This document shows, piece by piece, positions 1 through 64,000 of a DNA stretch of 64,000 nt. Position 1 is the first letter of the stretch. Each line of letters starts with the position of its first letter. Origin of the DNA: an uncultured Gemmatimonadales bacterium (GTDB lineage Bacteria; Gemmatimonadota; Gemmatimonadetes; Longimicrobiales; RSA9). The translations under genes and the position numbers were made by a program. Below the pieces are notes generated by a model that saw only the letters and a program-made list of their open reading frames with translations, searched no databases and was not told the DNA's origin. Where the stretch lies: contig CAWCUS010000005.1 of assembly GCA_963798845.1 (NCBI GenBank), positions 256,001 to 320,000 of the forward strand, written 5' to 3'.

Positions 1-3000
1 GACGCCGGTACCGCGCGGGTCGGACCCGTGTCGTACGAGACGGACCGCGCCCGCTTCATCGGCCGCGGCCGCACCACCCGAGCACCCGCAGCTCTCGACG
101 GTCCCGGTCCGCTCTCGGGCACCACCGGCGCCGTGCTAGACCCGATCTTCGCGCTCCGGACGCGGCTCCGACTCGCGCCCGGAGAGTCTGCCACCGTCAC
201 CTTCACCACGCTGGTCGCCGCCACGCGCAAGGCCGCGTTCGAGCTGGCCGACCGGTATCACGATTCGCATGCGGCGCAGCGCGCCCTCGACCTGGCATGG
301 GCGTCCCAGCAGGTGGAGCTGCGCGAGCGGGACCTGACGCCCGCCGACGCCGCCATCTTCCAGGAGCTCGCCGGCTGCCTGCTCTATCCCCAGCGGGATC
401 TCCGCGCCACGCCGGAGGAAGTACACCGCAACCGCGGGGCCCAGCCGCTGCTGTGGTCCACCGGCATATCCGGTGACCGGCGCATCGTCCTCGCCACCCT
501 CGAGGGTACGGACGGTCTGCCGACACTGAGACAGGTGGCGGCCGCGCATCAGTTCTGGCGCCGCCGCGGCCTCATCGTGGATCTGGTCATCCTCTTCACG
601 CAGCCCGCGTCCTACCTGAAGGAGCTGCAGGACCGGATCATGGAAACGCTGTTCGCCATTGGCGGCACGGACCTAGACCGGCCTGGCGGTGTCTTCCTCC
701 GCAACGTCGAGTCGCTGGACCCGGACACGCTGCTCATGCTCCGCGCCACGGCCCGGCTCATCCTCCCGTGCGACGGGCGGTCGCTCACGCACCTGGACGC
801 CCTGCTCGTGGAGCCGACGACCGTCTCCGCCGACCTCGACCCGGCGCCACCCGCGACAGGGCCGCGGATCCTCGAAAGACAGGACACGACCCCTGTCGCC
901 CTGGATCGCTGGACTCACGCCCGGCCGCCCGCGCCGGCGAACGCAGACCTCCCGCCCCGGGAGCCCCCCAGCACACCCGATGCGGCTGCGCCCTCGTCCC
1001 TCGTGGATGAGCCCCACGCCGTCGACCCGCACCGCGCGGAGCTCATGTTCGACAACGGGCTGGGCGGCCTCGACCCGAAGGGGGACTACGTGATCCGCGT
1101 CGCGGGCGACGCCCTGCCGCCGGCGCCCTGGGTCAACGTCGTCGCGAACGAGCGCGGCGGGTTCATCGTCAGCGAGCGTGGCGCGGGCTGCACCTGGGCG
1201 GAGAGCAGCTATTTCTTCCGGCTGACGCCATGGCACAACGATCCGGTCAGCGACCCGATCTCCGACGTCCTCTTCTTGCGGGACGAGGCGTCCGGCGATC
1301 TGTGGAGCGCCACGCCCGCGCCGCTCGGGCACGATACCGAGTACACCGTCCGGCACGCGGCCGGCGCGTCGGTGTTCGAGGCCGAGCGGAACGGGATCGC
1401 CACCCGCCTCACGCTGAGCATGGCCGCCGATGAGCCGGTACGGTTGTCCCTCCTCCGGATCACCAACGGCGACGCCGTCGAGCGGCGCATCGGGCTGACA
1501 GCATACGTGGAATGGACGCTCGGCGCACAGCGCGAGGTCACGCAGCACCACGTGCGCACCGCGTTCGAGCCGGCGCTCGGAGCGGCTTTCGCCCGCAATT
1601 ACTTCGACCCGCAGTTCCACGGCCACGTCGCGTTCTGCGCCGTGAGCGAGCCGATCACCGGCAACACGGGGGACCGCCGCGAGTTCCTCGGCCGAAACGG
1701 GACGGTGCAGCGGCCCGCCGCCTTCCGGGGCCAACAGCTCTCCGGAGCGACGGGTACCGGCCTCGACCCCTGCGCCGCGCTCCGGTGCGTTCTCGTTCTC
1801 GCCCCTGGCGAGTCCCGCGAGGTAGCGGTGTCCCTCGGCGCGGCCGGCACCGAAACGGAAGCGCGCCAGCTCGCGACCCGGTTCCGCAGCGTCGACGCCG
1901 CCACGGCGTCCGTCGCGCGCACCATCGAAGAGTGGCACCAGCGCCTGTCGGTCATCACCGTGCGCACCCCAGATCCGGCGTTCGACGCCCTGCTCAACCG
2001 CTGGCTGCCATACCAGACGCTGTCCTGCCGCATGTGGGCCCGTTCCGCTCTCTATCAGAGCAGCGGCGCCTACGGATTCCGCGACCAGCTCCAGGACGCT
2101 CTTGCGTTCGTCCACGCGGAGCCCGCGCTGGCACGCGAGCACATCCTGCGCGCCGCCGCCCGCCAGTTCTGCGAGGGCGATGTCCAGCACTGGTGGCATC
2201 CCCACACGGGCGCCGGCGTGCGCACCCGCTTCTCCGACGACCTCGCCTGGCTGCCCTGGGTGGTCGATGAATATGTCACCCGGACCGGCAATGGCTCAGT
2301 ACTCGGGGAGTACGTGCCCTTCCTGACCATGCGTCCCCTGGAGCCGGGGGAGGGCGAGATCTATGACGTGCCTGGCACCAGCGACGAGCACGGCAGCGTC
2401 TACGAGCACTGCCTGCGCGCGCTCCGGCGCGCGTGCACGTCGGGCCCCCATGGCCTGCCGCTCATTGGCACTGGCGACTGGAACGACGGCATGAACCGCG
2501 TCGGCGTCGAGGGGCGGGGGGAGAGCGTATGGCTCGCCTGGTTCCTCATCGCGACGCTGCGCTCCTTCGCCGTCCGGGCCGCGGAACGCGGCGACGACGA
2601 GGTGGCCGGCGAGCTGCGCGGCCAGGCCGACCAGTACGCGGCGGCCGCGGAAACACACGGCTGGGACGGCGACTGGTACCTGCGCGCGTTCTTCGACAAT
2701 GGCACGCCGCTCGGCTCCAGCCGGAGCGACGAATGCCGCATCGACTCCATCGCCCAGAGCTGGAGCGTGATCTCCGGCGGCGGCGCCCCGGAGCGCCAGG
2801 CCCGCGCCATGCGCGCGCTCGAGGAGCACCTCGTGGACGAGGACGCTCGGCTGATCCGGCTCCTCACGCCCCCATTCGACAAGGCGCCGCGCGATCCAGG
2901 CTACATCAAGGGCTACCTGCCCGGCGTGCGGGAGAACGGCGCCCAGTACACCCACGCCGCCGCCTGGGCCGTCCTCTCCACGGCACGCTCGGGCGACGGC

Positions 3001-3465
3001 GGCCGCGCCTTCGACCTGTTCCAGATGCTCAACCCGCTGCTGCGCACCCGGACACCCGAGGACGTCGAGACCTACAGGGTCGAGCCGTACGTGATCGCGG
3101 CGGACGTCTATACCGCGCCCGGACACGTCGGCCGGGGCGGCTGGACCTGGTACACCGGCGCCGCGGGCTGGATGTACCGCGTCGGTCTCGAGGCCATCCT
3201 GGGCTTCGACCGCCGCGGCGACGTGCTGCGCATCGCGCCCCGCGTGCCCCTCGCGTGGCCCGAGCTCACAATCGACTACCGCTTCGGCAGCGCGCGATAC
3301 ACGATCGTCGTGGACGAGCCTGGCAGATTCACCGACGGCACCCGGGCGGAAGTGACGCTCAATGGCCGCGTCCTCGAGGGTCCCGACATCCACCTGGTGG
3401 ACGACGGGATGGTGCACCACGTGCTCGTGCGCCTCCCGGCCCCGAGGACGCATACTGCCGCGTAG
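1..3465 (+). CDS. ndvB: NdvB/Cgs-like cyclic beta-1,2-glucan synthase, C-terminal GH94 phosphorylase region (5'-truncated by window edge)
   Basis: Frame is open from base 1. Two Glyco_transf_36-type repeats (YETDRARFIGRG; TGDRREFLGRNG), plus QSSGAYGFRDQLQD, catalytic GDWNDGMN, RENGAQYTH and GWTWYTG. Confidence 0.85.
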   Translation, partial: DAGTARVGPVSYETDRARFIGRGRTTRAPAALDGPGPLSGTTGAVLDPIFALRTRLRLAPGESATVTFTTLVAATRKAAFELADRYHDSHAAQRALDLAWASQQVELRERDLTPADAAIFQELAGCLLYPQRDLRATPEEVHRNRGAQPLLWSTGISGDRRIVLATLEGTDGLPTLRQVAAAHQFWRRRGLIVDLVILFTQPASYLKELQDRIMETLFAIGGTDLDRPGGVFLRNVESLDPDTLLMLRATARLILPCDGRSLTHLDALLVEPTTVSADLDPAPPATGPRILERQDTTPVALDRWTHARPPAPANADLPPREPPSTPDAAAPSSLVDEPHAVDPHRAELMFDNGLGGLDPKGDYVIRVAGDALPPAPWVNVVANERGGFIVSERGAGCTWAESSYFFRLTPWHNDPVSDPISDVLFLRDEASGDLWSATPAPLGHDTEYTVRHAAGASVFEAERNGIATRLTLSMAADEPVRLSLLRITNGDAVERRIGLTAYVEWTLGAQREVTQHHVRTAFEPALGAAFARNYFDPQFHGHVAFCAVSEPITGNTGDRREFLGRNGTVQRPAAFRGQQLSGATGTGLDPCAALRCVLVLAPGESREVAVSLGAAGTETEARQLATRFRSVDAATASVARTIEEWHQRLSVITVRTPDPAFDALLNRWLPYQTLSCRMWARSALYQSSGAYGFRDQLQDALAFVHAEPALAREHILRAAARQFCEGDVQHWWHPHTGAGVRTRFSDDLAWLPWVVDEYVTRTGNGSVLGEYVPFLTMRPLEPGEGEIYDVPGTSDEHGSVYEHCLRALRRACTSGPHGLPLIGTGDWNDGMNRVGVEGRGESVWLAWFLIATLRSFAVRAAERGDDEVAGELRGQADQYAAAAETHGWDGDWYLRAFFDNGTPLGSSRSDECRIDSIAQSWSVISGGGAPERQARAMRALEEHLVDEDARLIRLLTPPFDKAPRDPGYIKGYLPGVRENGAQYTHAAAWAVLSTARSGDGGRAFDLFQMLNPLLRTRTPEDVETYRVEPYVIAADVYTAPGHVGRGGWTWYTGAAGWMYRVGLEAILGFDRRGDVLRIAPRVPLAWPELTIDYRFGSARYTIVVDEPGRFTDGTRAEVTLNGRVLEGPDIHLVDDGMVHHVLVRLPAPRTHTAA

Positions 3466-3774
3466 ACAGCCGAGCTCGCTCCCGTCCTCCAGCGCCTCCC
3501 GAAGCACCGCCGCCTCCTTCTCCTCCGGCGGATCGTCGGCCGACTGCACGCTCACCTGGCAGGCACCGGTGGGGTTCCGCCTCCCTGCCTGCGTCGCACC
3601 AGGACTCCGACCGCGGCGTCCGGAGCCTGGCGGAGGTGAGCCGGTCGGCGATAAATCGGACAGAGGACTGGCCGGCTCGCCAGTCCTGGCGGGCCCATGT
3701 CACAGGTCGGCGTGGACGGAGAGACTCTGGCTGCCCGTCCAGGACGGATCGACGGGATGTGGAGGGGATCGACC

Positions 3775-4935
3775 ATGGGGAGAGCGGCGTTGGCGGCACT
3801 GATCATATTCAGTGCGATTGGCTGCGAGAGGGCGGACGAACGAGCGTCGCCCCGCACCAGGCCGGATCCGGCTCAGCCGCTCCCGGCCGGCGCGGTGGAC
3901 ACGACCAGGGAGGGATCCCGGCCCGCACCGGAAGTCGTGCTCCGGGCGGCCCTCGAGCGACTGCTGCGAGGTTCCGCAGACCCGCAGTCCGGCCATGGCT
4001 GGTTCTCGTCGAAAACAGCCGGGGCTCTCCGGACCGTCTCGGTCGATTCCGCCGGCCACGCGACCGTGGACTTCGAAGATCTTCGCGCCCTGATCCCCAA
4101 CGCATCCAGCTCCGCTGGCAGCGCCATCCTGCTGGAGGAGCTGAATTCCACTGTCTTCAGTGTGGACGGCGTGATCTCCGTAGACTACCTGATGGACGGA
4201 AGCTGCGACCAGTTCTGGGAATGGCTCCAGTACGGTTGCCACACCGTCCATGAGACGGAGAGGCGAGTGCCACAACCAGCGTGGGATGTGAAGCGACGGC
4301 GACCCCTCGGAGCGGGGCATGACCACGCACCCGTCTCTCTATCGATTGGATTTCATCAAGAGCCGCTTTCGACGACCTCCGGGGCCGCCGCAAGACGCAT
4401 GTCGTTCAGCCGGAGCATGGCGCCGATCCCGAACGCCGGCCCGACGGCCAGCAGGCTGAACGCCGGCCCCCAGCCGAAGCGCTCCGACACCGCGATCGCC
4501 AGGGAGATCGACACGGCCGTGAGCGCGAACCCGAGCGACGTCTGGAGCGTCAGCGCGGTCCCCACCGCATGCCGCGGCGCCACTTCCGTGACCACCGCGC
4601 TGAACTGCGCCGAGTCGGCAACGACCGCGAAACCCCATACCATGGCGAGTGCTACGACCACCACGGTGGGCGCGGCCATGAGCCAGCCGATCACCAGCGA
4701 GCAGGAGCCGCTCACCGCCATGGCCCAGATGGTCACGCGCTCGCGTCCGAGCCGGTCGGCCCAGGAGCCGGCGAGCACGCAGCCGAGGCCGCCGATGGCA
4801 ATGGCGCCGAAGCCGACCAGCGAGCCGAGCACCGCCGCGCTCGCGCCGCCCCCGGCCCGCGCGGCGAAGAATTGCGAAAAGAAGAGTGCCACGAGCGTCC
4901 AGCACGCGTACAATTCCCACATGTGGCCGAGATAG
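3775..4935 (+). CDS. GerMN-domain lipoprotein; real domain probably ends near 4255, rest is a spurious extension
   Basis: GGAGGGG Shine-Dalgarno (SD) before ATG 3775; lipobox-like AIGC; ATVDF..NASSSAGS..ELNSTVF..GSCDQFWEWLQ. The ORF tail runs antisense into the MFS gene. Confidence 0.6.
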   Translation: MGRAALAALIIFSAIGCERADERASPRTRPDPAQPLPAGAVDTTREGSRPAPEVVLRAALERLLRGSADPQSGHGWFSSKTAGALRTVSVDSAGHATVDFEDLRALIPNASSSAGSAILLEELNSTVFSVDGVISVDYLMDGSCDQFWEWLQYGCHTVHETERRVPQPAWDVKRRRPLGAGHDHAPVSLSIGFHQEPLSTTSGAAARRMSFSRSMAPIPNAGPTASRLNAGPQPKRSDTAIAREIDTAVSANPSDVWSVSAVPTACRGATSVTTALNCAESATTAKPHTMASATTTTVGAAMSQPITSEQEPLTAMAQMVTRSRPSRSAQEPASTQPRPPMAMAPKPTSEPSTAALAPPPARAAKNCEKKSATSVQHAYNSHMWPR

Positions 4936-5621
4936 CCGAAGATCGCCAGGCGCGTCGGACGGTGAGCCAGGACGCTCCGGGCGAGCCCGAGGGAGAAGGG
5001 GCGTCGCTCGAACGGGTGGGGCCCGGGTCGGTAGCCGAGCAGGACGAGGAGGGCGGCCAGCGTCGCTCCGCCGGAGGCGGTGAGCAGGACGAACGGCACG
5101 CTCGCCTCGGCAAAGGCGTGGACGAGGTAGGGGGTCGCTTTCCCGACCGTGAGGGCTCCAACGACGGTGCCAATGGCAAGGCCACGGCCGCTCCGGAACC
5201 AGGTGGCCACCATCTTCATGGCCGGCGGATAGACGCCGGCGAGGAAGAAGCCTGTGAGGAACCGTAGGATGAGGGCAGACGCGAAGCCGGGTGCGAGGAG
5301 GATCCCGGCGTTGACGGCGGCACCGAGCAGGGCAGAGCCGACGAAGTAGGGGCGATCCGGGAGGACATCGGCGAGGTTGAGGAGAGCGGCCAGGCCCGTG
5401 CCGACCACGAAGCCGATCTGCACCACCGTGGTCAGCCATCCCGCCTCCGCCGGCGTGAGATGCCAGAGCGCCTCGAGCTGCGGGGAAACGGCGCTCGCGG
5501 TGAACCACAGGGACATCCCCATGAGCTCGGCACCGCTAAGCAGCGCCAGGATGCTCCAACGGCTGTTCAATGCCCCCCCTCTGCCTGGTGCGAGCCGACT
5601 GGACGCGGACCGACCCGCCAC
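4356..5621 (-). CDS. MFS transporter
   Basis: About 12 hydrophobic segments; GSWADRLGRERV loop motif; LRFLTGFFLAGVYPP; ADSAQFS. Start codon uncertain. Confidence 0.9.
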   Translation of the reverse strand: MAGRSASSRLAPGRGGALNSRWSILALLSGAELMGMSLWFTASAVSPQLEALWHLTPAEAGWLTTVVQIGFVVGTGLAALLNLADVLPDRPYFVGSALLGAAVNAGILLAPGFASALILRFLTGFFLAGVYPPAMKMVATWFRSGRGLAIGTVVGALTVGKATPYLVHAFAEASVPFVLLTASGGATLAALLVLLGYRPGPHPFERRPFSLGLARSVLAHRPTRLAIFGYLGHMWELYACWTLVALFFSQFFAARAGGGASAAVLGSLVGFGAIAIGGLGCVLAGSWADRLGRERVTIWAMAVSGSCSLVIGWLMAAPTVVVVALAMVWGFAVVADSAQFSAVVTEVAPRHAVGTALTLQTSLGFALTAVSISLAIAVSERFGWGPAFSLLAVGPAFGIGAMLRLNDMRLAAAPEVVESGS

Positions 5622-6007
5622 ACTCGCCGCTCACGGCTGCTCGCCGCAAGGCCCGCCGGGCGTCGCCGGGATCCCGCGGCACCACTTGCGCGCGGCTCGA
5701 TCGCGGCTCAATGTTGCAGAGCCGTTCAAACTCATCACATCCATTGGCGGCGTCACGTTATTTCTCTCGACTGACATGCACAGGCAGGAGCGCGAGATCT
5801 GGCGCCATCCTCATTGGCGCGGCATCGCCCGGGCGACGACCCGGCCTTCGCGGGATTCTCGCGTGTCCTTCCCCCCATATCTCCACCCCCGGCCCCGCCG
5901 GGTCATCGGTGCCCTTCGTCCGCGCGAAAGGAGGGGCTGAAAGGCGGACGGACTGCAGTCCGACGGCACAGACGTACGGACATCCACCCTGCCAAGGAGG
6001 GAATAGT

Positions 6008-9000
6008 ATGAACGCCCGCCATTGTTTGAATGCGGCAGTGCTGGCGGCGCTCGCCTTGGTCCCGCTACGGCTGTCTGCTCAGCAGACGGCCACGCTCGCG
6101 GGCCAGGTGACAGGGCCAGACGGTGGGCCGCTGGTAGCGGCCACCGTGGAAATCGGAGGCCTCAATCTCGGAACGCTGACCAACGACCAGGGCCGCTACC
6201 TGATCACGGTTCCGGCGTCGCGAGTCCAGGGACAGGAAGTCACGGTCACGGCCACCATGCTCGGCCACCGTTCCCAGTCCCATACCGTCACGCTCAGCGG
6301 TGGCGCGACCACACTCAACTTCATCCTTTCGGAGGATCCGCTGAAGCTGAGTGAGATCGTGGTCACCGGGCAGGGCACGAAGCAGGAGCGTGCCAAGCTC
6401 GGCGTGAGCATCAGCTCCGTGGGCGGCCAGGAGCTGGTCCAGTCCCAGGAGTCGAACGTGGTGGCGGCGCTGGCGGGCAAGGCCCCCAACGTGGAGGTGA
6501 CGAGCTCCGCCGGCGACCCCGGCGCCAGCGCGTACATCCGCATTCGAGGCGCCTCCTCCATCGTGGGCGGCACCCAGCCGCTGTTCGTGGTGGACGGCAC
6601 GCCGATCAGCAACGCCACGCATGGGTTGGAAGGGACCACTGCGGGCACGGTGGTGTCGAACCGCGCCATCGACCTGAACCCCGAAGACATCGCCAACATC
6701 GAGATCCTGAAGGGCGCGGCCGCGGCGGCGCTGTACGGGTCGCGTGCGGCGAACGGCGTGGTGCTGATCACCACGAAGCGGGGGCAGCCCGGGACGAGCC
6801 GGGTGACGTACAGCACGTCCTACAGCTTCGACGAGGTGAACAAGACCGTTCCGCTCCAGACCAGCTACGGTCAGGGGTTCGTCAACCTGGATGACCTGAC
6901 GACCAACATCTCCCCCACCTCGTCCGCGAGCTGGGGCCCGGCGCTGTCCGCCAGCACTCCCGTCTACGACCATGCCGACGAGGTGTATCGGACGGGGCAC
7001 CGGTTCGAGAACAACCTGACCTGGTCCGGGGGCAGCGAACGGACGACGTACTATCTGTCCATCGGGCGGTTGGATCACGGCGGCGTGATTGTCGGTCCGC
7101 AGAAGTACGAGCGGACCACGGTCCGCCTGAAGGGGACGCACTCGTTCACCGACGCGCTGCGGATCGGCGGGAACATCGCCTACACCGACGGCACCGGTGA
7201 CTTCGTGCAGCAGGGGTCGAACATTTCCGGCATCCAGCTGGGTGCGCTGCGCACGCCGCCGGACTTCAACAACCTGCCGTACATCGACCCGGAGACGGGG
7301 CTTCACCGCTCGTACCGCTACCCGCATCCGACGCTGCTGGCGCGGACCCGCGGCTATGACAACCCGTTCTTCATTGCGAACGAGATCCTGAACACGGCCA
7401 ACGTGGGCCGGGCGTTCGGCAACATCAGCGCCGAGTACACGCCAATGCCGTGGCTGTCGTTCAACCTGGTGGTGGGCGGTGACTACGCCAACGACGAACG
7501 GCTGACCACGTTCCCCAAGAGCTCGTCCGCCTACCCGGACGGCGCGGTGCTGCGTGGCGACTTCGTCGACAAGTCGTACGACGAGACGCTGACCGCCACC
7601 GTCAACCGGACGCTGATGGAGGGCGTGGACGCCACCATCACGCTCGGCCAGAACCTCAACCAGTCCGAGTATCAGCGCTACCAGGTGGACGGGTCGCAGC
7701 TGATCTTCGGCACCGATCAGCTCGACTTCACGGTCTCGAAGGACCCGAACGAGTACCGCGAGACGATACGCACCGACGGCTGGTTCTCCCAGGTCCAGCT
7801 CGACCTGTCCAACCAGCTCACGCTGACCGGGAACTTCCGGCTCGACGGCTCCAACACGTTCGGGGCCGGAACATCCAGCCGGTTCTTCTATCCGGGCGTG
7901 AGCGCTTCCTGGCGCTTCTCCCAGATGAACGACTTCGGCGGGCTGCTCAGCTTCGGCCGCCTGCGCGCCTCCTACGGCGTGACCGGCCGTCAGCCGCCGC
8001 CGTTCTCGAACGTGTCCGCGTACACCACCGGCGCGTTCTCCGACGGCTGGCTCGACCAGGGGCTGCAGTCCATCTACCTGGGGAACGAGGGCGTGTTCGC
8101 CCAGGGGACGCTCGGCAACGACGCCATCAAGCCGGAGCGTGAGACGGAGTTCGAGGGTGGCATCGACCTGGCGTTCTTCCAGGACAAGATCAGCCTCGGG
8201 CTGACCTACTACAACCGTGAGACGACGGACGCCATTCTCTCCGTTCCCGTGCCGCCCAGCACCGGCTACTTCTCGAAGTACGAGAACGTGGCAGGCTGGA
8301 CGAACAAGGGTTGGGAAGCCACGCTCGACCTGACGCCGATCCGGACTGACAACTTCAGCTGGACCGTCGGCGGGCAGTGGTCGACCAACAAGAGCTGCGT
8401 CAAGAACATCGGCGGCGCCAACGACGTGTTCCTGAACGGGTTCACGGATACGTACGCCGCGCTGGTCAAGCCGGACGCGAACGGGGACTGCTATCAGTTC
8501 GGCGTCCTCTTCGGGACGGACTGGATTCGCTTCGGCCGCGGCAGCCAGGTGGGTGGCGTGGACATCGACCAGGCGTACCCGAACGCCGCGAACGGCACCG
8601 TCTACATCGGCGCCGATGGCTTCCCGATCGGGGACCCCCAGTACCGCGTGCTGGGCGACCCGGCGCCGGACTGGCTGGCGAGCATCCGGACGAACGTGAC
8701 GCTCTTCCAGAAGCTCCGGCTGGGCGCGCTGTTCGACTTCAAGCAGGGCGGCGACGTCTGGAACGGGACGAAGGGTGCCCTCTACTACTTCGGGACCCAC
8801 AAGGAGACCGAAGGGATGCACGGCGCGGGCGAGCCGCGCGTGTTCGAAGGCGAGGGCCCCGGCGCGGGCACGCAGGTCATGCTCAACTGGGACACGTGGG
8901 GGTACAACGGGCCCGGCAGCGGCTTCACCGGGCCGGCCGTGCAGTTCGTCGAGGACGGCAGCTACGTCAAGCTGCGTGAGCTCAGCGTCTCCTACGACCT

Positions 9001-9199
9001 GAATGCCGAATGGCTGCGGCCGCTCGGATTCAGCGCCGCGCAGATCACGGTGGCGGGGCGGAACCTGGTCACCTGGACCGATTACACCGGTATCGACCCG
9101 GAGAGCAATCTCACGGGGCCGAGCACCGGCCGCGGGCTTGACTACTTCAATAACCCGCAGACGCGGTCCTGGGTCATCGGCGCATCCCTTACCCGCTAA
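6008..9199 (+). CDS. SusC/RagA family TonB-linked outer membrane transporter
   Basis: AAGGAGG SD; signal peptide; carboxypeptidase-like N-domain; plug motif DLNPEDIANIEILKGAAAAALYGSRAANGVVLITTKRG; VEDGSYVKLRE; YTGIDPE. Confidence 0.95.
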   Translation: MNARHCLNAAVLAALALVPLRLSAQQTATLAGQVTGPDGGPLVAATVEIGGLNLGTLTNDQGRYLITVPASRVQGQEVTVTATMLGHRSQSHTVTLSGGATTLNFILSEDPLKLSEIVVTGQGTKQERAKLGVSISSVGGQELVQSQESNVVAALAGKAPNVEVTSSAGDPGASAYIRIRGASSIVGGTQPLFVVDGTPISNATHGLEGTTAGTVVSNRAIDLNPEDIANIEILKGAAAAALYGSRAANGVVLITTKRGQPGTSRVTYSTSYSFDEVNKTVPLQTSYGQGFVNLDDLTTNISPTSSASWGPALSASTPVYDHADEVYRTGHRFENNLTWSGGSERTTYYLSIGRLDHGGVIVGPQKYERTTVRLKGTHSFTDALRIGGNIAYTDGTGDFVQQGSNISGIQLGALRTPPDFNNLPYIDPETGLHRSYRYPHPTLLARTRGYDNPFFIANEILNTANVGRAFGNISAEYTPMPWLSFNLVVGGDYANDERLTTFPKSSSAYPDGAVLRGDFVDKSYDETLTATVNRTLMEGVDATITLGQNLNQSEYQRYQVDGSQLIFGTDQLDFTVSKDPNEYRETIRTDGWFSQVQLDLSNQLTLTGNFRLDGSNTFGAGTSSRFFYPGVSASWRFSQMNDFGGLLSFGRLRASYGVTGRQPPPFSNVSAYTTGAFSDGWLDQGLQSIYLGNEGVFAQGTLGNDAIKPERETEFEGGIDLAFFQDKISLGLTYYNRETTDAILSVPVPPSTGYFSKYENVAGWTNKGWEATLDLTPIRTDNFSWTVGGQWSTNKSCVKNIGGANDVFLNGFTDTYAALVKPDANGDCYQFGVLFGTDWIRFGRGSQVGGVDIDQAYPNAANGTVYIGADGFPIGDPQYRVLGDPAPDWLASIRTNVTLFQKLRLGALFDFKQGGDVWNGTKGALYYFGTHKETEGMHGAGEPRVFEGEGPGAGTQVMLNWDTWGYNGPGSGFTGPAVQFVEDGSYVKLRELSVSYDLNAEWLRPLGFSAAQITVAGRNLVTWTDYTGIDPESNLTGPSTGRGLDYFNNPQTRSWVIGASLTR

Positions 9200-9215
9200 C
9201 CGCAAGGAGAGAGAC

Positions 9216-10646
9216 ATGCCTAGCAAGAGAAACCGGTGGAGCCGCGCCGCGGGCGTGGCGCTGGTCGCCGGCCTCGCTCTCGGCGGGTGCGATTTCATCA
9301 GCCCGATCGACACGAATCCGAACGCGGTTCCGACGGCCACGGTGGACCAGCTCCTCACGTCGGTCCAGGTGAACACGTTCTTCTTCAGCGAAGGCCAGAT
9401 CTCCCGGCTGACATCCATGTGGCTGCAGCAGATGGCCGGGAACCAGCGGCAGTTCAGTCAGCTTGACCAGTACCTTCTGTCCGAGATCGACGTGGACGGC
9501 GAATTCTCGACGATCTACACGGGCGGCGGACTGGTGGACCTGCGCAAGGCCGTGGCTCAGGCCGAGGAGCAGGGGTGGGACACCTACTCGGGGATCTTCA
9601 AGATCCACGAGGCCTATCTGTTCGGGATGGCCGCCAGCATCTGGGGCGACATCCCGTTCAGCGAGGCCGGTGGCATCGAGGGGGTGGACCACCCGACGGC
9701 GGATGACCAGGCGGATGTGTACGCGGCCGTCCAGTCGATGCTGGATGCCGCCATTTCCGACCTGCAGAGCGGCGGCGGTCCGAGCCCGGGCGCGGTCGAC
9801 CTGGCGTTCGGCGGCGACAAGGCCGCCTGGATCAAGGTGGCCCACAGCCTGAAGGCCCGCTTCTACATCCAGAACAGCGACTACGCCTCGGCCATGAGCG
9901 AGGCGCAGCAGGGGATCAGCAGCGCCAGCGGGAACTGGATGACCCTGCACAGCGGCCCCACGTTCTCCGGCTTCGGCAACCCGTGGAACGAGTTCATTTT
10001 CGCGTCCCGCAGCGGCTACATCGTGGGCGGCGCGTTCGGGGTCAACGTCCTGAAGGACCGCTTCGGACCCGGCAACAATGATCCCCGGCTGCCGATCTAC
10101 TACAGCACCGGCACGGGCCCGTTTGCCGGGATGTTCGCCGGCTCACCGCCGCTCACGCCCGCTGATGATCCGGCGGACGATGCCTCGGTGCTCTCGGAGA
10201 CCGGGTATGGCGCGGCGGACGCGAGCATGCCGATCGTGTCATGCGCCGAGACGCAGCTGATCATGGCCGAAGTAGCGCTGCACGACGGCAACCCTGCCGC
10301 GGCGGGGACGGCCATGGAGGCGGCGAGGTCGTGCCAGGAAGCCCTCTTCGGCATCACCCTCCCGCCGGCGCCGGCCAGCCCGACGCTCGCAGAGGTGATG
10401 GAAGAGAAGTACATCGTGCAGTTCCTGAACATCGACGCGTGGAACGACTACAAGCGCACGTGCCTCCCGGACCTGATCGCCAACTCGGCGGCCATGGGCT
10501 GGGCGATTCCGACGGCAGCCACGCCGGTCCCCGTCCGGATGTACTACGGCCAGGGAGAGCGGCAGCAGAACCCGAATCTGCCGGAGCCGGACGCCACCGG
10601 GAACACGCTGTACTCCATCGACAACGCATCGCCGTGCACCACCTGA
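9216..10646 (+). CDS. SusD/RagB family lipoprotein
   Basis: Lipobox LGGC; WGDIPFSEA, SLKARFY, DPRLP and DAWNDYKRT motifs; directly downstream of susC. Confidence 0.92.
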   Translation: MPSKRNRWSRAAGVALVAGLALGGCDFISPIDTNPNAVPTATVDQLLTSVQVNTFFFSEGQISRLTSMWLQQMAGNQRQFSQLDQYLLSEIDVDGEFSTIYTGGGLVDLRKAVAQAEEQGWDTYSGIFKIHEAYLFGMAASIWGDIPFSEAGGIEGVDHPTADDQADVYAAVQSMLDAAISDLQSGGGPSPGAVDLAFGGDKAAWIKVAHSLKARFYIQNSDYASAMSEAQQGISSASGNWMTLHSGPTFSGFGNPWNEFIFASRSGYIVGGAFGVNVLKDRFGPGNNDPRLPIYYSTGTGPFAGMFAGSPPLTPADDPADDASVLSETGYGAADASMPIVSCAETQLIMAEVALHDGNPAAAGTAMEAARSCQEALFGITLPPAPASPTLAEVMEEKYIVQFLNIDAWNDYKRTCLPDLIANSAAMGWAIPTAATPVPVRMYYGQGERQQNPNLPEPDATGNTLYSIDNASPCTT

Positions 10647-10678
10647 TGTGACCGGCGGTAGCTGAGTCAACCTTCAAC

Positions 10679-10724
10679 CCTCGGGCCGGCTCCCCGCTTT
10701 CGCTGCGGCGGGGCCGGCCCGAGG
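10679..10724 (+). terminator. GC-rich hairpin after susD
   Basis: CCTCGGGCCGGC (10679-10690) pairs with GCCGGCCCGAGG (10713-10724); no U-tract. Confidence 0.55.
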
Positions 10725-10777
10725 CCCATCCGGGCTCGGACCTTGGCGGCGGGACCTTCGGTCGCTACCCTATCGGC

Positions 10778-11221
10778 ATGATCCGCAACACGCTTCTCAT
10801 CGCGGCGGCGCTGCTGCTGAGCGGCTGCTTCGCCTACATCCCCGTCCCTCCCGGCACCGCGCCGCCTCAGGGCACGGCCGTGCGCGCCTATCTTTCCCGC
10901 CCGGGCGACTACCGCCTCACCGACTACACGGCGAACAACATCGTCCAGATCGATGGCGAGATCGTCCGGGTGAACCCCGACACGCTCGTCCTGTCCGCGT
11001 TCGGACTTCAGGCCGCGAGCGGGTTCGAGTTCCTGGGCAACGGGGAAACGGTCCTGGTCCCGCGGATGGCCGTGGGCGGGCTCGAGCGAAAACAGCTCTC
11101 AGTGTGGCGTTCGGCGGCGCTCGGGGCCGTGTTCGCGGCCGTCGTCACCCTCGGCGGCTTCGCCCTCGCCGCGGCGGGCGGCGGGAGCGAGGGCGGCGGA
11201 AACGGCGGCCAGACCCGGTAG
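10778..11221 (+). CDS. Hypothetical lipoprotein with C-terminal hydrophobic segment
   Basis: Lipobox LLSGC; plausible codon usage; Gly-rich tail. Confidence 0.75.
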   Translation: MIRNTLLIAAALLLSGCFAYIPVPPGTAPPQGTAVRAYLSRPGDYRLTDYTANNIVQIDGEIVRVNPDTLVLSAFGLQAASGFEFLGNGETVLVPRMAVGGLERKQLSVWRSAALGAVFAAVVTLGGFALAAAGGGSEGGGNGGQTR

Positions 11222-11224
11222 CGA

Positions 11225-11695
11225 TCATTGTGGCGTCCCGGAAATCGCTGTCCAGGCCTGTCCTGAACGGCGTAACGTCACGTCCCACGTGGCTTTGGCC
11301 ACCGGCTCCCTCGGCGAGCTCCCCCGGTACCAGGCGTACACCCGGACGCTGGCCTGGTCACCGTGAACCGCGGGCGGGGAGATGGCCAGCAGAGCATCGA
11401 CCGAGAGCCTGCACGTGGACGGATCCATGAGGTCGGAGCACATGCGCGCGTCCTCGAGCGTGGCGAGCTTCGCCCCAAGCCCCCGGGCCACGGCCTGCGA
11501 CACCGCGTCCCCCACCCCGCCGTCGGACCGATGGGGGTCCAGCGCCAGCGACCCCGACGGCAGCTTGCCCCTCGCCCACTGGCCGGCCGCGATCATCGCC
11601 CCTTCCTCCACCTGCGGCTTCTGAGCGGACGCCGCATCGCCCCGGGCGAAGCCCGCCGCCAGGATCACCGCCGCCGTAATCACGCGTGCCTGCAT
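11225..11695 (-). CDS. Hypothetical secreted protein
   Basis: Signal peptide (ending ASA-Q); AAAGGGG SD; Cys pair. Confidence 0.7.
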   Translation of the reverse strand: MQARVITAAVILAAGFARGDAASAQKPQVEEGAMIAAGQWARGKLPSGSLALDPHRSDGGVGDAVSQAVARGLGAKLATLEDARMCSDLMDPSTCRLSVDALLAISPPAVHGDQASVRVYAWYRGSSPREPVAKATWDVTLRRSGQAWTAISGTPQ

Positions 11696-11743
11696 GGGGC
11701 CCCCTTTGTGATTGCTGCCCCTATTGCCATCTCTTCATGGAAG

Positions 11744-11759
11744 TGCAAGGGCCGCGCCT
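11744..11759 (-). promoter_or_regulatory. Sigma-54 (-24/-12) promoter candidate for 11225..11695
   Basis: Minus strand AGGCGCG-GCCC-TTGCA with exact GG-N10-GC spacing. Confidence 0.55.
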
Positions 11760-11835
11760 CGGCACGGCCCCTGACCGACACTCCCGCCGTGGCCCGTGCG
11801 GGCGCCGCCGCGGATTCCCCGCCCTTTTCCGAGCC

Positions 11836-12273
11836 CTACGCCTGGCCGTGCCGGTGCGCGTGCCCCACCCCCTGCAGGTGCGTCAGCCCGCCACCGTGGT
11901 CGTGCTCGTGATCGTGGCCGTGCCCCTGGCACGCCCGGGCCGGCGTCATCCGCACCACGTGCCCGTCCCGGAACGCGTCCACCGCCGCCCTCACGGTGAA
12001 AGCCTCCGTCGCGTACACCGCCATCCCCGCCCCCTCCAGCCGCGCCAGCGCCCGGGCACCCAGACCGCGGCACAGAACTGCCCCGATGGCAAGCCCTTCC
12101 AGTCCCGCCGTCGGCTGGCACTGCCCATGCTCGTGGCGCGCGTGCGCGTTCTCCAGCGGTTCCACAGTCCCCGCGTCCGTATCCACCAGCGTGAACCACG
12201 GCGCGCTTCCGAAATGCGGAGAAACCCGCGCGTCCAGTCCCGCCTCATTCGTGCTCGGTATGCACAGTTTCAC
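11836..12273 (-). CDS. NifB/NifX family (dinitrogenase FeMo-cofactor-binding-like) protein with His-rich tail
   Basis: VSPHFGSAPWFTLVD, HEHGQC and LCRGLGARA motifs; C-terminal HGHDHEHDH...HAHRHG. Confidence 0.88.
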   Translation of the reverse strand: MKLCIPSTNEAGLDARVSPHFGSAPWFTLVDTDAGTVEPLENAHARHEHGQCQPTAGLEGLAIGAVLCRGLGARALARLEGAGMAVYATEAFTVRAAVDAFRDGHVVRMTPARACQGHGHDHEHDHGGGLTHLQGVGHAHRHGQA

Positions 12274-12556
12274 GGTCCGCCCCTTTCTCTATGATCAACG
12301 CAGACGACGTCACCAGCGCTTCCACGACCTTCGCGCGACCCGCGCTGACCAGCCTCTGCACCGTGCCTCGCGAAACCCCCATTCGCGCCCCGGCCGCCGC
12401 CTGATCGTGCCCTTCCAGGTCGCACAGCCGCATCGCTTCCAGCTCGTCCAGCCGCAGATGCACCCTGCCGAGCTCCGGCATCGGGATGCTGCGCGGCTTG
12501 AACACGGCGTCGCCGTCGAACGTGCGACAGTGCCGGTGCTTCCTCGGTCGCGGCAC
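12245..12556 (-). CDS. DUF134 family HTH protein
   Basis: GTG start after AAGGAGG; PRPRKHR..FKP..DELEAMRLCDLEG..QAAAGARMGVSRGT. Confidence 0.9.
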   Translation of the reverse strand: MPRPRKHRHCRTFDGDAVFKPRSIPMPELGRVHLRLDELEAMRLCDLEGHDQAAAGARMGVSRGTVQRLVSAGRAKVVEALVTSSALIIEKGADRETVHTEHE

Positions 12557-12570
12557 GACTCCTCCTTTTT

Positions 12571-12584
12571 TGTGCATATGCACA
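12571..12584. promoter_or_regulatory. Perfect 14-bp palindrome TGTGCATATGCACA, candidate DUF134 operator
   Basis: Perfect palindrome immediately upstream of the SD of the DUF134 gene. Confidence 0.65.
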
Positions 12585-12667
12585 GTAAGCGCAGCGAAGC
12601 CCCGGCGCAAGAGCGCCTTCGCGCGTCCCCAACCCTTCGCGCACCGGCCGTGTCCAAAGCGACGGAA

Positions 12668-12685
12668 GTGTTCGGAAACGGACAC
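12668..12685. promoter_or_regulatory. Candidate enhancer (bEBP-binding) palindrome GTGTTCG-GAAA-CGGACAC
   Basis: Palindrome with one mismatch, about 90 bp upstream of a sigma-54 motif. Confidence 0.55.
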
Positions 12686-12770
12686 TCGCCGGTGCGAAAG
12701 CGGGCGGTGCCGGGACGGTCGATGATCCGGAATCCATTGCGACACAGGAGATTTTGGGGGTTCGTGACAT

Positions 12771-12785
12771 CGGCATGGTCCTCGC
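12771..12785 (+). promoter_or_regulatory. Sigma-54 promoter candidate for the tolC operon
   Basis: CGGCATG-GTCC-TCGC with GG-N10-GC spacing; the operon encodes an NtrC-family activator. Confidence 0.55.
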
Positions 12786-12872
12786 CCTTCGATGATGTGA
12801 ATACTTCCGGACGCTGTCGCCGTAGGGTCAGGCGGGCGAACGGTGAAGGACGGGAACGAAACCGAGGCTGCA

Positions 12873-14426
12873 ATGGAGCGTGGTGAGGTCAGGAAGGCCG
12901 GAGGGCGAGCGGCCTGGCTGTTGGCGTTCGGTCTCGGCGTGCTGCCGTCCGCGGCGGCCGCGCAGGCGGCGGGGCAGGAGCAGGCGCCCGCGTCGTTGAC
13001 GCTGGATGAGGCGCTCGACATCGCGCGGGAGAACAACCCGACATTCCAGGCTGCACGGAACGACGAAAAGGTGGCGGGCTGGTCGGTGCGCGAGGCGTAC
13101 GGTGCGCTGCTCCCGCGGGCTTCGCTATCGGGGGGCGTCCGCTACGAGGAGGGCGGCGCGTCGCTGATCGGGAGCTTCACGTCGGCGGACATCGGTCTGA
13201 CGTCCACGCCCGCGTACTACTTCTCGAGCTACGGGGTCGGCGCGTCGCTGAGCCTGAGCGGGGAGACCTTCTTCAACATGGCGGAACAGCGGGCGAGGCG
13301 GCGTGCGGTGGCGGCTACGGTGGATGCGGCGGAGCTGACGCTGGAAGCGACGGTGACGCAGCGATACGTGTCTGCGTTGCGCGCCCGGGACCTGGTGGAA
13401 GTGGGCGAGCAGCGCCTGGCGAGGGCGGAGGAGAACCTGACGCTGGCTTCGGCGCGCGCCGAAGCCGGCGTGGGGATCGAGCTGGACGCGAAGCAGGCGC
13501 GGGTGGAGCGGGGTCGTGCGCAGGTGAACCTGCTGACGGCGCGGAGCGACGAGAAGGGGGCGAAGCTGGCGTTGATGGAGCAGCTCGGAATCGAGCTGGA
13601 CGGGGACGTGTCGCTGACCACTGAGCTGCCGGTGTTCGAGCCGCCGTGGACGCTGGAAGAGCTGCTGGCGCTGGCGAGCGAGGCGCACCCGTCTCTGGTG
13701 TCGCTGGAGGCGACGGCGCGGGCGGAGCGGGCGGCGGCGAGAACGGCGTGGTCGTCGTACCTGCCGACGCTGTCCGCGAACGCGCAGCTCTCGGGCTACA
13801 CGCGGCAGGCGGGGAGCGACGATTTCCTGCTGGCGCAGAAGGAGGACGTCCTCCAGTCGAGGCTGGAGAACTGCCAGCAGCTGAACGATCTCTATTCGCG
13901 GCTGGCGGACCCGTACCCCCCCGACGACTGCAGCGGCTACGTCCTCACGGGTGAGCGGAAGGATTCGCTGCTTTCGACGGTGGTGGCGGGGAACCGGGCG
14001 TTCCCGTTCGAGTTCCAGAAGCAGCCGCTCACGGTCTCCGTGCAGCTTTCGCTGCCGATCTTCACGGGCTTCAGCCGGCAGCGTCAGATCGCGCAGGCGG
14101 AAGCGGCGGCCGCGGACACGGACTACCAGCTGAAAGCGGAGGAGCTGCGGCTCAAGACGGCGGTCTCCTCGGTGTACGAGCAGCTGAGCACGGCGTACCA
14201 GGCCGTGCAGCTGGAGGAGGAGAATCGGTCGGTTGCGGACGAGCAGCTGGAGCAGGCGAGAGAGCGCTACCGTGTCGGCCTGGACTCGTTCGTACAGCTC
14301 ACGGAGGCGGAGACCTTGAAGTCGGAGGCCGACCAGGCGTACCTGGCGGCCATCTACAGCTTTCACGAGGCGTTGGCGGAGCTGGAATCGGCGGTCGGAC
14401 AGCCGCTCCGGCGCGCGTCCCGTTGA
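12873..14426 (+). CDS. TolC family outer membrane efflux protein
   Basis: Signal peptide; LTLDEALDIARENNP; LSLPIFTGF; ARERYRVG; duplicated OEP architecture. Confidence 0.92.
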   Translation: MERGEVRKAGGRAAWLLAFGLGVLPSAAAAQAAGQEQAPASLTLDEALDIARENNPTFQAARNDEKVAGWSVREAYGALLPRASLSGGVRYEEGGASLIGSFTSADIGLTSTPAYYFSSYGVGASLSLSGETFFNMAEQRARRRAVAATVDAAELTLEATVTQRYVSALRARDLVEVGEQRLARAEENLTLASARAEAGVGIELDAKQARVERGRAQVNLLTARSDEKGAKLALMEQLGIELDGDVSLTTELPVFEPPWTLEELLALASEAHPSLVSLEATARAERAAARTAWSSYLPTLSANAQLSGYTRQAGSDDFLLAQKEDVLQSRLENCQQLNDLYSRLADPYPPDDCSGYVLTGERKDSLLSTVVAGNRAFPFEFQKQPLTVSVQLSLPIFTGFSRQRQIAQAEAAAADTDYQLKAEELRLKTAVSSVYEQLSTAYQAVQLEEENRSVADEQLEQARERYRVGLDSFVQLTEAETLKSEADQAYLAAIYSFHEALAELESAVGQPLRRASR

Positions 14427-14444
14427 AGAGGGAGCGGATCGCGG

Positions 14445-15761
14445 ATGAGCATGGCAGCGAAGAAGCAGGACGACGGCGGGACGGAGGGCGCCCCCGCCTC
14501 CGGACATCGGATCTCCATGGATGTCCCGCGCTCCGATGGGGCGAAGCGGCGCAAGTGGCTGTACTGGGGTGCGGGGGCAGTGCTGCTGGTGGCGGCCACG
14601 ATCGGGCTGTCGCGGCTCAAGCCGGCGGCCCCGGCGGTCGACCGGGACGTGGTGTTCACCGGCGCGGTGACGCGCGGGACCATGCTCAAGGAGGTTCGCG
14701 GCCCGGGGACGCTGGTGCCGGAGCACGTGCGCTGGGTTTCCGCAGTGACGGCCGGGCGGGTGGAGCGGCGCCTCGTGGAGCCGGGCGCGCAGGTCGACTC
14801 GGGAACGCTCATCATGGAGTTGTCGAACCCGGATGTGCAGCTCCAGGCGCTGGAAGCGGAGCGTCAGCTGGCTGCGGCGCAGGCGCAGCTGGTGGAGACC
14901 GGTACGACGCTGGAATCGGGTCGACTGAACCAGGCGGGCGTGGTGGCCCAGGTGCGATCGCAGTACCAGCAGGCGCAGCGAACGCTGAGCTCGTACGAGG
15001 AGCTGAACGCGAAGCGGCTGGTGGCGCAGAACGACCTGAAGCAGGCCCGCGACCAGGTGACGGAGCTGGAGGAGCGCGGCCGAATAGAGCAGGAGCGGCT
15101 CGACCTCATGGAGCGAAACACTGAGCGACAGATCGCCGTACAGAAGTCCCAGGTCGAGCGGCTTCAGCAGATCGTGGACTTCCAGCAGGACCGACTGGCT
15201 TCCATGCACGTGACCGCCGGGAGCGATGGCGTGCTCCAGGAGCTGAACTTCGAGCCGGGCCAGTGGGTGCAGCCCGGGGCGACGCTCGCCAAGGTGGTGC
15301 AGCCCGGACGGCTGAAGGCGGTGCTGCGGATCCCCGAAGTCCAGGCGAAGGACGTGACCGTGGGCCAGCCGGCGAAGATCGACATCCGGAGCGGGATCAT
15401 CCAGGGGCACGTGATGCGGATCGATCCGGCGGCGCAGGGTGGCTCGGTGACGGTCGACGTGGCGCTGGACGTGGAGGCGCTGCCGAAAGGCGCCCGTCCC
15501 GACCTGAGCGTGGATGGGACGGTAGAGGTGGCGCGCCTGGACGACGTGCTCCACATGCCGCGACCGCACATCGGGCAAGCGAACAGCTCGGTGGGTCTGT
15601 TCAAGGTGGTGAACGGCAACGAGGCCGTGCGGGTCACGGCGCAGCTGGGCGAGACATCGGTGAACGAAGTGGAAGTGCGGAGCGGGCTCGAGGAAGGCGA
15701 CGTCGTCATCCTCTCCGATATGTCCGCGTGGGATTCGTACGATCGCGTACGACTCAAGTAG
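14445..15761 (+). CDS. HlyD/MacA-like periplasmic adaptor subunit
   Basis: N-terminal TM anchor; lipoyl-like halves (VEPGAQV; GQWVQPG); coiled coil; GARPDLSVDG. Confidence 0.92.
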   Translation: MSMAAKKQDDGGTEGAPASGHRISMDVPRSDGAKRRKWLYWGAGAVLLVAATIGLSRLKPAAPAVDRDVVFTGAVTRGTMLKEVRGPGTLVPEHVRWVSAVTAGRVERRLVEPGAQVDSGTLIMELSNPDVQLQALEAERQLAAAQAQLVETGTTLESGRLNQAGVVAQVRSQYQQAQRTLSSYEELNAKRLVAQNDLKQARDQVTELEERGRIEQERLDLMERNTERQIAVQKSQVERLQQIVDFQQDRLASMHVTAGSDGVLQELNFEPGQWVQPGATLAKVVQPGRLKAVLRIPEVQAKDVTVGQPAKIDIRSGIIQGHVMRIDPAAQGGSVTVDVALDVEALPKGARPDLSVDGTVEVARLDDVLHMPRPHIGQANSSVGLFKVVNGNEAVRVTAQLGETSVNEVEVRSGLEEGDVVILSDMSAWDSYDRVRLK

Positions 15762-15791
15762 ACTCCTTCTGAAGCGAGAGCGAGAGCGACC

Positions 15792-16580
15792 ATGGCCGAA
15801 ACCCCTACTCCGAATCGCCCGACCGCCACCCAGGGCAACGGTGGAGCCACCGAGACGCTGGAGCCGATGATCCGGCTGCAGAGCGTGAGCAAGGTGTTCT
15901 ACACCGAAGAAGTGGAGACCCACGCGCTCGACGACGTGCACCTCGAGATCCGACCGGGCGAGTATGTCGCCATCGCGGGGCCCTCCGGGTGCGGTAAGAC
16001 CACGCTCCTGTCCATCCTCGGCCTGCTCGACTCGCCCACGGCCGGGGAGTACGTTCTGGATGCGCGGCCCGTGGCGAACCTCACGGCCAGCCAGCGGGCG
16101 CACATCCGGAACCGCGCAATCGGCTTCATCTTCCAGGCGTTCAACCTGATCGGCGACCTGAACGTGTACGAGAACGTGGAGCTCCCGCTCACCTACCGCG
16201 GGATGCCGGGCAAGGAGCGGAAGGAGCGGGTGGAAAAGGCGCTCGAACGCGTGGGCATGGCCCACCGGATGAAGCACTACCCCAGCCAGCTTTCCGGCGG
16301 CCAGCAGCAGCGTGTGGCCGTGGCCCGGGCCATCGTCGGCGACCCGCTCATGCTGCTGGCCGACGAGCCGACGGGGAACCTGGATTCCGCGAACGGCGAA
16401 GCGGTGATGAACCTCATGAAGGAGCTGCACGGGGGCGGCGCCACGATCGTCATGGTGACGCACGACCCGCGCTACGCGCAGCATGCCGAGCGGAGCATCC
16501 ACCTGTTCGACGGGCGCATCGTGGAGGACGTGAACCGACGCGAAGCGCACGAGCTCGAGGAGGCCGGCTTCGACGTCTGA
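15792..16580 (+). CDS. ABC transporter ATP-binding protein (MacB/LolD-like)
   Basis: [17 protein letters not shown] and [11 protein letters not shown] motifs. Confidence 0.95.
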
Positions 16581-16650
16581 GCCGCGTGCATGACCGGCGG
16601 GCCTGCCGGATGCGGGTCCATCATTCCCCCCGGCGCCGGAGGACTTGACA

Positions 16651-19116
16651 GTGTCGTTCGCGACAGAGCTCCGGCATTCGGCCCGGCGCCTGCGGAGGAG
16701 CCCGGGCTTCACGGCCGTGGCCATCGCCACGCTGGCGCTCGGAATCGGCGCCACGGCGGCCATCTTCAGCGTGATCCGGGGCGTCCTCCTGGAGCCCCTC
16801 CCCTTCCCGGCCCCGGACCGCCTCGTCCAGCTCTGGCAGGTGGGCGAGGACGGCCAGGAGATGCAGTGGTCGGAGCCCAACTTCCGGGACGTTCGCGACC
16901 AGGCTCGCACGCTGGACGTCATGGCGGCCTACCACGCCGTGACGGTCACGGTCACGGGCGGGGGCGAGGCGTCCCGGATCTCGGGCGCCGCGGTGTCGGA
17001 TGGATTCTTCCCGGCTCTCGGCGTGCAGCCCGTGCGCGGCAGGACGCTGATCCCCGAGGACCATCGCGACGACGCAGCCGTGGCGGTGGTCAGCGGCGCG
17101 TACTGGCGCGGTTCCCTGGGCGGCGACCCGAACGTGCTGGGGCGTTCGCTCCGCATCGAGGAGCGCGCGTACACCGTGGTCGGCATTGTGCCGACGAGAG
17201 AAGCGTTCCCGGCCGGCGCCGACATCTGGATCCCGCGGGAGACGGATCCGGAGGCGAGCCGCACGGCGCACAACTGGCGAGTGCTCGGCCGCCTGTCCAA
17301 CGACGCCACGCTGTCACAGGCGAGGCAGGAGCTGGCGGGGATCGCCATTCGGCTGAAGCAGCAATACGGTGACGACACGTGGATGTCGAATGCTGCAGTG
17401 GTGCCGCTGCGGGAGGAGCTCGTAGGCACGGTCCGTCCGGCGCTCCTCGTGCTCCTGGGCGGTGCAGCGCTGCTCCTGCTCATCGCCTGCGCCAACGTGG
17501 CGAACCTGCTGCTGACGCGGGCCACGGCCCGGAGCCGCGAGATCGCGGTGAGGATGGCGCTGGGCGCCGGCAGGGCGCGGGTATTTTCGCAGCTTCTCAC
17601 CGAGTCCACGCTGGTCGCGGTCGCGGCGGCGGTGCTCGGGGTGGTCCTGGCGCTCTGGGGGGTCGACGCCCTGCTGGCGCTGGCCCCCGCTCGCCTTCCC
17701 CGGCTGGACACCGTGGGTGTGGACTGGGCCGTGCTCGCCTTCACGCTGGGGGTCGCGCTGCTTGCGGGCGGCGCGATCGGCTTCCTCGCCGCGCTCCGGG
17801 CCACGACCTCGGACGTGCACGCCGCGCTGGAGGAGGGAGGGCGCACCGAGACCGGCGGGGCGATGGGGCGCGTGCGGAGCGCCCTGGTCGCCACACAGGT
17901 GGCGCTCACCATGGTGCTCCTCGTGGGTGCGGGGCTCCTGGGGCGGAGCTTCATCCGCCTCATCACGCTCGACCCGGGATACCGGACGGATGGCGCCCTG
18001 GTCATGGACGTCACGCTCCCCATGCCCGAGGGCGAGAGCGACGACCCGCTCGTGCTGGGAACGCCCAACGCCAGGGGCGGGGCCATCCTCGCGGAACTGG
18101 TCGAGCGGGTATCCGCGCTGCCGGGCGTCACCGCCGCGGGCGGGATCAACGCGCTCCCGCTGACGGGGGGCGGAGCGAACGGGATGTTCCTGGTGCTCCA
18201 GCGCCCGGACGAGGTCCGCGGCCTCGATGACTGGACCCGCCTTTCGGCCCTGCCGGGGCGGGCGGGAGAGTCCGAGTACAGGCTGGTCACGCGCGGCTAC
18301 TTCGCGGCCATGGGAATCCCGCTGCTGCGCGGCAGGCTCTTCGACGAGCGGGACGCGCCCGGGGCAGCGCACGTGGCGCTGGTCAGCGCGTCGTTCGCCG
18401 AACGGCAGTGGCATGGCGAGGACCCGCTCGGCAGGCTGATCCAGTTCGGGAACATGGACGGCGACCTCCACGCGTTCACGGTGGTGGGCGTGGTCGGCGA
18501 TGTCCGCGATCGCAGCATAGAGGCGCCGCCGCAGCCCACCCTGTACGCCAGCGCGCTCCAGCGCACCACCCGGCTCGGAGGAGCCTTCGACATCGTGGTG
18601 CGCGGAACGGTGGCTCCCACCGCGACGATCCCGGCAGCCCGCCGCATTGCCCGCGAGCTGACCCCGGACGGACCGGTGCAGTTCCGCTCGCTCGACGAAG
18701 TCCACGCCGCGTCGCTGGGAGAGCGCCGTTTCGGGCTCTTCCTCCTCGGCGTCTTCGGGGTCACCGCGCTCGTGCTCGCGGCCCTCGGGATCTACGGCGT
18801 GATCGCGTTCGTGGTGACCCAGCGGACGAGGGAGATCGGCATCCGTGTGGCTCTCGGTGCCCAGCGAGGCAGCGTGGTCCGCCTCGTCGTCCAGCAGGCC
18901 CTGGTCCTGACGGCCGTGGGCGTGGTCACGGGCGCGGCGATCTCGGGCGCCGCCACCCGGCTCCTGCGCAATCAGCTCTACGGCGTGGGGGCGCTCGACC
19001 CGGTGACGTTCTTCGCCGTCACCCTGGTCCTGACCACGGCGGCGCTCGCGGCAAGCTATATTCCCGCCCGCCGCGCGACGGCGGTGAATCCCGTGAATGC
19101 ACTCCGTCAGGAATGA
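16651..19116 (+). CDS. ADOP-family duplicated MacB-type ABC permease
   Basis: GGAGGA SD then GTG; LRRSPGF..LALGIGA; LLLIACANVANLLL; REIAVRMALGA; QRTREIGIRVALGA; PARRA..ALRQE. Confidence 0.93.
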   Translation: MSFATELRHSARRLRRSPGFTAVAIATLALGIGATAAIFSVIRGVLLEPLPFPAPDRLVQLWQVGEDGQEMQWSEPNFRDVRDQARTLDVMAAYHAVTVTVTGGGEASRISGAAVSDGFFPALGVQPVRGRTLIPEDHRDDAAVAVVSGAYWRGSLGGDPNVLGRSLRIEERAYTVVGIVPTREAFPAGADIWIPRETDPEASRTAHNWRVLGRLSNDATLSQARQELAGIAIRLKQQYGDDTWMSNAAVVPLREELVGTVRPALLVLLGGAALLLLIACANVANLLLTRATARSREIAVRMALGAGRARVFSQLLTESTLVAVAAAVLGVVLALWGVDALLALAPARLPRLDTVGVDWAVLAFTLGVALLAGGAIGFLAALRATTSDVHAALEEGGRTETGGAMGRVRSALVATQVALTMVLLVGAGLLGRSFIRLITLDPGYRTDGALVMDVTLPMPEGESDDPLVLGTPNARGGAILAELVERVSALPGVTAAGGINALPLTGGGANGMFLVLQRPDEVRGLDDWTRLSALPGRAGESEYRLVTRGYFAAMGIPLLRGRLFDERDAPGAAHVALVSASFAERQWHGEDPLGRLIQFGNMDGDLHAFTVVGVVGDVRDRSIEAPPQPTLYASALQRTTRLGGAFDIVVRGTVAPTATIPAARRIARELTPDGPVQFRSLDEVHAASLGERRFGLFLLGVFGVTALVLAALGIYGVIAFVVTQRTREIGIRVALGAQRGSVVRLVVQQALVLTAVGVVTGAAISGAATRLLRNQLYGVGALDPVTFFAVTLVLTTAALAASYIPARRATAVNPVNALRQE

Positions 19117-19119
19117 ACG

Positions 19120-19821
19120 ATGGCGATGATCGAGCTGAGGCACCTGGAGCGTTTTTTCGAGTCCAAGGCGGGGCGCACGTACGTGCTGCGGAACATCGAG
19201 CTGGACATCCAGGAAGGTGAATTCGTCACCGTGATGGGCCCGTCCGGTGCGGGAAAGACCACGCTGCTGAGCATTCTCGGAATGCTGGATCACAGCTGGA
19301 GCGGGGAGTACAGGCTGCTCGGGAACGCGGTACAGGAGTTGAAGCCGCGGGACCGGATGGAGTTGAACAAGGCCCACGTGGGTTTCGTCTTCCAGCAGTA
19401 TCACCTCATCGACGACCTGACCGTCGAGGAGAACCTGGAGATTCCGCTCAGCTACCGGAACTACAAGCGGCGGGAACGACAGGCGCTGGTGGCCGACACG
19501 CTCGACCGGTTCAACATCGTGGGCAAGAAGGACCTGTTCCCGAACCAGCTCTCGGGCGGCCAGCAGCAGCTGGTCGGGGTCGCGCGGGCGATCATCGCCA
19601 GCCCCAAACTGATTCTCGCCGATGAGCCCACCGGCAACCTCCACTCCCGCCAGGGCCACGAGATCATGGAGCTCTTCACCCGCCTCAACCGCGAGGGCAC
19701 CACCATCATCCAGGTGACGCACTCGGACGAGATGGCGGCGTACGGCAACCGGGTGGTCGAGCTGCTCGACGGCTGGGTGGTGGGGCGGGAGGAGCGGGCA
19801 GCAGGCGTGGAAGGCGCCTGA
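19120..19821 (+). CDS. Second ABC transporter ATP-binding protein
   Basis: GPSGAGKT, LSGGQQQ and ADEPTGNLH motifs. Confidence 0.95.
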   Translation: MAMIELRHLERFFESKAGRTYVLRNIELDIQEGEFVTVMGPSGAGKTTLLSILGMLDHSWSGEYRLLGNAVQELKPRDRMELNKAHVGFVFQQYHLIDDLTVEENLEIPLSYRNYKRRERQALVADTLDRFNIVGKKDLFPNQLSGGQQQLVGVARAIIASPKLILADEPTGNLHSRQGHEIMELFTRLNREGTTIIQVTHSDEMAAYGNRVVELLDGWVVGREERAAGVEGA

Positions 19822-19825
19822 GCCA

Positions 19826-21175
19826 ATGTCCACCATCCTGATCGCCGATGACCAGCCGGACGTGCTCCAGGCGCTCCGTCTCCTGCTGAAGGGAGAAGGC
19901 TTTCGCGTGGAGACTGCCGCGTCGCCGGACGCGATCCTGGATGCCGTGGCCGAGAAGGACTTCGACGCCATCCTGATGGACCTGAACTACGCCCGCGACA
20001 CCACTTCTGGGCGCGAGGGGCTGGACGTCCTGACGAAGCTCCGGGCGCTGGACAGCACGCTGCCGGTGGTGGTCATGACCGCCTGGGGAAGCGTGGAGGG
20101 TGCGGTGCAGGCCATACGGTTCGGAGCACGGGACTATATCGAGAAGCCGTGGGACAACGCGCGCCTGCTGAGCCTTCTGAGGACGCAGATCGAGCTGGCG
20201 AAGACGCTCCGGGAGAAGCAGACGCTGGAAGGCGAGAACCGCCTGTTGCGCAAGCAGGGGCTGCCGGAGTTCATCGCCGACAGCCGTGCAATGCAGCCGG
20301 TGCTGCGCGTGATGGAGCGGGTGGGCCCGTCGGATGCGAACGTGCTGGTGACCGGTGAGCACGGGACGGGGAAGGAGGTGGTGGCGAGGTGGCTGCACGC
20401 GGCGTCGCGTCGCCGGGAAAAGCCGCTGATCGCGGTGAACGCGGGGGGGTTCAGCGAGACGCTGTTCGAGAGCGAGCTGTTCGGCCACGTGAAGGGCGCG
20501 TTCACGGACGCGAAGACGGACAGAGTCGGGTGCTTCGAGCTGGCGGACGGGGGCACGCTCTTCCTGGACGAGATCGCGAACATCTCGCCGAAGCAGCAGG
20601 CCAAGCTGCTGCGAGTGCTGGAGACTGGCGAGATCCAGCGGGTGGGGTCGTCGAAGGCGAGGCACGTGGACGTGCGCGTGATCTCGGCGACGAACGCGGA
20701 CCTGGACAAGGCGATCGCCGAGGGGGTGTTCCGCGAGGACCTCCTGTACCGGTTGAACACGGTGGAGATCCGGCTGCCGCCGCTGCGCGACCGACGCGAG
20801 GACATCCCGCTCCTGGCCGCGCGCTTCCTGGAGCACCAGGGCGACCATTACGGGAAGGCGGTGACGGGCTTCGACCGTGCGGCCATGCAGGCGCTGCTGG
20901 ACCATCCGTGGCCGGGGAACGTGCGCGAGCTGGAACACGTGGTGGAGCGCGCCGTGCTCATGGCGCACGGCGACGCGATCCAGGAGGGGGACCTGAATCT
21001 CCGCGTGCCGTCGGAAGCGCTGGATCGCCTCGACAAGATGACCCTGGACCACGCCGAGCGGGTGCTGATCCAGCGAGCGCTGGAGCGCTACGACGGCAAC
21101 GTGAGCCGAGCCGCCGCGGCGCTCGGGGTTTCGCGCAGCGCCCTCTATCGGAGGCTGCAGAAGCACGAGCTATGA
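19826..21175 (+). CDS. Sigma-54-dependent NtrC-family response regulator
   Basis: REC domain; GEHGTGKE; ESELFGHVKGAFTDA; WPGNVREL; Fis-type HTH. Confidence 0.96.
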   Translation: MSTILIADDQPDVLQALRLLLKGEGFRVETAASPDAILDAVAEKDFDAILMDLNYARDTTSGREGLDVLTKLRALDSTLPVVVMTAWGSVEGAVQAIRFGARDYIEKPWDNARLLSLLRTQIELAKTLREKQTLEGENRLLRKQGLPEFIADSRAMQPVLRVMERVGPSDANVLVTGEHGTGKEVVARWLHAASRRREKPLIAVNAGGFSETLFESELFGHVKGAFTDAKTDRVGCFELADGGTLFLDEIANISPKQQAKLLRVLETGEIQRVGSSKARHVDVRVISATNADLDKAIAEGVFREDLLYRLNTVEIRLPPLRDRREDIPLLAARFLEHQGDHYGKAVTGFDRAAMQALLDHPWPGNVRELEHVVERAVLMAHGDAIQEGDLNLRVPSEALDRLDKMTLDHAERVLIQRALERYDGNVSRAAAALGVSRSALYRRLQKHEL

Positions 21176-22503
21176 GCACCGACCCCAGGTGGAGCCGGCT
21201 CACGCACGAGCGCCGCGTTTTCCTCCTGGCGCTGCTCGTGGGGCTTCCGGGGTCGGTGATCGCGCTCATCCTGCTCTGGACCGGCGATTTCGCCCCGCGG
21301 CTTCAGTGGACCCTCACGCTCGTCGTGGTTTCCGTCTGGCTGGGCACTTCCCTCCTCCTCCGGGACCATGTGAGCCGTCCGCTCCAGACGCTCTCCAACC
21401 TGCTCGCGGCGCTGCGGGAAGGCGACTTCTCCATCCGGGCTCGCGGGGCCCGGCCGTGGGACTCGCTGGGGCTCGCCCTGCTGGAGGCGAACACCCTCGG
21501 AGCGACGCTACGCGAGCAGCGCCTGGGCGCGGTGGAGGCGAACGCGCTGCTGCGCAAGGTCATGGCGGAGATCGACGTGGCCGTGTTCGCGTTCGATGGA
21601 GAGGGCCGCCTGAAGCTGGTGAACCGCGCGGGTGAGCGCCTCCTCGGCCGGCCCATGCCACGGCTGCTCGACCGGACGGCCGCGGAGCTTGGCCTCGCCG
21701 AAGCGCTGACGGGCGAGACGCCGCGCGTGGTGGACTGGCGGTATCCCGGCGGGCACGGCCGATGGGAGCTGAGGCGCACGCCGTTCCGCCAGGAAGGGCT
21801 CCCCCATCAGCTCGTGGTGCTCACGGACCTCAGCCGCGCGCTTCGTGAGGAGGAGCGACAGGCGTGGCAGCGCCTGGTCCGCGTGCTCGGCCATGAGATC
21901 AACAACTCCCTGGCGCCGATCCTGTCGCTGACCGAGAGCCTGGAGCGCCTGCTCGACCGGGATCCGCAGCCGCCCGACGCGGGCGAGGATGTGCGCGAAG
22001 GCCTGGCCGTGATCTCCGGCCGGGCGCGGGCGCTGAACCGGTTCATGGCATCCTACGCCCGGCTCGCCCGTCTCCCCCCGCCGGACCTAGCGCCTATGGC
22101 TGTGCGGGACTGGGTGGAGCGCGCCGCGGGGCTCGAGACGCGCCTCCCCGTGCGCGTGGCCGGGGGGCCCGAAGCGACCATCGTGGCCGACGCGGACCAG
22201 CTCGACCAGCTTCTCATCAATCTCATCACCAACGCGGTGGACGCGTCGCTGGAGACGGCGGGAGGGGTGGAGGTGGAGTGGAGCCGGAGGGACGGGTCGC
22301 TGCGCGTCGTCGTCCGGGACGATGGACCGGGGATCGCCGACAGCGCCAACCTGTTCGTCCCGTTCTTCACGACCAAGCGCCACGGCACGGGGATCGGCCT
22401 CCCGCTGAGCCGGCAGATCGCGGAGGCGCACGGGGGCACCCTCGCGCTGCGGAACCGGCCGGACGGCCACGGCTGCGAAGCCATGCTGGTCCTCCCGCTC
22501 TGA
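21172..22503 (+). CDS. Membrane sensor histidine kinase (PAS)
   Basis: Two TM segments; H-box VLGHEINNSL; N, G1 (DDGPG), F (FFTTK) and G2 (GTGIGL) boxes; ATGA overlap with the regulator gene. Confidence 0.93.
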   Translation: MSTDPRWSRLTHERRVFLLALLVGLPGSVIALILLWTGDFAPRLQWTLTLVVVSVWLGTSLLLRDHVSRPLQTLSNLLAALREGDFSIRARGARPWDSLGLALLEANTLGATLREQRLGAVEANALLRKVMAEIDVAVFAFDGEGRLKLVNRAGERLLGRPMPRLLDRTAAELGLAEALTGETPRVVDWRYPGGHGRWELRRTPFRQEGLPHQLVVLTDLSRALREEERQAWQRLVRVLGHEINNSLAPILSLTESLERLLDRDPQPPDAGEDVREGLAVISGRARALNRFMASYARLARLPPPDLAPMAVRDWVERAAGLETRLPVRVAGGPEATIVADADQLDQLLINLITNAVDASLETAGGVEVEWSRRDGSLRVVVRDDGPGIADSANLFVPFFTTKRHGTGIGLPLSRQIAEAHGGTLALRNRPDGHGCEAMLVLPL

Positions 22504-22570
22504 GCGTGGGCGACCGGCCCCGAGAGGGTCCCCTTGGGCACCGGGGGCGGCGGGCACTACATTGCCGGGC

Positions 22571-22960
22571 ATGGCAGCCAAACTCAGTCCCCGCGCCCGT
22601 GCGAACCTGGCCGGCGTCCGGAAACTGGCGGAGCTGGTCCAGTCTGCGTACTCGCAGGTGGAGCGGTTCGCCGCCACGCGCGAGGCGGCCCACGCCGAGC
22701 TCATGGCCCAGCCGCTGAAGCGGACGTTCGGGAAGCTCAAGCTCGAGCTGAGCGGCGCGGGCCACGACACCATGTCGCAGCTCGCCGCGGCCATGGAGAT
22801 CGCCGCGGGCAGAAGCGGCTCTCAGCGGCGCAAGACACAGATCCTGCGCGAGGGCGTGGGCTCGCTCCGCTTCCAGCTGGAGATGGAGGAGCGGCGAATC
22901 GTATCGGACGACCAGGCCGCCCAGGCGAAGGCGGATGCGTCCGAAGCCGTCGACGGCTGA
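22571..22960 (+). CDS. Hypothetical helical protein
   Basis: Fills the intergenic gap; strong GC3 bias; amphipathic helices. Confidence 0.7.
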   Translation: MAAKLSPRARANLAGVRKLAELVQSAYSQVERFAATREAAHAELMAQPLKRTFGKLKLELSGAGHDTMSQLAAAMEIAAGRSGSQRRKTQILREGVGSLRFQLEMEERRIVSDDQAAQAKADASEAVDG

Positions 22961-22978
22961 CGGACCCGGATCCGGACC

Positions 22979-24043
22979 GTGCCGCGGCGTCACTCACTCC
23001 CGGTGGAAGGCCTGATCCGCCGCATCAGAGGCGGCCTCTCGGAGCCCGTACGCCAGCTCCAGCTCTCGCTGCTGCTGCTGCTCGGGCTCGTCCTCATCGG
23101 CGTGGCCGGGTACATGACGCTGGAAGGCTACGACCTCGTCAATGCCTTCTTCATGACCGTCATCACCCTCGCGACCGTCGGCTTCGAGGAGGTGCATCCG
23201 CTCAGCCCCGTGGGGCGCGTCTTCACGAGCTTCCTCATCATCTTCGGCGTCGGAACCGTCGCATGGGCGATCAGCAACGCCGCCGAGGTGATGCTGGGAC
23301 AGACGTTCTGGAAATCCGTCCAGCACAGAAGGAACATGGAAATGGTCGAGGATCTGAGGGACCACCACATCGTGTGCGGGTACGGTCGACTGGGCCGCCA
23401 GATCATCCGCGACCTGAACGCGCGCGGCGAGCCGTTCGTCATCGTCGACTGGAACCCCGAGCTGGAGGAAGAGCTGCTGGAGGAGCACCTTCCGCACATC
23501 GTGGCGGACGCGTCGAGCGAGGAGACGCTGCGCGAGGCGGGGATCACGTGGGCGCGGGGGATGGTGGCGGCGCTGGACGACGACGCGCAGAACGTCCTCA
23601 CCGTCCTCACCGCGCGGGAGCTGAATCCCCGTCTGCTGATCATCGCGCGTGCCGGGACGGAGAGCCTGGAGAGCAAGCTCCTGCGCGCCGGTGCCGACCG
23701 GGTGGTGACGCCCTCGTCCATAGGCGGCCACCGTCTCGCGCTCGCCCTGCTCCGCCCCGCGGTGCACGACTTCTTCGGCCGCATCTTCACACTGGGCGCG
23801 GAGCCGGACGTGGACGTGGGCCAGATCACCGTGCCCGAGCGCTCCCCGTTCGCCGGGCAGACGATCGCAGGGTGCGACCTCAGGCGCGTGCGCAACATCT
23901 CGATTCTGGCCATCCGCACGCCCGACGGGAGCTTCGACCTGAATCCCGGCGCCGGCCGCACCATCCGCCCCGGCGAGACGCTGATCTTCATCGGTCCCGC
24001 CGACTCCGTGTACGACCTGGAGGCCATGTACTCGGAGGGGTGA
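22979..24043 (+). CDS. Two-TM potassium channel with RCK (TrkA-N/TrkA-C) domains
   Basis: Pore filter TVGFEE; Rossmann motif IVCGYGRLG; KLLRAGADRVV. Confidence 0.92.
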   Translation: MPRRHSLPVEGLIRRIRGGLSEPVRQLQLSLLLLLGLVLIGVAGYMTLEGYDLVNAFFMTVITLATVGFEEVHPLSPVGRVFTSFLIIFGVGTVAWAISNAAEVMLGQTFWKSVQHRRNMEMVEDLRDHHIVCGYGRLGRQIIRDLNARGEPFVIVDWNPELEEELLEEHLPHIVADASSEETLREAGITWARGMVAALDDDAQNVLTVLTARELNPRLLIIARAGTESLESKLLRAGADRVVTPSSIGGHRLALALLRPAVHDFFGRIFTLGAEPDVDVGQITVPERSPFAGQTIAGCDLRRVRNISILAIRTPDGSFDLNPGAGRTIRPGETLIFIGPADSVYDLEAMYSEG

Positions 24044-24083
24044 GACCCGGCCCTGGCCGTTCCGGCGCGATGGGGCCCCTTTC

Positions 24084-26642
24084 CTACTCCAGCAGCGCCG
24101 CCGCCCTGAACAGCGGGTCGGCCTCCTGCAGCAGCTTCCCCCGGAGCCGCGGCGGCAGGTCGGGGTGGGTGTCAATGAAATCGCGCACGATCCGCGCGGC
24201 CGCTGGCGAGCTGTGGCCGCCGAGGGTGGCGCCGAGCCAGCGACCCGGAAAGAAGATGTCGCCCGTGTCGTGGATCTCCTCAAGCATGACCAGGCTGGGC
24301 TCGATGTACCTGCGCGACGACTCGGCTCGCAGGGGATGGTGCAGGTAACGCAGCGCCGCCACCACCCATTCCTCGTGCGTGCGGTTGGCCGGCTCGGCCA
24401 GCGCCGCGAAGAAGCTGTCCCGGACCGCGGGGTCCGCCGAGACCGCGGGCATGATGAACTCGAAGCGGGCGCGCCGGTCCGGATTTTCGATCGCGTCGCG
24501 CTGGGCGCGCAGCACGTCGTCCCACCCCGGCGCCTCTCGCACGGCGAGGGCGAAGGCGAGGGCGCTCCGATCGTTGTCGGACAAGGAGAGGCCGGGGATG
24601 CTGTCGTCGCCACTCCAGAGCGCGTGCATGCGGGCCAGCGCTCCCGGGGAGAGGGCCATGGAGCGCCAGGCGTCCAGGTACGCGCCCTTCGCCGACGAGG
24701 TCGTCGCCTGTCGGATCCAGGACCAGAGCACCGGCTCGATGCGAGCCGCCCGCTCGGCGCGTGTGGCGGGGTCGGTGAAGCGCCAGAAGAGGGTCTCGAG
24801 GCCGTCGAGCGCCGCTTCCGCCAGCAGCTCGTCCTGGTCCGGAGCCGCGAGCGCGAGGGCGAGGTCGGTCATCGCCGCCGTCGAAACCTTCCCTTCCAGC
24901 ATCATCTCCCACAAGTCGATCCAGCCGGCCGCCCGGGCGACGACGTCCGGCACGTCCTGGAGCGACCGGACGAGAGAGTCCGCGGTGGCGGCATCCAGGA
25001 GGAAGAGGCCGTAACCGAGCCCGTCTCCGTTCGGCAGGATGGGCACGAGCGGCGGGCGCGAGGCGTCCTGGACCGGAACGGACGCCGTGGCGGCGTCCAT
25101 GGTCAGCGGATGGTCGTCCCAACGCTCTCCCTCGAGGGTGCGCACGGTGGTGTGCTGTGGCCAGACGAGGCCGCGCCCGCGAGGGTCCGCCTGGAGCAGC
25201 CCGACGGCGTCGCGCCCGCGCTCCACGGCGACGGTCGGACGGCCCGGCTCGTCGATCCAGACGCGACTCCACGCGCCCACATCGAGCGGTGTGACGTCGT
25301 CCAGGTCCGCGACCAGGTCGCTCCACGTGGCGTTTTCGTACTCGTGGGCCGCGAGATACCGTCGGAGTGCGCTGCGGAATGCGTCCTCGCCCGTGAGCCG
25401 CTCGAGCTGGCGCATGACGATGGGCGCCTTTTCGTAGATGATGTTGCCGTACAGGGAGCCGGCGTCGTCGAGGTTCTCCAGCGCCTGCCGGATCGGGTTC
25501 GCGCCCGGCGTCCGGTCGACGGCGTAGGCGGCCGGGTAGTGGGCCAGCAGGAATCGGAGCTCGTGGTTCACGTCCGGGAAGGACGGGTTCACGATCTTCG
25601 CGGCCATGAAATTGGCGAACACCTCCTTCATCCACACGTCGTCGAACCAGCGCATGGTGACCAGGTCCCCGAACCACATGTGCGCCGTCTCATGAGAGAT
25701 GGTGTTGGCGCGGCTCAGCTCCTGGTTGCGCGTGGCCGACTCATCGAGAAAGAGCGTGCTGGCCCGGTACAGGATGGCCCCCGGGTGCTCCATCCCGCTG
25801 TACTGGAACGATGGGATCGCCACGAAGTCGAACTTCCCGAACGGGTAGGGGATGCCCGTGTACGCCTCGAGCCACTTCAACGCCGCAGCATGGAGGTCGA
25901 AGAGCGCCTCGACGTTCCGCTCCACCTTGCCCGCGTCCGTCTCCCGGTGGAAGAGCCGCATCCGGCGTCCGTCCCGCACGGCCTCCTCCACCTGGAAACG
26001 ACCCGCCGCGAACGCGAACAGGTATGTCGGAAGCGGCTTCGTCTCGGCGAATCGATAGCGGACGACGCCCTCCGTCTCCGCCACGTCCGCCGCTTCGCCG
26101 TTCGCCACCGCCTTCCATTCCGACGGCACTGTCAGGGTGAGGCGCAGGGGCGCCTTGAGGTCGGGCTGGTCGAAGCAGGGGAAGGCCTCGTGGGCGCGGT
26201 CCGGGACGAAGAGGGTGTACAGGAAGTCGTCGCGCCGGTTCAGCGGCCCGTCCCCGGCCACGAAGTCCACGCGCACCTCATTCTCCCCCTCGACCAGCGG
26301 GCCAGCCGGAATGATGATGTGTCCGTTCTCGAAGCCAGCGCGGATGCCGGAATGGCCTACCCGAACCGCCCGGACGGTGGCCGTGTTGGCGAAGTCCAGA
26401 ATCACCGGCCCGCGCTCCTCCAGCCGGAATTTGATGACGACCTGGCCCTCCACGGCCGCGTCCCGACCGGCTGGGACCGACAGGTCGAGAGAGTAGCGGA
26501 TGGCGGACAGCGTGGCGGCGCGATGCTCGGCCAGCTCGCGCGAGACCCCCGGCGCAGTCAGCGGGTTCCCCATGAGTCCGGGCGACACGGCAGCCACCAG
26601 GAAGGCGAGCGCCAGCAGGGGCGCGTGTGTGACTGGAGACAT
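24084..26642 (-). CDS. pepN: M1 family aminopeptidase N, exported
   Basis: SGMEHPG; HETAHMWFGDLVTMRWFDDVWMKE (HEXXH-X18-E); IIYEKA; signal peptide. Confidence 0.92.
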   Translation of the reverse strand: MSPVTHAPLLALAFLVAAVSPGLMGNPLTAPGVSRELAEHRAATLSAIRYSLDLSVPAGRDAAVEGQVVIKFRLEERGPVILDFANTATVRAVRVGHSGIRAGFENGHIIIPAGPLVEGENEVRVDFVAGDGPLNRRDDFLYTLFVPDRAHEAFPCFDQPDLKAPLRLTLTVPSEWKAVANGEAADVAETEGVVRYRFAETKPLPTYLFAFAAGRFQVEEAVRDGRRMRLFHRETDAGKVERNVEALFDLHAAALKWLEAYTGIPYPFGKFDFVAIPSFQYSGMEHPGAILYRASTLFLDESATRNQELSRANTISHETAHMWFGDLVTMRWFDDVWMKEVFANFMAAKIVNPSFPDVNHELRFLLAHYPAAYAVDRTPGANPIRQALENLDDAGSLYGNIIYEKAPIVMRQLERLTGEDAFRSALRRYLAAHEYENATWSDLVADLDDVTPLDVGAWSRVWIDEPGRPTVAVERGRDAVGLLQADPRGRGLVWPQHTTVRTLEGERWDDHPLTMDAATASVPVQDASRPPLVPILPNGDGLGYGLFLLDAATADSLVRSLQDVPDVVARAAGWIDLWEMMLEGKVSTAAMTDLALALAAPDQDELLAEAALDGLETLFWRFTDPATRAERAARIEPVLWSWIRQATTSSAKGAYLDAWRSMALSPGALARMHALWSGDDSIPGLSLSDNDRSALAFALAVREAPGWDDVLRAQRDAIENPDRRARFEFIMPAVSADPAVRDSFFAALAEPANRTHEEWVVAALRYLHHPLRAESSRRYIEPSLVMLEEIHDTGDIFFPGRWLGATLGGHSSPAAARIVRDFIDTHPDLPPRLRGKLLQEADPLFRAAALLE

Positions 26643-26756
26643 GATCGTGTGGGCGGAATCCGCGCAGGGCGGCGGGCGCGACCGGGCGCCCGTCATCCCG
26701 CGCTTCCGGTTTCCTCCTTCCGCTGGAAGGGCCGGGGGGCGCCGGAGTATTCGGCG

Positions 26757-27182
26757 CTAGACCAGCCGGGCCTGGACCGTGATCTCGGGACCCGTGAGCG
26801 CCTGAGAGACCGGGCACCCTTTCTTGGCGGCTTCCGCCTTCTCCTGGAACTCGTCCTCGCCGATGCCGGGGACTTCCACCTCCGTCTCGAGCAGGATCCG
26901 GTTGATCCGGAAGCCGGCGTCCCCCTTCACCAGGCTCACTTTCGCGGTGGTGGCGACACGCTTCGGCTCGTAGCCGGCGCGACCGAGCTCCCCCGCGAAC
27001 GCCATGGAGAAACAGCCCGCGTGCGCTGCGGCGATCAGCTCCTCCGGGTTCGTCCCCTCCCCTTCCTCGAAGCGGGATTGGTAGGAGTACGCGCCGTCGA
27101 AGGCGCCTCCACCGAAGCGCATGTGCCCGGTCCCCTCTCTCAAGCTCCCGATCCACTCCGCCTTCGCGGTCCGTATGGCCAT
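26757..27182 (-). CDS. osmC: OsmC family peroxiredoxin
   Basis: GTNPEELIAAAHAGCFSMA and AKKGCPVSQAL motifs. Confidence 0.96.
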   Translation of the reverse strand: MAIRTAKAEWIGSLREGTGHMRFGGGAFDGAYSYQSRFEEGEGTNPEELIAAAHAGCFSMAFAGELGRAGYEPKRVATTAKVSLVKGDAGFRINRILLETEVEVPGIGEDEFQEKAEAAKKGCPVSQALTGPEITVQARLV

Positions 27183-27246
27183 GTCCTCTCTCCGTTCAGA
27201 TGTGTGGCCGGGCTGCCGCGGACCCTGCCGGCATCGCCCGGTCCGG

Positions 27247-28020
27247 TCAGAAGTTCTTGTCGCCCTGGAGCAGCCCACCCAGGAGATCGCCACCGAGGCC
27301 GCCGACGCCCTTCTTCTCGCCACGCTGCGTGGACCGGGCAGCCTGCATGACACGGTCCGCGAGGCGCGAGAAGGGGAGGCTCTGGAGGAAAACCGGCCCC
27401 GGCCCCGTCAGCTGTGCCAGGAACAACCCCTCGCCACCGAAGAGCGCGTTGCGCACCCCGCCGATGAACTGGATGTCATAATCGACGGATTCCGCCAGCG
27501 CCACCAGGCAACCCGTGTCCACCCGGAGCCGCTGCCCGCGCTCCAGGTCGCGGCGAACGACGGTGCCCCCCGCGTGCACGAACGCCATGCCGTCGCCGGT
27601 CAGACGCTGGAGAATGAAGCCCTCGCCGCCGAACATCCCGGCACCCAGGCGCTTCGTGAAAGCCACCTCGATCTCGATCCCCGCGGCGGCGCAGAGGAAG
27701 CCGTCGCGCTGGACCAGGATGGTGCCGCCGAACTCCTTCAGGTCGACAGGGATGATCTTGCCCGGGTAAGGCGCCGCGAAGGCGGCGACCGCCTTCCCCG
27801 TGCCCGTGTGCAGGAACGACGTGATGAAGAAGCTTTCGCCGGCGAACACCCGCTTCAGGCCCCTGAACACGCCGCCTCCCGTGGAGGTCTGGATCTCGAT
27901 ACCGTCCGTGACGTAGAGCATGGCGCCCGCCTCGGCCCGCACGGCCTCGCCGGGGTCCAGGGCCACCTCCACCAGCTGCATGTCGTCGCCCAGGATCCGG
28001 TAGTCGATCACGTCCGCCAT
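27247..28020 (-). CDS. TIGR00266/AIM24 family protein
   Basis: DDMQLVEVALDPGEAVRAEAGAM; repeated FGGEG motifs. Confidence 0.92.
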   Translation of the reverse strand: MADVIDYRILGDDMQLVEVALDPGEAVRAEAGAMLYVTDGIEIQTSTGGGVFRGLKRVFAGESFFITSFLHTGTGKAVAAFAAPYPGKIIPVDLKEFGGTILVQRDGFLCAAAGIEIEVAFTKRLGAGMFGGEGFILQRLTGDGMAFVHAGGTVVRRDLERGQRLRVDTGCLVALAESVDYDIQFIGGVRNALFGGEGLFLAQLTGPGPVFLQSLPFSRLADRVMQAARSTQRGEKKGVGGLGGDLLGGLLQGDKNF

Positions 28021-28099
28021 GGCTGTCTCCCCGTCTCTCGTTTGGGTCAAGGGTGTGCCGTCGAGTCGGGAAAGTGATGGCAGGCGGAGGTGGCCGGCA

Positions 28100-28125
28100 A
28101 CCCCGGACCACGTTTCCATTTTCCG
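28100..28125 (+). repeat. Left arm of perfect 26-bp inverted repeat
   Basis: ACCCCGGACCACGTTTCCATTTTCCG is the exact reverse complement of 29159-29184. Confidence 0.95.
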
Positions 28126-28170
28126 TTCTCCGGAGGATCAACGACCGGCGGTTCCGGCCTTCCCGGCAAC

Positions 28171-29106
28171 TCAGCTCCGGGGTTGGTGCCTCACCCGGGC
28201 GACCGTCGCCGGGCTGACGTCGAAGAAGCGAGCGATGACACCCGTGCGGAATCCACGCTCGGCCGCCTTACCGATCAGGTCGCTGCGCAGTTTCGCGTGC
28301 GGCCGAGGCAACCACGACCCCCGCAGCCGGTCCACCGGTGCCGCCCCGCCGGCACCTGCCAGCTGAGTCGCGATGAAGTCACGCAGGTCCGGAAGCCGAG
28401 CGTACGGGTGCAGCCGGGACCAGGACGGATTCAGAGGGAAAGTCTGCGCCCAAACCGCGTCGCCCGCCGGGAACTGAGGAGTGGATTCCAGCGGGGGCGA
28501 CGGGACCCAGGCCTCTCCCGTGCAATGGCTTCTTCCCCTCATGCGCCGAAGAAGGAGGGTCATGTAGTTGAGACATAGCATATTGTCCGATTGCCCACTC
28601 TCGGTTGCGAACAACTCGAGGATGATCCGACGGACCCGGGGATCCACCCCGGGCACGAGGATGTCCGCGTCTGGCTGGTAGACAGCGTGCGTCGTCCAGC
28701 GGTAGAGGAGGTCGTCGCCACAAAGCCCGGCGCGCCAAGGGTTCAGGTGCGCGTACACCAGCGCCTCGCGAACATGCGCGGCGCTCGCGCACAGGCGATC
28801 GCGGTACCGGCGTTCCACGACACCGCCCTGGAAGCGATGATATCGCTGCACCAGAAGAGCCACTCTCCGGAGGAGAGGCTGCATGACGGCCGAAAGGTCC
28901 ATGACGCCCTGGCGAAGCAGGATGTGGAGGTGATTCGGCATCACCGTGTAGGCGACGAGGCGCGCGTCCGTCCTCGCCACCATTCCGGCGACGAGCCCCG
29001 CGATCTCGTCGCGAAGCGCCGGCACGTACCAGGGCTCTCCCCTGTGCGTGCGCGTAACCAGATGGAAGATCATCCCCGGTGCGTACGGCCGCTTGCGTCT
29101 TCCCAT
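28171..29106 (-). CDS. REP-associated tyrosine transposase (RAYT, Y1_Tnp) with C-terminal HTH-like domain
   Basis: IFHLVTR; AYTVMPNHLHIL (HUH); VYAHLNPWRAGL (catalytic Tyr); YRWTT; IARFFDVSPATVAR. Confidence 0.88.
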   Translation of the reverse strand: MGRRKRPYAPGMIFHLVTRTHRGEPWYVPALRDEIAGLVAGMVARTDARLVAYTVMPNHLHILLRQGVMDLSAVMQPLLRRVALLVQRYHRFQGGVVERRYRDRLCASAAHVREALVYAHLNPWRAGLCGDDLLYRWTTHAVYQPDADILVPGVDPRVRRIILELFATESGQSDNMLCLNYMTLLLRRMRGRSHCTGEAWVPSPPLESTPQFPAGDAVWAQTFPLNPSWSRLHPYARLPDLRDFIATQLAGAGGAAPVDRLRGSWLPRPHAKLRSDLIGKAAERGFRTGVIARFFDVSPATVARVRHQPRS

Positions 29107-29158
29107 GCCCGAGCATGCTCCCGTCTCCGGGGCATCGCGATAGGCAGGTGCGCCAATC

Positions 29159-29184
29159 CGGAAAATGGAAACGTGGTCCGGGGT
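29159..29184 (-). repeat. Right arm of perfect 26-bp inverted repeat
   Basis: CGGAAAATGGAAACGTGGTCCGGGGT. Confidence 0.95.
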
Positions 29185-29209
29185 GGCGCGGGGTGGCGGG
29201 GTGGGGGGG

Positions 29210-29920
29210 TCAGGCCCACTCCCGGCGCGCACGCTCCAGGTCCTCGTGCGTCCCGATGTCGAACCATCGGGCGCCGGCCACGGTCCAGGGCGCGACACGC
29301 TCTCCGGCGGCCACGAGGCGCATGTAGGGGGTGAAGATGGAGAACTTCCCGCGCTCCTCGATGAGGGAGGGGAGCCGGGGCGAGACCACCGCGACGCCGA
29401 GGTAGTCGAGGCGGCGCTCGCTCCCCCGGGTCTCTCGGGCGCGGCGCTCGGAGCTGGCGTACGCGAATCCGACGAGGCCGTCGTCGTCGAAGATGAGGTA
29501 GCGGTCGCTCTCGGCAGGGCGGACGGCGAGGGTGGCCAGGTGCTCGGGCCGGTGAGCCCGCCAGAGTTGGCGGAGGTCGAGGTCCGTTAGGATGTCGGCG
29601 TTGTGGATGAGGATCGGGCGATCCCCGCGGAAATGGCGGGCCGCCTCGAGCAGCCCCCCGCCGGTCTCCAGCGGACCGTCGGGCTCCTCCGATACGCGCA
29701 CGTCGACGCCCCAGCCGTCGCGCTCCTCGATGTACGCGCGGATCCGGTCCGCGTGAGGCGACACGTTGACGACGATCCGGTCGGCCCCCGCGTCCACCAC
29801 CCGACGCGCGACGCGCTCCAGCACGGGCTCACCCCCGACATCGATGAGCGCTTTCGGGGTTTCGTACGTCAGCGGCCTCAGGCGCGTTCCGAGGCCTGCA
29901 GCCAGGATCATCGCATCCAC
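29210..29920 (-). CDS. Nucleotidyltransferase (MurU/NTP_transferase family)
   Basis: AMILAAGLGTRLRPLT..PKAL; LETGGG; NADILTD; WFDIGT. Confidence 0.9.
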   Translation of the reverse strand: MDAMILAAGLGTRLRPLTYETPKALIDVGGEPVLERVARRVVDAGADRIVVNVSPHADRIRAYIEERDGWGVDVRVSEEPDGPLETGGGLLEAARHFRGDRPILIHNADILTDLDLRQLWRAHRPEHLATLAVRPAESDRYLIFDDDGLVGFAYASSERRARETRGSERRLDYLGVAVVSPRLPSLIEERGKFSIFTPYMRLVAAGERVAPWTVAGARWFDIGTHEDLERARREWA

Positions 29921-29971
29921 GCGCTCTTCCCTCCACGTACCCGCTGGCACGGTTGCTGAACCCCGGTCCGG

Positions 29972-29987
29972 TGGCACGGCGCGCGCA
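29972..29987 (+). promoter_or_regulatory. Sigma-54 promoter candidate for the GT4 gene
   Basis: TGGCACG-GCGC-GCGCA with GG-N10-GC spacing; a second TGGCACG-N4-CTGA at 29945-29959. Confidence 0.45.
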
Positions 29988-30012
29988 CCCTCAGCTGAAC
30001 CCGGGACTCACT

Positions 30013-31650
30013 TTGATCGGAATCGTGCACGGCTACGGCCTCGGCGGAGCCGGGAGCAACCTGTGGACCCGAGAAGTCGTGTCCGCGCTGTGCGAGACCG
30101 GACACACGGTGCACCTGATGTGCCAGGAGCGCACGCCGGAAATGTTCCGGTTCGTCGCCGAGCTCTGGACGTACGACGACGGCGGACGTCCTCACCGCGT
30201 CCTCGCGCAAGAGCCGGAGACGCCGGGCCGCTGCATCGTCCACCGGCCGGCGCTGGCCATCCTCCCGACCTACGTCCGGCCCGACCGGCCGTCGGAGTAC
30301 GTGCGCTCGATTCTCGACCTGGACGATGACGCGCTGACCGACTACCTCGAACGCAACGTCCGCGCCCTCCGCCAGATCGTCGCCGCCAGCGGCGTGCGAG
30401 CCTGGCACGTCAACCACGCGATCCTGCTGTCGGAGGCGCTCCGCCGCGTGAAGGAGAGCGACGGCATCGCGTACGCGGTCATGCCTCACGGCAGCGCCCT
30501 CGAGTACGTGGTCCGCCACGACCCGCGCATGCAGGCCATGGCCCGGCGCGCTCTGGCCTCCGCCGACCACGTCTTCGCCCTCGGACCGGAGATCCGAGAG
30601 CGACTCCATCGCTTCTTCCCGGACCTCGACCTCGAAGCCCGCACCACCACCCTGCGCGTCGGCGTGGACACGGGGCGGTTCCGGCCGGTGCCGCGCGAAG
30701 CGCGTGGCGACAGCATCGATCGGCTCACCGCCGCCCTCCACGACGTCGCCCGAGGCCACCGGCCCGAGCACTCCGCGCGGCTTCGCGACGCCCTCTCGCG
30801 ACAGATCGGCGCGGCCGAGCCGACAGCGGAGCGCGACCCTCTTCGCTCGGCCCTCGAGACGCCGGCCCCCTACGAGACCGCCCACCCGGACGCAGAGATC
30901 GAAGAGCGGCTCAGACAGGTGCATTGGCAGCGGGAGAACGTGGTCATCTTCGTGGGCCGCATCATCCCCGCCAAGGGTGTGCAGGCCCTCGTCGCCGCGT
31001 TCCCGCTCATCCTCGAGCGCATGCCGCAGACCCGGCTCCTCCTGGTCGGTGCCGGGTGGCTCCGCGAGTACCTCGAGGCGTTCGTCCTCGCCCTCTCCGC
31101 GGCAGATGGCGCGCGCGCGCGCCGCGTCCTCACATGGGCCGCGGAACGCGCTCAGGAAGGCGCGCGCCCCTCAGGGACGGCCTTCCTCCAGCGGCTGGTC
31201 GACTCCGGCCGCTTCCGCGGGTACGTGAATGCTGCCCACCGCCATCTCGAGCCCGAGCGAGTGATCTTCACGGGCTATCTCGCGCACTCGCTTCTCGCCC
31301 ACGTCTTCCCCCTGGCCGACGCCGCCGTGTTCCCGTCCGCCGTCGCCGAGGCATCCCCTCTCGTGCTGCCCGAAGCCGCGGCCTGCGGCTGCTTCCCCAT
31401 GGGCACCGATTTCGCCGGAATGCGCGACTCCCTCGATGCCCTCGCCCCTCACGTCCCTCCCGTTCTGCGCCCCCTCCTTCGCCTCGACCCCGACCCCGCC
31501 CGCACCGCCGACGACATCGCCCACCACGTTCTCGCCCTCCTCCAGCACCGCGGCGACGCCGGCCCCGCCCTGCGCGACGCCGCCGTGGCGGAGTACGACT
31601 GGCGCCGGATCGCCGAGACACTGGCCGAAGAACTGGCCCGGCTGACCTAG
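30013..31650 (+). CDS. Glycosyltransferase family 4 (GT-B)
   Basis: HGYGLGGAGSN; GVDTGRFRP; FVGRIIPAKG; FPS..EASPLVLPEAAACG (EX7E); YDWRRIA. TTG start at 30013 is inferred. Confidence 0.88.
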   Translation: MIGIVHGYGLGGAGSNLWTREVVSALCETGHTVHLMCQERTPEMFRFVAELWTYDDGGRPHRVLAQEPETPGRCIVHRPALAILPTYVRPDRPSEYVRSILDLDDDALTDYLERNVRALRQIVAASGVRAWHVNHAILLSEALRRVKESDGIAYAVMPHGSALEYVVRHDPRMQAMARRALASADHVFALGPEIRERLHRFFPDLDLEARTTTLRVGVDTGRFRPVPREARGDSIDRLTAALHDVARGHRPEHSARLRDALSRQIGAAEPTAERDPLRSALETPAPYETAHPDAEIEERLRQVHWQRENVVIFVGRIIPAKGVQALVAAFPLILERMPQTRLLLVGAGWLREYLEAFVLALSAADGARARRVLTWAAERAQEGARPSGTAFLQRLVDSGRFRGYVNAAHRHLEPERVIFTGYLAHSLLAHVFPLADAAVFPSAVAEASPLVLPEAAACGCFPMGTDFAGMRDSLDALAPHVPPVLRPLLRLDPDPARTADDIAHHVLALLQHRGDAGPALRDAAVAEYDWRRIAETLAEELARLT

Positions 31651-31751
31651 GAATGGCCCGCCATTCCGGCAGGATCCGGCACCGTCGGCCGCGTGTAGGG
31701 TGGCCGCCGACAACCCCACCGCAACGGAATCGGGAAATACCCTTCTTGCTT

Positions 31752-31769
31752 TTGTGATACTTTTCACAG
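31752..31769. promoter_or_regulatory. Rex/CRP-type operator TTGTGAT-ACTT-TTCACAG
   Basis: Exact TGTGA-N6-TCACA in an AT-rich island about 100 bp upstream of the hydrogenase operon. Confidence 0.7.
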
Positions 31770-31867
31770 ATTGTTCAGACGAGGGAGATGCCGGCAGGGG
31801 CGGCCGGGCTCCCGGAGCGCCGTACGGACGCGGCGATGGGACGTCCCGCCAAGGCCTGGAGACGGAG

Positions 31868-32287
31868 ATGCCAACGAAGAAGACGGTTCTGGTGATCGAT
31901 GACGACCGGGACTTCGCGGCATCGGTGAAATCGCTGCTGGAGAGCGAAGGATACGCGGTGGAGTGGGCGGAGTCCGGGAAGGCGGGGCTGCGCAGGCTCG
32001 GGGAAGCGCGGCCGGACCTGATCGTCCTGGACGTGATGATGGAGAGCATCGTGGAAGGGTACGCAGTGAACCAGGCGATCAAGTTCCAGCCGCAGTTCGA
32101 GGCGTACGCGGACATCCCGATCGTGATGGTGAGCAGCATCGAGGAGAGCCCGGACGAGCGGTTCGGGCGAGCGGGGGAAGTGGAGATGGTGCGGCCGACG
32201 CGCTACCTGACGAAGCCCCTGGACATTCCGGTCTTCCTCGAGGTGGTTGGCAAGCTGACGCGGCGCGGCGCGGCGGCGGGGTCGTAG
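31868..32287 (+). CDS. Single-domain response regulator
   Basis: VLVIDDD; PDLIVLDVMME; YLTKP; no output domain. Confidence 0.92.
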   Translation: MPTKKTVLVIDDDRDFAASVKSLLESEGYAVEWAESGKAGLRRLGEARPDLIVLDVMMESIVEGYAVNQAIKFQPQFEAYADIPIVMVSSIEESPDERFGRAGEVEMVRPTRYLTKPLDIPVFLEVVGKLTRRGAAAGS

Positions 32288-32337
32288 GGGGGGCGAGGGC
32301 TTAGCCTGGGAACGCCGACCGAGCGCCGGAGCGGGGA

Positions 32338-33522
32338 ATGAGCGAGGAGCGTGAAGGAGCCGAGCGGATCGTCGTGATCGACGACGATTATGCCATGCGG
32401 CTGTCGTGCCGACAGATCCTGTCGAAGACGGGCTTCGACGTGGAGGTGTACGAGGACGGGGCGCAGGGCCTGGTGGGTGTGGCGAGCCAGAAGCCGGCGC
32501 TGGTGGTGGTGGATCTCAAGATGCCCGGCCTCTCCGGGCTGGACGTGATCCGACGCGTTCACGAGATCGACCCCGAGATCGTGGTGGTGGTGATCACGGG
32601 GTACGCCACCATCGGCACGGCGGTGGAAGCGATGAAGTGCGGGGCGTACGACTTCCTGCCGAAGCCGTTCAAGCCGGACGAGCTGCGGATGATCGTGAGC
32701 CGCGGACTGGAGCGCCGGCGTCTGCTGCTGCGCTCGCGGGAGCTGGAGATGGAGCGGGAGCTGATGAAGCGGCGCTTCATGAGCTTCATGACCCATCAGC
32801 TGAAGTCTCCATTGGCGGCGATCCATCAGTACCTGGAGGTGCTGAAGCGTCTGGGAGACACGCCCGAGATGGAAGAGAAGCGGGCGGAATGGATCGACCG
32901 GTGCCTGAGCCGGACCACGGACCTGAGGCGGTTGATCGACGACTGGCTGACGCTGGCGAAAGCGGAGGGTGGTGGACTGGTCGGGCGTCGGGAACGGGTG
33001 GACGCCAAGAAGGTGGTCGCCGGGCTGCTGGCGGCCTACGAGGAGGTGGCCCGGTCGGCACGAGTGACGCTGTCGTCGGAGATGCCGGCGGACGAGTACC
33101 CGGTGGTAGGGGATCGGAACTGCCTGGTGGTGCTGCTGGAGAACCTGATCACGAACGGCATCGACTACAACCGCCCGGGCGGGAGCGTGACGGTGGGGGC
33201 GCACCAGGAGCCGGGAGAGGTGGTGGTGGAGGTCCGCGACACGGGCGTGGGAATCCCGGCGGAAGCGCAGGGCCTGCTGTTCGAGGAGTTCTTCCGCGTC
33301 CCGGCCGGAGACGAGTCGGCGGGCGCGTCGACGGAAGACGGACGGGGACGGAAGAAGCAGGGGACGGGGCTCGGGCTGCCGATCTGCAGGCGGATCGTGA
33401 ACGAGCTCGGTGGGGGGATCGAGGTGGAGAGCGAGGTGGGGGTGGGGACGACGTTCCGGGTGCGGCTGCCGGCGTACCGGCCGGCACCGCAGCCTGGCGA
33501 ACTGGAGGTGAGCACGGGATGA
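32338..33522 (+). CDS. Cytoplasmic hybrid REC-histidine kinase
   Basis: N-terminal REC (VVDLKMPG; FLPKPF); H-box THQLKSPL; DTGVGI; GTGLGL. Confidence 0.93.
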   Translation: MSEEREGAERIVVIDDDYAMRLSCRQILSKTGFDVEVYEDGAQGLVGVASQKPALVVVDLKMPGLSGLDVIRRVHEIDPEIVVVVITGYATIGTAVEAMKCGAYDFLPKPFKPDELRMIVSRGLERRRLLLRSRELEMERELMKRRFMSFMTHQLKSPLAAIHQYLEVLKRLGDTPEMEEKRAEWIDRCLSRTTDLRRLIDDWLTLAKAEGGGLVGRRERVDAKKVVAGLLAAYEEVARSARVTLSSEMPADEYPVVGDRNCLVVLLENLITNGIDYNRPGGSVTVGAHQEPGEVVVEVRDTGVGIPAEAQGLLFEEFFRVPAGDESAGASTEDGRGRKKQGTGLGLPICRRIVNELGGGIEVESEVGVGTTFRVRLPAYRPAPQPGELEVSTG

Positions 33523-33944
33523 CGAACTCCGAGCGGACCATCCTGGTGGTCGACGACGACCGGGACTACTCCGAGAGCCTTTCCACGTTCCTGCGGGCGC
33601 ACGGCTACCGCGTGGTGCAGGCGTTCGACGGGCGGGAGGGGCTGAAGCTAGCCCGGCTGGAGCAGCCGGAGCTGATCGTGATGGACGTGATCATGAACGA
33701 GCGGACGGAGGGGTTCTTCACCGTCCAGGAGATGCGTCACGAGCCGTCGCTGGACGGGGTCCCGATCTTCGTGGCGAGCTCGCTCTACGCCCAGGTGCCC
33801 GATTTCAAGATCGAGCCGGACCGGGGCTGGCTGGCGCACGACGAGTTCTTCGCGAAGCCGGTGGACCTGGACGCGCTGCTGGGCAGGATCGCGGCGCGGC
33901 TGAATGCGGAACCGGAGCCCGGAACCGGGGGGAGGATCGCGTGA
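33519..33944 (+). CDS. Single-domain response regulator (paralogue of 31868..32287)
   Basis: ILVVDDDRD; IVMDVIMNE; FAKP; 4-nt overlaps with both neighbours. Confidence 0.9.
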   Translation: MTNSERTILVVDDDRDYSESLSTFLRAHGYRVVQAFDGREGLKLARLEQPELIVMDVIMNERTEGFFTVQEMRHEPSLDGVPIFVASSLYAQVPDFKIEPDRGWLAHDEFFAKPVDLDALLGRIAARLNAEPEPGTGGRIA

Positions 33945-34969
33945 AGACCCTGCGAATGCCGAAGGACCGGCTCGATTTCTTCGCCTCCGTGCTCCAGCAG
34001 TTCGGGGAGGTCCACGCACCGGTGGAGCAGGACGGGGGCTACGCGTTCCAGCGCCTGCTGCGCTGGTCGGACGCGCGACTCGAGTACGACCGCACCGTGC
34101 TCCCGCCGAAGAAGTACTTCCTTCCTCCGCGGGAGACGCTGTTCACGTACGATGCGGTCAAGGGATACCAGGCGGGGTCGGAGGACCTGGACCGGCGCAT
34201 CATCCTGTTCGGGGTTCACGCCTGCGACATCTACGGGATCAACATCCTGGACGAGGTGTTCGGCGGAAAGTACCCGGACCCGTACTACCGGGCCCGGCGG
34301 CGGAACGTGGCGGTGATCGGGATCGACTGCACGCCGGACGAGCACTGTTTCTGCCGCTCGATGCGCGCCGACTTCGTGGACCACGGGTTCGACCTCTTCT
34401 TCTACGACATTGGCGACTACTACCTGACGCTGGTCGGCACCGCGCTCGGCGATGACATGGTGCTGGCCACCGGGTCGCTGTTCGAGGAGGTGGAGCCGGC
34501 GGACGTGGAGGAGTACAAGCGCCGCTCGTCGCTGAAAGCGGATGCCTTCCAGCTCGACGTCGACATCCGCGACCTCCCCGAAATCTTCGAGATGGAGTAC
34601 GGCGCGGAGATCTGGGAGGAGCTCGGGGAGAAGTGTCTGGCGTGCGGCAACTGCAGCATGGTCTGCCCCACGTGCTACTGCTACGACGTGAAGGACACGG
34701 TCGCCGCCGGGACGAGCAGCGGGTCCCGCCTGCGTTGCTGGGATTCCTGCCTGTTCTCCTCCCACGCCGCGGTGGCGGGCGGTGAGAACTTCCGCGAGCA
34801 CCGGGCGGACCGGATCAAGTTCCGGTTCTACCACAAGCAGCGGGGATTCGTGGCGGAGTACGGACGGCCGAGCTGCGTGGGGTGCGGCCGCTGCATCGTG
34901 GCCTGCCCCGTGGGGATCCACATCGCCCACGTGCTGAACGAGCTGAGGGGGGTGCACCATGAGGGCTGA
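33941..34969 (+). CDS. hydB: Group 3b [NiFe]-hydrogenase (sulfhydrogenase) beta subunit, 4Fe-4S
   Basis: CLACGNCSMVCPTCYC and CVGCGRCIVACP; HCFC; AsrA/HydB-like. Confidence 0.9.
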   Translation: MKTLRMPKDRLDFFASVLQQFGEVHAPVEQDGGYAFQRLLRWSDARLEYDRTVLPPKKYFLPPRETLFTYDAVKGYQAGSEDLDRRIILFGVHACDIYGINILDEVFGGKYPDPYYRARRRNVAVIGIDCTPDEHCFCRSMRADFVDHGFDLFFYDIGDYYLTLVGTALGDDMVLATGSLFEEVEPADVEEYKRRSSLKADAFQLDVDIRDLPEIFEMEYGAEIWEELGEKCLACGNCSMVCPTCYCYDVKDTVAAGTSSGSRLRCWDSCLFSSHAAVAGGENFREHRADRIKFRFYHKQRGFVAEYGRPSCVGCGRCIVACPVGIHIAHVLNELRGVHHEG

Positions 34970-35837
34970 GACGCTGACCACGGGCTGGCGGCCGGCCCCG
35001 GACTGGGAAGCCAATCCGTACCAGCCGGCGAACGCCCGAATCGTGCGGATCTTCAAGATGGTCCCGGACCATTACGTGTTCACGCTCCGGTTCGAGGATG
35101 AGAAGGCGGCGGACGCGTTCCGGCACCGGCCCGGGCAGTTCGTCATGCTGAGCGTCCCCGGCGCAGGCGAGGCGCCGATCTCCATCTCCTCGCCGCCCAC
35201 GCGCCGCGGTTACCTGGAGCTGTGCGTGCGACGGACCGGGCGCGTCACGAACGCTCTCTACCGTCTGCGCATGAACGACGTAGTGGGCCTGCGGGGGCCG
35301 TACGGGAACGGCTATCCGCTGGAACAGATGGAGGGCGGTGACCTGCTCCTGGCTGCGGGCGGGCTCGGGATGGCGCCGCTGCGCTCGCTGCTCTGGTACG
35401 CGCTGGACGAGCGCGAGAAGTTCGGCCGCGTGATCCTGATGTACGGGGGCCGCGAGCCGGCGCTCATGCTCTTCCGGGAGGAGATGGTCTCCCTTCTGGA
35501 CCGGGAAGACCTGGAGTGTCTGCTCACCGTGGACCGGGACCCGACGGGTACGTGGCCCGGTCACATCGGAGTGCTCGCGAGCCTGTTCGACGGCGTGTCG
35601 CTCGAGCCGGCCGTGACGCACGCGTGCGTGTGCGGCCCGCCCGTGGTGTACAAGTACGTGCTCGAGCGGCTGCTGGCGCTGGGGTTCTCGAAGGACAGGA
35701 TCCTCATGTCGCTGGAGCGGCGGATGAAGTGCGGCGTGGGCAAGTGCGGCCACTGCAGCATCGGCTACAAGACGACGTGCATCCACGGTCCGATCTTCAC
35801 GTACTGGGATGCCATCAACCTGCCGGAGATGATCTGA
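34959..35837 (+). CDS. hydG: Group 3b hydrogenase gamma subunit (FAD/NAD(P)-binding, 2Fe-2S)
   Basis: PGQFVML; GPYGNGYP; AGGLGMAPLRS; CGPP; ERRMKCGVGKCGHC...C. Confidence 0.92.
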   Translation: MRAETLTTGWRPAPDWEANPYQPANARIVRIFKMVPDHYVFTLRFEDEKAADAFRHRPGQFVMLSVPGAGEAPISISSPPTRRGYLELCVRRTGRVTNALYRLRMNDVVGLRGPYGNGYPLEQMEGGDLLLAAGGLGMAPLRSLLWYALDEREKFGRVILMYGGREPALMLFREEMVSLLDREDLECLLTVDRDPTGTWPGHIGVLASLFDGVSLEPAVTHACVCGPPVVYKYVLERLLALGFSKDRILMSLERRMKCGVGKCGHCSIGYKTTCIHGPIFTYWDAINLPEMI

Positions 35838-36589
35838 TGGGCAAGCCGACTGTAGGCATCTTCGGGCTCACGGGGTGCGCGGGGGACCAGCTGGCGATCC
35901 TGAACTGCGAGGACGAGCTGCTCCAGATCGTGGAGCTGCTGGACGTGCGCGACTTCCTGATGGCGAGCTCCGGCAACGACACGGCCGCCCATCTCGACAT
36001 CGCGCTGGTGGAAGGTGCCGTGCTGAGCCGACGGGACGAGGAGACGCTGAAGGAGATCCGGGCGCGGGCGGGGCTCGTCGTCGCCCTGGGCACGTGCGCC
36101 ATGCACGGCGGGGTCCCGATCATGGACCGGGACCACGACCGCGACGCCCTTCTGCGCCGCGTCTACGGAAGCGCGGGCGTACACTACGACGCCCACCCCA
36201 CCCGGCCGCTGCACCAGGTGGTCAAGGTGGACATGGGGATTCCCGGATGCCCGATCGAGAAAGACGAGTTCCTGGCGGCGATCGCGCACCTGCTGCACGG
36301 CGACCCGCCGCTCGCGGCGGCCTATCCGGTGTGCACCGAGTGCAAGGTCCGGGAGACGCAATGCCTGCTGGCACAGCCCGGCGCCTTCTGCATGGGTCCG
36401 GTCACGGCGGCCGGGTGCGGGGCACGCTGTCCGGCGCTGAGGATCGGCTGCGTCGGGTGCCGGGGACCGGCCGTGGACGCGAACCCCGCATCGCTGGCGG
36501 CGACATACGTGGAGCGCGGGATGCGGCCGGAAGCCGTCGCCCGGAAGATGAGGACGTTTGCGGCGACCCCCGTGGGGGAGGGCAACTGA
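35837..36589 (+). CDS. hydD: Group 3b hydrogenase small (delta) subunit
   Basis: GCAGDQ; VEGAV; GTCA; PGCP; CTECK..C..CMGPVT..GCGARCP..CVGCRG. Confidence 0.9.
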   Translation: MGKPTVGIFGLTGCAGDQLAILNCEDELLQIVELLDVRDFLMASSGNDTAAHLDIALVEGAVLSRRDEETLKEIRARAGLVVALGTCAMHGGVPIMDRDHDRDALLRRVYGSAGVHYDAHPTRPLHQVVKVDMGIPGCPIEKDEFLAAIAHLLHGDPPLAAAYPVCTECKVRETQCLLAQPGAFCMGPVTAAGCGARCPALRIGCVGCRGPAVDANPASLAATYVERGMRPEAVARKMRTFAATPVGEGN

Positions 36590-36590
36590 G

Positions 36591-37910
36591 ATGAGGAGCA
36601 CGACAGCGGTGGCCGGGCGACGCACCATCAAGGTGGATCACCTGGCGCGGGTCGAGGGGCACGGCGGGATCACCGTGGAGCTGGACGAGGATCGGATCGA
36701 GGCGGTCCGGTTCGACGTGTTCGAGGGAATCCGGCTCATCGAGGGGCTGGTGGGCGGTCGCAGCTGGGAGGACGTGTCGCAGATCGTGTCGCGCATCTGC
36801 GCCATCTGCTCCGTGGCCCACGCCCTGACTTCGATCCGGGCGACCGAGCGTGCCTTCGGCATCCAGCCCACGCACCAGACGGACCTCCTCCGGGACCTCA
36901 TGTGGCGGGGGGAGAACATCGAGAGCCACGCGCTCCACATCTTCCTCCTGGCCGCGCCGGACTACCTGGGCTACCCGAGCGCCCCGGCCATGGCGGCCGA
37001 TCACCCGGACGCGGTGGCGCTCGGACTTCGGCTGAAGCAGCTGGGAAACCGGATCCAGGAACTGATCGGCGGGCGGGCCATTCACCCGGTGAACGCCATC
37101 CCGGGCGGGTTCGGACGGGTGCCGGGGGAAGCGGCGCTCATCGAGCTGCGCTGCCAGCTGGAGCAGGCGAAGCCCGACATCGAGCGGACGCTGGAGCTCC
37201 TGCGCTCGCTGCCACGGACGGAGCCGCTGGACGCAGACACGGTGTACGCGGCGCTCCGTCCGGACAGGGAGTACCGCTACGACCAGGGCACCGAGGTGGT
37301 GTTCCTGCGGGACGGCAAGCGGCGGAGCGTCCCGGTGGACTCGCTGCGGAAGGTGGCGCCGGAGCACACCGTCGCCCATTCGCACGCGAAGCACACCACG
37401 CTCGACGGGCGGCCATTCATGGTGGGAGCGCTCGCGCGCCTGGCGGTGAACCGCGACCTGCTGCCGGATCGCGCCGCAGAGCTCCTCGACGACCTTGCCA
37501 TCCAGCTCCCGTCGCGCGACCCGCTGGACAACAACAAGGCCCAGGGAATCGAGCTGGCGCTCGACATCGACCGCTCCATCGAGCTCGTCGATGAGCTCCT
37601 CTCCCGAGGGCCGGAGCCGCAGCTCCCGCTCCGAATCCGGCCGCGCGCGGGGACGGGGACCGTGGTCAGCGAAGCGCCGCGTGGCACGCTGCTCCACAGC
37701 TACACGTACAACTCGGCCGGCAGCATCACGGCCGCCGACGTGATCACGCCCACGGCCTTCAACGCCGCGAGCCTGGAGGAGCACTTCCGCGCCGCAGTGC
37801 GCCGCGACGGCGTGGAGCACGAGGCCGCGCTCAAGCACACGCTGGAGATGATCGCTCGGGCCTACGACCCGTGCATCTCGTGCTCAGTACACCTCGTGAG
37901 GAGGAGGTAG
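36591..37910 (+). CDS. hydA: Group 3b [NiFe]-hydrogenase large (alpha) subunit
   Basis: RVEGHG; L1 motif RICAICSVAH; EAPRG; L2 motif YDPCISCSVH followed by a 5-aa cleavable tail. Confidence 0.94.
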   Translation: MRSTTAVAGRRTIKVDHLARVEGHGGITVELDEDRIEAVRFDVFEGIRLIEGLVGGRSWEDVSQIVSRICAICSVAHALTSIRATERAFGIQPTHQTDLLRDLMWRGENIESHALHIFLLAAPDYLGYPSAPAMAADHPDAVALGLRLKQLGNRIQELIGGRAIHPVNAIPGGFGRVPGEAALIELRCQLEQAKPDIERTLELLRSLPRTEPLDADTVYAALRPDREYRYDQGTEVVFLRDGKRRSVPVDSLRKVAPEHTVAHSHAKHTTLDGRPFMVGALARLAVNRDLLPDRAAELLDDLAIQLPSRDPLDNNKAQGIELALDIDRSIELVDELLSRGPEPQLPLRIRPRAGTGTVVSEAPRGTLLHSYTYNSAGSITAADVITPTAFNAASLEEHFRAAVRRDGVEHEAALKHTLEMIARAYDPCISCSVHLVRRR

Positions 37911-37918
37911 CGACTGGA

Positions 37919-39988
37919 GTGATCCGGGCCTTCTTCCGGAACCTGTCCCTCAGCGCCAAGCTGATCGCGAGCTATCTCGTCTTTCTCGGGATCGGCGGCC
38001 TGGCCATCACGGTGGTAGGCTCCACCATCGTGAGCTCCACCATCATGGCGGAGGCCGAACGCACGGTGAGCCACGACCTCGCCATCGCCCGGGCGATGTA
38101 CCGCCAGGACGTGCGGCTCCTCGACCGCACCGTGCGCGTGGCCGCCGCCGGAGACGAGCTCCGCGACCTCCTGCTGAGCGACGACACCGCGGCCATCCGC
38201 AGCTACCTCGGCCGGGTCCGCGCTCCCGGGCGTATGGACTTCCTGTCCGTGGCCGGCCCCGACGGCCGAGTCAGGGTCCGGGCTGCCCCCGGAGGCACCC
38301 GGCTCGATGATGCCGGCGCGCTCCCGGTGGTGGCGCAGGCGCTCGAGACCGGTCGGCCGCAGTCGGGGACCATGGTCATGTCCGCCGCCGAGCTCGAGCG
38401 GGAGGACCCGGCGCTGCGGACGCGCGCCCGCGTGCGCCTCAGCCCGACCCCCCGGGCAGAGCCCTCGGCGCGCCGCGAGGTCACGTCCGGCCTCGTCCTC
38501 TCCGCGGCCGCCCCCCTGCGCGCCGCCGACGGCCGCACCGTAGGGGTCCTCTACGCCGGACACCTGCTCAACGGCGACTTCGGGATCGTGGACGCCGTCT
38601 GGAACGAGCTGTACCGGGACAACACCAGCGGCGTGGGGGAGCTCGCCGGCACGGTCACCCTCTTCCTCGGCGACGTGCGCGTCTCCACCAACGTCCGCAC
38701 ACCCACGGGGGAGCGCGCCACGGGCACGCGCGTGTCGGCCCCGGTGGCCGAAGCGGTGCTGCAGCAAGGCGAGCGGTGGAACGGGCGCGCCTTCGTCGTG
38801 GACGACTGGTTCATCACCGCGTATGAGCCGCTGCGCGACGTCACCGGCAGAATCGTCGGGATGCTCTACGTCGGGCTGCCGGAGGCCTCCTACGTGGCCA
38901 CGCGCAACCGCGTCATCCTGTCCTTCATCGGGATCGCGACGGTCGGCTTCCTCCTCGTTCTCGCGGTCACCTACATCGGCATCCAGCGCATGACCCGGCC
39001 GCTCGCCCAGATGGTCGACGCCACGCGCAGCATCGCCGGGGGCGACTTCGACCACGAAGTGGAGGTCGACCCGCGCTCCGAAGGCGAGATCTCCCGCCTC
39101 GCCGGCTCCTTCAACTTCATGCTCCAGGGGCTGCGAGAGATGCGCGGCGACGTCGAGGAGTGGGCGCTGACGCTGGAAGAGAAGGTCCGCGAACGGACGG
39201 CTGAGCTGGTCAAGATGCAGGCCAGGGTGGCCCAGTCGGAGCGGCTGGCGTCGCTCGGGATGCTCGCCGCCGGCGTCGCCCACGAGGTGAACAATCCGCT
39301 GGGCGGCATCCTGGCGCTGACGTCGCTCACCCTCGAGGAGCTTCCCGAAGACCACCCGGAGCGGGAGAACCTGGAGGAAGTGGTCCGGCAGACCGAGCGC
39401 TGCCGCGACCTCGTCAAGCACCTCCTGGAGTTCTCACGCCAGACCGAGGTGAGCCCGGAGGAGATGAGCCTCAACGACGTGATCGAGCGCACGCTCGCCC
39501 TGCTGCGCCGCCAGTCGCTCTTCTTCAACGTCCGTGTCGACACGCACCTCGACCCCGACCTGCCCCCGATCTTCGGCGACAGCTCCCAGCTCGAGCAGGT
39601 GTTCATGAACATCCTCATGAACGCCGTCCAGGCCATGGACGAGCAGGGCACGATCACCATCACCACGCAACGTGCCGCCGGCGACGATGCCTTCGTCGAG
39701 CTCCTCTTCGCCGACACCGGCAAAGGCATCCCCCCGGAGCACCTCGGGCGCATCTTCGACCCCTTCTTCAGCACCGGCAAGGGCGGCCAGGGCACCGGTC
39801 TCGGACTCTCCATCGCCTACGGCATCATCAGCAAACACCGGGGCACCATCTCCGTCGAGAGCGACGTCGGCGTCGGCACCAGCTTCACCATCCGCCTCCC
39901 CGTCGCCGCCCGCTTTGCCGGCGCCGCCGAGGAGGACGGGATCGGGATTCCGGTCGTCGCCTGGCTCGGATCAGGAGGAGCAGAATGA
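37919..39988 (+). CDS. Membrane sensor histidine kinase (Cache-HAMP-HisKA-HATPase)
   Basis: Two TM segments around a Cache domain (TLFLGDVRVSTNV..GERATGT); LAAGVAHEVNNPL; FDPFFST; GTGLGL. Confidence 0.93.
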   Translation: MIRAFFRNLSLSAKLIASYLVFLGIGGLAITVVGSTIVSSTIMAEAERTVSHDLAIARAMYRQDVRLLDRTVRVAAAGDELRDLLLSDDTAAIRSYLGRVRAPGRMDFLSVAGPDGRVRVRAAPGGTRLDDAGALPVVAQALETGRPQSGTMVMSAAELEREDPALRTRARVRLSPTPRAEPSARREVTSGLVLSAAAPLRAADGRTVGVLYAGHLLNGDFGIVDAVWNELYRDNTSGVGELAGTVTLFLGDVRVSTNVRTPTGERATGTRVSAPVAEAVLQQGERWNGRAFVVDDWFITAYEPLRDVTGRIVGMLYVGLPEASYVATRNRVILSFIGIATVGFLLVLAVTYIGIQRMTRPLAQMVDATRSIAGGDFDHEVEVDPRSEGEISRLAGSFNFMLQGLREMRGDVEEWALTLEEKVRERTAELVKMQARVAQSERLASLGMLAAGVAHEVNNPLGGILALTSLTLEELPEDHPERENLEEVVRQTERCRDLVKHLLEFSRQTEVSPEEMSLNDVIERTLALLRRQSLFFNVRVDTHLDPDLPPIFGDSSQLEQVFMNILMNAVQAMDEQGTITITTQRAAGDDAFVELLFADTGKGIPPEHLGRIFDPFFSTGKGGQGTGLGLSIAYGIISKHRGTISVESDVGVGTSFTIRLPVAARFAGAAEEDGIGIPVVAWLGSGGAE

Positions 39989-40455
39989 CCGCTGAGCATC
40001 CCGTACTCGTCGTGGGCCTCGGGAATCCCCTCTCCGGCGACAATGGCGTCGGCTGCGCCCTCGCCCATGCCCTCGCCGCCCGCGCCGACCTCCCCGCCCA
40101 CGTCGAGGTCATCGAAGGCGGCAGCGACCTCCTCCGCCTCGAAAGCCGCCTCGAGGACCGCCGCTGGATCCTCCTCGTCGACGCCCTCCTCGACCCCGAC
40201 CAGCCCGGACGCCTGCTCCGCTTCGACGGCGACCTCGACGAGCTCGACCACCACGGCGGCAGCGTACACCACATGCCGCCCACCGCCGCCCTGCGCCTGC
40301 TCCGCTGCCTCTACCCTGCCCTCGCCGCTGTCCCCGTCACCTTCCTCGGCGTCACCATCGACGGTGCCACCGTGAGCACCAGCCTCTCCCCCGAGCTCGA
40401 CGCCCGCCTCGACGACCTCGCCGACGAGATCCTCGGCCTCATCGCCGGACGCTAG
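39985..40455 (+). CDS. Hydrogenase maturation protease (HycI/HybD family)
   Basis: VVGLGNPLSGDNGVG; LLVDA; SVHH; ATGA overlap with the kinase gene. Confidence 0.88.
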   Translation: MTAEHPVLVVGLGNPLSGDNGVGCALAHALAARADLPAHVEVIEGGSDLLRLESRLEDRRWILLVDALLDPDQPGRLLRFDGDLDELDHHGGSVHHMPPTAALRLLRCLYPALAAVPVTFLGVTIDGATVSTSLSPELDARLDDLADEILGLIAGR

Positions 40456-40754
40456 CCGCCGACGGCGCGCCGCCCCGCCGTCCGCCGCGCGCCAGCGCGG
40501 GCTCTTCCGCGCCTGCCTTCGACGGCGACCGACCGCGGGCGCGTCGTTCCGGCCCATTGGCTCCGACCGGATGCAAGCGCCGCGGGTGTAGGGGTTTGCC
40601 TGACATCCTGCGGCCCTCGACGTAGGGAAACACACCACAACACTCTTGCGCTTTGGGTCGGGCGGATCCATCGTCCGCTTTTACAATGCCAAGGTCCAGA
40701 ACCGGCGGCAGCCGTCCCGGCTACGCCCGGATCCCCCCTGTTTCGGAGGTTTGG

Positions 40755-42743
40755 ATGCGTTCAAGCGCAGTTCTACCCGTGTGGGCTCGACCGGGGCTCG
40801 CCGCGGGTCCAGTGCTCGCCCTGTTCCTTCTTGCCGGCTGCGATGCCGGCGGACCCGCGAGCCTGATCTCCGCCGAAACGCCGAGCGCGGAGATCGTCGA
40901 TGGCGCGCACGGCGGGAGCTACGGCGGTTTCCTGTTCCTGCCGCCGATGGTCGCGAACCCGGACCTGAGCGGACAGACGCCGATCGGGGGCCTGGCCCCG
41001 CGCGTGGAGGTCTGCGTCGTGGACATGAGCGCGCAGCCGTGGGAGTGCGACGGTGCTTCAGTTCTGACGTTCGGGCCTGCGCAGATCGCGTACGTGAGCG
41101 ATCACTATCAGGTCGACTGGGACACGCAGAACCCGTTTCCCGTGGAGCCGACGTCGACGGGCGATACGACCACGTATAGGCTGACCGTATTTCTGGGATC
41201 GGTGGCGCTGGGCCACGTGGACCTGCAGTTCGGGAGCAACGGGGGGTCGGCGAAGAACCTGAGCACCTCCGACGTGGTGGGGTTGAAGGACGGCCGTACC
41301 ATGCCGGTGAAGTTCTTCCTCGGCACCGAGCTCTACGACGACATCTGCGGCGACGGGAACGACTGCAAGCTGGCCACTGCATACCCGGGGCAGGACAACC
41401 TGATCGTGACGCGGGATGGCGACGCGCTCCTCTACATCCCCGAGGGCGCGCTGCCGCCGGGCGGGCCGTACCACGTGACGATCGAAGAGAAGGCCTGCAC
41501 GCTCAACTTCCCGGCGGACCTGCCGCAGGGATCCTATCTCCCGGAGTACAACTCGTGCTACGAGTACACGATCGATGAGGACCCGACGCTGCTCGCGCCG
41601 TTGACGGTTGGCCAGTGCCGGGCAGACACGACGGAGATCCCGGCGGGTCACGAGGACGAGGTCCAGCTCGGGGCGCACCACACGGACCCGCCGGCGGGGG
41701 TTCCCGAGTACGAGCTGCTCCCGAACACCGATCTGCCGGCGGCGCTGAGCTGCGATGACTACACGCCGCCCGGCACGCAGATCAGCTTCCTGAGACGCGG
41801 GATCCGCGGCGTTCGGGACTTCTTCCTGGGCGAGCCGGCGTACGCGGGGCACCTGGGGCTGGGAGGGAGCGTCCGCGACCTGTCCACGATCAAGTGGGTG
41901 GACCCGGGTCTGCGGGTGGCGGGCTACACGACGGCCCGGGGTGGATTCGTCGGGGTCCGGTCCGTTGCGCTGGCCGACGCCATGAGCGTGCTCGTGGGGC
42001 AGTACGGCTATGTCTGGCGCGACACGGCCTCGACGCTGAGCTCGTCGCTCTTCGACCCGGACGTGGACGTGGCGCTGCTGGGCACGGGCGCCTCGAACGG
42101 GTCGACGATCTCGGCCCTGAGCTCGGCTGAACAGAGTGCCCTGCACGACTTCGTGGCGAACGGCGGCTGCGCGATCCTGCTGCCGGACAACGACACGTTC
42201 GGCGGGACCGGTACGGACGCGGTGAACGAGAGCCTGATCGACCCGTTCGGCCTGGATATCACAGGAACGCTCAACAATCAGCGGACGGCGACCACGAGCG
42301 GCAACCTAGCGGTCGTCAGCGGCGTCCCGAGCTTCCTCCAGAACTACCCCGGGTGGTTCGATGGGACCGGTGCTGGAACGCCGTTCGCCAGCAACGACGG
42401 CGGGGTGGCCGCGCTGGAGATCGAGCCTGGCGTGATCGGCACAGGCTCGGGCCCCGTGTTCGCCTTCAGTGACGTGAACCAGTTCTTCGGCGGCAACGCT
42501 GCCGGGTTGATCGGCAACCTCAGCAATCAGAAGCTGCTCCTGAACTCGGTCGCCGCCTGCGGCACCGAGCCGGCACCGCCTCCCCCCCGCCGGTCGATTG
42601 ATGATTGGCCGCGGACAGGCCCGGGCGTCGTCGCGCCCGGGCCGCCGCGCTCGGAGAAGGGGGAAGCTCCCGTGCGGCTTCCCGGCACACTCCGCCGGGG
42701 AGCCGCCACGGGCATTCGGCGGGGGGTCCTGCCGGACCTGTGA
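40755..42743 (+). CDS. Large Cys-containing hypothetical lipoprotein
   Basis: GGAGG SD; lipobox LAGC; beta-rich N-terminal half; C-terminal half resembles a GATase/ThuA-like fold (weak). True end may be near 42601. Confidence 0.7.
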   Translation: MRSSAVLPVWARPGLAAGPVLALFLLAGCDAGGPASLISAETPSAEIVDGAHGGSYGGFLFLPPMVANPDLSGQTPIGGLAPRVEVCVVDMSAQPWECDGASVLTFGPAQIAYVSDHYQVDWDTQNPFPVEPTSTGDTTTYRLTVFLGSVALGHVDLQFGSNGGSAKNLSTSDVVGLKDGRTMPVKFFLGTELYDDICGDGNDCKLATAYPGQDNLIVTRDGDALLYIPEGALPPGGPYHVTIEEKACTLNFPADLPQGSYLPEYNSCYEYTIDEDPTLLAPLTVGQCRADTTEIPAGHEDEVQLGAHHTDPPAGVPEYELLPNTDLPAALSCDDYTPPGTQISFLRRGIRGVRDFFLGEPAYAGHLGLGGSVRDLSTIKWVDPGLRVAGYTTARGGFVGVRSVALADAMSVLVGQYGYVWRDTASTLSSSLFDPDVDVALLGTGASNGSTISALSSAEQSALHDFVANGGCAILLPDNDTFGGTGTDAVNESLIDPFGLDITGTLNNQRTATTSGNLAVVSGVPSFLQNYPGWFDGTGAGTPFASNDGGVAALEIEPGVIGTGSGPVFAFSDVNQFFGGNAAGLIGNLSNQKLLLNSVAACGTEPAPPPPRRSIDDWPRTGPGVVAPGPPRSEKGEAPVRLPGTLRRGAATGIRRGVLPDL

Positions 42744-42761
42744 GCAGGAAGGGAAGCATCG

Positions 42762-44633
42762 ATGAGCACGATCCGCGAGCTGAAGCAGCGCCGATTCGTC
42801 CAGATCCTCCTCGGCTACCTGGCGGCCGGGTGGGTGGTCATCGAAGCGGTGGACCAGCTGGTCCAGAACGACCTGCTCCCCGGGCTGGTCTACCGGATCG
42901 CGCTGCTCTGGTTCGTGGTGGGAATTCCGGCCGCCGGGATCATCGCGTGGTTCCACGGCGAGCAGGGGCACCAGAAAGCGCCCCGGCGGGAGCTGGCGCT
43001 GCTCGCCCTGATCGTCCTCGGGCTGTTCGGGTTCACGGCCCGGACGGTGAACGGGCACATGGAGCTGGAGCGGGCCAGGGTCGGGGCGGAGGAGGCGGGG
43101 CTCGCGCCCAGCCGCATCGCGGTGCTGTACTTCACCGACCGCACGAGTGACGGCGAGCTCGGGTCGCTGGCCGACGCGTTCACCGAGGACCTGATCCGCG
43201 AGCTCTCCCGGGTCCCGGACCTGGACGTGGTGAGCGCGAACGGTGTGCGGCCGTACCGTGGCGAGGAGGACCCCGACGTGGTGGCCGTGGCCGACACGCT
43301 GAAGGCCGGGACGGTGGTGGAAGGGTCGATCGGCAAGGGGAAGGACGGTGTCGCCGTGGACCTCGCGCTGGTTGACGGCGGAAGCGGCGCAGTCTTCCGG
43401 CGAGCCAGCCTGGAAGTCCCGATCCCGGTCTACGTCGAGGGCGGGACGCGGCTGGCGCGCGAGGCCGCCCGGATGCTCCGCGAGCGCCTCGGGGAGGAAG
43501 TCACGCTGAGAGAGACGCGCAGCGAGACCGACAACACCACGGCGTGGAGTCGGCTGCAGCAGGGCAAGCGGGCGATGAAGGACGCCGAGGACGCGCTGGA
43601 CGCGGACGACCCGGACCGCGCCGACGCCCTGTACCAGCAGGCCGATTCGCTCCTCGCCGTCGCAGCGACGCTGGACACCGTGTGGGCCAGGCCCATGGCG
43701 CTCCGGTCAGAAGTCGCGTATCGCCGGGCGAGGATCCCGGCGCAGCTGTCTGCGGGCCTGCCTCAGACGCTGGCGGCGATCCGCTACGGCGACGAGGCGG
43801 TCTCGCGCGATCCCACGAGCGGAGCGGCGCTGGAGGCCCGCGGCACCGCGCGGTACTTTCGTGCCCTCACCGATCCGGATCTGGAGTCGGCGGTACGTGA
43901 CGCCCTGATCACATCGGCGCGGGAGGACCTCGAAGCGGCGGTGCAGCGCGACCCGCACCGGGCCTCCGCCTTCGCCATGCTCTCGCACCTGTACTACAAC
44001 GACCCGAGCGCGCCCGGTCTCACGGCCGTGCTCGTGGCGGCCAAGCGCGCGTACGAGGAGGACGCCTACCTGGAATCGGCGGCGAACGTGCTCTGGCGGA
44101 TCCACACGGCGGCGCTGGACATCGGCCAGTTCCCACCGGCCGTGGACGCTTGCCAGGAGGGCCAGCGGCGCTTCCCGGACGACTACCGCTTCCGCATCTG
44201 CGGCATCCGTCTCATGGCGTCGCCGGCGCTGGCAGCGGATCCCGATTCGGCGTGGCAGCTCGCCGCCGCGGCCGACTCCCTCACACCGGAGAGCGACCGG
44301 GAGTACTTCCACGTCGAGAACCGGCTCTTCATCGCCGCCGTCCTGCAGCGGGCCGGCCGCACCGACAGCGCACGGGCGGTGCTGGCCCGGGCGGCGCCGA
44401 AAGCCGACGACGCACGCATCGACCCGCACCGCGACCTGTGGCTGCGGGAGGCGATCGTCCGGAGCCGGCTGGGGGATACGCGGGAAGCCGTAGCGCTGGT
44501 GCGCAAGTACCTGGTCGCGAACCCCGGCCACCACTTCGACCAGAAGGACGGCCTGTCCTGGTGGTGGCGCGACCTGGAGCCCGTCCCCGCGTTCCGTCAG
44601 CTGCTGGCGCTGCAGAGCACCGAGGACCATTGA
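42762..44633 (+). CDS. Membrane-anchored TolB-N-like/TPR protein
   Basis: ELKQRRFVQILLGYLAAGW three-TM N-terminus; IAVLYF..TEDLIRELS..VVEGS; TPR-like helical repeats. Confidence 0.8.
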   Translation: MSTIRELKQRRFVQILLGYLAAGWVVIEAVDQLVQNDLLPGLVYRIALLWFVVGIPAAGIIAWFHGEQGHQKAPRRELALLALIVLGLFGFTARTVNGHMELERARVGAEEAGLAPSRIAVLYFTDRTSDGELGSLADAFTEDLIRELSRVPDLDVVSANGVRPYRGEEDPDVVAVADTLKAGTVVEGSIGKGKDGVAVDLALVDGGSGAVFRRASLEVPIPVYVEGGTRLAREAARMLRERLGEEVTLRETRSETDNTTAWSRLQQGKRAMKDAEDALDADDPDRADALYQQADSLLAVAATLDTVWARPMALRSEVAYRRARIPAQLSAGLPQTLAAIRYGDEAVSRDPTSGAALEARGTARYFRALTDPDLESAVRDALITSAREDLEAAVQRDPHRASAFAMLSHLYYNDPSAPGLTAVLVAAKRAYEEDAYLESAANVLWRIHTAALDIGQFPPAVDACQEGQRRFPDDYRFRICGIRLMASPALAADPDSAWQLAAAADSLTPESDREYFHVENRLFIAAVLQRAGRTDSARAVLARAAPKADDARIDPHRDLWLREAIVRSRLGDTREAVALVRKYLVANPGHHFDQKDGLSWWWRDLEPVPAFRQLLALQSTEDH

Positions 44634-44716
44634 CGCAGGCACTTCCCGCAATCCACGGCGCCCGCGCGGCGACCGGTCACGGGCCGACCTCAATCCCATC
44701 GAAGGAGTCACAGGAA

Positions 44717-45211
44717 ATGGATCACCAGTCGAACGGTTCTTCCGCCCCCGCAGATTACCGGCGCGTGCGCGTGACGCTCCGCTACATCGAGATCCTGGAC
44801 AGCAAGGACGTGGACATCTACGGCGAGTTTCGCTTCCGCTTCCGCGCGGGTGTGCCGGAGCGAGACCTCCTGGTTGAGACCCGGATCCCGGAAGATCCGA
44901 AGGCCCACCTGTCGATCTCGGAGCACCCTGCGATGAACCGCGTCACGCTGAACAACGTGCTCTTCGAAGGCGAGATCGCAGCCGACGAGTCGCTGGTCGT
45001 GGAGGCGGAAGGCGAGGAGCTTGACCGGTTCAGCCCTAACGACCCGCTGACGCCCTACCGCCGGATGTTCGCGGCACCCATCGACGACGTGCTCGGCGAG
45101 CACGGGCCGTGGGACGAGGGCAGCGAAGACGACAAGGATCCCGAGCAGCTGGGCGACTGGCGCTTCGCCTACGCCATCGAAGCGGTGGACACGGCCCCCG
45201 CCACCAACTGA
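44717..45211 (+). CDS. Hypothetical acidic protein
   Basis: SD-like AGGA upstream; strong GC3 bias; beta-rich. Confidence 0.7.
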   Translation: MDHQSNGSSAPADYRRVRVTLRYIEILDSKDVDIYGEFRFRFRAGVPERDLLVETRIPEDPKAHLSISEHPAMNRVTLNNVLFEGEIAADESLVVEAEGEELDRFSPNDPLTPYRRMFAAPIDDVLGEHGPWDEGSEDDKDPEQLGDWRFAYAIEAVDTAPATN

Positions 45212-45212
45212 T

Positions 45213-45253
45213 CCCGCCCCCCTCCCCCCTCCCCCCTCCCCCCTCCCCGCCCC
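45213..45253 (-). repeat. Interrupted poly-C tract (G-runs on minus strand)
   Basis: Repeated C4-C6 runs separated by single T/G, between convergent genes. Confidence 0.8.
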
Positions 45254-45299
45254 GACCGCTTCACGCCCGGGAGGGCGGCGGCCGGACCCACCCGAGACG

Positions 45300-45337
45300 C
45301 GGCGGTGGGAGCGTTCCCCCTGGCGCTCCCCCCGCCG
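45300..45337. terminator. Hairpin between convergent genes
   Basis: CGGCGG-T-GGGAGCG pairs with CGCTCCC-C-CCGCCG. Confidence 0.5.
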
Positions 45338-45359
45338 TCCCGCCTGCAGCGGCTTCCCG

Positions 45360-46859
<1,500 letters not shown>

Positions 46860-46903
46860 GCGTATCTCTCCGTACGTGTCGCGGCTCCCCGCCTCGTGCT
46901 CGT

Positions 46904-47938
46904 TCAGGCTGTCGTTCGCCGCGCCCAGGCGGTGAACAACAGCGGCCCCTTTCCCTTCGGATCCCCCGGGAGACGGTGCACGCGGGCTTCGCCGAATCCC
47001 GCCTCCTCCAGCCACGCCCTCATCTGCCCGGGTTCGAAGCCCTGCCAGACGTGACCCATCCGCTCCCGGTACTCCTCCCGCCCGTGCGCCATCATGTCCA
47101 CCACCAGCACCTGCCCGCCGCGCCGCACGACTCGCGCCGCCTCCGCCAGCGCAAGCTCGGGCCGCGGAAGGTAGTGCAGAACCAGTGACAGGATCGCCAC
47201 GTCCAGCTCCCCGTCCTCCAGCGGCAGCGCCTCCAGACGCCCGCGCCGCAGCTCGATCCGGCCTCCGCCCGGATACGGGCACGACCCGGATCCGACAGTG
47301 CCCGGCGCTCTCAGATCCTCTTCGCCCACTTCGCCCACTTCGCCCGCCGGAGCCGCAGATCCGTTGAGCCCGAACCGCGTGGCCGCCCCAGCCAGCATGT
47401 CCTCGGACTCGTCCACCCCGATCACCCGCCGCACGTACGGCGCCACCGCCGCCGCCAGCTGGCCGGTCCCGCACCCCAGGTCGCCCACCTCCCACGACGG
47501 ATCCAGAAGCGCCAGCAGCGCCGGCAGCTCCGGTCTGCCGCCAAACAGCTCTGCCCGCACTTCATCCCAGTGCCCGGCCGCCGACGCGAAGAACTCCTGC
47601 GAGCGCGTGCGGCGCCGCGCGACGACATCCAGCGTCCGTTCCCGATCCTGCGCCGCTTCCGGCGACTCCGCCACCGCCGGCCGCACCACGTCCCACAGCT
47701 TCGCCGCGTCCGGCACAAGCTGCGACGAGAGCCGATAATAGCGGCTCGTCCCCTCCGAGCGCGTCGCCAGCCATCCCTCGTCGGAAAGGATCCGCAGGTG
47801 TCGGCTCACCGTCGACTGCGGCAGCTGAACCACGCCGACGAGCTCGGACACGGAGAGCTCGCTCGCCTCCAGGACGAGGAGGATCCTGCCCCGAGCCGGG
47901 TCGGCGAGAGAAGCGAGGCGGCGGAGGGTATGATTCAT
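46904..47938 (-). CDS. sahR: ArsR-HTH + SAM-binding methyltransferase regulator (SahR)
   Basis: [24 protein letters not shown]; directly upstream of ahcY. Confidence 0.88.
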
Positions 47939-47939
47939 G

Positions 47940-47957
47940 TATCCGGATGGATAGATA
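47940..47957. promoter_or_regulatory. Candidate SahR operator TATC-N10-GATA
   Basis: AT-rich imperfect palindrome adjoining the start codon; TTGACG at 47976-47971 on the minus strand. Confidence 0.5.
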
Positions 47958-48134
47958 AAGCAGCGGCGGACGTCAAGCCCTGGAGACGCGGCGCCGTCGA
48001 CCGTGACGGCTGGCCGTGGCCGGTGGATCGGTGGATGGTGCCCGGCGTATCGATTTCGGGGGTTCGGGCGTTAAGTTGGGGTAGCCTCGCGGGCAGACCG
48101 CGACGACCCTCCGGACCTGAACCGAGAGCGAGCC

Positions 48135-48512
48135 ATGCGGATGGTGGCGACGGCAATGCTGGCGGTAGCGATGACGACGGCGTGCGCTACGGCGGGTGGT
48201 GGCGGCCAGCGGACGACGCACAACCGGATCGTGTACGATGAGATCCAGAGGTCGGACCAGACGAACGCGCTGGACGTGATCAAGAGCATGCGGCCGCAAT
48301 GGCTGCGGACGCGGGGTCCGACGACGATCCTGGGGAGCGATCCTGTCATGCTGTACATCGACGGGATGCGGATGAACTACATCGACGAGCTCCAGACGAT
48401 CCCGCGCATGAACATCCAGGAGATCCGCTATTACCCGGCGTCGGAAGCGCAGGCGAAGTGGGGATTGAACCACACGAACGGCGCGATCGAGGTGATCACG
48501 AGACGCGGGTAG
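48135..48512 (+). CDS. Small lipoprotein, stand-alone TonB-receptor plug-like domain
   Basis: Lipobox TTAC; MRPQWLRTRG; YIDG; IQEIRYY; NGAIEVITR. Confidence 0.8.
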   Translation: MRMVATAMLAVAMTTACATAGGGGQRTTHNRIVYDEIQRSDQTNALDVIKSMRPQWLRTRGPTTILGSDPVMLYIDGMRMNYIDELQTIPRMNIQEIRYYPASEAQAKWGLNHTNGAIEVITRRG

Positions 48513-48561
48513 GTTCGGCGGTTTCCCGGTCCCCGGGCGCCGGGACAGCGGGAGTGAGAAC

Positions 48562-48599
48562 GGCGAAGGCCACGGGGGGACTCCCTCGTGGCCTTCACC
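48562..48599. terminator. Hairpin between convergent genes
   Basis: GAAGGCCACGGGGG-gact-CCCTCGTGGCCTTC. Confidence 0.65.
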
Positions 48600-48645
48600 C
48601 TGTTCATGTGGTGGCGTCCTGCCGGCGGGACCAACCCGCCGGGCG

Positions 48646-50097
48646 TCAGTCCAGCCGTGCGAGCGTGGTCGTGACCATGCGCCAGAAGTCGGCCACCGAG
48701 GGGATTCGCACGCGCTCGTCGGGGGAGTGCGGGAATTCGATCTGGGGGCCAATGGAGACCATGTCCATCCCGGGCACCTTCTCCCCGATGATGCCGGTCT
48801 CGAGGCCGGCGTGGATGGCCTTCATCTCCGGCTCGCGGCCCAGGTCCTCGGTGTAGACCTCCTTGACGACCTGGAGCAGGTCTGACTTGAGGTTGGGCTT
48901 CCAGCCTGGGTACGGCTGCTCCTCCTCGACCTCTGCGCCGGCCAGATGGCCGATGGCGCGGATGCGCCCGCGCAGCGCCTCCAGCTCGGTCGCGACGGAA
49001 GAGCGGCTGCTCATGAGGACGCTCACGCTGCTCGCTTCGAGGCGGACCGTGGCCAGGTTCGTGCTGGTCTCGACCAGATCGGGGATGTCGTAGCTCATGG
49101 CCATGACGCCGTGGGGAAGCGCGTCCAGGAGGTGGATGGCCTCCCAGGCGCTGGACGTGTCGAGCACGTCGGCCGGCGCATCGGCGTCCTCGACGGTCAT
49201 GGCCATGTCCGGCTCCACGGGCGCGAACTGGGTGCGGATGGCATCGAAGGCGGTCCTCGCGCGGGAGCGGAAGCCATCCGCCTCCCCGGCGGGCAGCGCC
49301 ACGGTGGCGCCGGACTCCCGCGGGATCGCGTTGTGCTTGTTCCCGCCCTCGATTCCGGCGAGGTAGAGCGTGGTTCCTCGCCCGGCTTCGCTGAGAATGC
49401 GTGCGATGAGCCGCACGGCGTTGCCGCGCTGGAGGTGGATGTCCACGCCGGAGTGGCCGCCCTTGAGGCCGCGCAGCTGGATGCGCAGCGCGGTTGCCCC
49501 CTTCGGCGTGGCGGTCCGGGCCACGGGAAGGGTGAGGTGGCTGTCGCCGCCGCCCGCGCAGCCCACGTAGATGGCGCCCTCCTCCTCGGTGTCGAGGTTG
49601 AGGAGGCGTCGCCCCTGGAGGTCGGAGGCGTCGAGCCGTGCCGCGCCGGTGAGGCCGGTCTCCTCGTCGATGGTGAAGAGGAGCTCGAGAGGCGGATGGT
49701 CCAGGTCGTCCGCCTCCATGATGGCGAGCATCGTCGCCACGCCAATGCCGTTGTCGGAGCCCAGCGTGGTCCCCTTCGCGGTGAGATAGTCTCCGTCGCG
49801 CTCCGGGATGAGCGGGTCGGTGGAGAAGTCGTGCTGCACGTCGGAGTTCTTCTCGTTGACCATGTCCAGGTGGCTCTGGAGGATGGTGACTGCGACGTCT
49901 TCCTTACCCGGCGAGCCCGGCTTTCGGACCACCACGTTGCCGGCATCGTCGGTGCGGTGCTCGAGGCCGCTCCGCTCCGCCACCTCGATGACGTACGCGC
50001 GGATCTCGTCCTCTTCCTTCGAGCCGCGGGGGATGGTCAGGATCCTGTCGAAGTGCCGCCAGAGCGCCTGCGGCTCCAGCTCGGATACGAACGTCAT
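48646..50097 (-). CDS. pepD: Aminoacyl-histidine dipeptidase (M20)
   Basis: LQSHLDMV; TTLGSDNGIG; DEETGL; NLDTEE; GGHSG; IHAGLE; HSPDE. Confidence 0.95.
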   Translation of the reverse strand: MTFVSELEPQALWRHFDRILTIPRGSKEEDEIRAYVIEVAERSGLEHRTDDAGNVVVRKPGSPGKEDVAVTILQSHLDMVNEKNSDVQHDFSTDPLIPERDGDYLTAKGTTLGSDNGIGVATMLAIMEADDLDHPPLELLFTIDEETGLTGAARLDASDLQGRRLLNLDTEEEGAIYVGCAGGGDSHLTLPVARTATPKGATALRIQLRGLKGGHSGVDIHLQRGNAVRLIARILSEAGRGTTLYLAGIEGGNKHNAIPRESGATVALPAGEADGFRSRARTAFDAIRTQFAPVEPDMAMTVEDADAPADVLDTSSAWEAIHLLDALPHGVMAMSYDIPDLVETSTNLATVRLEASSVSVLMSSRSSVATELEALRGRIRAIGHLAGAEVEEEQPYPGWKPNLKSDLLQVVKEVYTEDLGREPEMKAIHAGLETGIIGEKVPGMDMVSIGPQIEFPHSPDERVRIPSVADFWRMVTTTLARLD

Positions 50098-50189
50098 TCG
50101 GTCTCCTCCGTTCCCGGGAGGTTCAATGGACTGTTCTCCACGTGCTGATTGTACGGCGATCTGCGGCCGCGCGCGACGCCCCGGGACAC

Positions 50190-51173
50190 TCAGCGCGCCA
50201 CGCTGTCCAGGAAAGGCATTACGGCCGCGCGAAAGGCGGCGGGGCGCTCCATGAACGGGAAGTGTCCGGCACCGGGAATGACGACGACGCGCCCGTCGGC
50301 GAGGGCGCCGGCAAGGGCCCGGCCGCCGATCCCGGCTCCGGGCTCATCGCCGCCGTAGACCACGAGCGTCGGGATGAGTACCGCGCGCAGCGAGTCCACG
50401 ACATCGAACGCCACGAGGTCGGGGAGCATGAAGCCGAACTGCCGGCTCCGCTCGGCGTAGTCGGGCTCGATGCGGAAGTGGAGGCGGTCGGCGAGAGCGG
50501 GGTCGTGCAGAGAGGCGCGGAACGAGTGCCGCAGCACTGCCTCGACCGCGGCCGGCTCCCGGGCCGCGAACGCGGGGGAGGCCCGGAGCGCGCCTGCGCC
50601 GGCGGTGTCTTCCGGCGTGAGCGCGGCCGCCTCCGCTGCCTGCTCCCGCCGCCAGAGCGCGGACGATGGCGGCAGGGGATCGAGGAGGACCATGGAGCGG
50701 ACGCGGTCCGGGTGCGCGAGCGCGTACTCCATGGCCAGCAGTCCGCCCCAGGAGTGGGCGATCAGGTGGACGCGTTCGAGCCCGAGGGCGGCGCGCAGCC
50801 CTTCGATGTCCTGGACGAACGTGGCCAGCCGCACGGAAGCGCTGTCGACCCTGCCTTCCGAGCGACCGCTCAGCCGCTGGTCGTAATACACCAGCTCCAG
50901 CCGGTCCTCCAGCGGCGCGAGCCACGGGACGAGGTAGCCGTGGTCGAGGACGGGTCCGCCGTGAATCACGATGGCGGGCTCGCCGTGGCCTGCCCGGTGC
51001 ACGAAAAGGCGAGTGCCGCCGATCGGGAGGAGCGTGTCGGACGTGGAGGCGAGACCTGAGCCGCTGTCCGCGGGCCGTTCGGCGCTGCACGCCGCGAGCA
51101 GCGGCAGGGTCACGACCAGGGCGGCCACGCAGCCCCACAACGCGCTCGAACCGGGAAGGAGTGGTGTCTTCAT
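50190..51173 (-). CDS. Alpha/beta hydrolase, proline iminopeptidase-like lipoprotein
   Basis: Lipobox LAAC; HGGP; YDQRLSGRS; AHSWGG; GAGHFPF. Confidence 0.9.
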   Translation of the reverse strand: MKTPLLPGSSALWGCVAALVVTLPLLAACSAERPADSGSGLASTSDTLLPIGGTRLFVHRAGHGEPAIVIHGGPVLDHGYLVPWLAPLEDRLELVYYDQRLSGRSEGRVDSASVRLATFVQDIEGLRAALGLERVHLIAHSWGGLLAMEYALAHPDRVRSMVLLDPLPPSSALWRREQAAEAAALTPEDTAGAGALRASPAFAAREPAAVEAVLRHSFRASLHDPALADRLHFRIEPDYAERSRQFGFMLPDLVAFDVVDSLRAVLIPTLVVYGGDEPGAGIGGRALAGALADGRVVVIPGAGHFPFMERPAAFRAAVMPFLDSVAR

Positions 51174-51332
51174 GAAGCGAATATAGGAGCGGGTGGGCGG
51201 CTGCGCCGCTCCGGCGTCCGGTCAGGAACGCTCCGGCGTCCGCCCTCGCGTGGCCGTGGCCGGACCTCGGAAGTGATGGCGTCTCCTTGACATGGCCCCC
51301 CCGTTCGAATGATGTTGAGAAAGAAGAACACG

Positions 51333-51370
51333 GGGAGTCGCCGACGAAGGTGTCTCGGCGGCTCCCTTTG
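51333..51370 (+). terminator. Intrinsic terminator-like hairpin
   Basis: GGGAGTCGCCGA / TCGGCGGCTCCC followed by TTTG. Confidence 0.6.
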
Positions 51371-51410
51371 TCGTACCGCCGGCCGCGGCCGCTCGGAAGG
51401 CGACGCCACC

Positions 51411-51788
51411 ATGACCGACTTTGCCAGCGTCCCGCCCGTACGGAAAGCCATGGTCCAGCGTCTGACCGCCCGCCTGGGCGACGTGCTGGCCGAAGAGCCG
51501 GCGACGCTGGAAACGCGCCTCTCGCACCTCGACGCGTGGACGCTGGCCGCGCTCCTGCGCGTCACGCCGGTCAGGGACGGCGGTGGCCCTCCCTGGCGGC
51601 GGCGTCGGCATCTGGGGGTGGTGGGCGTGGACCATTCGCTGAATCAGCTGGTGGTAGGGGACGCTCCGTCCCGCATCAGCGCCTCGAGGTCGCTGGAAGC
51701 CGTAGACCTCGACCAGCTGGACGATGAGGATCTGATCGCCGCATCTCGCTACGTCCCGGAGACGCTCCCCGGCTATCTACTCGGCTGA
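51411..51788 (+). CDS. Hypothetical protein
   Basis: ORF filling the gap, with GAAGG upstream; no recognisable motif. Confidence 0.5.
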   Translation: MTDFASVPPVRKAMVQRLTARLGDVLAEEPATLETRLSHLDAWTLAALLRVTPVRDGGGPPWRRRRHLGVVGVDHSLNQLVVGDAPSRISASRSLEAVDLDQLDDEDLIAASRYVPETLPGYLLG

Positions 51789-51910
51789 AATAGCCGCTCT
51801 CCCCTTCCCGCTCGGGACGCGATTTGCAGGAACGCTCTCGTGCCGGGACCGTGTGTCCTTTCGAGGCACCGGCCCCGTGCATTCGAACGCCCGGAATGGA
51901 ACGGAGACGC

Positions 51911-53719
51911 ATGGCGGAGCAGGAACACGCCGACCCGGTGCTTCGCGAAGTCGTGCATGCGCTCGCCGCGGCCGACGAGCCGCAGCAGGTCGTCCGACTG
52001 ATCCTGGACGCGGCCGTGCGCTCGGTGGACGCCGACGGCGGCTATATCGAGCGCGTGGCGGAGGGCGACGAGGTGGAGGTCGTGGCAGTCCAGGGGTGGG
52101 GGGGTCCCGCCCCCGGGACGCGGGTGGCCTATCCCGGCTCGCTCACCAGGCAGGTCATCGGGACGGGTAAGCCGGAGCTCATCAGCGACATCACCCGCGA
52201 AGAGCATCCCGTGGCGCGACTCCTGTCCAATAGCTGCGGCGCCTGCGGCGCCCTGGTGGTGCCTCTTGCCTCGCATGCAGAGGCGCTGGGAGCCCTCGTG
52301 CTCCTGCGCACCCTGGAGCGCCCTGGCTTCACGGGCGAGGAGGTCTCGCGAGTGACCGTGCTCGCGGACCTGGGTTCGCTCACCTTTCGCCGCGTTCGCC
52401 TGCTGGACGACGCAGAACGCAGGGCTCGCGAGGAATCGGCGCTCCGCCACGCGGCCGCCGCAGTAGGCTCCATCTTCACCATCAGCGGAATCATCGAGGA
52501 GATCGTCCAGAGCGCGCTCATGGCCACGGACTCCGACGGGGCGCTCATGGAGCGGATCGTGAGCGACGGCGATGAAGTGGAGGTGGTCGCCGTCGCCGGA
52601 AGCCGTTCGCTCCCCCTCGGTGCGCGCGTCCAGTACGCAGGATCGCTCGCGGAGCACGTGCTGACCCGCGGCGAGCCACAGATCATCAACCTGTTGGAGG
52701 AAGAGCGCGAGCGGATCTCGCCGGACCTCCTGCGTGCGTGCCCCGACTGCTCCGGTATCGCCGTGCCGTTCAGGGATGCCACGAGTCCGATCGGCGCGCT
52801 CATCCTCCTGCGCAGTCCCGAGCTTGGCCCGTTCAGGGCCCAGGAGACGGTGCGGGCCAGGATCTTCGCCGAGCTCGCCGCGCTCGCCTTCCGCAAGGTG
52901 CAGCTGCTGGAGGAATCGGAGCGCCGGCGCACCGAGCTGGTGCGGGTCATGGAGAGCCGGTCGAAGCTGATGCGCGGGTTTTCGCACGACGTCAAGAATC
53001 CGCTGGGCGCGGCCGACGGCCATCTCCAGCTCCTCGAGGGAGGCACCCTCGGGCCGCTACAGGCGCACCAGATGCGGAGCGTCCACCGGGCGCGGGCTGC
53101 CGTGGCGGACGCCCTGCGGCTGATCGACGACCTGCTGGACCTGGCCCGGGCGGAGACGGGGGACATCAGGATCGAGCGGCAGCCGATGGATCTCGCGGCC
53201 GTGGTGAGGCAGTTGACGGAGGAGTACCGTGTGCAGGCGGAGGGGCGAGGTCTCACGCTCGCGGTTCGGCTCCAGGGCGCCGCGCGCGTGATCCGCAGCG
53301 ATCCCGGCCGCATCCGGCAGGTCCTTTCGAACCTGCTCTCCAATGCTGTCAAGTACACGCGGGATGGAGGGATCACGGTGGTCGTGGACCGGGAGTGCAA
53401 CGAAACGGACTCTCCCCCGGCCGAGGGCGCCCCGTGGGTGGCGGTCCACGTGCGCGACACCGGACCGGGGATCTCCGAGGATCACCAGGAGCGGATGTTC
53501 GAGGAGTTCCAGCGCCTCGACTCCGCGCCCCTTCAGAAGGGGGCGGGAATCGGTCTCGCCATCAGCCGACGGCTGGCCGCGGCGCTGGGAGGTCGCCTCA
53601 CGGTCCAGAGCCGCCCGGGCGAGGGAGCGACGTTCACCCTGTGGCTTCCCGGTGGCGAGAATGCGACCGAGCCCCGGGGGCCGGGCCGGACTGCCGGGCC
53701 GCCGGGAACGACGCCCTGA
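51911..53719 (+). CDS. Cytoplasmic tandem-GAF histidine kinase
   Basis: Two near-duplicate GAF repeats (GDEVEVVAV..RV.Y.GSL); FSHDVKNPL; NLLSNAVKYT; DTGPG; GAGIGL. Confidence 0.92.
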   Translation: MAEQEHADPVLREVVHALAAADEPQQVVRLILDAAVRSVDADGGYIERVAEGDEVEVVAVQGWGGPAPGTRVAYPGSLTRQVIGTGKPELISDITREEHPVARLLSNSCGACGALVVPLASHAEALGALVLLRTLERPGFTGEEVSRVTVLADLGSLTFRRVRLLDDAERRAREESALRHAAAAVGSIFTISGIIEEIVQSALMATDSDGALMERIVSDGDEVEVVAVAGSRSLPLGARVQYAGSLAEHVLTRGEPQIINLLEEERERISPDLLRACPDCSGIAVPFRDATSPIGALILLRSPELGPFRAQETVRARIFAELAALAFRKVQLLEESERRRTELVRVMESRSKLMRGFSHDVKNPLGAADGHLQLLEGGTLGPLQAHQMRSVHRARAAVADALRLIDDLLDLARAETGDIRIERQPMDLAAVVRQLTEEYRVQAEGRGLTLAVRLQGAARVIRSDPGRIRQVLSNLLSNAVKYTRDGGITVVVDRECNETDSPPAEGAPWVAVHVRDTGPGISEDHQERMFEEFQRLDSAPLQKGAGIGLAISRRLAAALGGRLTVQSRPGEGATFTLWLPGGENATEPRGPGRTAGPPGTTP

Positions 53720-55190
53720 AGCGGGCGTACGGGGCGTCGTACGCAGCCACGGCCGCCGGGTCGGGCGCCTCGACCGGGTCTTCCCGAACCGTGGCGTCCA
53801 CGGCCTGGAAAAGGTCCTCGAACGCGCCCGCGCCGACGGCGGCCAGGAGTGCGGCGCCGTAGGCCGGCCCCTCCTCGCGGCTCACGGCGGACACCGGCAT
53901 GCCGAAGACCTCGGCCTGAAGCCGCCGGACGAAGGCGCTGCGCGCGCCACCGCCCGTCAGCACGATCCGGTCGGCCGACAACCCCAGCTCACGGAGGATC
54001 TCGAGAGAGTCGCGCATGGCGAAGCAGATCCCCTCGAGCACGGCCCGCGACACGTGGCGGCGCTCGTGCGCCAGGCTGAGCCCCAGGAGCGCGCCACGAA
54101 GCCGACCGTCCCGGTGGGGCGTCCGCTCGCCCTGGAGGTAAGGGAGAAAGACCACGCCGTCGGCTCCGCGCGGGGCGAGCGCGGCTTCCTGATTGAGCGC
54201 CAGCGACGCGGCATCCGCGCCTTCGGCCCCGACGCCAGCTCCCGGGCTCGCGACCAGCCGATCGCGGTACCAGCCGAACGCGCCGCCCGCCGTGAGGACC
54301 ACCCCAATGTTGTACCACATCCCCCGGGCCACGTGGCAGAACGTGTGGACCCTGAGGGCGGGATCGACCCGCGGCTCGGCGACGGGGGCGAGCACGATCC
54401 CCGATGTTCCCCACCCCGCCACCACCTGGCCGGCGCGCACGACGCCCACACCGGCCGCACCGCACGCGTTGTCGGAGCCGCCACCCGCCACCGGCGTTCC
54501 CCGGGCGAGGCCGGTGAGGGAGGCCGCTTCCGGGGTGACCCGGCCCAGCACTTCCGACGAGCCGCCCACGGGCGGGAGCCACGACTCGGGAACGGCCGCG
54601 AGCCGCAGCATCTCCTCGCTCCAACGCAGTCGAGCCGGGTCGAAGAGGAGGGTGCCGGAAGCGTCCGATGGTTCCGTCGCAAGGTCGCCCGTCAGGCGAT
54701 AGCGGATGTAGTCCTTGGCCAGGAGCAGGGTGGCGACGCGATCGTAGGCGGCGGGCTCGTGGCGGCGGAGCCAGAGCACCTTCGGGAGCGTGAAGCCCTC
54801 AATGGCGGGATTCCGGACCAGGTCCCGGAGTTCCGACTCTCCGCCGGCGAGCTCGGTGATCTCCCGGCACTCGGCGGTGGTCCGTCCGTCACACCAGAGA
54901 AGGGCCGGGCGCACCACCTCGCCGTGCGCATCGAGGAACACGGAGGAGTGCATCTGACCGGAGATCCCAACGGCGGCGATCCTGCCCGGCGCCCTCGACA
55001 GGAGGTCTGAGATCACCGACACCGACGCGCGCCACCAGCTTGCCGGGTCCTGCTCCGCCCACCCTGGACGCGGGGTCTGGAGCGTGAGCGAGCGGTTCGC
55101 GACGGCCCTCACCTCGCCGGCCGGGGCGACCAGAACGCCCTTCACCCCGCTCGTGCCGATGTCGAGGCCGAGGAAGGACTCGGCCGTCAC
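53634..55190 (-). CDS. xylB: Xylulokinase (FGGY family)
   Basis: GLDIGTSGVK; ISGQMHS; LWCDGRT; PYLQGERTP; GGGARS; GPAYGAA; GTGA overlap with pfkA. Confidence 0.92.
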   Translation of the reverse strand: MTAESFLGLDIGTSGVKGVLVAPAGEVRAVANRSLTLQTPRPGWAEQDPASWWRASVSVISDLLSRAPGRIAAVGISGQMHSSVFLDAHGEVVRPALLWCDGRTTAECREITELAGGESELRDLVRNPAIEGFTLPKVLWLRRHEPAAYDRVATLLLAKDYIRYRLTGDLATEPSDASGTLLFDPARLRWSEEMLRLAAVPESWLPPVGGSSEVLGRVTPEAASLTGLARGTPVAGGGSDNACGAAGVGVVRAGQVVAGWGTSGIVLAPVAEPRVDPALRVHTFCHVARGMWYNIGVVLTAGGAFGWYRDRLVASPGAGVGAEGADAASLALNQEAALAPRGADGVVFLPYLQGERTPHRDGRLRGALLGLSLAHERRHVSRAVLEGICFAMRDSLEILRELGLSADRIVLTGGGARSAFVRRLQAEVFGMPVSAVSREEGPAYGAALLAAVGAGAFEDLFQAVDATVREDPVEAPDPAAVAAYDAPYARFRASFPAARQSGPAPGARSHSRHREATG

Positions 55191-56278
55191 CCCAGCGCCC
55201 GGATCAGGTCCAGCATGGGGGCGTCCAGCGTCTTCAGACCGCACACCGCCTCCTCGAGCTCGACCGTCACGACCTCCGTGCCGCGCAGCGCCACCATACG
55301 CCCCCACTCCCCCGCCATCGCCATGTCCGCCGCACGCACGCCGAAACGCGTGGCCAGCACCCGGTCGTACGGCGTCGGGCTGCCGCCCCGTTGCGTGTGC
55401 CCCAGCACCACCGTCCTCACCTCCGTGTCCACACGCTGCTCGATCTCCTCCGCCAGCCGCATGCTCGTAGCCCCCGCCTTCACCGACGAGCGACGGTCCG
55501 GCGCCGTCCCATTCCCGTTCCCATTGACCTTGCCATTGCCATTGCCGTTCGCGCTGGCGAACTGCACTCCCTCCGCCACCACCACGATGGCGAACGGCCG
55601 CCCGCGCTGCTGGCGGCTCCGGATCCGGTCACACACCTGCTCGATCTCCCACGGCACTTCCGGCACCAGGATCACGTCCGCCCCCCCGGCAATCCCGGCA
55701 TGCGCCGCGATCCACCCCGTGTGCCGCCCCATCACCTCCACAACCATCACCCGGTTGTGCGCTTCCGCTGTCGAGTGGAGACGGTCGATCGCCTCGGTCG
55801 CGATGTGCACGGCCGTGTCGTGGCCGAACGTAACATCCGTCGACCGCAGGTCGTTGTCGATGGTCTTCGGCACGCCAACCACGCGCAACCCGCGGCGCGC
55901 GAGCTCCAGCGTCGCCGACAACGTCCCGTCCCCGCCCACCACGACCAGCCCCTCGACGCCGTCCTCCGCCAGTCGCGCCATGACCCGCGCCGGCCCGTCC
56001 TCTTCCGCCATCGGGTCCGTCCGCGACGTCCCCAACATCGTCCCGCCCAGGTGCAGGATCCCCTTGACCGCCGGCCGGTCCAGCTGCACCGAGCTTCCGG
56101 CCAGCACCCCGGCCCACCCGTTCCGGTACCCGATCAGCTCCACACCCTGCTGCCCGCACCGCATTGACACCGCCCGCAGCACCGCGTTCAGACCCGGGCA
56201 GTCACCACCGCCGGTGAGAACCCCGAGTCGCCGCACCCGGGCCTCTCCCGTCGGCACGCCGTCCTGTTCCGTTGACAT
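55187..56278 (-). CDS. pfkA: 6-phosphofructokinase (PfkA family, group III-like)
   Basis: TGGGDCPGLN; GGDGT; PKTIDND; EVMGR; LGHTQRGG. Confidence 0.94.
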   Translation of the reverse strand: MSTEQDGVPTGEARVRRLGVLTGGGDCPGLNAVLRAVSMRCGQQGVELIGYRNGWAGVLAGSSVQLDRPAVKGILHLGGTMLGTSRTDPMAEEDGPARVMARLAEDGVEGLVVVGGDGTLSATLELARRGLRVVGVPKTIDNDLRSTDVTFGHDTAVHIATEAIDRLHSTAEAHNRVMVVEVMGRHTGWIAAHAGIAGGADVILVPEVPWEIEQVCDRIRSRQQRGRPFAIVVVAEGVQFASANGNGNGKVNGNGNGTAPDRRSSVKAGATSMRLAEEIEQRVDTEVRTVVLGHTQRGGSPTPYDRVLATRFGVRAADMAMAGEWGRMVALRGTEVVTVELEEAVCGLKTLDAPMLDLIRALG

Positions 56279-56304
56279 CCACTGGGACAAGATCGAACCT
56301 CCGC

Positions 56305-56327
56305 ATTTGTATTTCCGGCCAACAAAC
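56305..56327. promoter_or_regulatory. Candidate ROK operator TTTGT-N11-ACAAA
   Basis: AT-rich inverted repeat about 30 bp upstream of pfkA. Confidence 0.55.
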
Positions 56328-56375
56328 GATGCCAGCACCGGGTCTCGCGCGCAAGCCCGCGGGCAGGCGCGGGAC

Positions 56376-57590
56376 TCAGGCGAGCTCGGGGGCGGCGAAG
56401 AGCGGGGCGAGGACGAGGGCAGTGGCGCCGCGGAGTCGCTCCTCGGTGTCGGCCTTCTCGGGCCGGAGGGGCGTTTCGGCGGCGGCGGTGGTGAGGGTGC
56501 GCTCGCGGATGACGTCGCGCATGACGGGCTCGACCAGAGCCCAGGCGCCGGAGATGTCGCCGCCGACGATGATGAGGCCGGGGTTGAGGGCGTTGATGAC
56601 TGCGGCGATGCCGAGGCCGAGATATCGGGCCGTGTCGCGGAGCGCGGCGACGGCGTTGGGGTCGTCCAGGTCGGCGAGGCGGACAATGTCGCCAACGGAG
56701 AGGTCGTCGGGTGGCGGCGGGCTTCCGGTCTCGGGTGCGAGGCGCTCGAGGTAGCGGGCGATGGTGGCGCCGTCGGAGGCGTAGGCTTCCCAGCAGCCGC
56801 GGGCGCCGCAGGAGCAGAGGGGCCCATCGAAGCTGAGGGGCACGTGGCCGAACTCGCCGGCCGCGTGGCGGGACCCGCGGACGACGCGCCCGTCGACCAC
56901 GAGGCCGGTGCCGACGCCCTCGGAGACCGTGACGTAGACGAAGCTGCGGGCGTCCTCCCCGGCATTTTCTCCGAGCCAGATGCGTGCGAGGGCACAGGCG
57001 ACGGCGTCGCGCTCGATGTGGACGGGGAAGTCGAAGGCGGCCCTGAGCGGCGTGAGGAAGTCGACGTCGGTCCATCCGAGTGTGGGCGCGTTGAGCAGCC
57101 TCCCGGTCTCGCCTTCGACGACGCCGGGCACGACGATCCCGAGGCCGCGGCAGGCGCCGGTGGCGGCGTGGGCGTGGGCGAGGTCGTGCACGCGGCGGGC
57201 GATCTCGTCGATGAGGCGTTCGGGGGAATGGGGCGTGCGGAACCGCTCGCGGACGATGGCGCGGCCGGCGAAGTCGCTAACGAGGATGTGGGTGTGGCTG
57301 CGGTGGACGTCGATGCCGAAGGCGAGGCGGTCGTGGCCACGAATGTGGAGGAGCGTGGGCTTGCGTCCGCGGGGCGTGTCCGCGGTTCCGCCTTCGCCTA
57401 CCAGCCCGTCGGCGAGGAGCTCGTTGACGAGACCGGTGATCGTGCCCCGGGCGACCCCCATGGCACGCGCGAGATCGGCGCGTGAGATGGGCTGCCGCTC
57501 CCGCACCAGGTTCAGCAGGATGCGTCGGTTGACCTCGCGGGGCGTGTCCCGCGTCGCGCGGGTGAAATTGTCCGGGTCGATCTTGCGCAC
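56376..57590 (-). CDS. ROK family transcriptional repressor (XylR-like)
   Basis: HTH PISRADLARAMG; GRKP; GEFGH..CSCGARGCWEAYAS. Confidence 0.93.
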   Translation of the reverse strand: MRKIDPDNFTRATRDTPREVNRRILLNLVRERQPISRADLARAMGVARGTITGLVNELLADGLVGEGGTADTPRGRKPTLLHIRGHDRLAFGIDVHRSHTHILVSDFAGRAIVRERFRTPHSPERLIDEIARRVHDLAHAHAATGACRGLGIVVPGVVEGETGRLLNAPTLGWTDVDFLTPLRAAFDFPVHIERDAVACALARIWLGENAGEDARSFVYVTVSEGVGTGLVVDGRVVRGSRHAAGEFGHVPLSFDGPLCSCGARGCWEAYASDGATIARYLERLAPETGSPPPPDDLSVGDIVRLADLDDPNAVAALRDTARYLGLGIAAVINALNPGLIIVGGDISGAWALVEPVMRDVIRERTLTTAAAETPLRPEKADTEERLRGATALVLAPLFAAPELA

Positions 57591-57990
57591 GTATGGATGC
57601 CGTTGCCGGTGAAGCAGGCGCCCGCGCTCGCCGGCGCGGCGCCGGAGACAAGTTCGTGAAACGACGATCCGCGCGCCACTCGGGCGCCTGCGTCGGCGCG
57701 TCGGGGGCCGGACCACGGGGAGGGCGTCATTCTGCGAGCCGATTCGCCGCACCGGCGCCGGCGCCGCCCCGTCGCATCAGGGCCAGGCCGATTCCCTACA
57801 TTTTTCCTCCGTGGCGGCAATGATGTACGGGATCGTGGCGGTATCCTCACCGGCGCAGCACACCTCAACTCGTTGTCGTGCAGCGCGTTTCCAGACGTTC
57901 ACGATCGTGGCCCCGCGCTTGCCTTCGTCCGTGCACAACAGGAGCACGGGGCGGCGGGATAACCGGGGAGAGCGTCCCGTGCAACAGGAA

Positions 57991-58020
57991 GGGGGAGAGG
58001 CTGATGATGGCCGCTCCCCC
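57991..58020. terminator. Hairpin downstream of the molybdoenzyme gene
   Basis: GGGGGAG...CTCCCCC flanked by short A/T runs. Confidence 0.5.
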
Positions 58021-58040
58021 TTTCTGTGTCGACCTCGTGG

Positions 58041-58739
58041 TCAGGTGCCGGCGTACCACTCGTAGCCGCGGTCGCTCCAGTAGCCGCCGTTCCGCTGCGC
58101 CATGAAGACCACGCGGGTGAGATACTTCACGCTCTTGTAGCCGAGCTTGACCGGGGAGTGGAGGCGAGCCGGGGCGCCGTGTGCGGCCTCGAGCGGATGG
58201 TCGTCCCTGCCGTAGGCGATGAGGGTGCGGGGGTGGAGCGCGCTCTCGAGGTCCCAACTCTCGTGATAATCACTGTCAAAGGAGGCGAAGTCGACATAGG
58301 CAGCGTCCGGAAGCGGCTCGACGATGCGCGCGATCTCGCTCATCCGCACGCCCGTCCACTCCGTCACGGCCATCCATCCCTCGACGCAGTAGTGGTTGAC
58401 GCGGTGGGTGATGGATCGGAGCGAGGTCAGGGCATCGAGGGTGAGGCGAAGGGGCCGGCGGACGAGCCCGGTCACCTCCAGCGTCCAGGGCCCGCGCGCG
58501 GCAGTGTCCCACACCGGAACCGAGCGGGAGATGTGATACGACGGAAGGCTCTCGCCCGCGAGCCGGTAGCCTTCGACGGGATCGACCGCTCCATCCCGGG
58601 TCAGGAGTCGTTCCACGCGCTCGTTCTGACGCTCGGCGAGCTCGAGGAGAGGGCGCGCCCACTCCCCCTTTCGATCGCACGCGGCCAGCAGCCCGAGCAT
58701 CGACGTGCCACCGAGGGTCATGAAGCGGCGCCGTCTCAT
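58041..58739 (-). CDS. Sulfite oxidase-family molybdopterin oxidoreductase (MsrP/YedY-like), Tat lipoprotein
   Basis: RRRF..LAAC leader; HYCVEGW; HGAPARL; KLGYKSVKY; GGYWSDRGYEWYAG. Confidence 0.9.
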   Translation of the reverse strand: MRRRRFMTLGGTSMLGLLAACDRKGEWARPLLELAERQNERVERLLTRDGAVDPVEGYRLAGESLPSYHISRSVPVWDTAARGPWTLEVTGLVRRPLRLTLDALTSLRSITHRVNHYCVEGWMAVTEWTGVRMSEIARIVEPLPDAAYVDFASFDSDYHESWDLESALHPRTLIAYGRDDHPLEAAHGAPARLHSPVKLGYKSVKYLTRVVFMAQRNGGYWSDRGYEWYAGT

Positions 58740-59455
58740 GGGGATTCCTCCTCGGCCGGGGCGCGCCGGAGCGTCGGGAACGGTCGCGCGTTTCGCGCGG
58801 CAGGCGAGCGGGTGGCGTCGTAGGCGCCGGTGATCATGGAACGGATCGACTGGCGGTCGACCACGAGCACCATGAGCACGTGAACGGCGGTGAAGCCGAC
58901 CAGTGCGAGCATGGCGAGGAAGTGCCAGTAGCGGGCCCAGACGTAGCCGCCGAGCATGCGTGTGAGAAGCCCGAGCGAAACCGGTTTCCAGATGGCGAGA
59001 CCGCTCAGCACCGAGACCACCGCCACGAACGGGATCGCGAAGTACGACAGCTTCTGGAGCGAGTTGTGCTTCGCCTGGGGCGGATGGTCCGGGCGGAGGA
59101 AGAGATAGAAGCGCACCATCTGCCAGGCGGAGCGCGAGTCGCCGCGGCGGGGCACGAGGTCGCGCCACTCGCCGTGGAGGTATACCCATGCAAGGTACGC
59201 GAGGCCGTTCACGACGAGCACCCACATCATGGCGAAGTGCCAGTTTCTCGCCCCCGCCAGCCACCCTCCGAACGTGAGCCACTGCGGGATGTGCCGACCC
59301 TCGAACGGATAACAGCAGAAGCTGCCGCCCCGGGGCGCAAATCGGGGGTAGGCGTCAAAGATGCGGAGCCCGCTGGTCGTCATGATCCCGAACGCGATCA
59401 CGTTGATCCAGTGCGTGATGCGGACGACGACGTGGTGACGACGTTCCCTGGCCAT
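58736..59455 (-). CDS. Cytochrome b/b6-domain membrane partner (YdhU-like)
   Basis: VRITHWIN; WHFAMMW; HNSLQK; WHFLAM..VHV; 4-nt overlap with the molybdoenzyme gene. Confidence 0.88.
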   Translation of the reverse strand: MARERRHHVVVRITHWINVIAFGIMTTSGLRIFDAYPRFAPRGGSFCCYPFEGRHIPQWLTFGGWLAGARNWHFAMMWVLVVNGLAYLAWVYLHGEWRDLVPRRGDSRSAWQMVRFYLFLRPDHPPQAKHNSLQKLSYFAIPFVAVVSVLSGLAIWKPVSLGLLTRMLGGYVWARYWHFLAMLALVGFTAVHVLMVLVVDRQSIRSMITGAYDATRSPAARNARPFPTLRRAPAEEESP

Positions 59456-59619
59456 CAGGCCTCACCGCCTGTTCCCGGTGCCCGAACCGACGCAGCAATA
59501 TGGGCCCGGTGCGGGGAGATGCGCGAGGCTGCCGGTTCCGCGCGCCGCTCGCGGTCTTGACGGAGCGCCCCTGGCGCCGTCGTATTCCGTCCGGGACCCG
59601 ACCCCCGGCAGGAGGCTGA

Positions 59620-60312
59620 ATGAACGAGGAGCGTCGCTACAGCAGCTCGGAGATCGAGTGGATCTTCGCGCAGGCGGCGGAGCAGAGCGAGTCGCGGTCG
59701 CTGGCGAGGGCGGGCGAGCAGGGGCTGACGCTGAAGCAGCTGCACGAGATCGCAGGCGAGGTGGGGCTCGCACCCGACCTGGTGACGCGGGCGGCGAGCG
59801 CGCTCGACCGTGGGCTTCGAGACGACGGGATTCAGCGTACGCTCGGCCTTCCGCTGCGGGTCGCCCGCACGGTCTCCCTGTCCCGGGACCTCACCGAGGA
59901 TGAATGGGAGCGCCTGGTTGCCGACGCACGCGAGACGTTCCATGCATCCGGCCGCATCCGGACCCAGGGCCGGCTGCGCGAATGGAGCAACGGGAACCTT
60001 CACCTCTTCATCGAGCCGGAGGGGTCCGGCCACCGGCTCCGCATGGAAACGCTCAAGGAATCCGCGGCCGTCGGGCTCCGGATCGGGGCAGGAGCGCTGG
60101 CCATGGCCGTCATCCTCGCCCTGCTGTCCGTGCTGACCGGCGACCCGGGCATCCTCACCGGCGCGGTTGCGCTCCTGGCCGTTTCCGTGGCCGCGTTCGG
60201 CTCGCGTGCGGTGACGCTACCCTCCTGGGCGAGCCGGAGGCTGGAGCAGATGGACGGGCTGGCCGAGCGGCTGACGGGGTCGCTGGCGGCCCTCCCGCCC
60301 GGAGAGGAGTGA
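59620..60312 (+). CDS. Hypothetical membrane protein
   Basis: GGAGG SD; RRYSSSEIEWIF..GLTLKQLHEIAGEVG; two C-terminal TM segments. Confidence 0.8.
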   Translation: MNEERRYSSSEIEWIFAQAAEQSESRSLARAGEQGLTLKQLHEIAGEVGLAPDLVTRAASALDRGLRDDGIQRTLGLPLRVARTVSLSRDLTEDEWERLVADARETFHASGRIRTQGRLREWSNGNLHLFIEPEGSGHRLRMETLKESAAVGLRIGAGALAMAVILALLSVLTGDPGILTGAVALLAVSVAAFGSRAVTLPSWASRRLEQMDGLAERLTGSLAALPPGEE

Positions 60313-60356
60313 GAGCCGGACGGACGTCGCGGGCCTCCGGCGTGCCCGAGCGGAGG

Positions 60357-61115
60357 CTAGAACGTTGCGGGGCCACCGACGCGGTCGATGAACGACTGGC
60401 GATAGGTGCGGCTGAGCCGGGTCTCCCGCCCGCTGTGCAGGTGGACTCGATAGTCGCCCGCGGCGATCGGCTCGAGGCTCTTGACGCTGCCGACGTTGAC
60501 GATGGCCGAGCGGTGGATGCGAACGAAGCGGGTCGGGTCGAGCCGCGATTCGAGGGAGGCGAGGCTCTCGCGGTGCAGGAGCCGCTCACGTTCGCGGTGG
60601 ACGTAAACGTAGTTCCCGGCGGCCTCGAACAGGTCGACCTCGTCCATGGGGATGATCCGCACCTCGCCCGGCTCCTTCACGAGAAGCCACTCCGAGTGGC
60701 GTCGGGCCAGCGCGGCGCCGGCCGGCGCCGCCGGCCTCGCGCTCGCGGAGCGGTCGAGCCGGGCCGGCGTCCGGGCGCGCTCCACGGCTTCGCGCAGGCG
60801 ATCCTCATCGACTGGCTTGAGGAGGTAGTCGATGGCGTTGGCTTCGAAGGCCCTCACGGTCGACTCGTCGTACGCGGTCAGGAATACCACGGGCGGCGCG
60901 TTGCCCGAGCGGAGCTGGGCGATGATCCCGCCTCCGTCGAGCCCCCGCATCTGGATGTCGAGCAGGATCAGGTCGTAACCCTCGCTGGTCAGGAGGGCGA
61001 CCGCGGACTGGCCGTCCCTGCAAGCCGTGACCGCTTCGACGACCGGCAGCCGCTCCAGCAGCCGGGTGAGCCGCTCCCGCGCGGGTCTCTCGGCGTCGAC
61101 GACGAGGACTCTCAT
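60357..61115 (-). CDS. LytTR family response regulator
   Basis: LLDIQM; FLTAY; DYLLKP; FVRIHRSAIVN; LSRTY. Confidence 0.93.
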   Translation of the reverse strand: MRVLVVDAERPARERLTRLLERLPVVEAVTACRDGQSAVALLTSEGYDLILLDIQMRGLDGGGIIAQLRSGNAPPVVFLTAYDESTVRAFEANAIDYLLKPVDEDRLREAVERARTPARLDRSASARPAAPAGAALARRHSEWLLVKEPGEVRIIPMDEVDLFEAAGNYVYVHRERERLLHRESLASLESRLDPTRFVRIHRSAIVNVGSVKSLEPIAAGDYRVHLHSGRETRLSRTYRQSFIDRVGGPATF

Positions 61116-61226
61116 GCTTCCGTTCTGCTCGAAGTGATCCGGGCCTGTATCTGGAGGAACGCGTGTGTGGTCCGAAGTGTTACGGGCGGCCGGGGCCGCC
61201 GGGGACGACACGGACCTCTTCACCGG

Positions 61227-61784
61227 TCACCTGGATGACCCCCGAGAATAGAGGCCGACGAAAGCGGGCTTCCAGGTCTGACCTCCGTCGCTCGAGACTT
61301 CCCAGACCTGACGGACACGACCGTCAGGCAGCGGCGTCCAGGTGAGGCGGTCGAGGACGTCGCCCTGCGGCGTTCGCCTCGGCCCCGTACCGGTGAGCTC
61401 CATGCTCCCATCCTTCATTCCACCCGTCATCCAGAGCGAGGATCCTCCGCCCACCCACCGCTGGGTCCATGCGCCACGATCCGGGTCCCAGGTGTTGAGG
61501 CTCATTCCGGTCCCGCCCCCCGCGCCGTGCCAGCTCTCGAGCAGGGCGCAGCCGTCGGAAACGCTGCGAATCGAGTTGTGTCCGATCACTTCGCCCGCCT
61601 CGTTCCTGACCTCCCACTCGCCGAGCCAGAAGTCGAACTGGTGATAGGTGGCGGGGCGACACCGTTCCGCGACGGACGGCTCGCTCGTCGCCCCGGCTTC
61701 CTGGGCGGCCGCCGCAGTGGCGAGAAGCAGGGCGCTCCCCGCAAGCAACGTCAGGAACGCCGTCCGTGGGATGCGCTGTTCCAT
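61227..61784 (-). CDS. Hypothetical secreted beta-barrel protein
   Basis: Signal peptide; QFDFWLGEWEV; CALLESW; DGRVRQVWEVSSDGGQTW. Confidence 0.8.
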   Translation of the reverse strand: MEQRIPRTAFLTLLAGSALLLATAAAAQEAGATSEPSVAERCRPATYHQFDFWLGEWEVRNEAGEVIGHNSIRSVSDGCALLESWHGAGGGTGMSLNTWDPDRGAWTQRWVGGGSSLWMTGGMKDGSMELTGTGPRRTPQGDVLDRLTWTPLPDGRVRQVWEVSSDGGQTWKPAFVGLYSRGSSR

Positions 61785-61894
61785 GGGGACCTCCGTGGCA
61801 AGGGTTGAGCGGCGCCGCCGCTCGCGACGGCTCCGCTGTTCAACGACCGGGGAGCCCGGGATGGGACAAGGAGGATCGCGGGAGGAAATGGAGA

Positions 61895-61922
61895 GCCCCC
61901 GGCGGCTCCTGCCGCCGGGGGC
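61895..61922 (-). terminator. Perfect 12-bp hairpin after the second susD
   Basis: GCCCCCGGCGGC-tcct-GCCGCCGGGGGC, with a pyrimidine-rich tail on the minus strand. Confidence 0.7.
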
Positions 61923-61966
61923 ATCCCCGCGTCCGCTCCGGGCGGGACCGGTACTGCGTCCCGGAC

Positions 61967-63403
61967 TCAGGGAGCGGCCGTGTCGCAGCCCGAGGGATCG
62001 TACTGTGGGTTGTTCCGCTCCGCGAACGGCACCGGGAACGCCACGTCGTCGCCGATGGCGGCGTTGAAGATGGTCGTCCCGATGGGGAACAGCTCGTCGG
62101 CGGTGAACATCCCCTGATAGGGTGAGATCGTGAGCAGGCGGCGCAGGTCACCGAGCCGGTGCCCGGTCAGCCACAGCCAGAACGCGCGCTCCCTGTACAG
62201 CATCAGGACGCGGTCCCTGGCGTTGCCCGGATCCGACAGCGCCGGCAGGTCCATCCCGGACCGGAGGCCGTTCAGGACCGCCAGCCAGTTCCCGGCCACA
62301 CTGCTCCCCGCCGTGCCGCCTCCGCTCAGGTTGGCCTCGGCGATGATCAGCTGCGCTTCCACGGCGGTGGCCAGAGGGACGTTGCTGCCGTAACCCGGGT
62401 ACTTGTACTGCGAGTATAGCGGCACCGTGGTTCCTCCCCCCACTCCCGCAGAGTCCACCTGCACGCGCGGGTCGACGACGTTCTCCGGGTCCGGCTGGGG
62501 AGCGCTCACCGAGACGGTGCCCGTCCCGCGGTTGAAGAAGACGAGGCCGTTCACGCCGTCACCGGATGCGGCGGACGAGCGGTGCTCGCCGTTGATGTTG
62601 TAGTAGATCCCGTTGTTCTGGCTGGACGTGTTGGGGCTGAACTCGACCTCGTACGCCCAATCGGCCGGGATCTGCTGGGCCAGCGCCGCTGCGCCGGCCA
62701 GGTCGCCCTGGTCCTGCCTGACGCGGGCCATGCCCAGCCGCGCCAGGTCGACGAAATCCGTGGCGCCCGCGGCCGTGCCCAGGTCCATTGCGGCCTGGAA
62801 CCGAACGGCAGCCGAATCCAGCATCGCCGCCCTGTCGATGGGCGGCTCGTAGGCGATGTCCTGGCCGAGCGGCGCGTGGCTGAACGGGATGTGGCTGCAC
62901 CAGTCCTCGGCGAAGAACACGAACGTGTACCCCGAGAGCGCCTTCATCTGCGCCCGATCCGGGTGGTCCGAGCTCGCGGCCGCGAGCAGCTTCTCGGCCT
63001 CGTCGGCCATGTTCCTGGCCCGGTGGAGGCGATAATAGACGGAGTCCACGGCGCTGTTGGTGTCCTGCATGCTCCGGCCGTCGATCTCCTTCATGGTGTC
63101 GAACGTGCTGGAGTACCACAGCTCGTCGGCCAGCAGGCCGCCGATCCCCACCACGCCCGGCGTCTCGTTGTTCGCCGCGGGGCCGGCAATGGCCCGGGCG
63201 AACTCGAACAGCGCGCCGTTCCTGACGGTCCCGGCGTTGGCCGTGTCCTCCACGGTGGGAAGGGTGATCAGGTCCGGATCCTGGAGGTCCACCAGGTCGT
63301 CCGTGTTGCAGGCCGCTGCTCCCAGGCCCGTTGCGATCATCGCGGCACAGGCCAGGAGCACGCGGGCGCGGATGTCCGCGTCGCCGGAATTCATGGTTCT
63401 CAT
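61967..63403 (-). CDS. RagB/SusD family lipoprotein
   Basis: Lipobox AAAC; EAQLIIAEA; ERAFWLWLTGHRLGDLRR; FPVPFAERNNP. Confidence 0.9.
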   Translation of the reverse strand: MRTMNSGDADIRARVLLACAAMIATGLGAAACNTDDLVDLQDPDLITLPTVEDTANAGTVRNGALFEFARAIAGPAANNETPGVVGIGGLLADELWYSSTFDTMKEIDGRSMQDTNSAVDSVYYRLHRARNMADEAEKLLAAASSDHPDRAQMKALSGYTFVFFAEDWCSHIPFSHAPLGQDIAYEPPIDRAAMLDSAAVRFQAAMDLGTAAGATDFVDLARLGMARVRQDQGDLAGAAALAQQIPADWAYEVEFSPNTSSQNNGIYYNINGEHRSSAASGDGVNGLVFFNRGTGTVSVSAPQPDPENVVDPRVQVDSAGVGGGTTVPLYSQYKYPGYGSNVPLATAVEAQLIIAEANLSGGGTAGSSVAGNWLAVLNGLRSGMDLPALSDPGNARDRVLMLYRERAFWLWLTGHRLGDLRRLLTISPYQGMFTADELFPIGTTIFNAAIGDDVAFPVPFAERNNPQYDPSGCDTAAP

Positions 63404-63412
63404 CTGTGCCTC

Positions 63413-64000
63413 CTAGAAGTTCGCGTCGACGCGGAGCGTGAACACGCGGTTCGGCGGCAGCGGCGAGAGGTCGCGAGACGAGAAGTTCGCCTGGCCGTAG
63501 CTGTTCACCTCGGGATCGAGCCCCGGGTAGCGGGTCCACGTCACCAGGTTCCGCCCGGCCAGCGTCAGGCGCAGGTCGCTCGCCTTGAACGACCGCGTCC
63601 AGCCGTGCGGCAGCATGAACGTCAGCGACAGCTCGCGGAGCTTCAGGAAGTCCGCGTCCTCGATGTAGCCGGCCCAGCTGCCGTACGCGGCCCGAGCCAC
63701 GATGGCCGCCTGCTGCTTCAACGAGCCCGTGTACGCCTCCTGGCAGTTGGCGTAGCTCCGGCACCGGACGTCCTCCGTCTGGTTGAACAGCTTGTAGCCG
63801 CCCTTGTAGTCGAACAGCGCCGACAGGCGGAGCGCCTTCCAGAACGTGAAGTCCGTGCTCAGCGACGCTTCCTTCGTCGGGAACGAGCTGCCCAGGTACG
63901 ACGAGGCCGTGTCGACCACCACCTCATCGGCGGCGATGATGCCGTCTCCGTTCTCATCGCTGAACGAGAGGATCCGCGGCTGCCAGTACCCGCCGAGCGG
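63413..64000 (-). CDS. SusC/RagA TonB-linked transporter, C-terminal part (truncated by window edge)
   Basis: IEDADFLKLRELSL; GRNLVTWT.YPGLDPE; terminal Phe. Confidence 0.92.
   Translation of the reverse strand, partial: PLGGYWQPRILSFSDENGDGIIAADEVVVDTASSYLGSSFPTKEASLSTDFTFWKALRLSALFDYKGGYKLFNQTEDVRCRSYANCQEAYTGSLKQQAAIVARAAYGSWAGYIEDADFLKLRELSLTFMLPHGWTRSFKASDLRLTLAGRNLVTWTRYPGLDPEVNSYGQANFSSRDLSPLPPNRVFTLRVDANF

Follow-up and report, generated by a model that had tools for sequence, protein, structure and literature searches.

Within a 64,000-nucleotide stretch of DNA (the window) from an uncultured Gemmatimonadales bacterium, the genes of a group 3b [NiFe]-hydrogenase stand interleaved with four signalling genes, none of whose products has a DNA-binding domain in a Pfam search. 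An earlier note, made from the sequence alone, had proposed a dedicated phosphorelay linking an extracytoplasmic ligand post-translationally to hydrogenase activity or maturation, or relaying the redox state of the hydrogenase elsewhere; this interpretation is partly supported by the analysis given here. Regulation of hydrogenases described so far is mostly transcriptional (HoxA/HupR, DosR, Rex). A literature search, with subscription journals mostly outside its coverage, found neither a paper describing this system nor any of the present findings in print.

Organization of the operon and identity of the hydrogenase

Nine genes, all on the plus strand and with the domains originally ascribed to them, occur in the order REC1, REC-HK, REC2, hydB, hydG, hydD, hydA, Cache-HK and protease. 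The features are as follows.

31752..31769, +, candidate Rex-type operator TTGTGATACTTTTCACAG, 116 nt 5' of the REC1 start
31868..32287, +, REC1, receiver-only response regulator of 139 aa (Pfam Response_reg only)
32338..33522, +, REC-HK, soluble REC-HisKA-HATPase protein, 394 aa (Pfam); predicted receiver-gated phosphatase or weak kinase
32794..32814, +, H-box HQLKSPL of REC-HK, with Gln after the phospho-His (Q154, alignment of 74)
33519..33944, +, REC2, receiver-only response regulator of 141 aa (Pfam), with a stop codon overlapping the start of hydB
33941..34969, +, hydB, Fe-S beta subunit, group 3b (NCBIfam, PDB 9NEZ_B); candidate receiver target
34571..34600, +, HydB acidic patch DLPEIFEMEY, residues 211-220 (conservation); speculative docking candidate
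34959..35837, +, hydG, FAD/NAD(P)-binding gamma subunit (Pfam/NCBIfam)
35837..36589, +, hydD, hydrogenase small subunit (Pfam/NCBIfam)
36591..37910, +, hydA, [NiFe] large subunit, group 3b (NCBIfam sulfhyd_HydA/ShyA, PDB)
37919..39988, +, Cache-HK, TM-dCache-TM-HAMP-HisKA-HATPase membrane sensor kinase, 689 aa (Pfam); canonical HEVNNP box
38648..38875, +, sCache_3_3 module of Cache-HK, membrane-proximal, with formate-type pocket residues (PDB 8PY0 and 8PY1 matches)
39985..40455, +, hydrogenase maturation protease (Pfam HycI; TIGR00072 above cut-off)

Position 31752, from which the range in the earlier note runs, is no gene start: the letters there are TTG-TGA, and the Rex-type operator begins at this base; the ATG of REC1 lies at 31868. 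All four stop/start overlaps listed in the earlier note are present, namely ATGA at 33519-33522 (REC-HK/REC2), GTGA at 33941-33944 (REC2/hydB), TGATG at 35837 (hydG/hydD) and ATGA at 39985-39988 (Cache-HK/protease), but that at 35837 joins two enzyme genes only. Signalling and enzyme genes, which the earlier note took to be translationally coupled in appearance, overlap each other at two junctions only, REC2/hydB and Cache-HK/protease. There is no overlap between REC1 and REC-HK, separated by 50 nt, or between hydA and Cache-HK, which most likely starts at the GTG at 37919, 8 nt past the hydA stop, with GGAG ahead. The genes hydB and hydG overlap by 11 nt. Between 31600 and 40700, a sigma-70 scan gave no site at threshold and terminator-like matches were at chance level (3 vs 2.1). 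The architecture is more than chance: many genomes have the same gene set alongside this hydrogenase clade.

The assignment to group 3b is borne out by best NCBIfam matches and by PDB matches. The best matches of HydA are sulfhyd_HydA/ShyA, below the equivalog cut-offs of these archaeal models, and those of HydB are ShyB/HydB, likewise under the model cut-offs. HydA matches PDB 9NEZ, 5YXY and 9E15 at E about 1e-94, compared with 1e-47 for group 3c, and HydB matches 9NEZ_B at E 1e-84. The four-gene set of group 3b is complete: HydB (Fe-S), HydG (FAD/NAD(P)), HydD and HydA. Furthermore, HydA carries the Ni-ligand motifs RICAIC and DPCISCSVH (N- and C-terminal CxxC) followed by a 5-residue tail, and its layout is, as judged from these motifs, that of a normal catalytic group 3b enzyme with a cleavable tail and a protease. 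The B-G-D-A order, the Ni-binding Cys motifs, the short C-terminal tail and the protease are shared with Pyrococcus/Thermococcus sulfhydrogenase I/II (9NEZ, 9E15, 5YXY) and with M. smegmatis Hyh. Unlike other group 3b enzymes, however, the present one belongs to a separate bacterial clade accompanied by a signalling cassette, and the HydA proteins of this clade have 35-40% identity to the other bacterial 3b enzymes seen. Two-component control of a group 3b enzyme is known from M. smegmatis Hyh, although that control, by DosR (DosS/T-DosR), is transcriptional (10.1101/2023.09.11.557286).

Sensor kinase, receivers and soluble REC-HK

Cache-HK has the extracytoplasmic sensor predicted for it, a dCache fold between two hydrophobic helices. 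Its kinase core is of the NtrB/AtoS type, and its H-box, HE[IV]NNP in 54 of 54 homologues, agrees with the canonical H-E/D-x-x-T/N pattern. The sole PDB sequence matches of the Cache module are 8PY0 and 8PY1, both formate complexes. According to PMC11804620, formate is held in such a pocket by an Arg salt bridge and by Thr and Tyr hydrogen bonds, and a Phe floor (F175) keeps larger acids out of formate sensors. Mapping of the marker residues from that text, by counting along the PDB-match alignment, gave the pocket residues T247, F249, R254, T257, T270 and Y302, with Y317 at the floor position. The formate triad R254, T247 and Y302 (R111, T100 and Y160 of 8PY0) is present here and in 51 of the 54 homologues. 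The floor residue in the homologues is Ser in 21, Tyr in 18, Ala in 6, Gly in 4, Phe in 2 and another residue in 3 (Ser, Ala or Gly in 31/54). Because Tyr replaces the Phe of 8PY0 here, we file the module as formate-like and not as a formate-binding member. It resembles PacF, Atu0526, 8PY0 and 8PY1 in its sCache_3_3 / Cache_3-Cache_2 match and in its Thr, Arg and Tyr ligands with two further Thr; but that set consists almost entirely of chemoreceptors, whereas the present protein is a histidine kinase, and its formate-type module is membrane-proximal, unlike that of PacF (PMC11804620). From these residues the ligand is quite probably some small carboxylate, and chances are about even that it is formate itself. 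One carrier (G007) has a degenerate pocket and another (G032) has a kinase without any Cache domain, so ligand sensing would be dispensable in some carriers. The genome encodes a formate dehydrogenase (FDH alpha above cut-off) and an FNT-family channel. A PFL-like match, considered as a formate source, was not established as a true PFL.

The phospho-Asp, Thr/Ser and Lys residues are intact in the receivers of all homologues: REC1 in 65/65 (D55, S89, K116), REC2 in 97/97 (D56, S87, K113) and REC-HK in 74/74. The REC1 family has the motif DVMMExxEGY, and REC2 has MxERTEGFF, with D56, K113 and W104 invariant in its 97 homologues and, in an AlphaFold model, a loop and short helix at the usual alpha-4 position. 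Both carry strongly conserved surface residues outside the catalytic set. REC-HK has no hydrophobic helix, and its D59, K109 and N/D/G boxes are present in 74/74, but its phospho-His is followed by Gln (Q154), in 74/74, instead of the canonical Glu/Asp (PMC3510030). Only 2 of the 48 scored kinases of the genome have Gln at this position, and at operons of groups 3c and 4 the sister cassettes still have His-Glu. PMC3510030 describes CrdS E372Q as kinase-dead but phosphatase-competent, and cites NtrB E140Q as likewise kinase-dead and phosphatase-active. REC-HK resembles these proteins in the Gln, in Thr/Ser at H+4 (70/74) and in its intact ATP-binding boxes; unlike those laboratory mutants, it carries the Gln naturally and invariantly, in a REC-fused protein.

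The phosphorelay of the earlier note is doubtful because Pfam detects no HPt domain and because REC-HK has a His-Gln box expected to impair kinase activity, although the receivers are intact and the DHp His of REC-HK could serve as a phosphotransfer site in a relay. Since the Gln is found in 74/74 and the same change leaves CrdS with phosphatase activity only, a kinase/phosphatase pair seems likelier than a linear relay. Cache-HK would then be the phosphoryl donor and REC-HK, gated via its own receiver, mainly an opposing phosphatase, a division of roles that we consider rather probable from their H-boxes.

Co-inheritance with one hydrogenase clade and the candidate target

The four signalling genes follow one group 3b clade across two bacterial phyla. 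Among 151 genomes of one Acidobacteriota family, which as kin are not independent, the cassette occurs in 17 of the 21 with the clade enzyme and in none of the 130 without it; 41 of those 130 own another 3b enzyme (0/41 with the cassette). In a sample of 401 Gemmatimonadota genomes, close REC-HK orthologues were found in four, all of which have the clade enzyme. The gene after REC2 in 80 metagenome loci is hydB in 43 and Cache-HK in 29, with a contig edge in eight and no other gene in any. The hydrogenase clade is monophyletic (98*), and the interleaved order is found in both deep branches of the HydA tree, in which rows L252, L288, L384 and L073 are labelled 'none' though REC-HK is present, truncated or frameshifted. 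The synteny in relatives on which the earlier note had staked its reading is therefore conserved, in that the gene set accompanies the same clade. Interleaving itself is not essential: there are five gene orders as well as unlinked copies (as in G946 and G904, which have both cassette and clade enzyme), and in one subclade the cassette is a separate unit, often unlinked. The cassette occurs with no clade hydrogenase found in G439, G670 and 2/15 long metagenome loci. Conversely, the clade enzyme is present and the cassette was not found in G005 (searched genome-wide), G903 and G874; the latter two belong to the subclade with an often unlinked cassette, and their losses are possibly recent or their assemblies incomplete. 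A scan of genome contigs with HydA alone gave no match, and one with the REC2 alignment gave two close loci among the matches listed.

The carriers seen appear to be metagenome-assembled, with no isolate identified among them. Four apparent fusions (P0121, P0122, P0123 and P0125) were set aside, since adjacent genes seem to have been joined there artificially by a frameshift or a deletion; a candidate fusion on a single contig, P0168, joins the protease to a related REC.

Receiver-only genes inside a redox-enzyme operon, as REC1 and REC2 are here, have a parallel in MSMEG_2064 / Rv3143, a stand-alone response regulator from the mycobacterial nuo operon that is a subunit of complex I (PMC10068793, PMC9274095). 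MSMEG_2064 is an orphan on complex I whose kinase is unknown, whereas the present locus, read from its genes alone, has two receivers, two kinase-like proteins and a hydrogenase (PMC10068793, PMC9274095); no close sequence kinship was seen between REC1 or REC2 and MSMEG_2064. By this analogy REC2, and perhaps REC1, may dock on HydB/HydG and so modulate how the enzyme works or is assembled, a reading that we hold tentatively. Sequence change in the cassette-less G005 bears on the target: derived changes, G005 vs G000, number 63:10 in HydB, 26:13 in HydG, 20:17 in HydD and 39:44 in HydA. This HydB-selective acceleration is a single event, hinting that HydB is the receiver target; the HydB ratio of G005 is 2.66, with two carriers close to it (2.36 and 2.25). 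G903 and G874 show no such relaxation (three and two conserved-column breaks in HydB, median 5). Within the clade HydB is more conserved than HydA (72% vs 59%), unlike what is seen in three small sets of other 3b enzymes taken as controls. The patch DLPEIFEMEY is kept in carriers of both deep branches and not in other aligned 3b clades, and G005 differs in it by five changes (p 0.037 by permutation, the window of residues having been picked after seeing the data); HydB 211-220 is a speculative candidate for a receiver docking site.

Transcriptional control and competing explanations

The operator at 31752 matches the Rex consensus at 12/14 positions and recurs, with the same spacing, in G001 and the cassette-less G005; the Rex box is confined to three genomes of the clade. 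The operator is one of four perfect TGTGA-N6-TCACA sites in the genome, the others of which precede rex and the nuo operon; the genome has two rex genes, so that operator and regulator occur together. CRP-family proteins share the TGTGA-N6-TCACA core. Rex regulates hydrogenase genes in anaerobes (PMC6391272), and the operator here fits TTGTGAANNNNTTCACAA as theirs do (PMC6391272); unlike theirs, it is a candidate site recognized by sequence match in only three clade genomes. Within this genus, Rex, responding to NADH/NAD+, probably handles transcription separately.

Our preferred explanation, to which we give slightly less than an even chance, is a four-protein cassette inherited together with the enzyme, in which Cache-HK would read formate, or another small carboxylate like it, outside the cell and set the phosphorylation of the stand-alone REC1 and REC2, which would act on the electron-transfer arm HydB(G) of the hydrogenase. 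The enzyme would be made at high NADH (Rex) and then adjusted to outside formate, an alternative electron sink or carrier.

HoxBC-HoxJ-HoxA and HupUV-HupT-HupR, which sense H2 and have an NtrC-type output, each link a histidine kinase with a [NiFe]-hydrogenase locus. The present locus likewise has a histidine kinase at a [NiFe]-hydrogenase; however, its operon holds no group 2b sensor, PAS kinase or NtrC-type output, and the regulatory hydrogenase with NtrC-type output that defines a group 2b system is not found in the locus. Cache-HK might instead phosphorylate an unlinked DNA-binding regulator (e.g. NtrC-type) of hydrogen/formate genes, with REC1, REC2 and REC-HK as phosphate sinks and feedback elements co-expressed with the enzyme. 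The NtrB/AtoS-type core, the occurrence of the sigma-54 activator motif GAFTGA in 15 ORFs of the genome, the unlinked cassette of one subclade and the DosS/T-DosR precedent in M. smegmatis Hyh (10.1101/2023.09.11.557286) all suit this, as does a REC-sigma54-AAA gene adjoining the cassette in G706 and G670, but these are only 2 of 106 loci; the neighbour count covered the sigma-54 class, and motif queries gave no OmpR/LuxR-type template in the genome. A GG-N10-GC promoter of the sigma-54 type, which visual inspection had suggested for three upstream regions, was rejected, being unenriched against shuffles (7/63 and 2/16 at p<=0.1), whereas sigma-70-like TATAAT is enriched in the carriers' upstream regions, and a de novo search of 36 such regions gave no convincing shared operator (best palindrome 8 vs shuffle maximum 7). 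Mere sinks would not be expected to have the conserved non-catalytic surface of REC1 and REC2, and the HydB-specific relaxation in G005 also argues against this explanation, which we regard as unlikely.

This type of signalling cassette is not particular to group 3b, since operons for 3c/Hdr, group 4 and [FeFe] enzymes hold sister cassettes. These would suit a general formate/H2 cassette whose receivers act elsewhere (on formate dehydrogenase, a formate channel or another oxidoreductase) and which travels with the hydrogenase because the same conditions call for both; so would the formate dehydrogenase and FNT-family channel of the genome, and the cassette of G439, which is followed by genes for a CCG-domain Fe-S protein and Etf, with no 3b enzyme found. 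Against it stand the strict tracking of one clade (with the 0/41 count), the overlap of the hydB start by the REC2 stop, and the cassette of G670, which lacks REC2 in a genome without the clade enzyme, and we think it improbable. Reverse flow, in which the redox state of the hydrogenase would pass through REC2 to REC-HK, be integrated with the Cache signal and leave for an output elsewhere, with the enzyme partly a sensor, would account for two inputs and an absent local output. [FeFe]-hydrogenase-like sensor kinases stand beside related receivers in other loci, and the extra constraint on HydB suits binding in either direction. However, HydA has the normal catalytic layout, Pfam detects no redox-sensing domain in either kinase, and receivers normally act downstream of kinases, so that this direction of flow appears very improbable.

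In its fullest form the preferred explanation becomes a phosphorylation-switched hydrogenase, in which a formate-reading kinase, a naturally kinase-dead REC-HK phosphatase and receivers on HydB would gate NAD(P)H-H2 electron flow, as this clade's own form of a cassette that balances formate and H2 and recurs across group 3b, 3c, 4 and [FeFe] enzymes; this full form is rather doubtful. The locus offers specific residues to probe (R254, Q154, D55/D56 and HydB 211-220) and natural deletion variants (G005 without the cassette, G032 without the sensor domain). Both fermentation and interspecies electron transfer raise the still open question of how H2 or formate is chosen. If true, the explanation would offer a means to switch an NAD(P)H-linked hydrogenase, and would reveal how anaerobic bacteria of peat and sediment pick H2 or formate as electron carrier.

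Layout of the operon

Nine open reading frames (ORFs) lie on one strand, in the order that had been noted:

31868-32287 (+): REC1, first ORF
32338-33522 (+): REC-HK, second ORF
33519-33944 (+): REC2, third ORF
33941-34969 (+): hydB, fourth ORF; closest to sulfhydrogenase beta
34959-35837 (+): hydG, fifth ORF
35837-36589 (+): hydD, sixth ORF
36591-37910 (+): hydA, seventh ORF; closest to sulfhydrogenase alpha
37919-39988 (+): Cache-HAMP kinase (Cache-HK), eighth ORF
39985-40455 (+): protease, ninth ORF

The earlier assignment to group 3b holds, HydA matching sulfhydrogenase alpha best, at E 1e-95 where group 3c reaches 1e-47, and HydB being nearest to the beta subunit. This is the only group 3b set in the genome (G000); its hyp genes are on contig C1, adjoining an apparent group 1 uptake hydrogenase. 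All four gene overlaps listed in the earlier note exist, but only two of them, REC2/hydB and kinase/protease, lie between signalling and enzyme genes. A Pfam search gave no DNA-binding match in the four signalling proteins (hereafter the cassette), as had been proposed. A 696-aa lipoprotein-like ORF (40653-42743, +), with no match in Pfam or NCBIfam, follows the operon here and in the relative G001. A Y1 (IS200-like/RAYT) transposase-like ORF with 'GGAAAATGGAAACGTGGTCCGGGG'-type repeats on its flanks lies at 28171-29298 (-), and a similar gene lies near the hydrogenase locus of the relative G005.

Distribution and history of the cassette

The suggested synteny search found the cassette conserved with one hydBGDA lineage (the clade) in many genomes. 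HydA matches occur in 9 of 61 relatives, and G001, G032, G007 and G014 have the four signalling genes in identical order; no cassette was found at the hydrogenase locus of G005 (HydA 70%) or at the distant 3b operons inspected in G013 and G036. A 401-genome sample of the phylum gave HydA matches in 28 genomes (20 regions examined, six low-scoring places left out). G000, G005, G083, G118 and G220 carry the close clade (54% or more) and, with the exception of G005, also the cassette, whose order is rearranged in G220; eight other 3b operons are without it. Close REC-HK orthologues (E<1e-170) exist in exactly four of the 401 genomes: G000, G083, G118 and G220.

Close REC2 was found in five of 401 Acidobacteriota genomes, the same clade adjoining all five. 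One family of that phylum (151 genomes) has 3b-like HydA in 62 and the clade in 21; a REC2 match is present in 18, all among the 21 clade carriers, and in none of the 130 genomes without the clade, 41 of which have another 3b enzyme. True cassettes account for 17 of the 18, the match in G874 being a more distant receiver. The cassette and clade enzyme are on separate contigs in G946 and G904, and REC1 was not found at the cassette loci of G883 and G732. In G439 the cassette precedes a CCG Fe-S/Etf cluster, no 3b hydrogenase being found in that genome; in G670 it is present without REC2 and the clade enzyme. The phylum of G441 (Anaerolineae), sampled with 401 genomes, gave only distant REC-HK matches. 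A metagenome pattern scan gave at least 120 stretches and at least 80 loci. Among the 80 listed, the gene after REC2 is hydB in 43, Cache-HK in 29 and none other, eight being at an edge, and the clade enzyme is present in 13 of the 15 long-flanked loci; because these include near-duplicates and related, non-independent sequences, counts are given instead of a statistical test.

In a quick IQ-TREE analysis of HydA (60 rows, six of them outgroup) the clade is monophyletic (support 98), and the interleaved order is present in both of its deep branches. A single subclade of 15 rows (100) gathers the detached or lost cassettes, and G000/G001 have G005 as their sister (100). Three queries found no cassette in the G005 genome (95% complete). 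From this tree placement and these searches, we infer that the interleaved operon is probably ancestral and that G005 has lost the cassette.

Sister cassettes, with a Cache kinase of the same T/F/R/T/T/Y pocket, a REC-HK and one receiver, occur in nine examined group 3c/Hdr loci and further in group 4 operons, and related receivers adjoin [FeFe]-type sensor kinases; therefore the cassette type is general to H2/redox operons. The 3b-clade version is distinguished by two receivers and a His-Gln REC-HK. The nine loci (L446-L454; G334, G366, G126, G163, G1215, G1164, G1056, G1101 and G1182), from two phyla, have these genes inside or before Hdr-Mvh (group 3c-like) operons with Etf genes. In L075, L197, L203, L205 and L455, REC, Cache-HK and REC-HK form, in this order, the end of operons for a group 4-type membrane hydrogenase that also contain AsrA/AsrB-like genes. 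The histidine kinases at L192:562-2583 and L193:7475-9508, which adjoin related receivers, have a fused Fe-S domain of [FeFe]-hydrogenase-like type. In protein P0168, from one contig, a hydrogenase maturation protease is fused to a DVMM..EGF-type receiver, which may be read-through or artefact. Group 3b HydA matches in G174, G411 and G366 (L034-L036) each have one in-frame TGA, possibly selenocysteine.

Phosphotransfer and the sensor domain

The Asp, Thr/Ser and Lys residues are intact in all three receivers, and the Cache-HK H-box HE[IV]NNP is present in 54/54 homologues. REC-HK has His-Gln in 74/74 homologues, with intact ATP boxes, whereas Glu or Asp follows the phospho-His in 46 of 48 scored kinases of the G000 genome and the sister-cassette H-box is His-Glu. 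The E372Q change in CrdS, likewise His-Gln, is reported to abolish kinase activity and keep phosphatase activity (PMC3510030); in REC-HK the Gln is natural. In place of the linear phosphorelay of the earlier note, we infer from the invariant His-Gln a kinase and a receiver-gated phosphatase, Cache-HK and REC-HK, which would jointly set REC1 and REC2 phosphorylation; natural His-Gln kinases may retain activity. In the REC2 structure model a loop and short helix replace alpha-4; W104 is invariant and an ERTEGFF motif conserved, and these features together suggest a protein-binding face.

The proposed extracytoplasmic sensing part is borne out by a predicted periplasmic double Cache fold (pLDDT 93) bracketed by two hydrophobic helices. 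Its only PDB sequence matches, 8PY0 and 8PY1, are formate-bound sensors, whose ligands R111, T100 and Y160 and size-limiting floor F175 (PMC11804620) correspond to R254, T247, Y302 and Y317 by position counting on an alignment, a mapping on which the published alignment figure and dataset may bear. Arg/Thr/Tyr are shared, whereas the floor is Tyr instead of Phe. The triad is kept in 51/54 homologues, with Ser (21), Tyr (18), Ala (6), Gly (4), Phe (2) or others (3) as floor. Another sCache_3_3 domain is reported to bind formate (PMC12415202), and the G000 genome has a formate dehydrogenase alpha subunit gene with a NuoF-like gene adjoining. The ligand is likely a small carboxylate, formate being our best guess for the Tyr-floor version. 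Against this reading are the membrane-proximal position of the formate-type module, the degenerate pocket of G007, and the kinase of G032 (L012:11369-12694, single-contig genome), a natural sensor-less variant in which the entire Cache domain is lost in frame, leaving TM-HAMP-HisKA-HATPase (441 aa).

Transcription, candidate target and standing

A sigma-54 activator, the only regulator class scanned, lies inside 2 of 106 carrier loci; upstream regions of carriers are not enriched in sigma-54 promoters and are enriched in TATAAT-like words. G000 and G001 have a Rex-type box (consensus from PMC6391272) 116 nt upstream of REC1; in cassette-less G005 such a box is 114 nt upstream of hydB. None was found upstream in the other carriers scanned. 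Perfect Rex cores in the G000 genome number four: before rex, before the nuo (complex I) operon (G000:C5:122994), the window site and an intragenic one. Therefore transcription in this genus would be under a separate, known controller, predicted to be Rex; transcriptional control of a 3b enzyme has a reported precedent in DosR and Hyh (bioRxiv 2023.09.11.557286). Outside the window, at G000:C3:125700-139400 (L431), lies a dissimilatory sulfur gene cluster comprising aprB-aprA, Hdr/Qmo-like genes, sat and a gene of the DsrC family; another rex gene, the second of this genome, and a Rex-like box stand immediately ahead of aprB-aprA.

HydB is the only subunit that accelerated in G005, with 63 derived changes versus 10 in G000 (HydG 26:13, HydD 20:17, HydA 39:44). 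G005 HydB is still nearest to that of G000, which therefore indicates acceleration, not replacement. Five of its changes fall in the clade-specific patch DLPEIFEMEY (p 0.037, window chosen post hoc). The acceleration is a single event: G903 and G874 do not show it, and two cassette carriers have similar HydB branch ratios. It is a hint that HydB may be the partner of the cassette; MSMEG_2064, reported on complex I (PMC10068793, PMC9274095), is a structural precedent for a receiver-only protein on a redox enzyme.

The cassette-bearing operon is real and conserved, and apparently has no published description. The cassette falls under receiver-only regulators in redox-enzyme operons, an already known kind; direct switching of the hydrogenase by its receivers, if true, would raise the importance of the finding.
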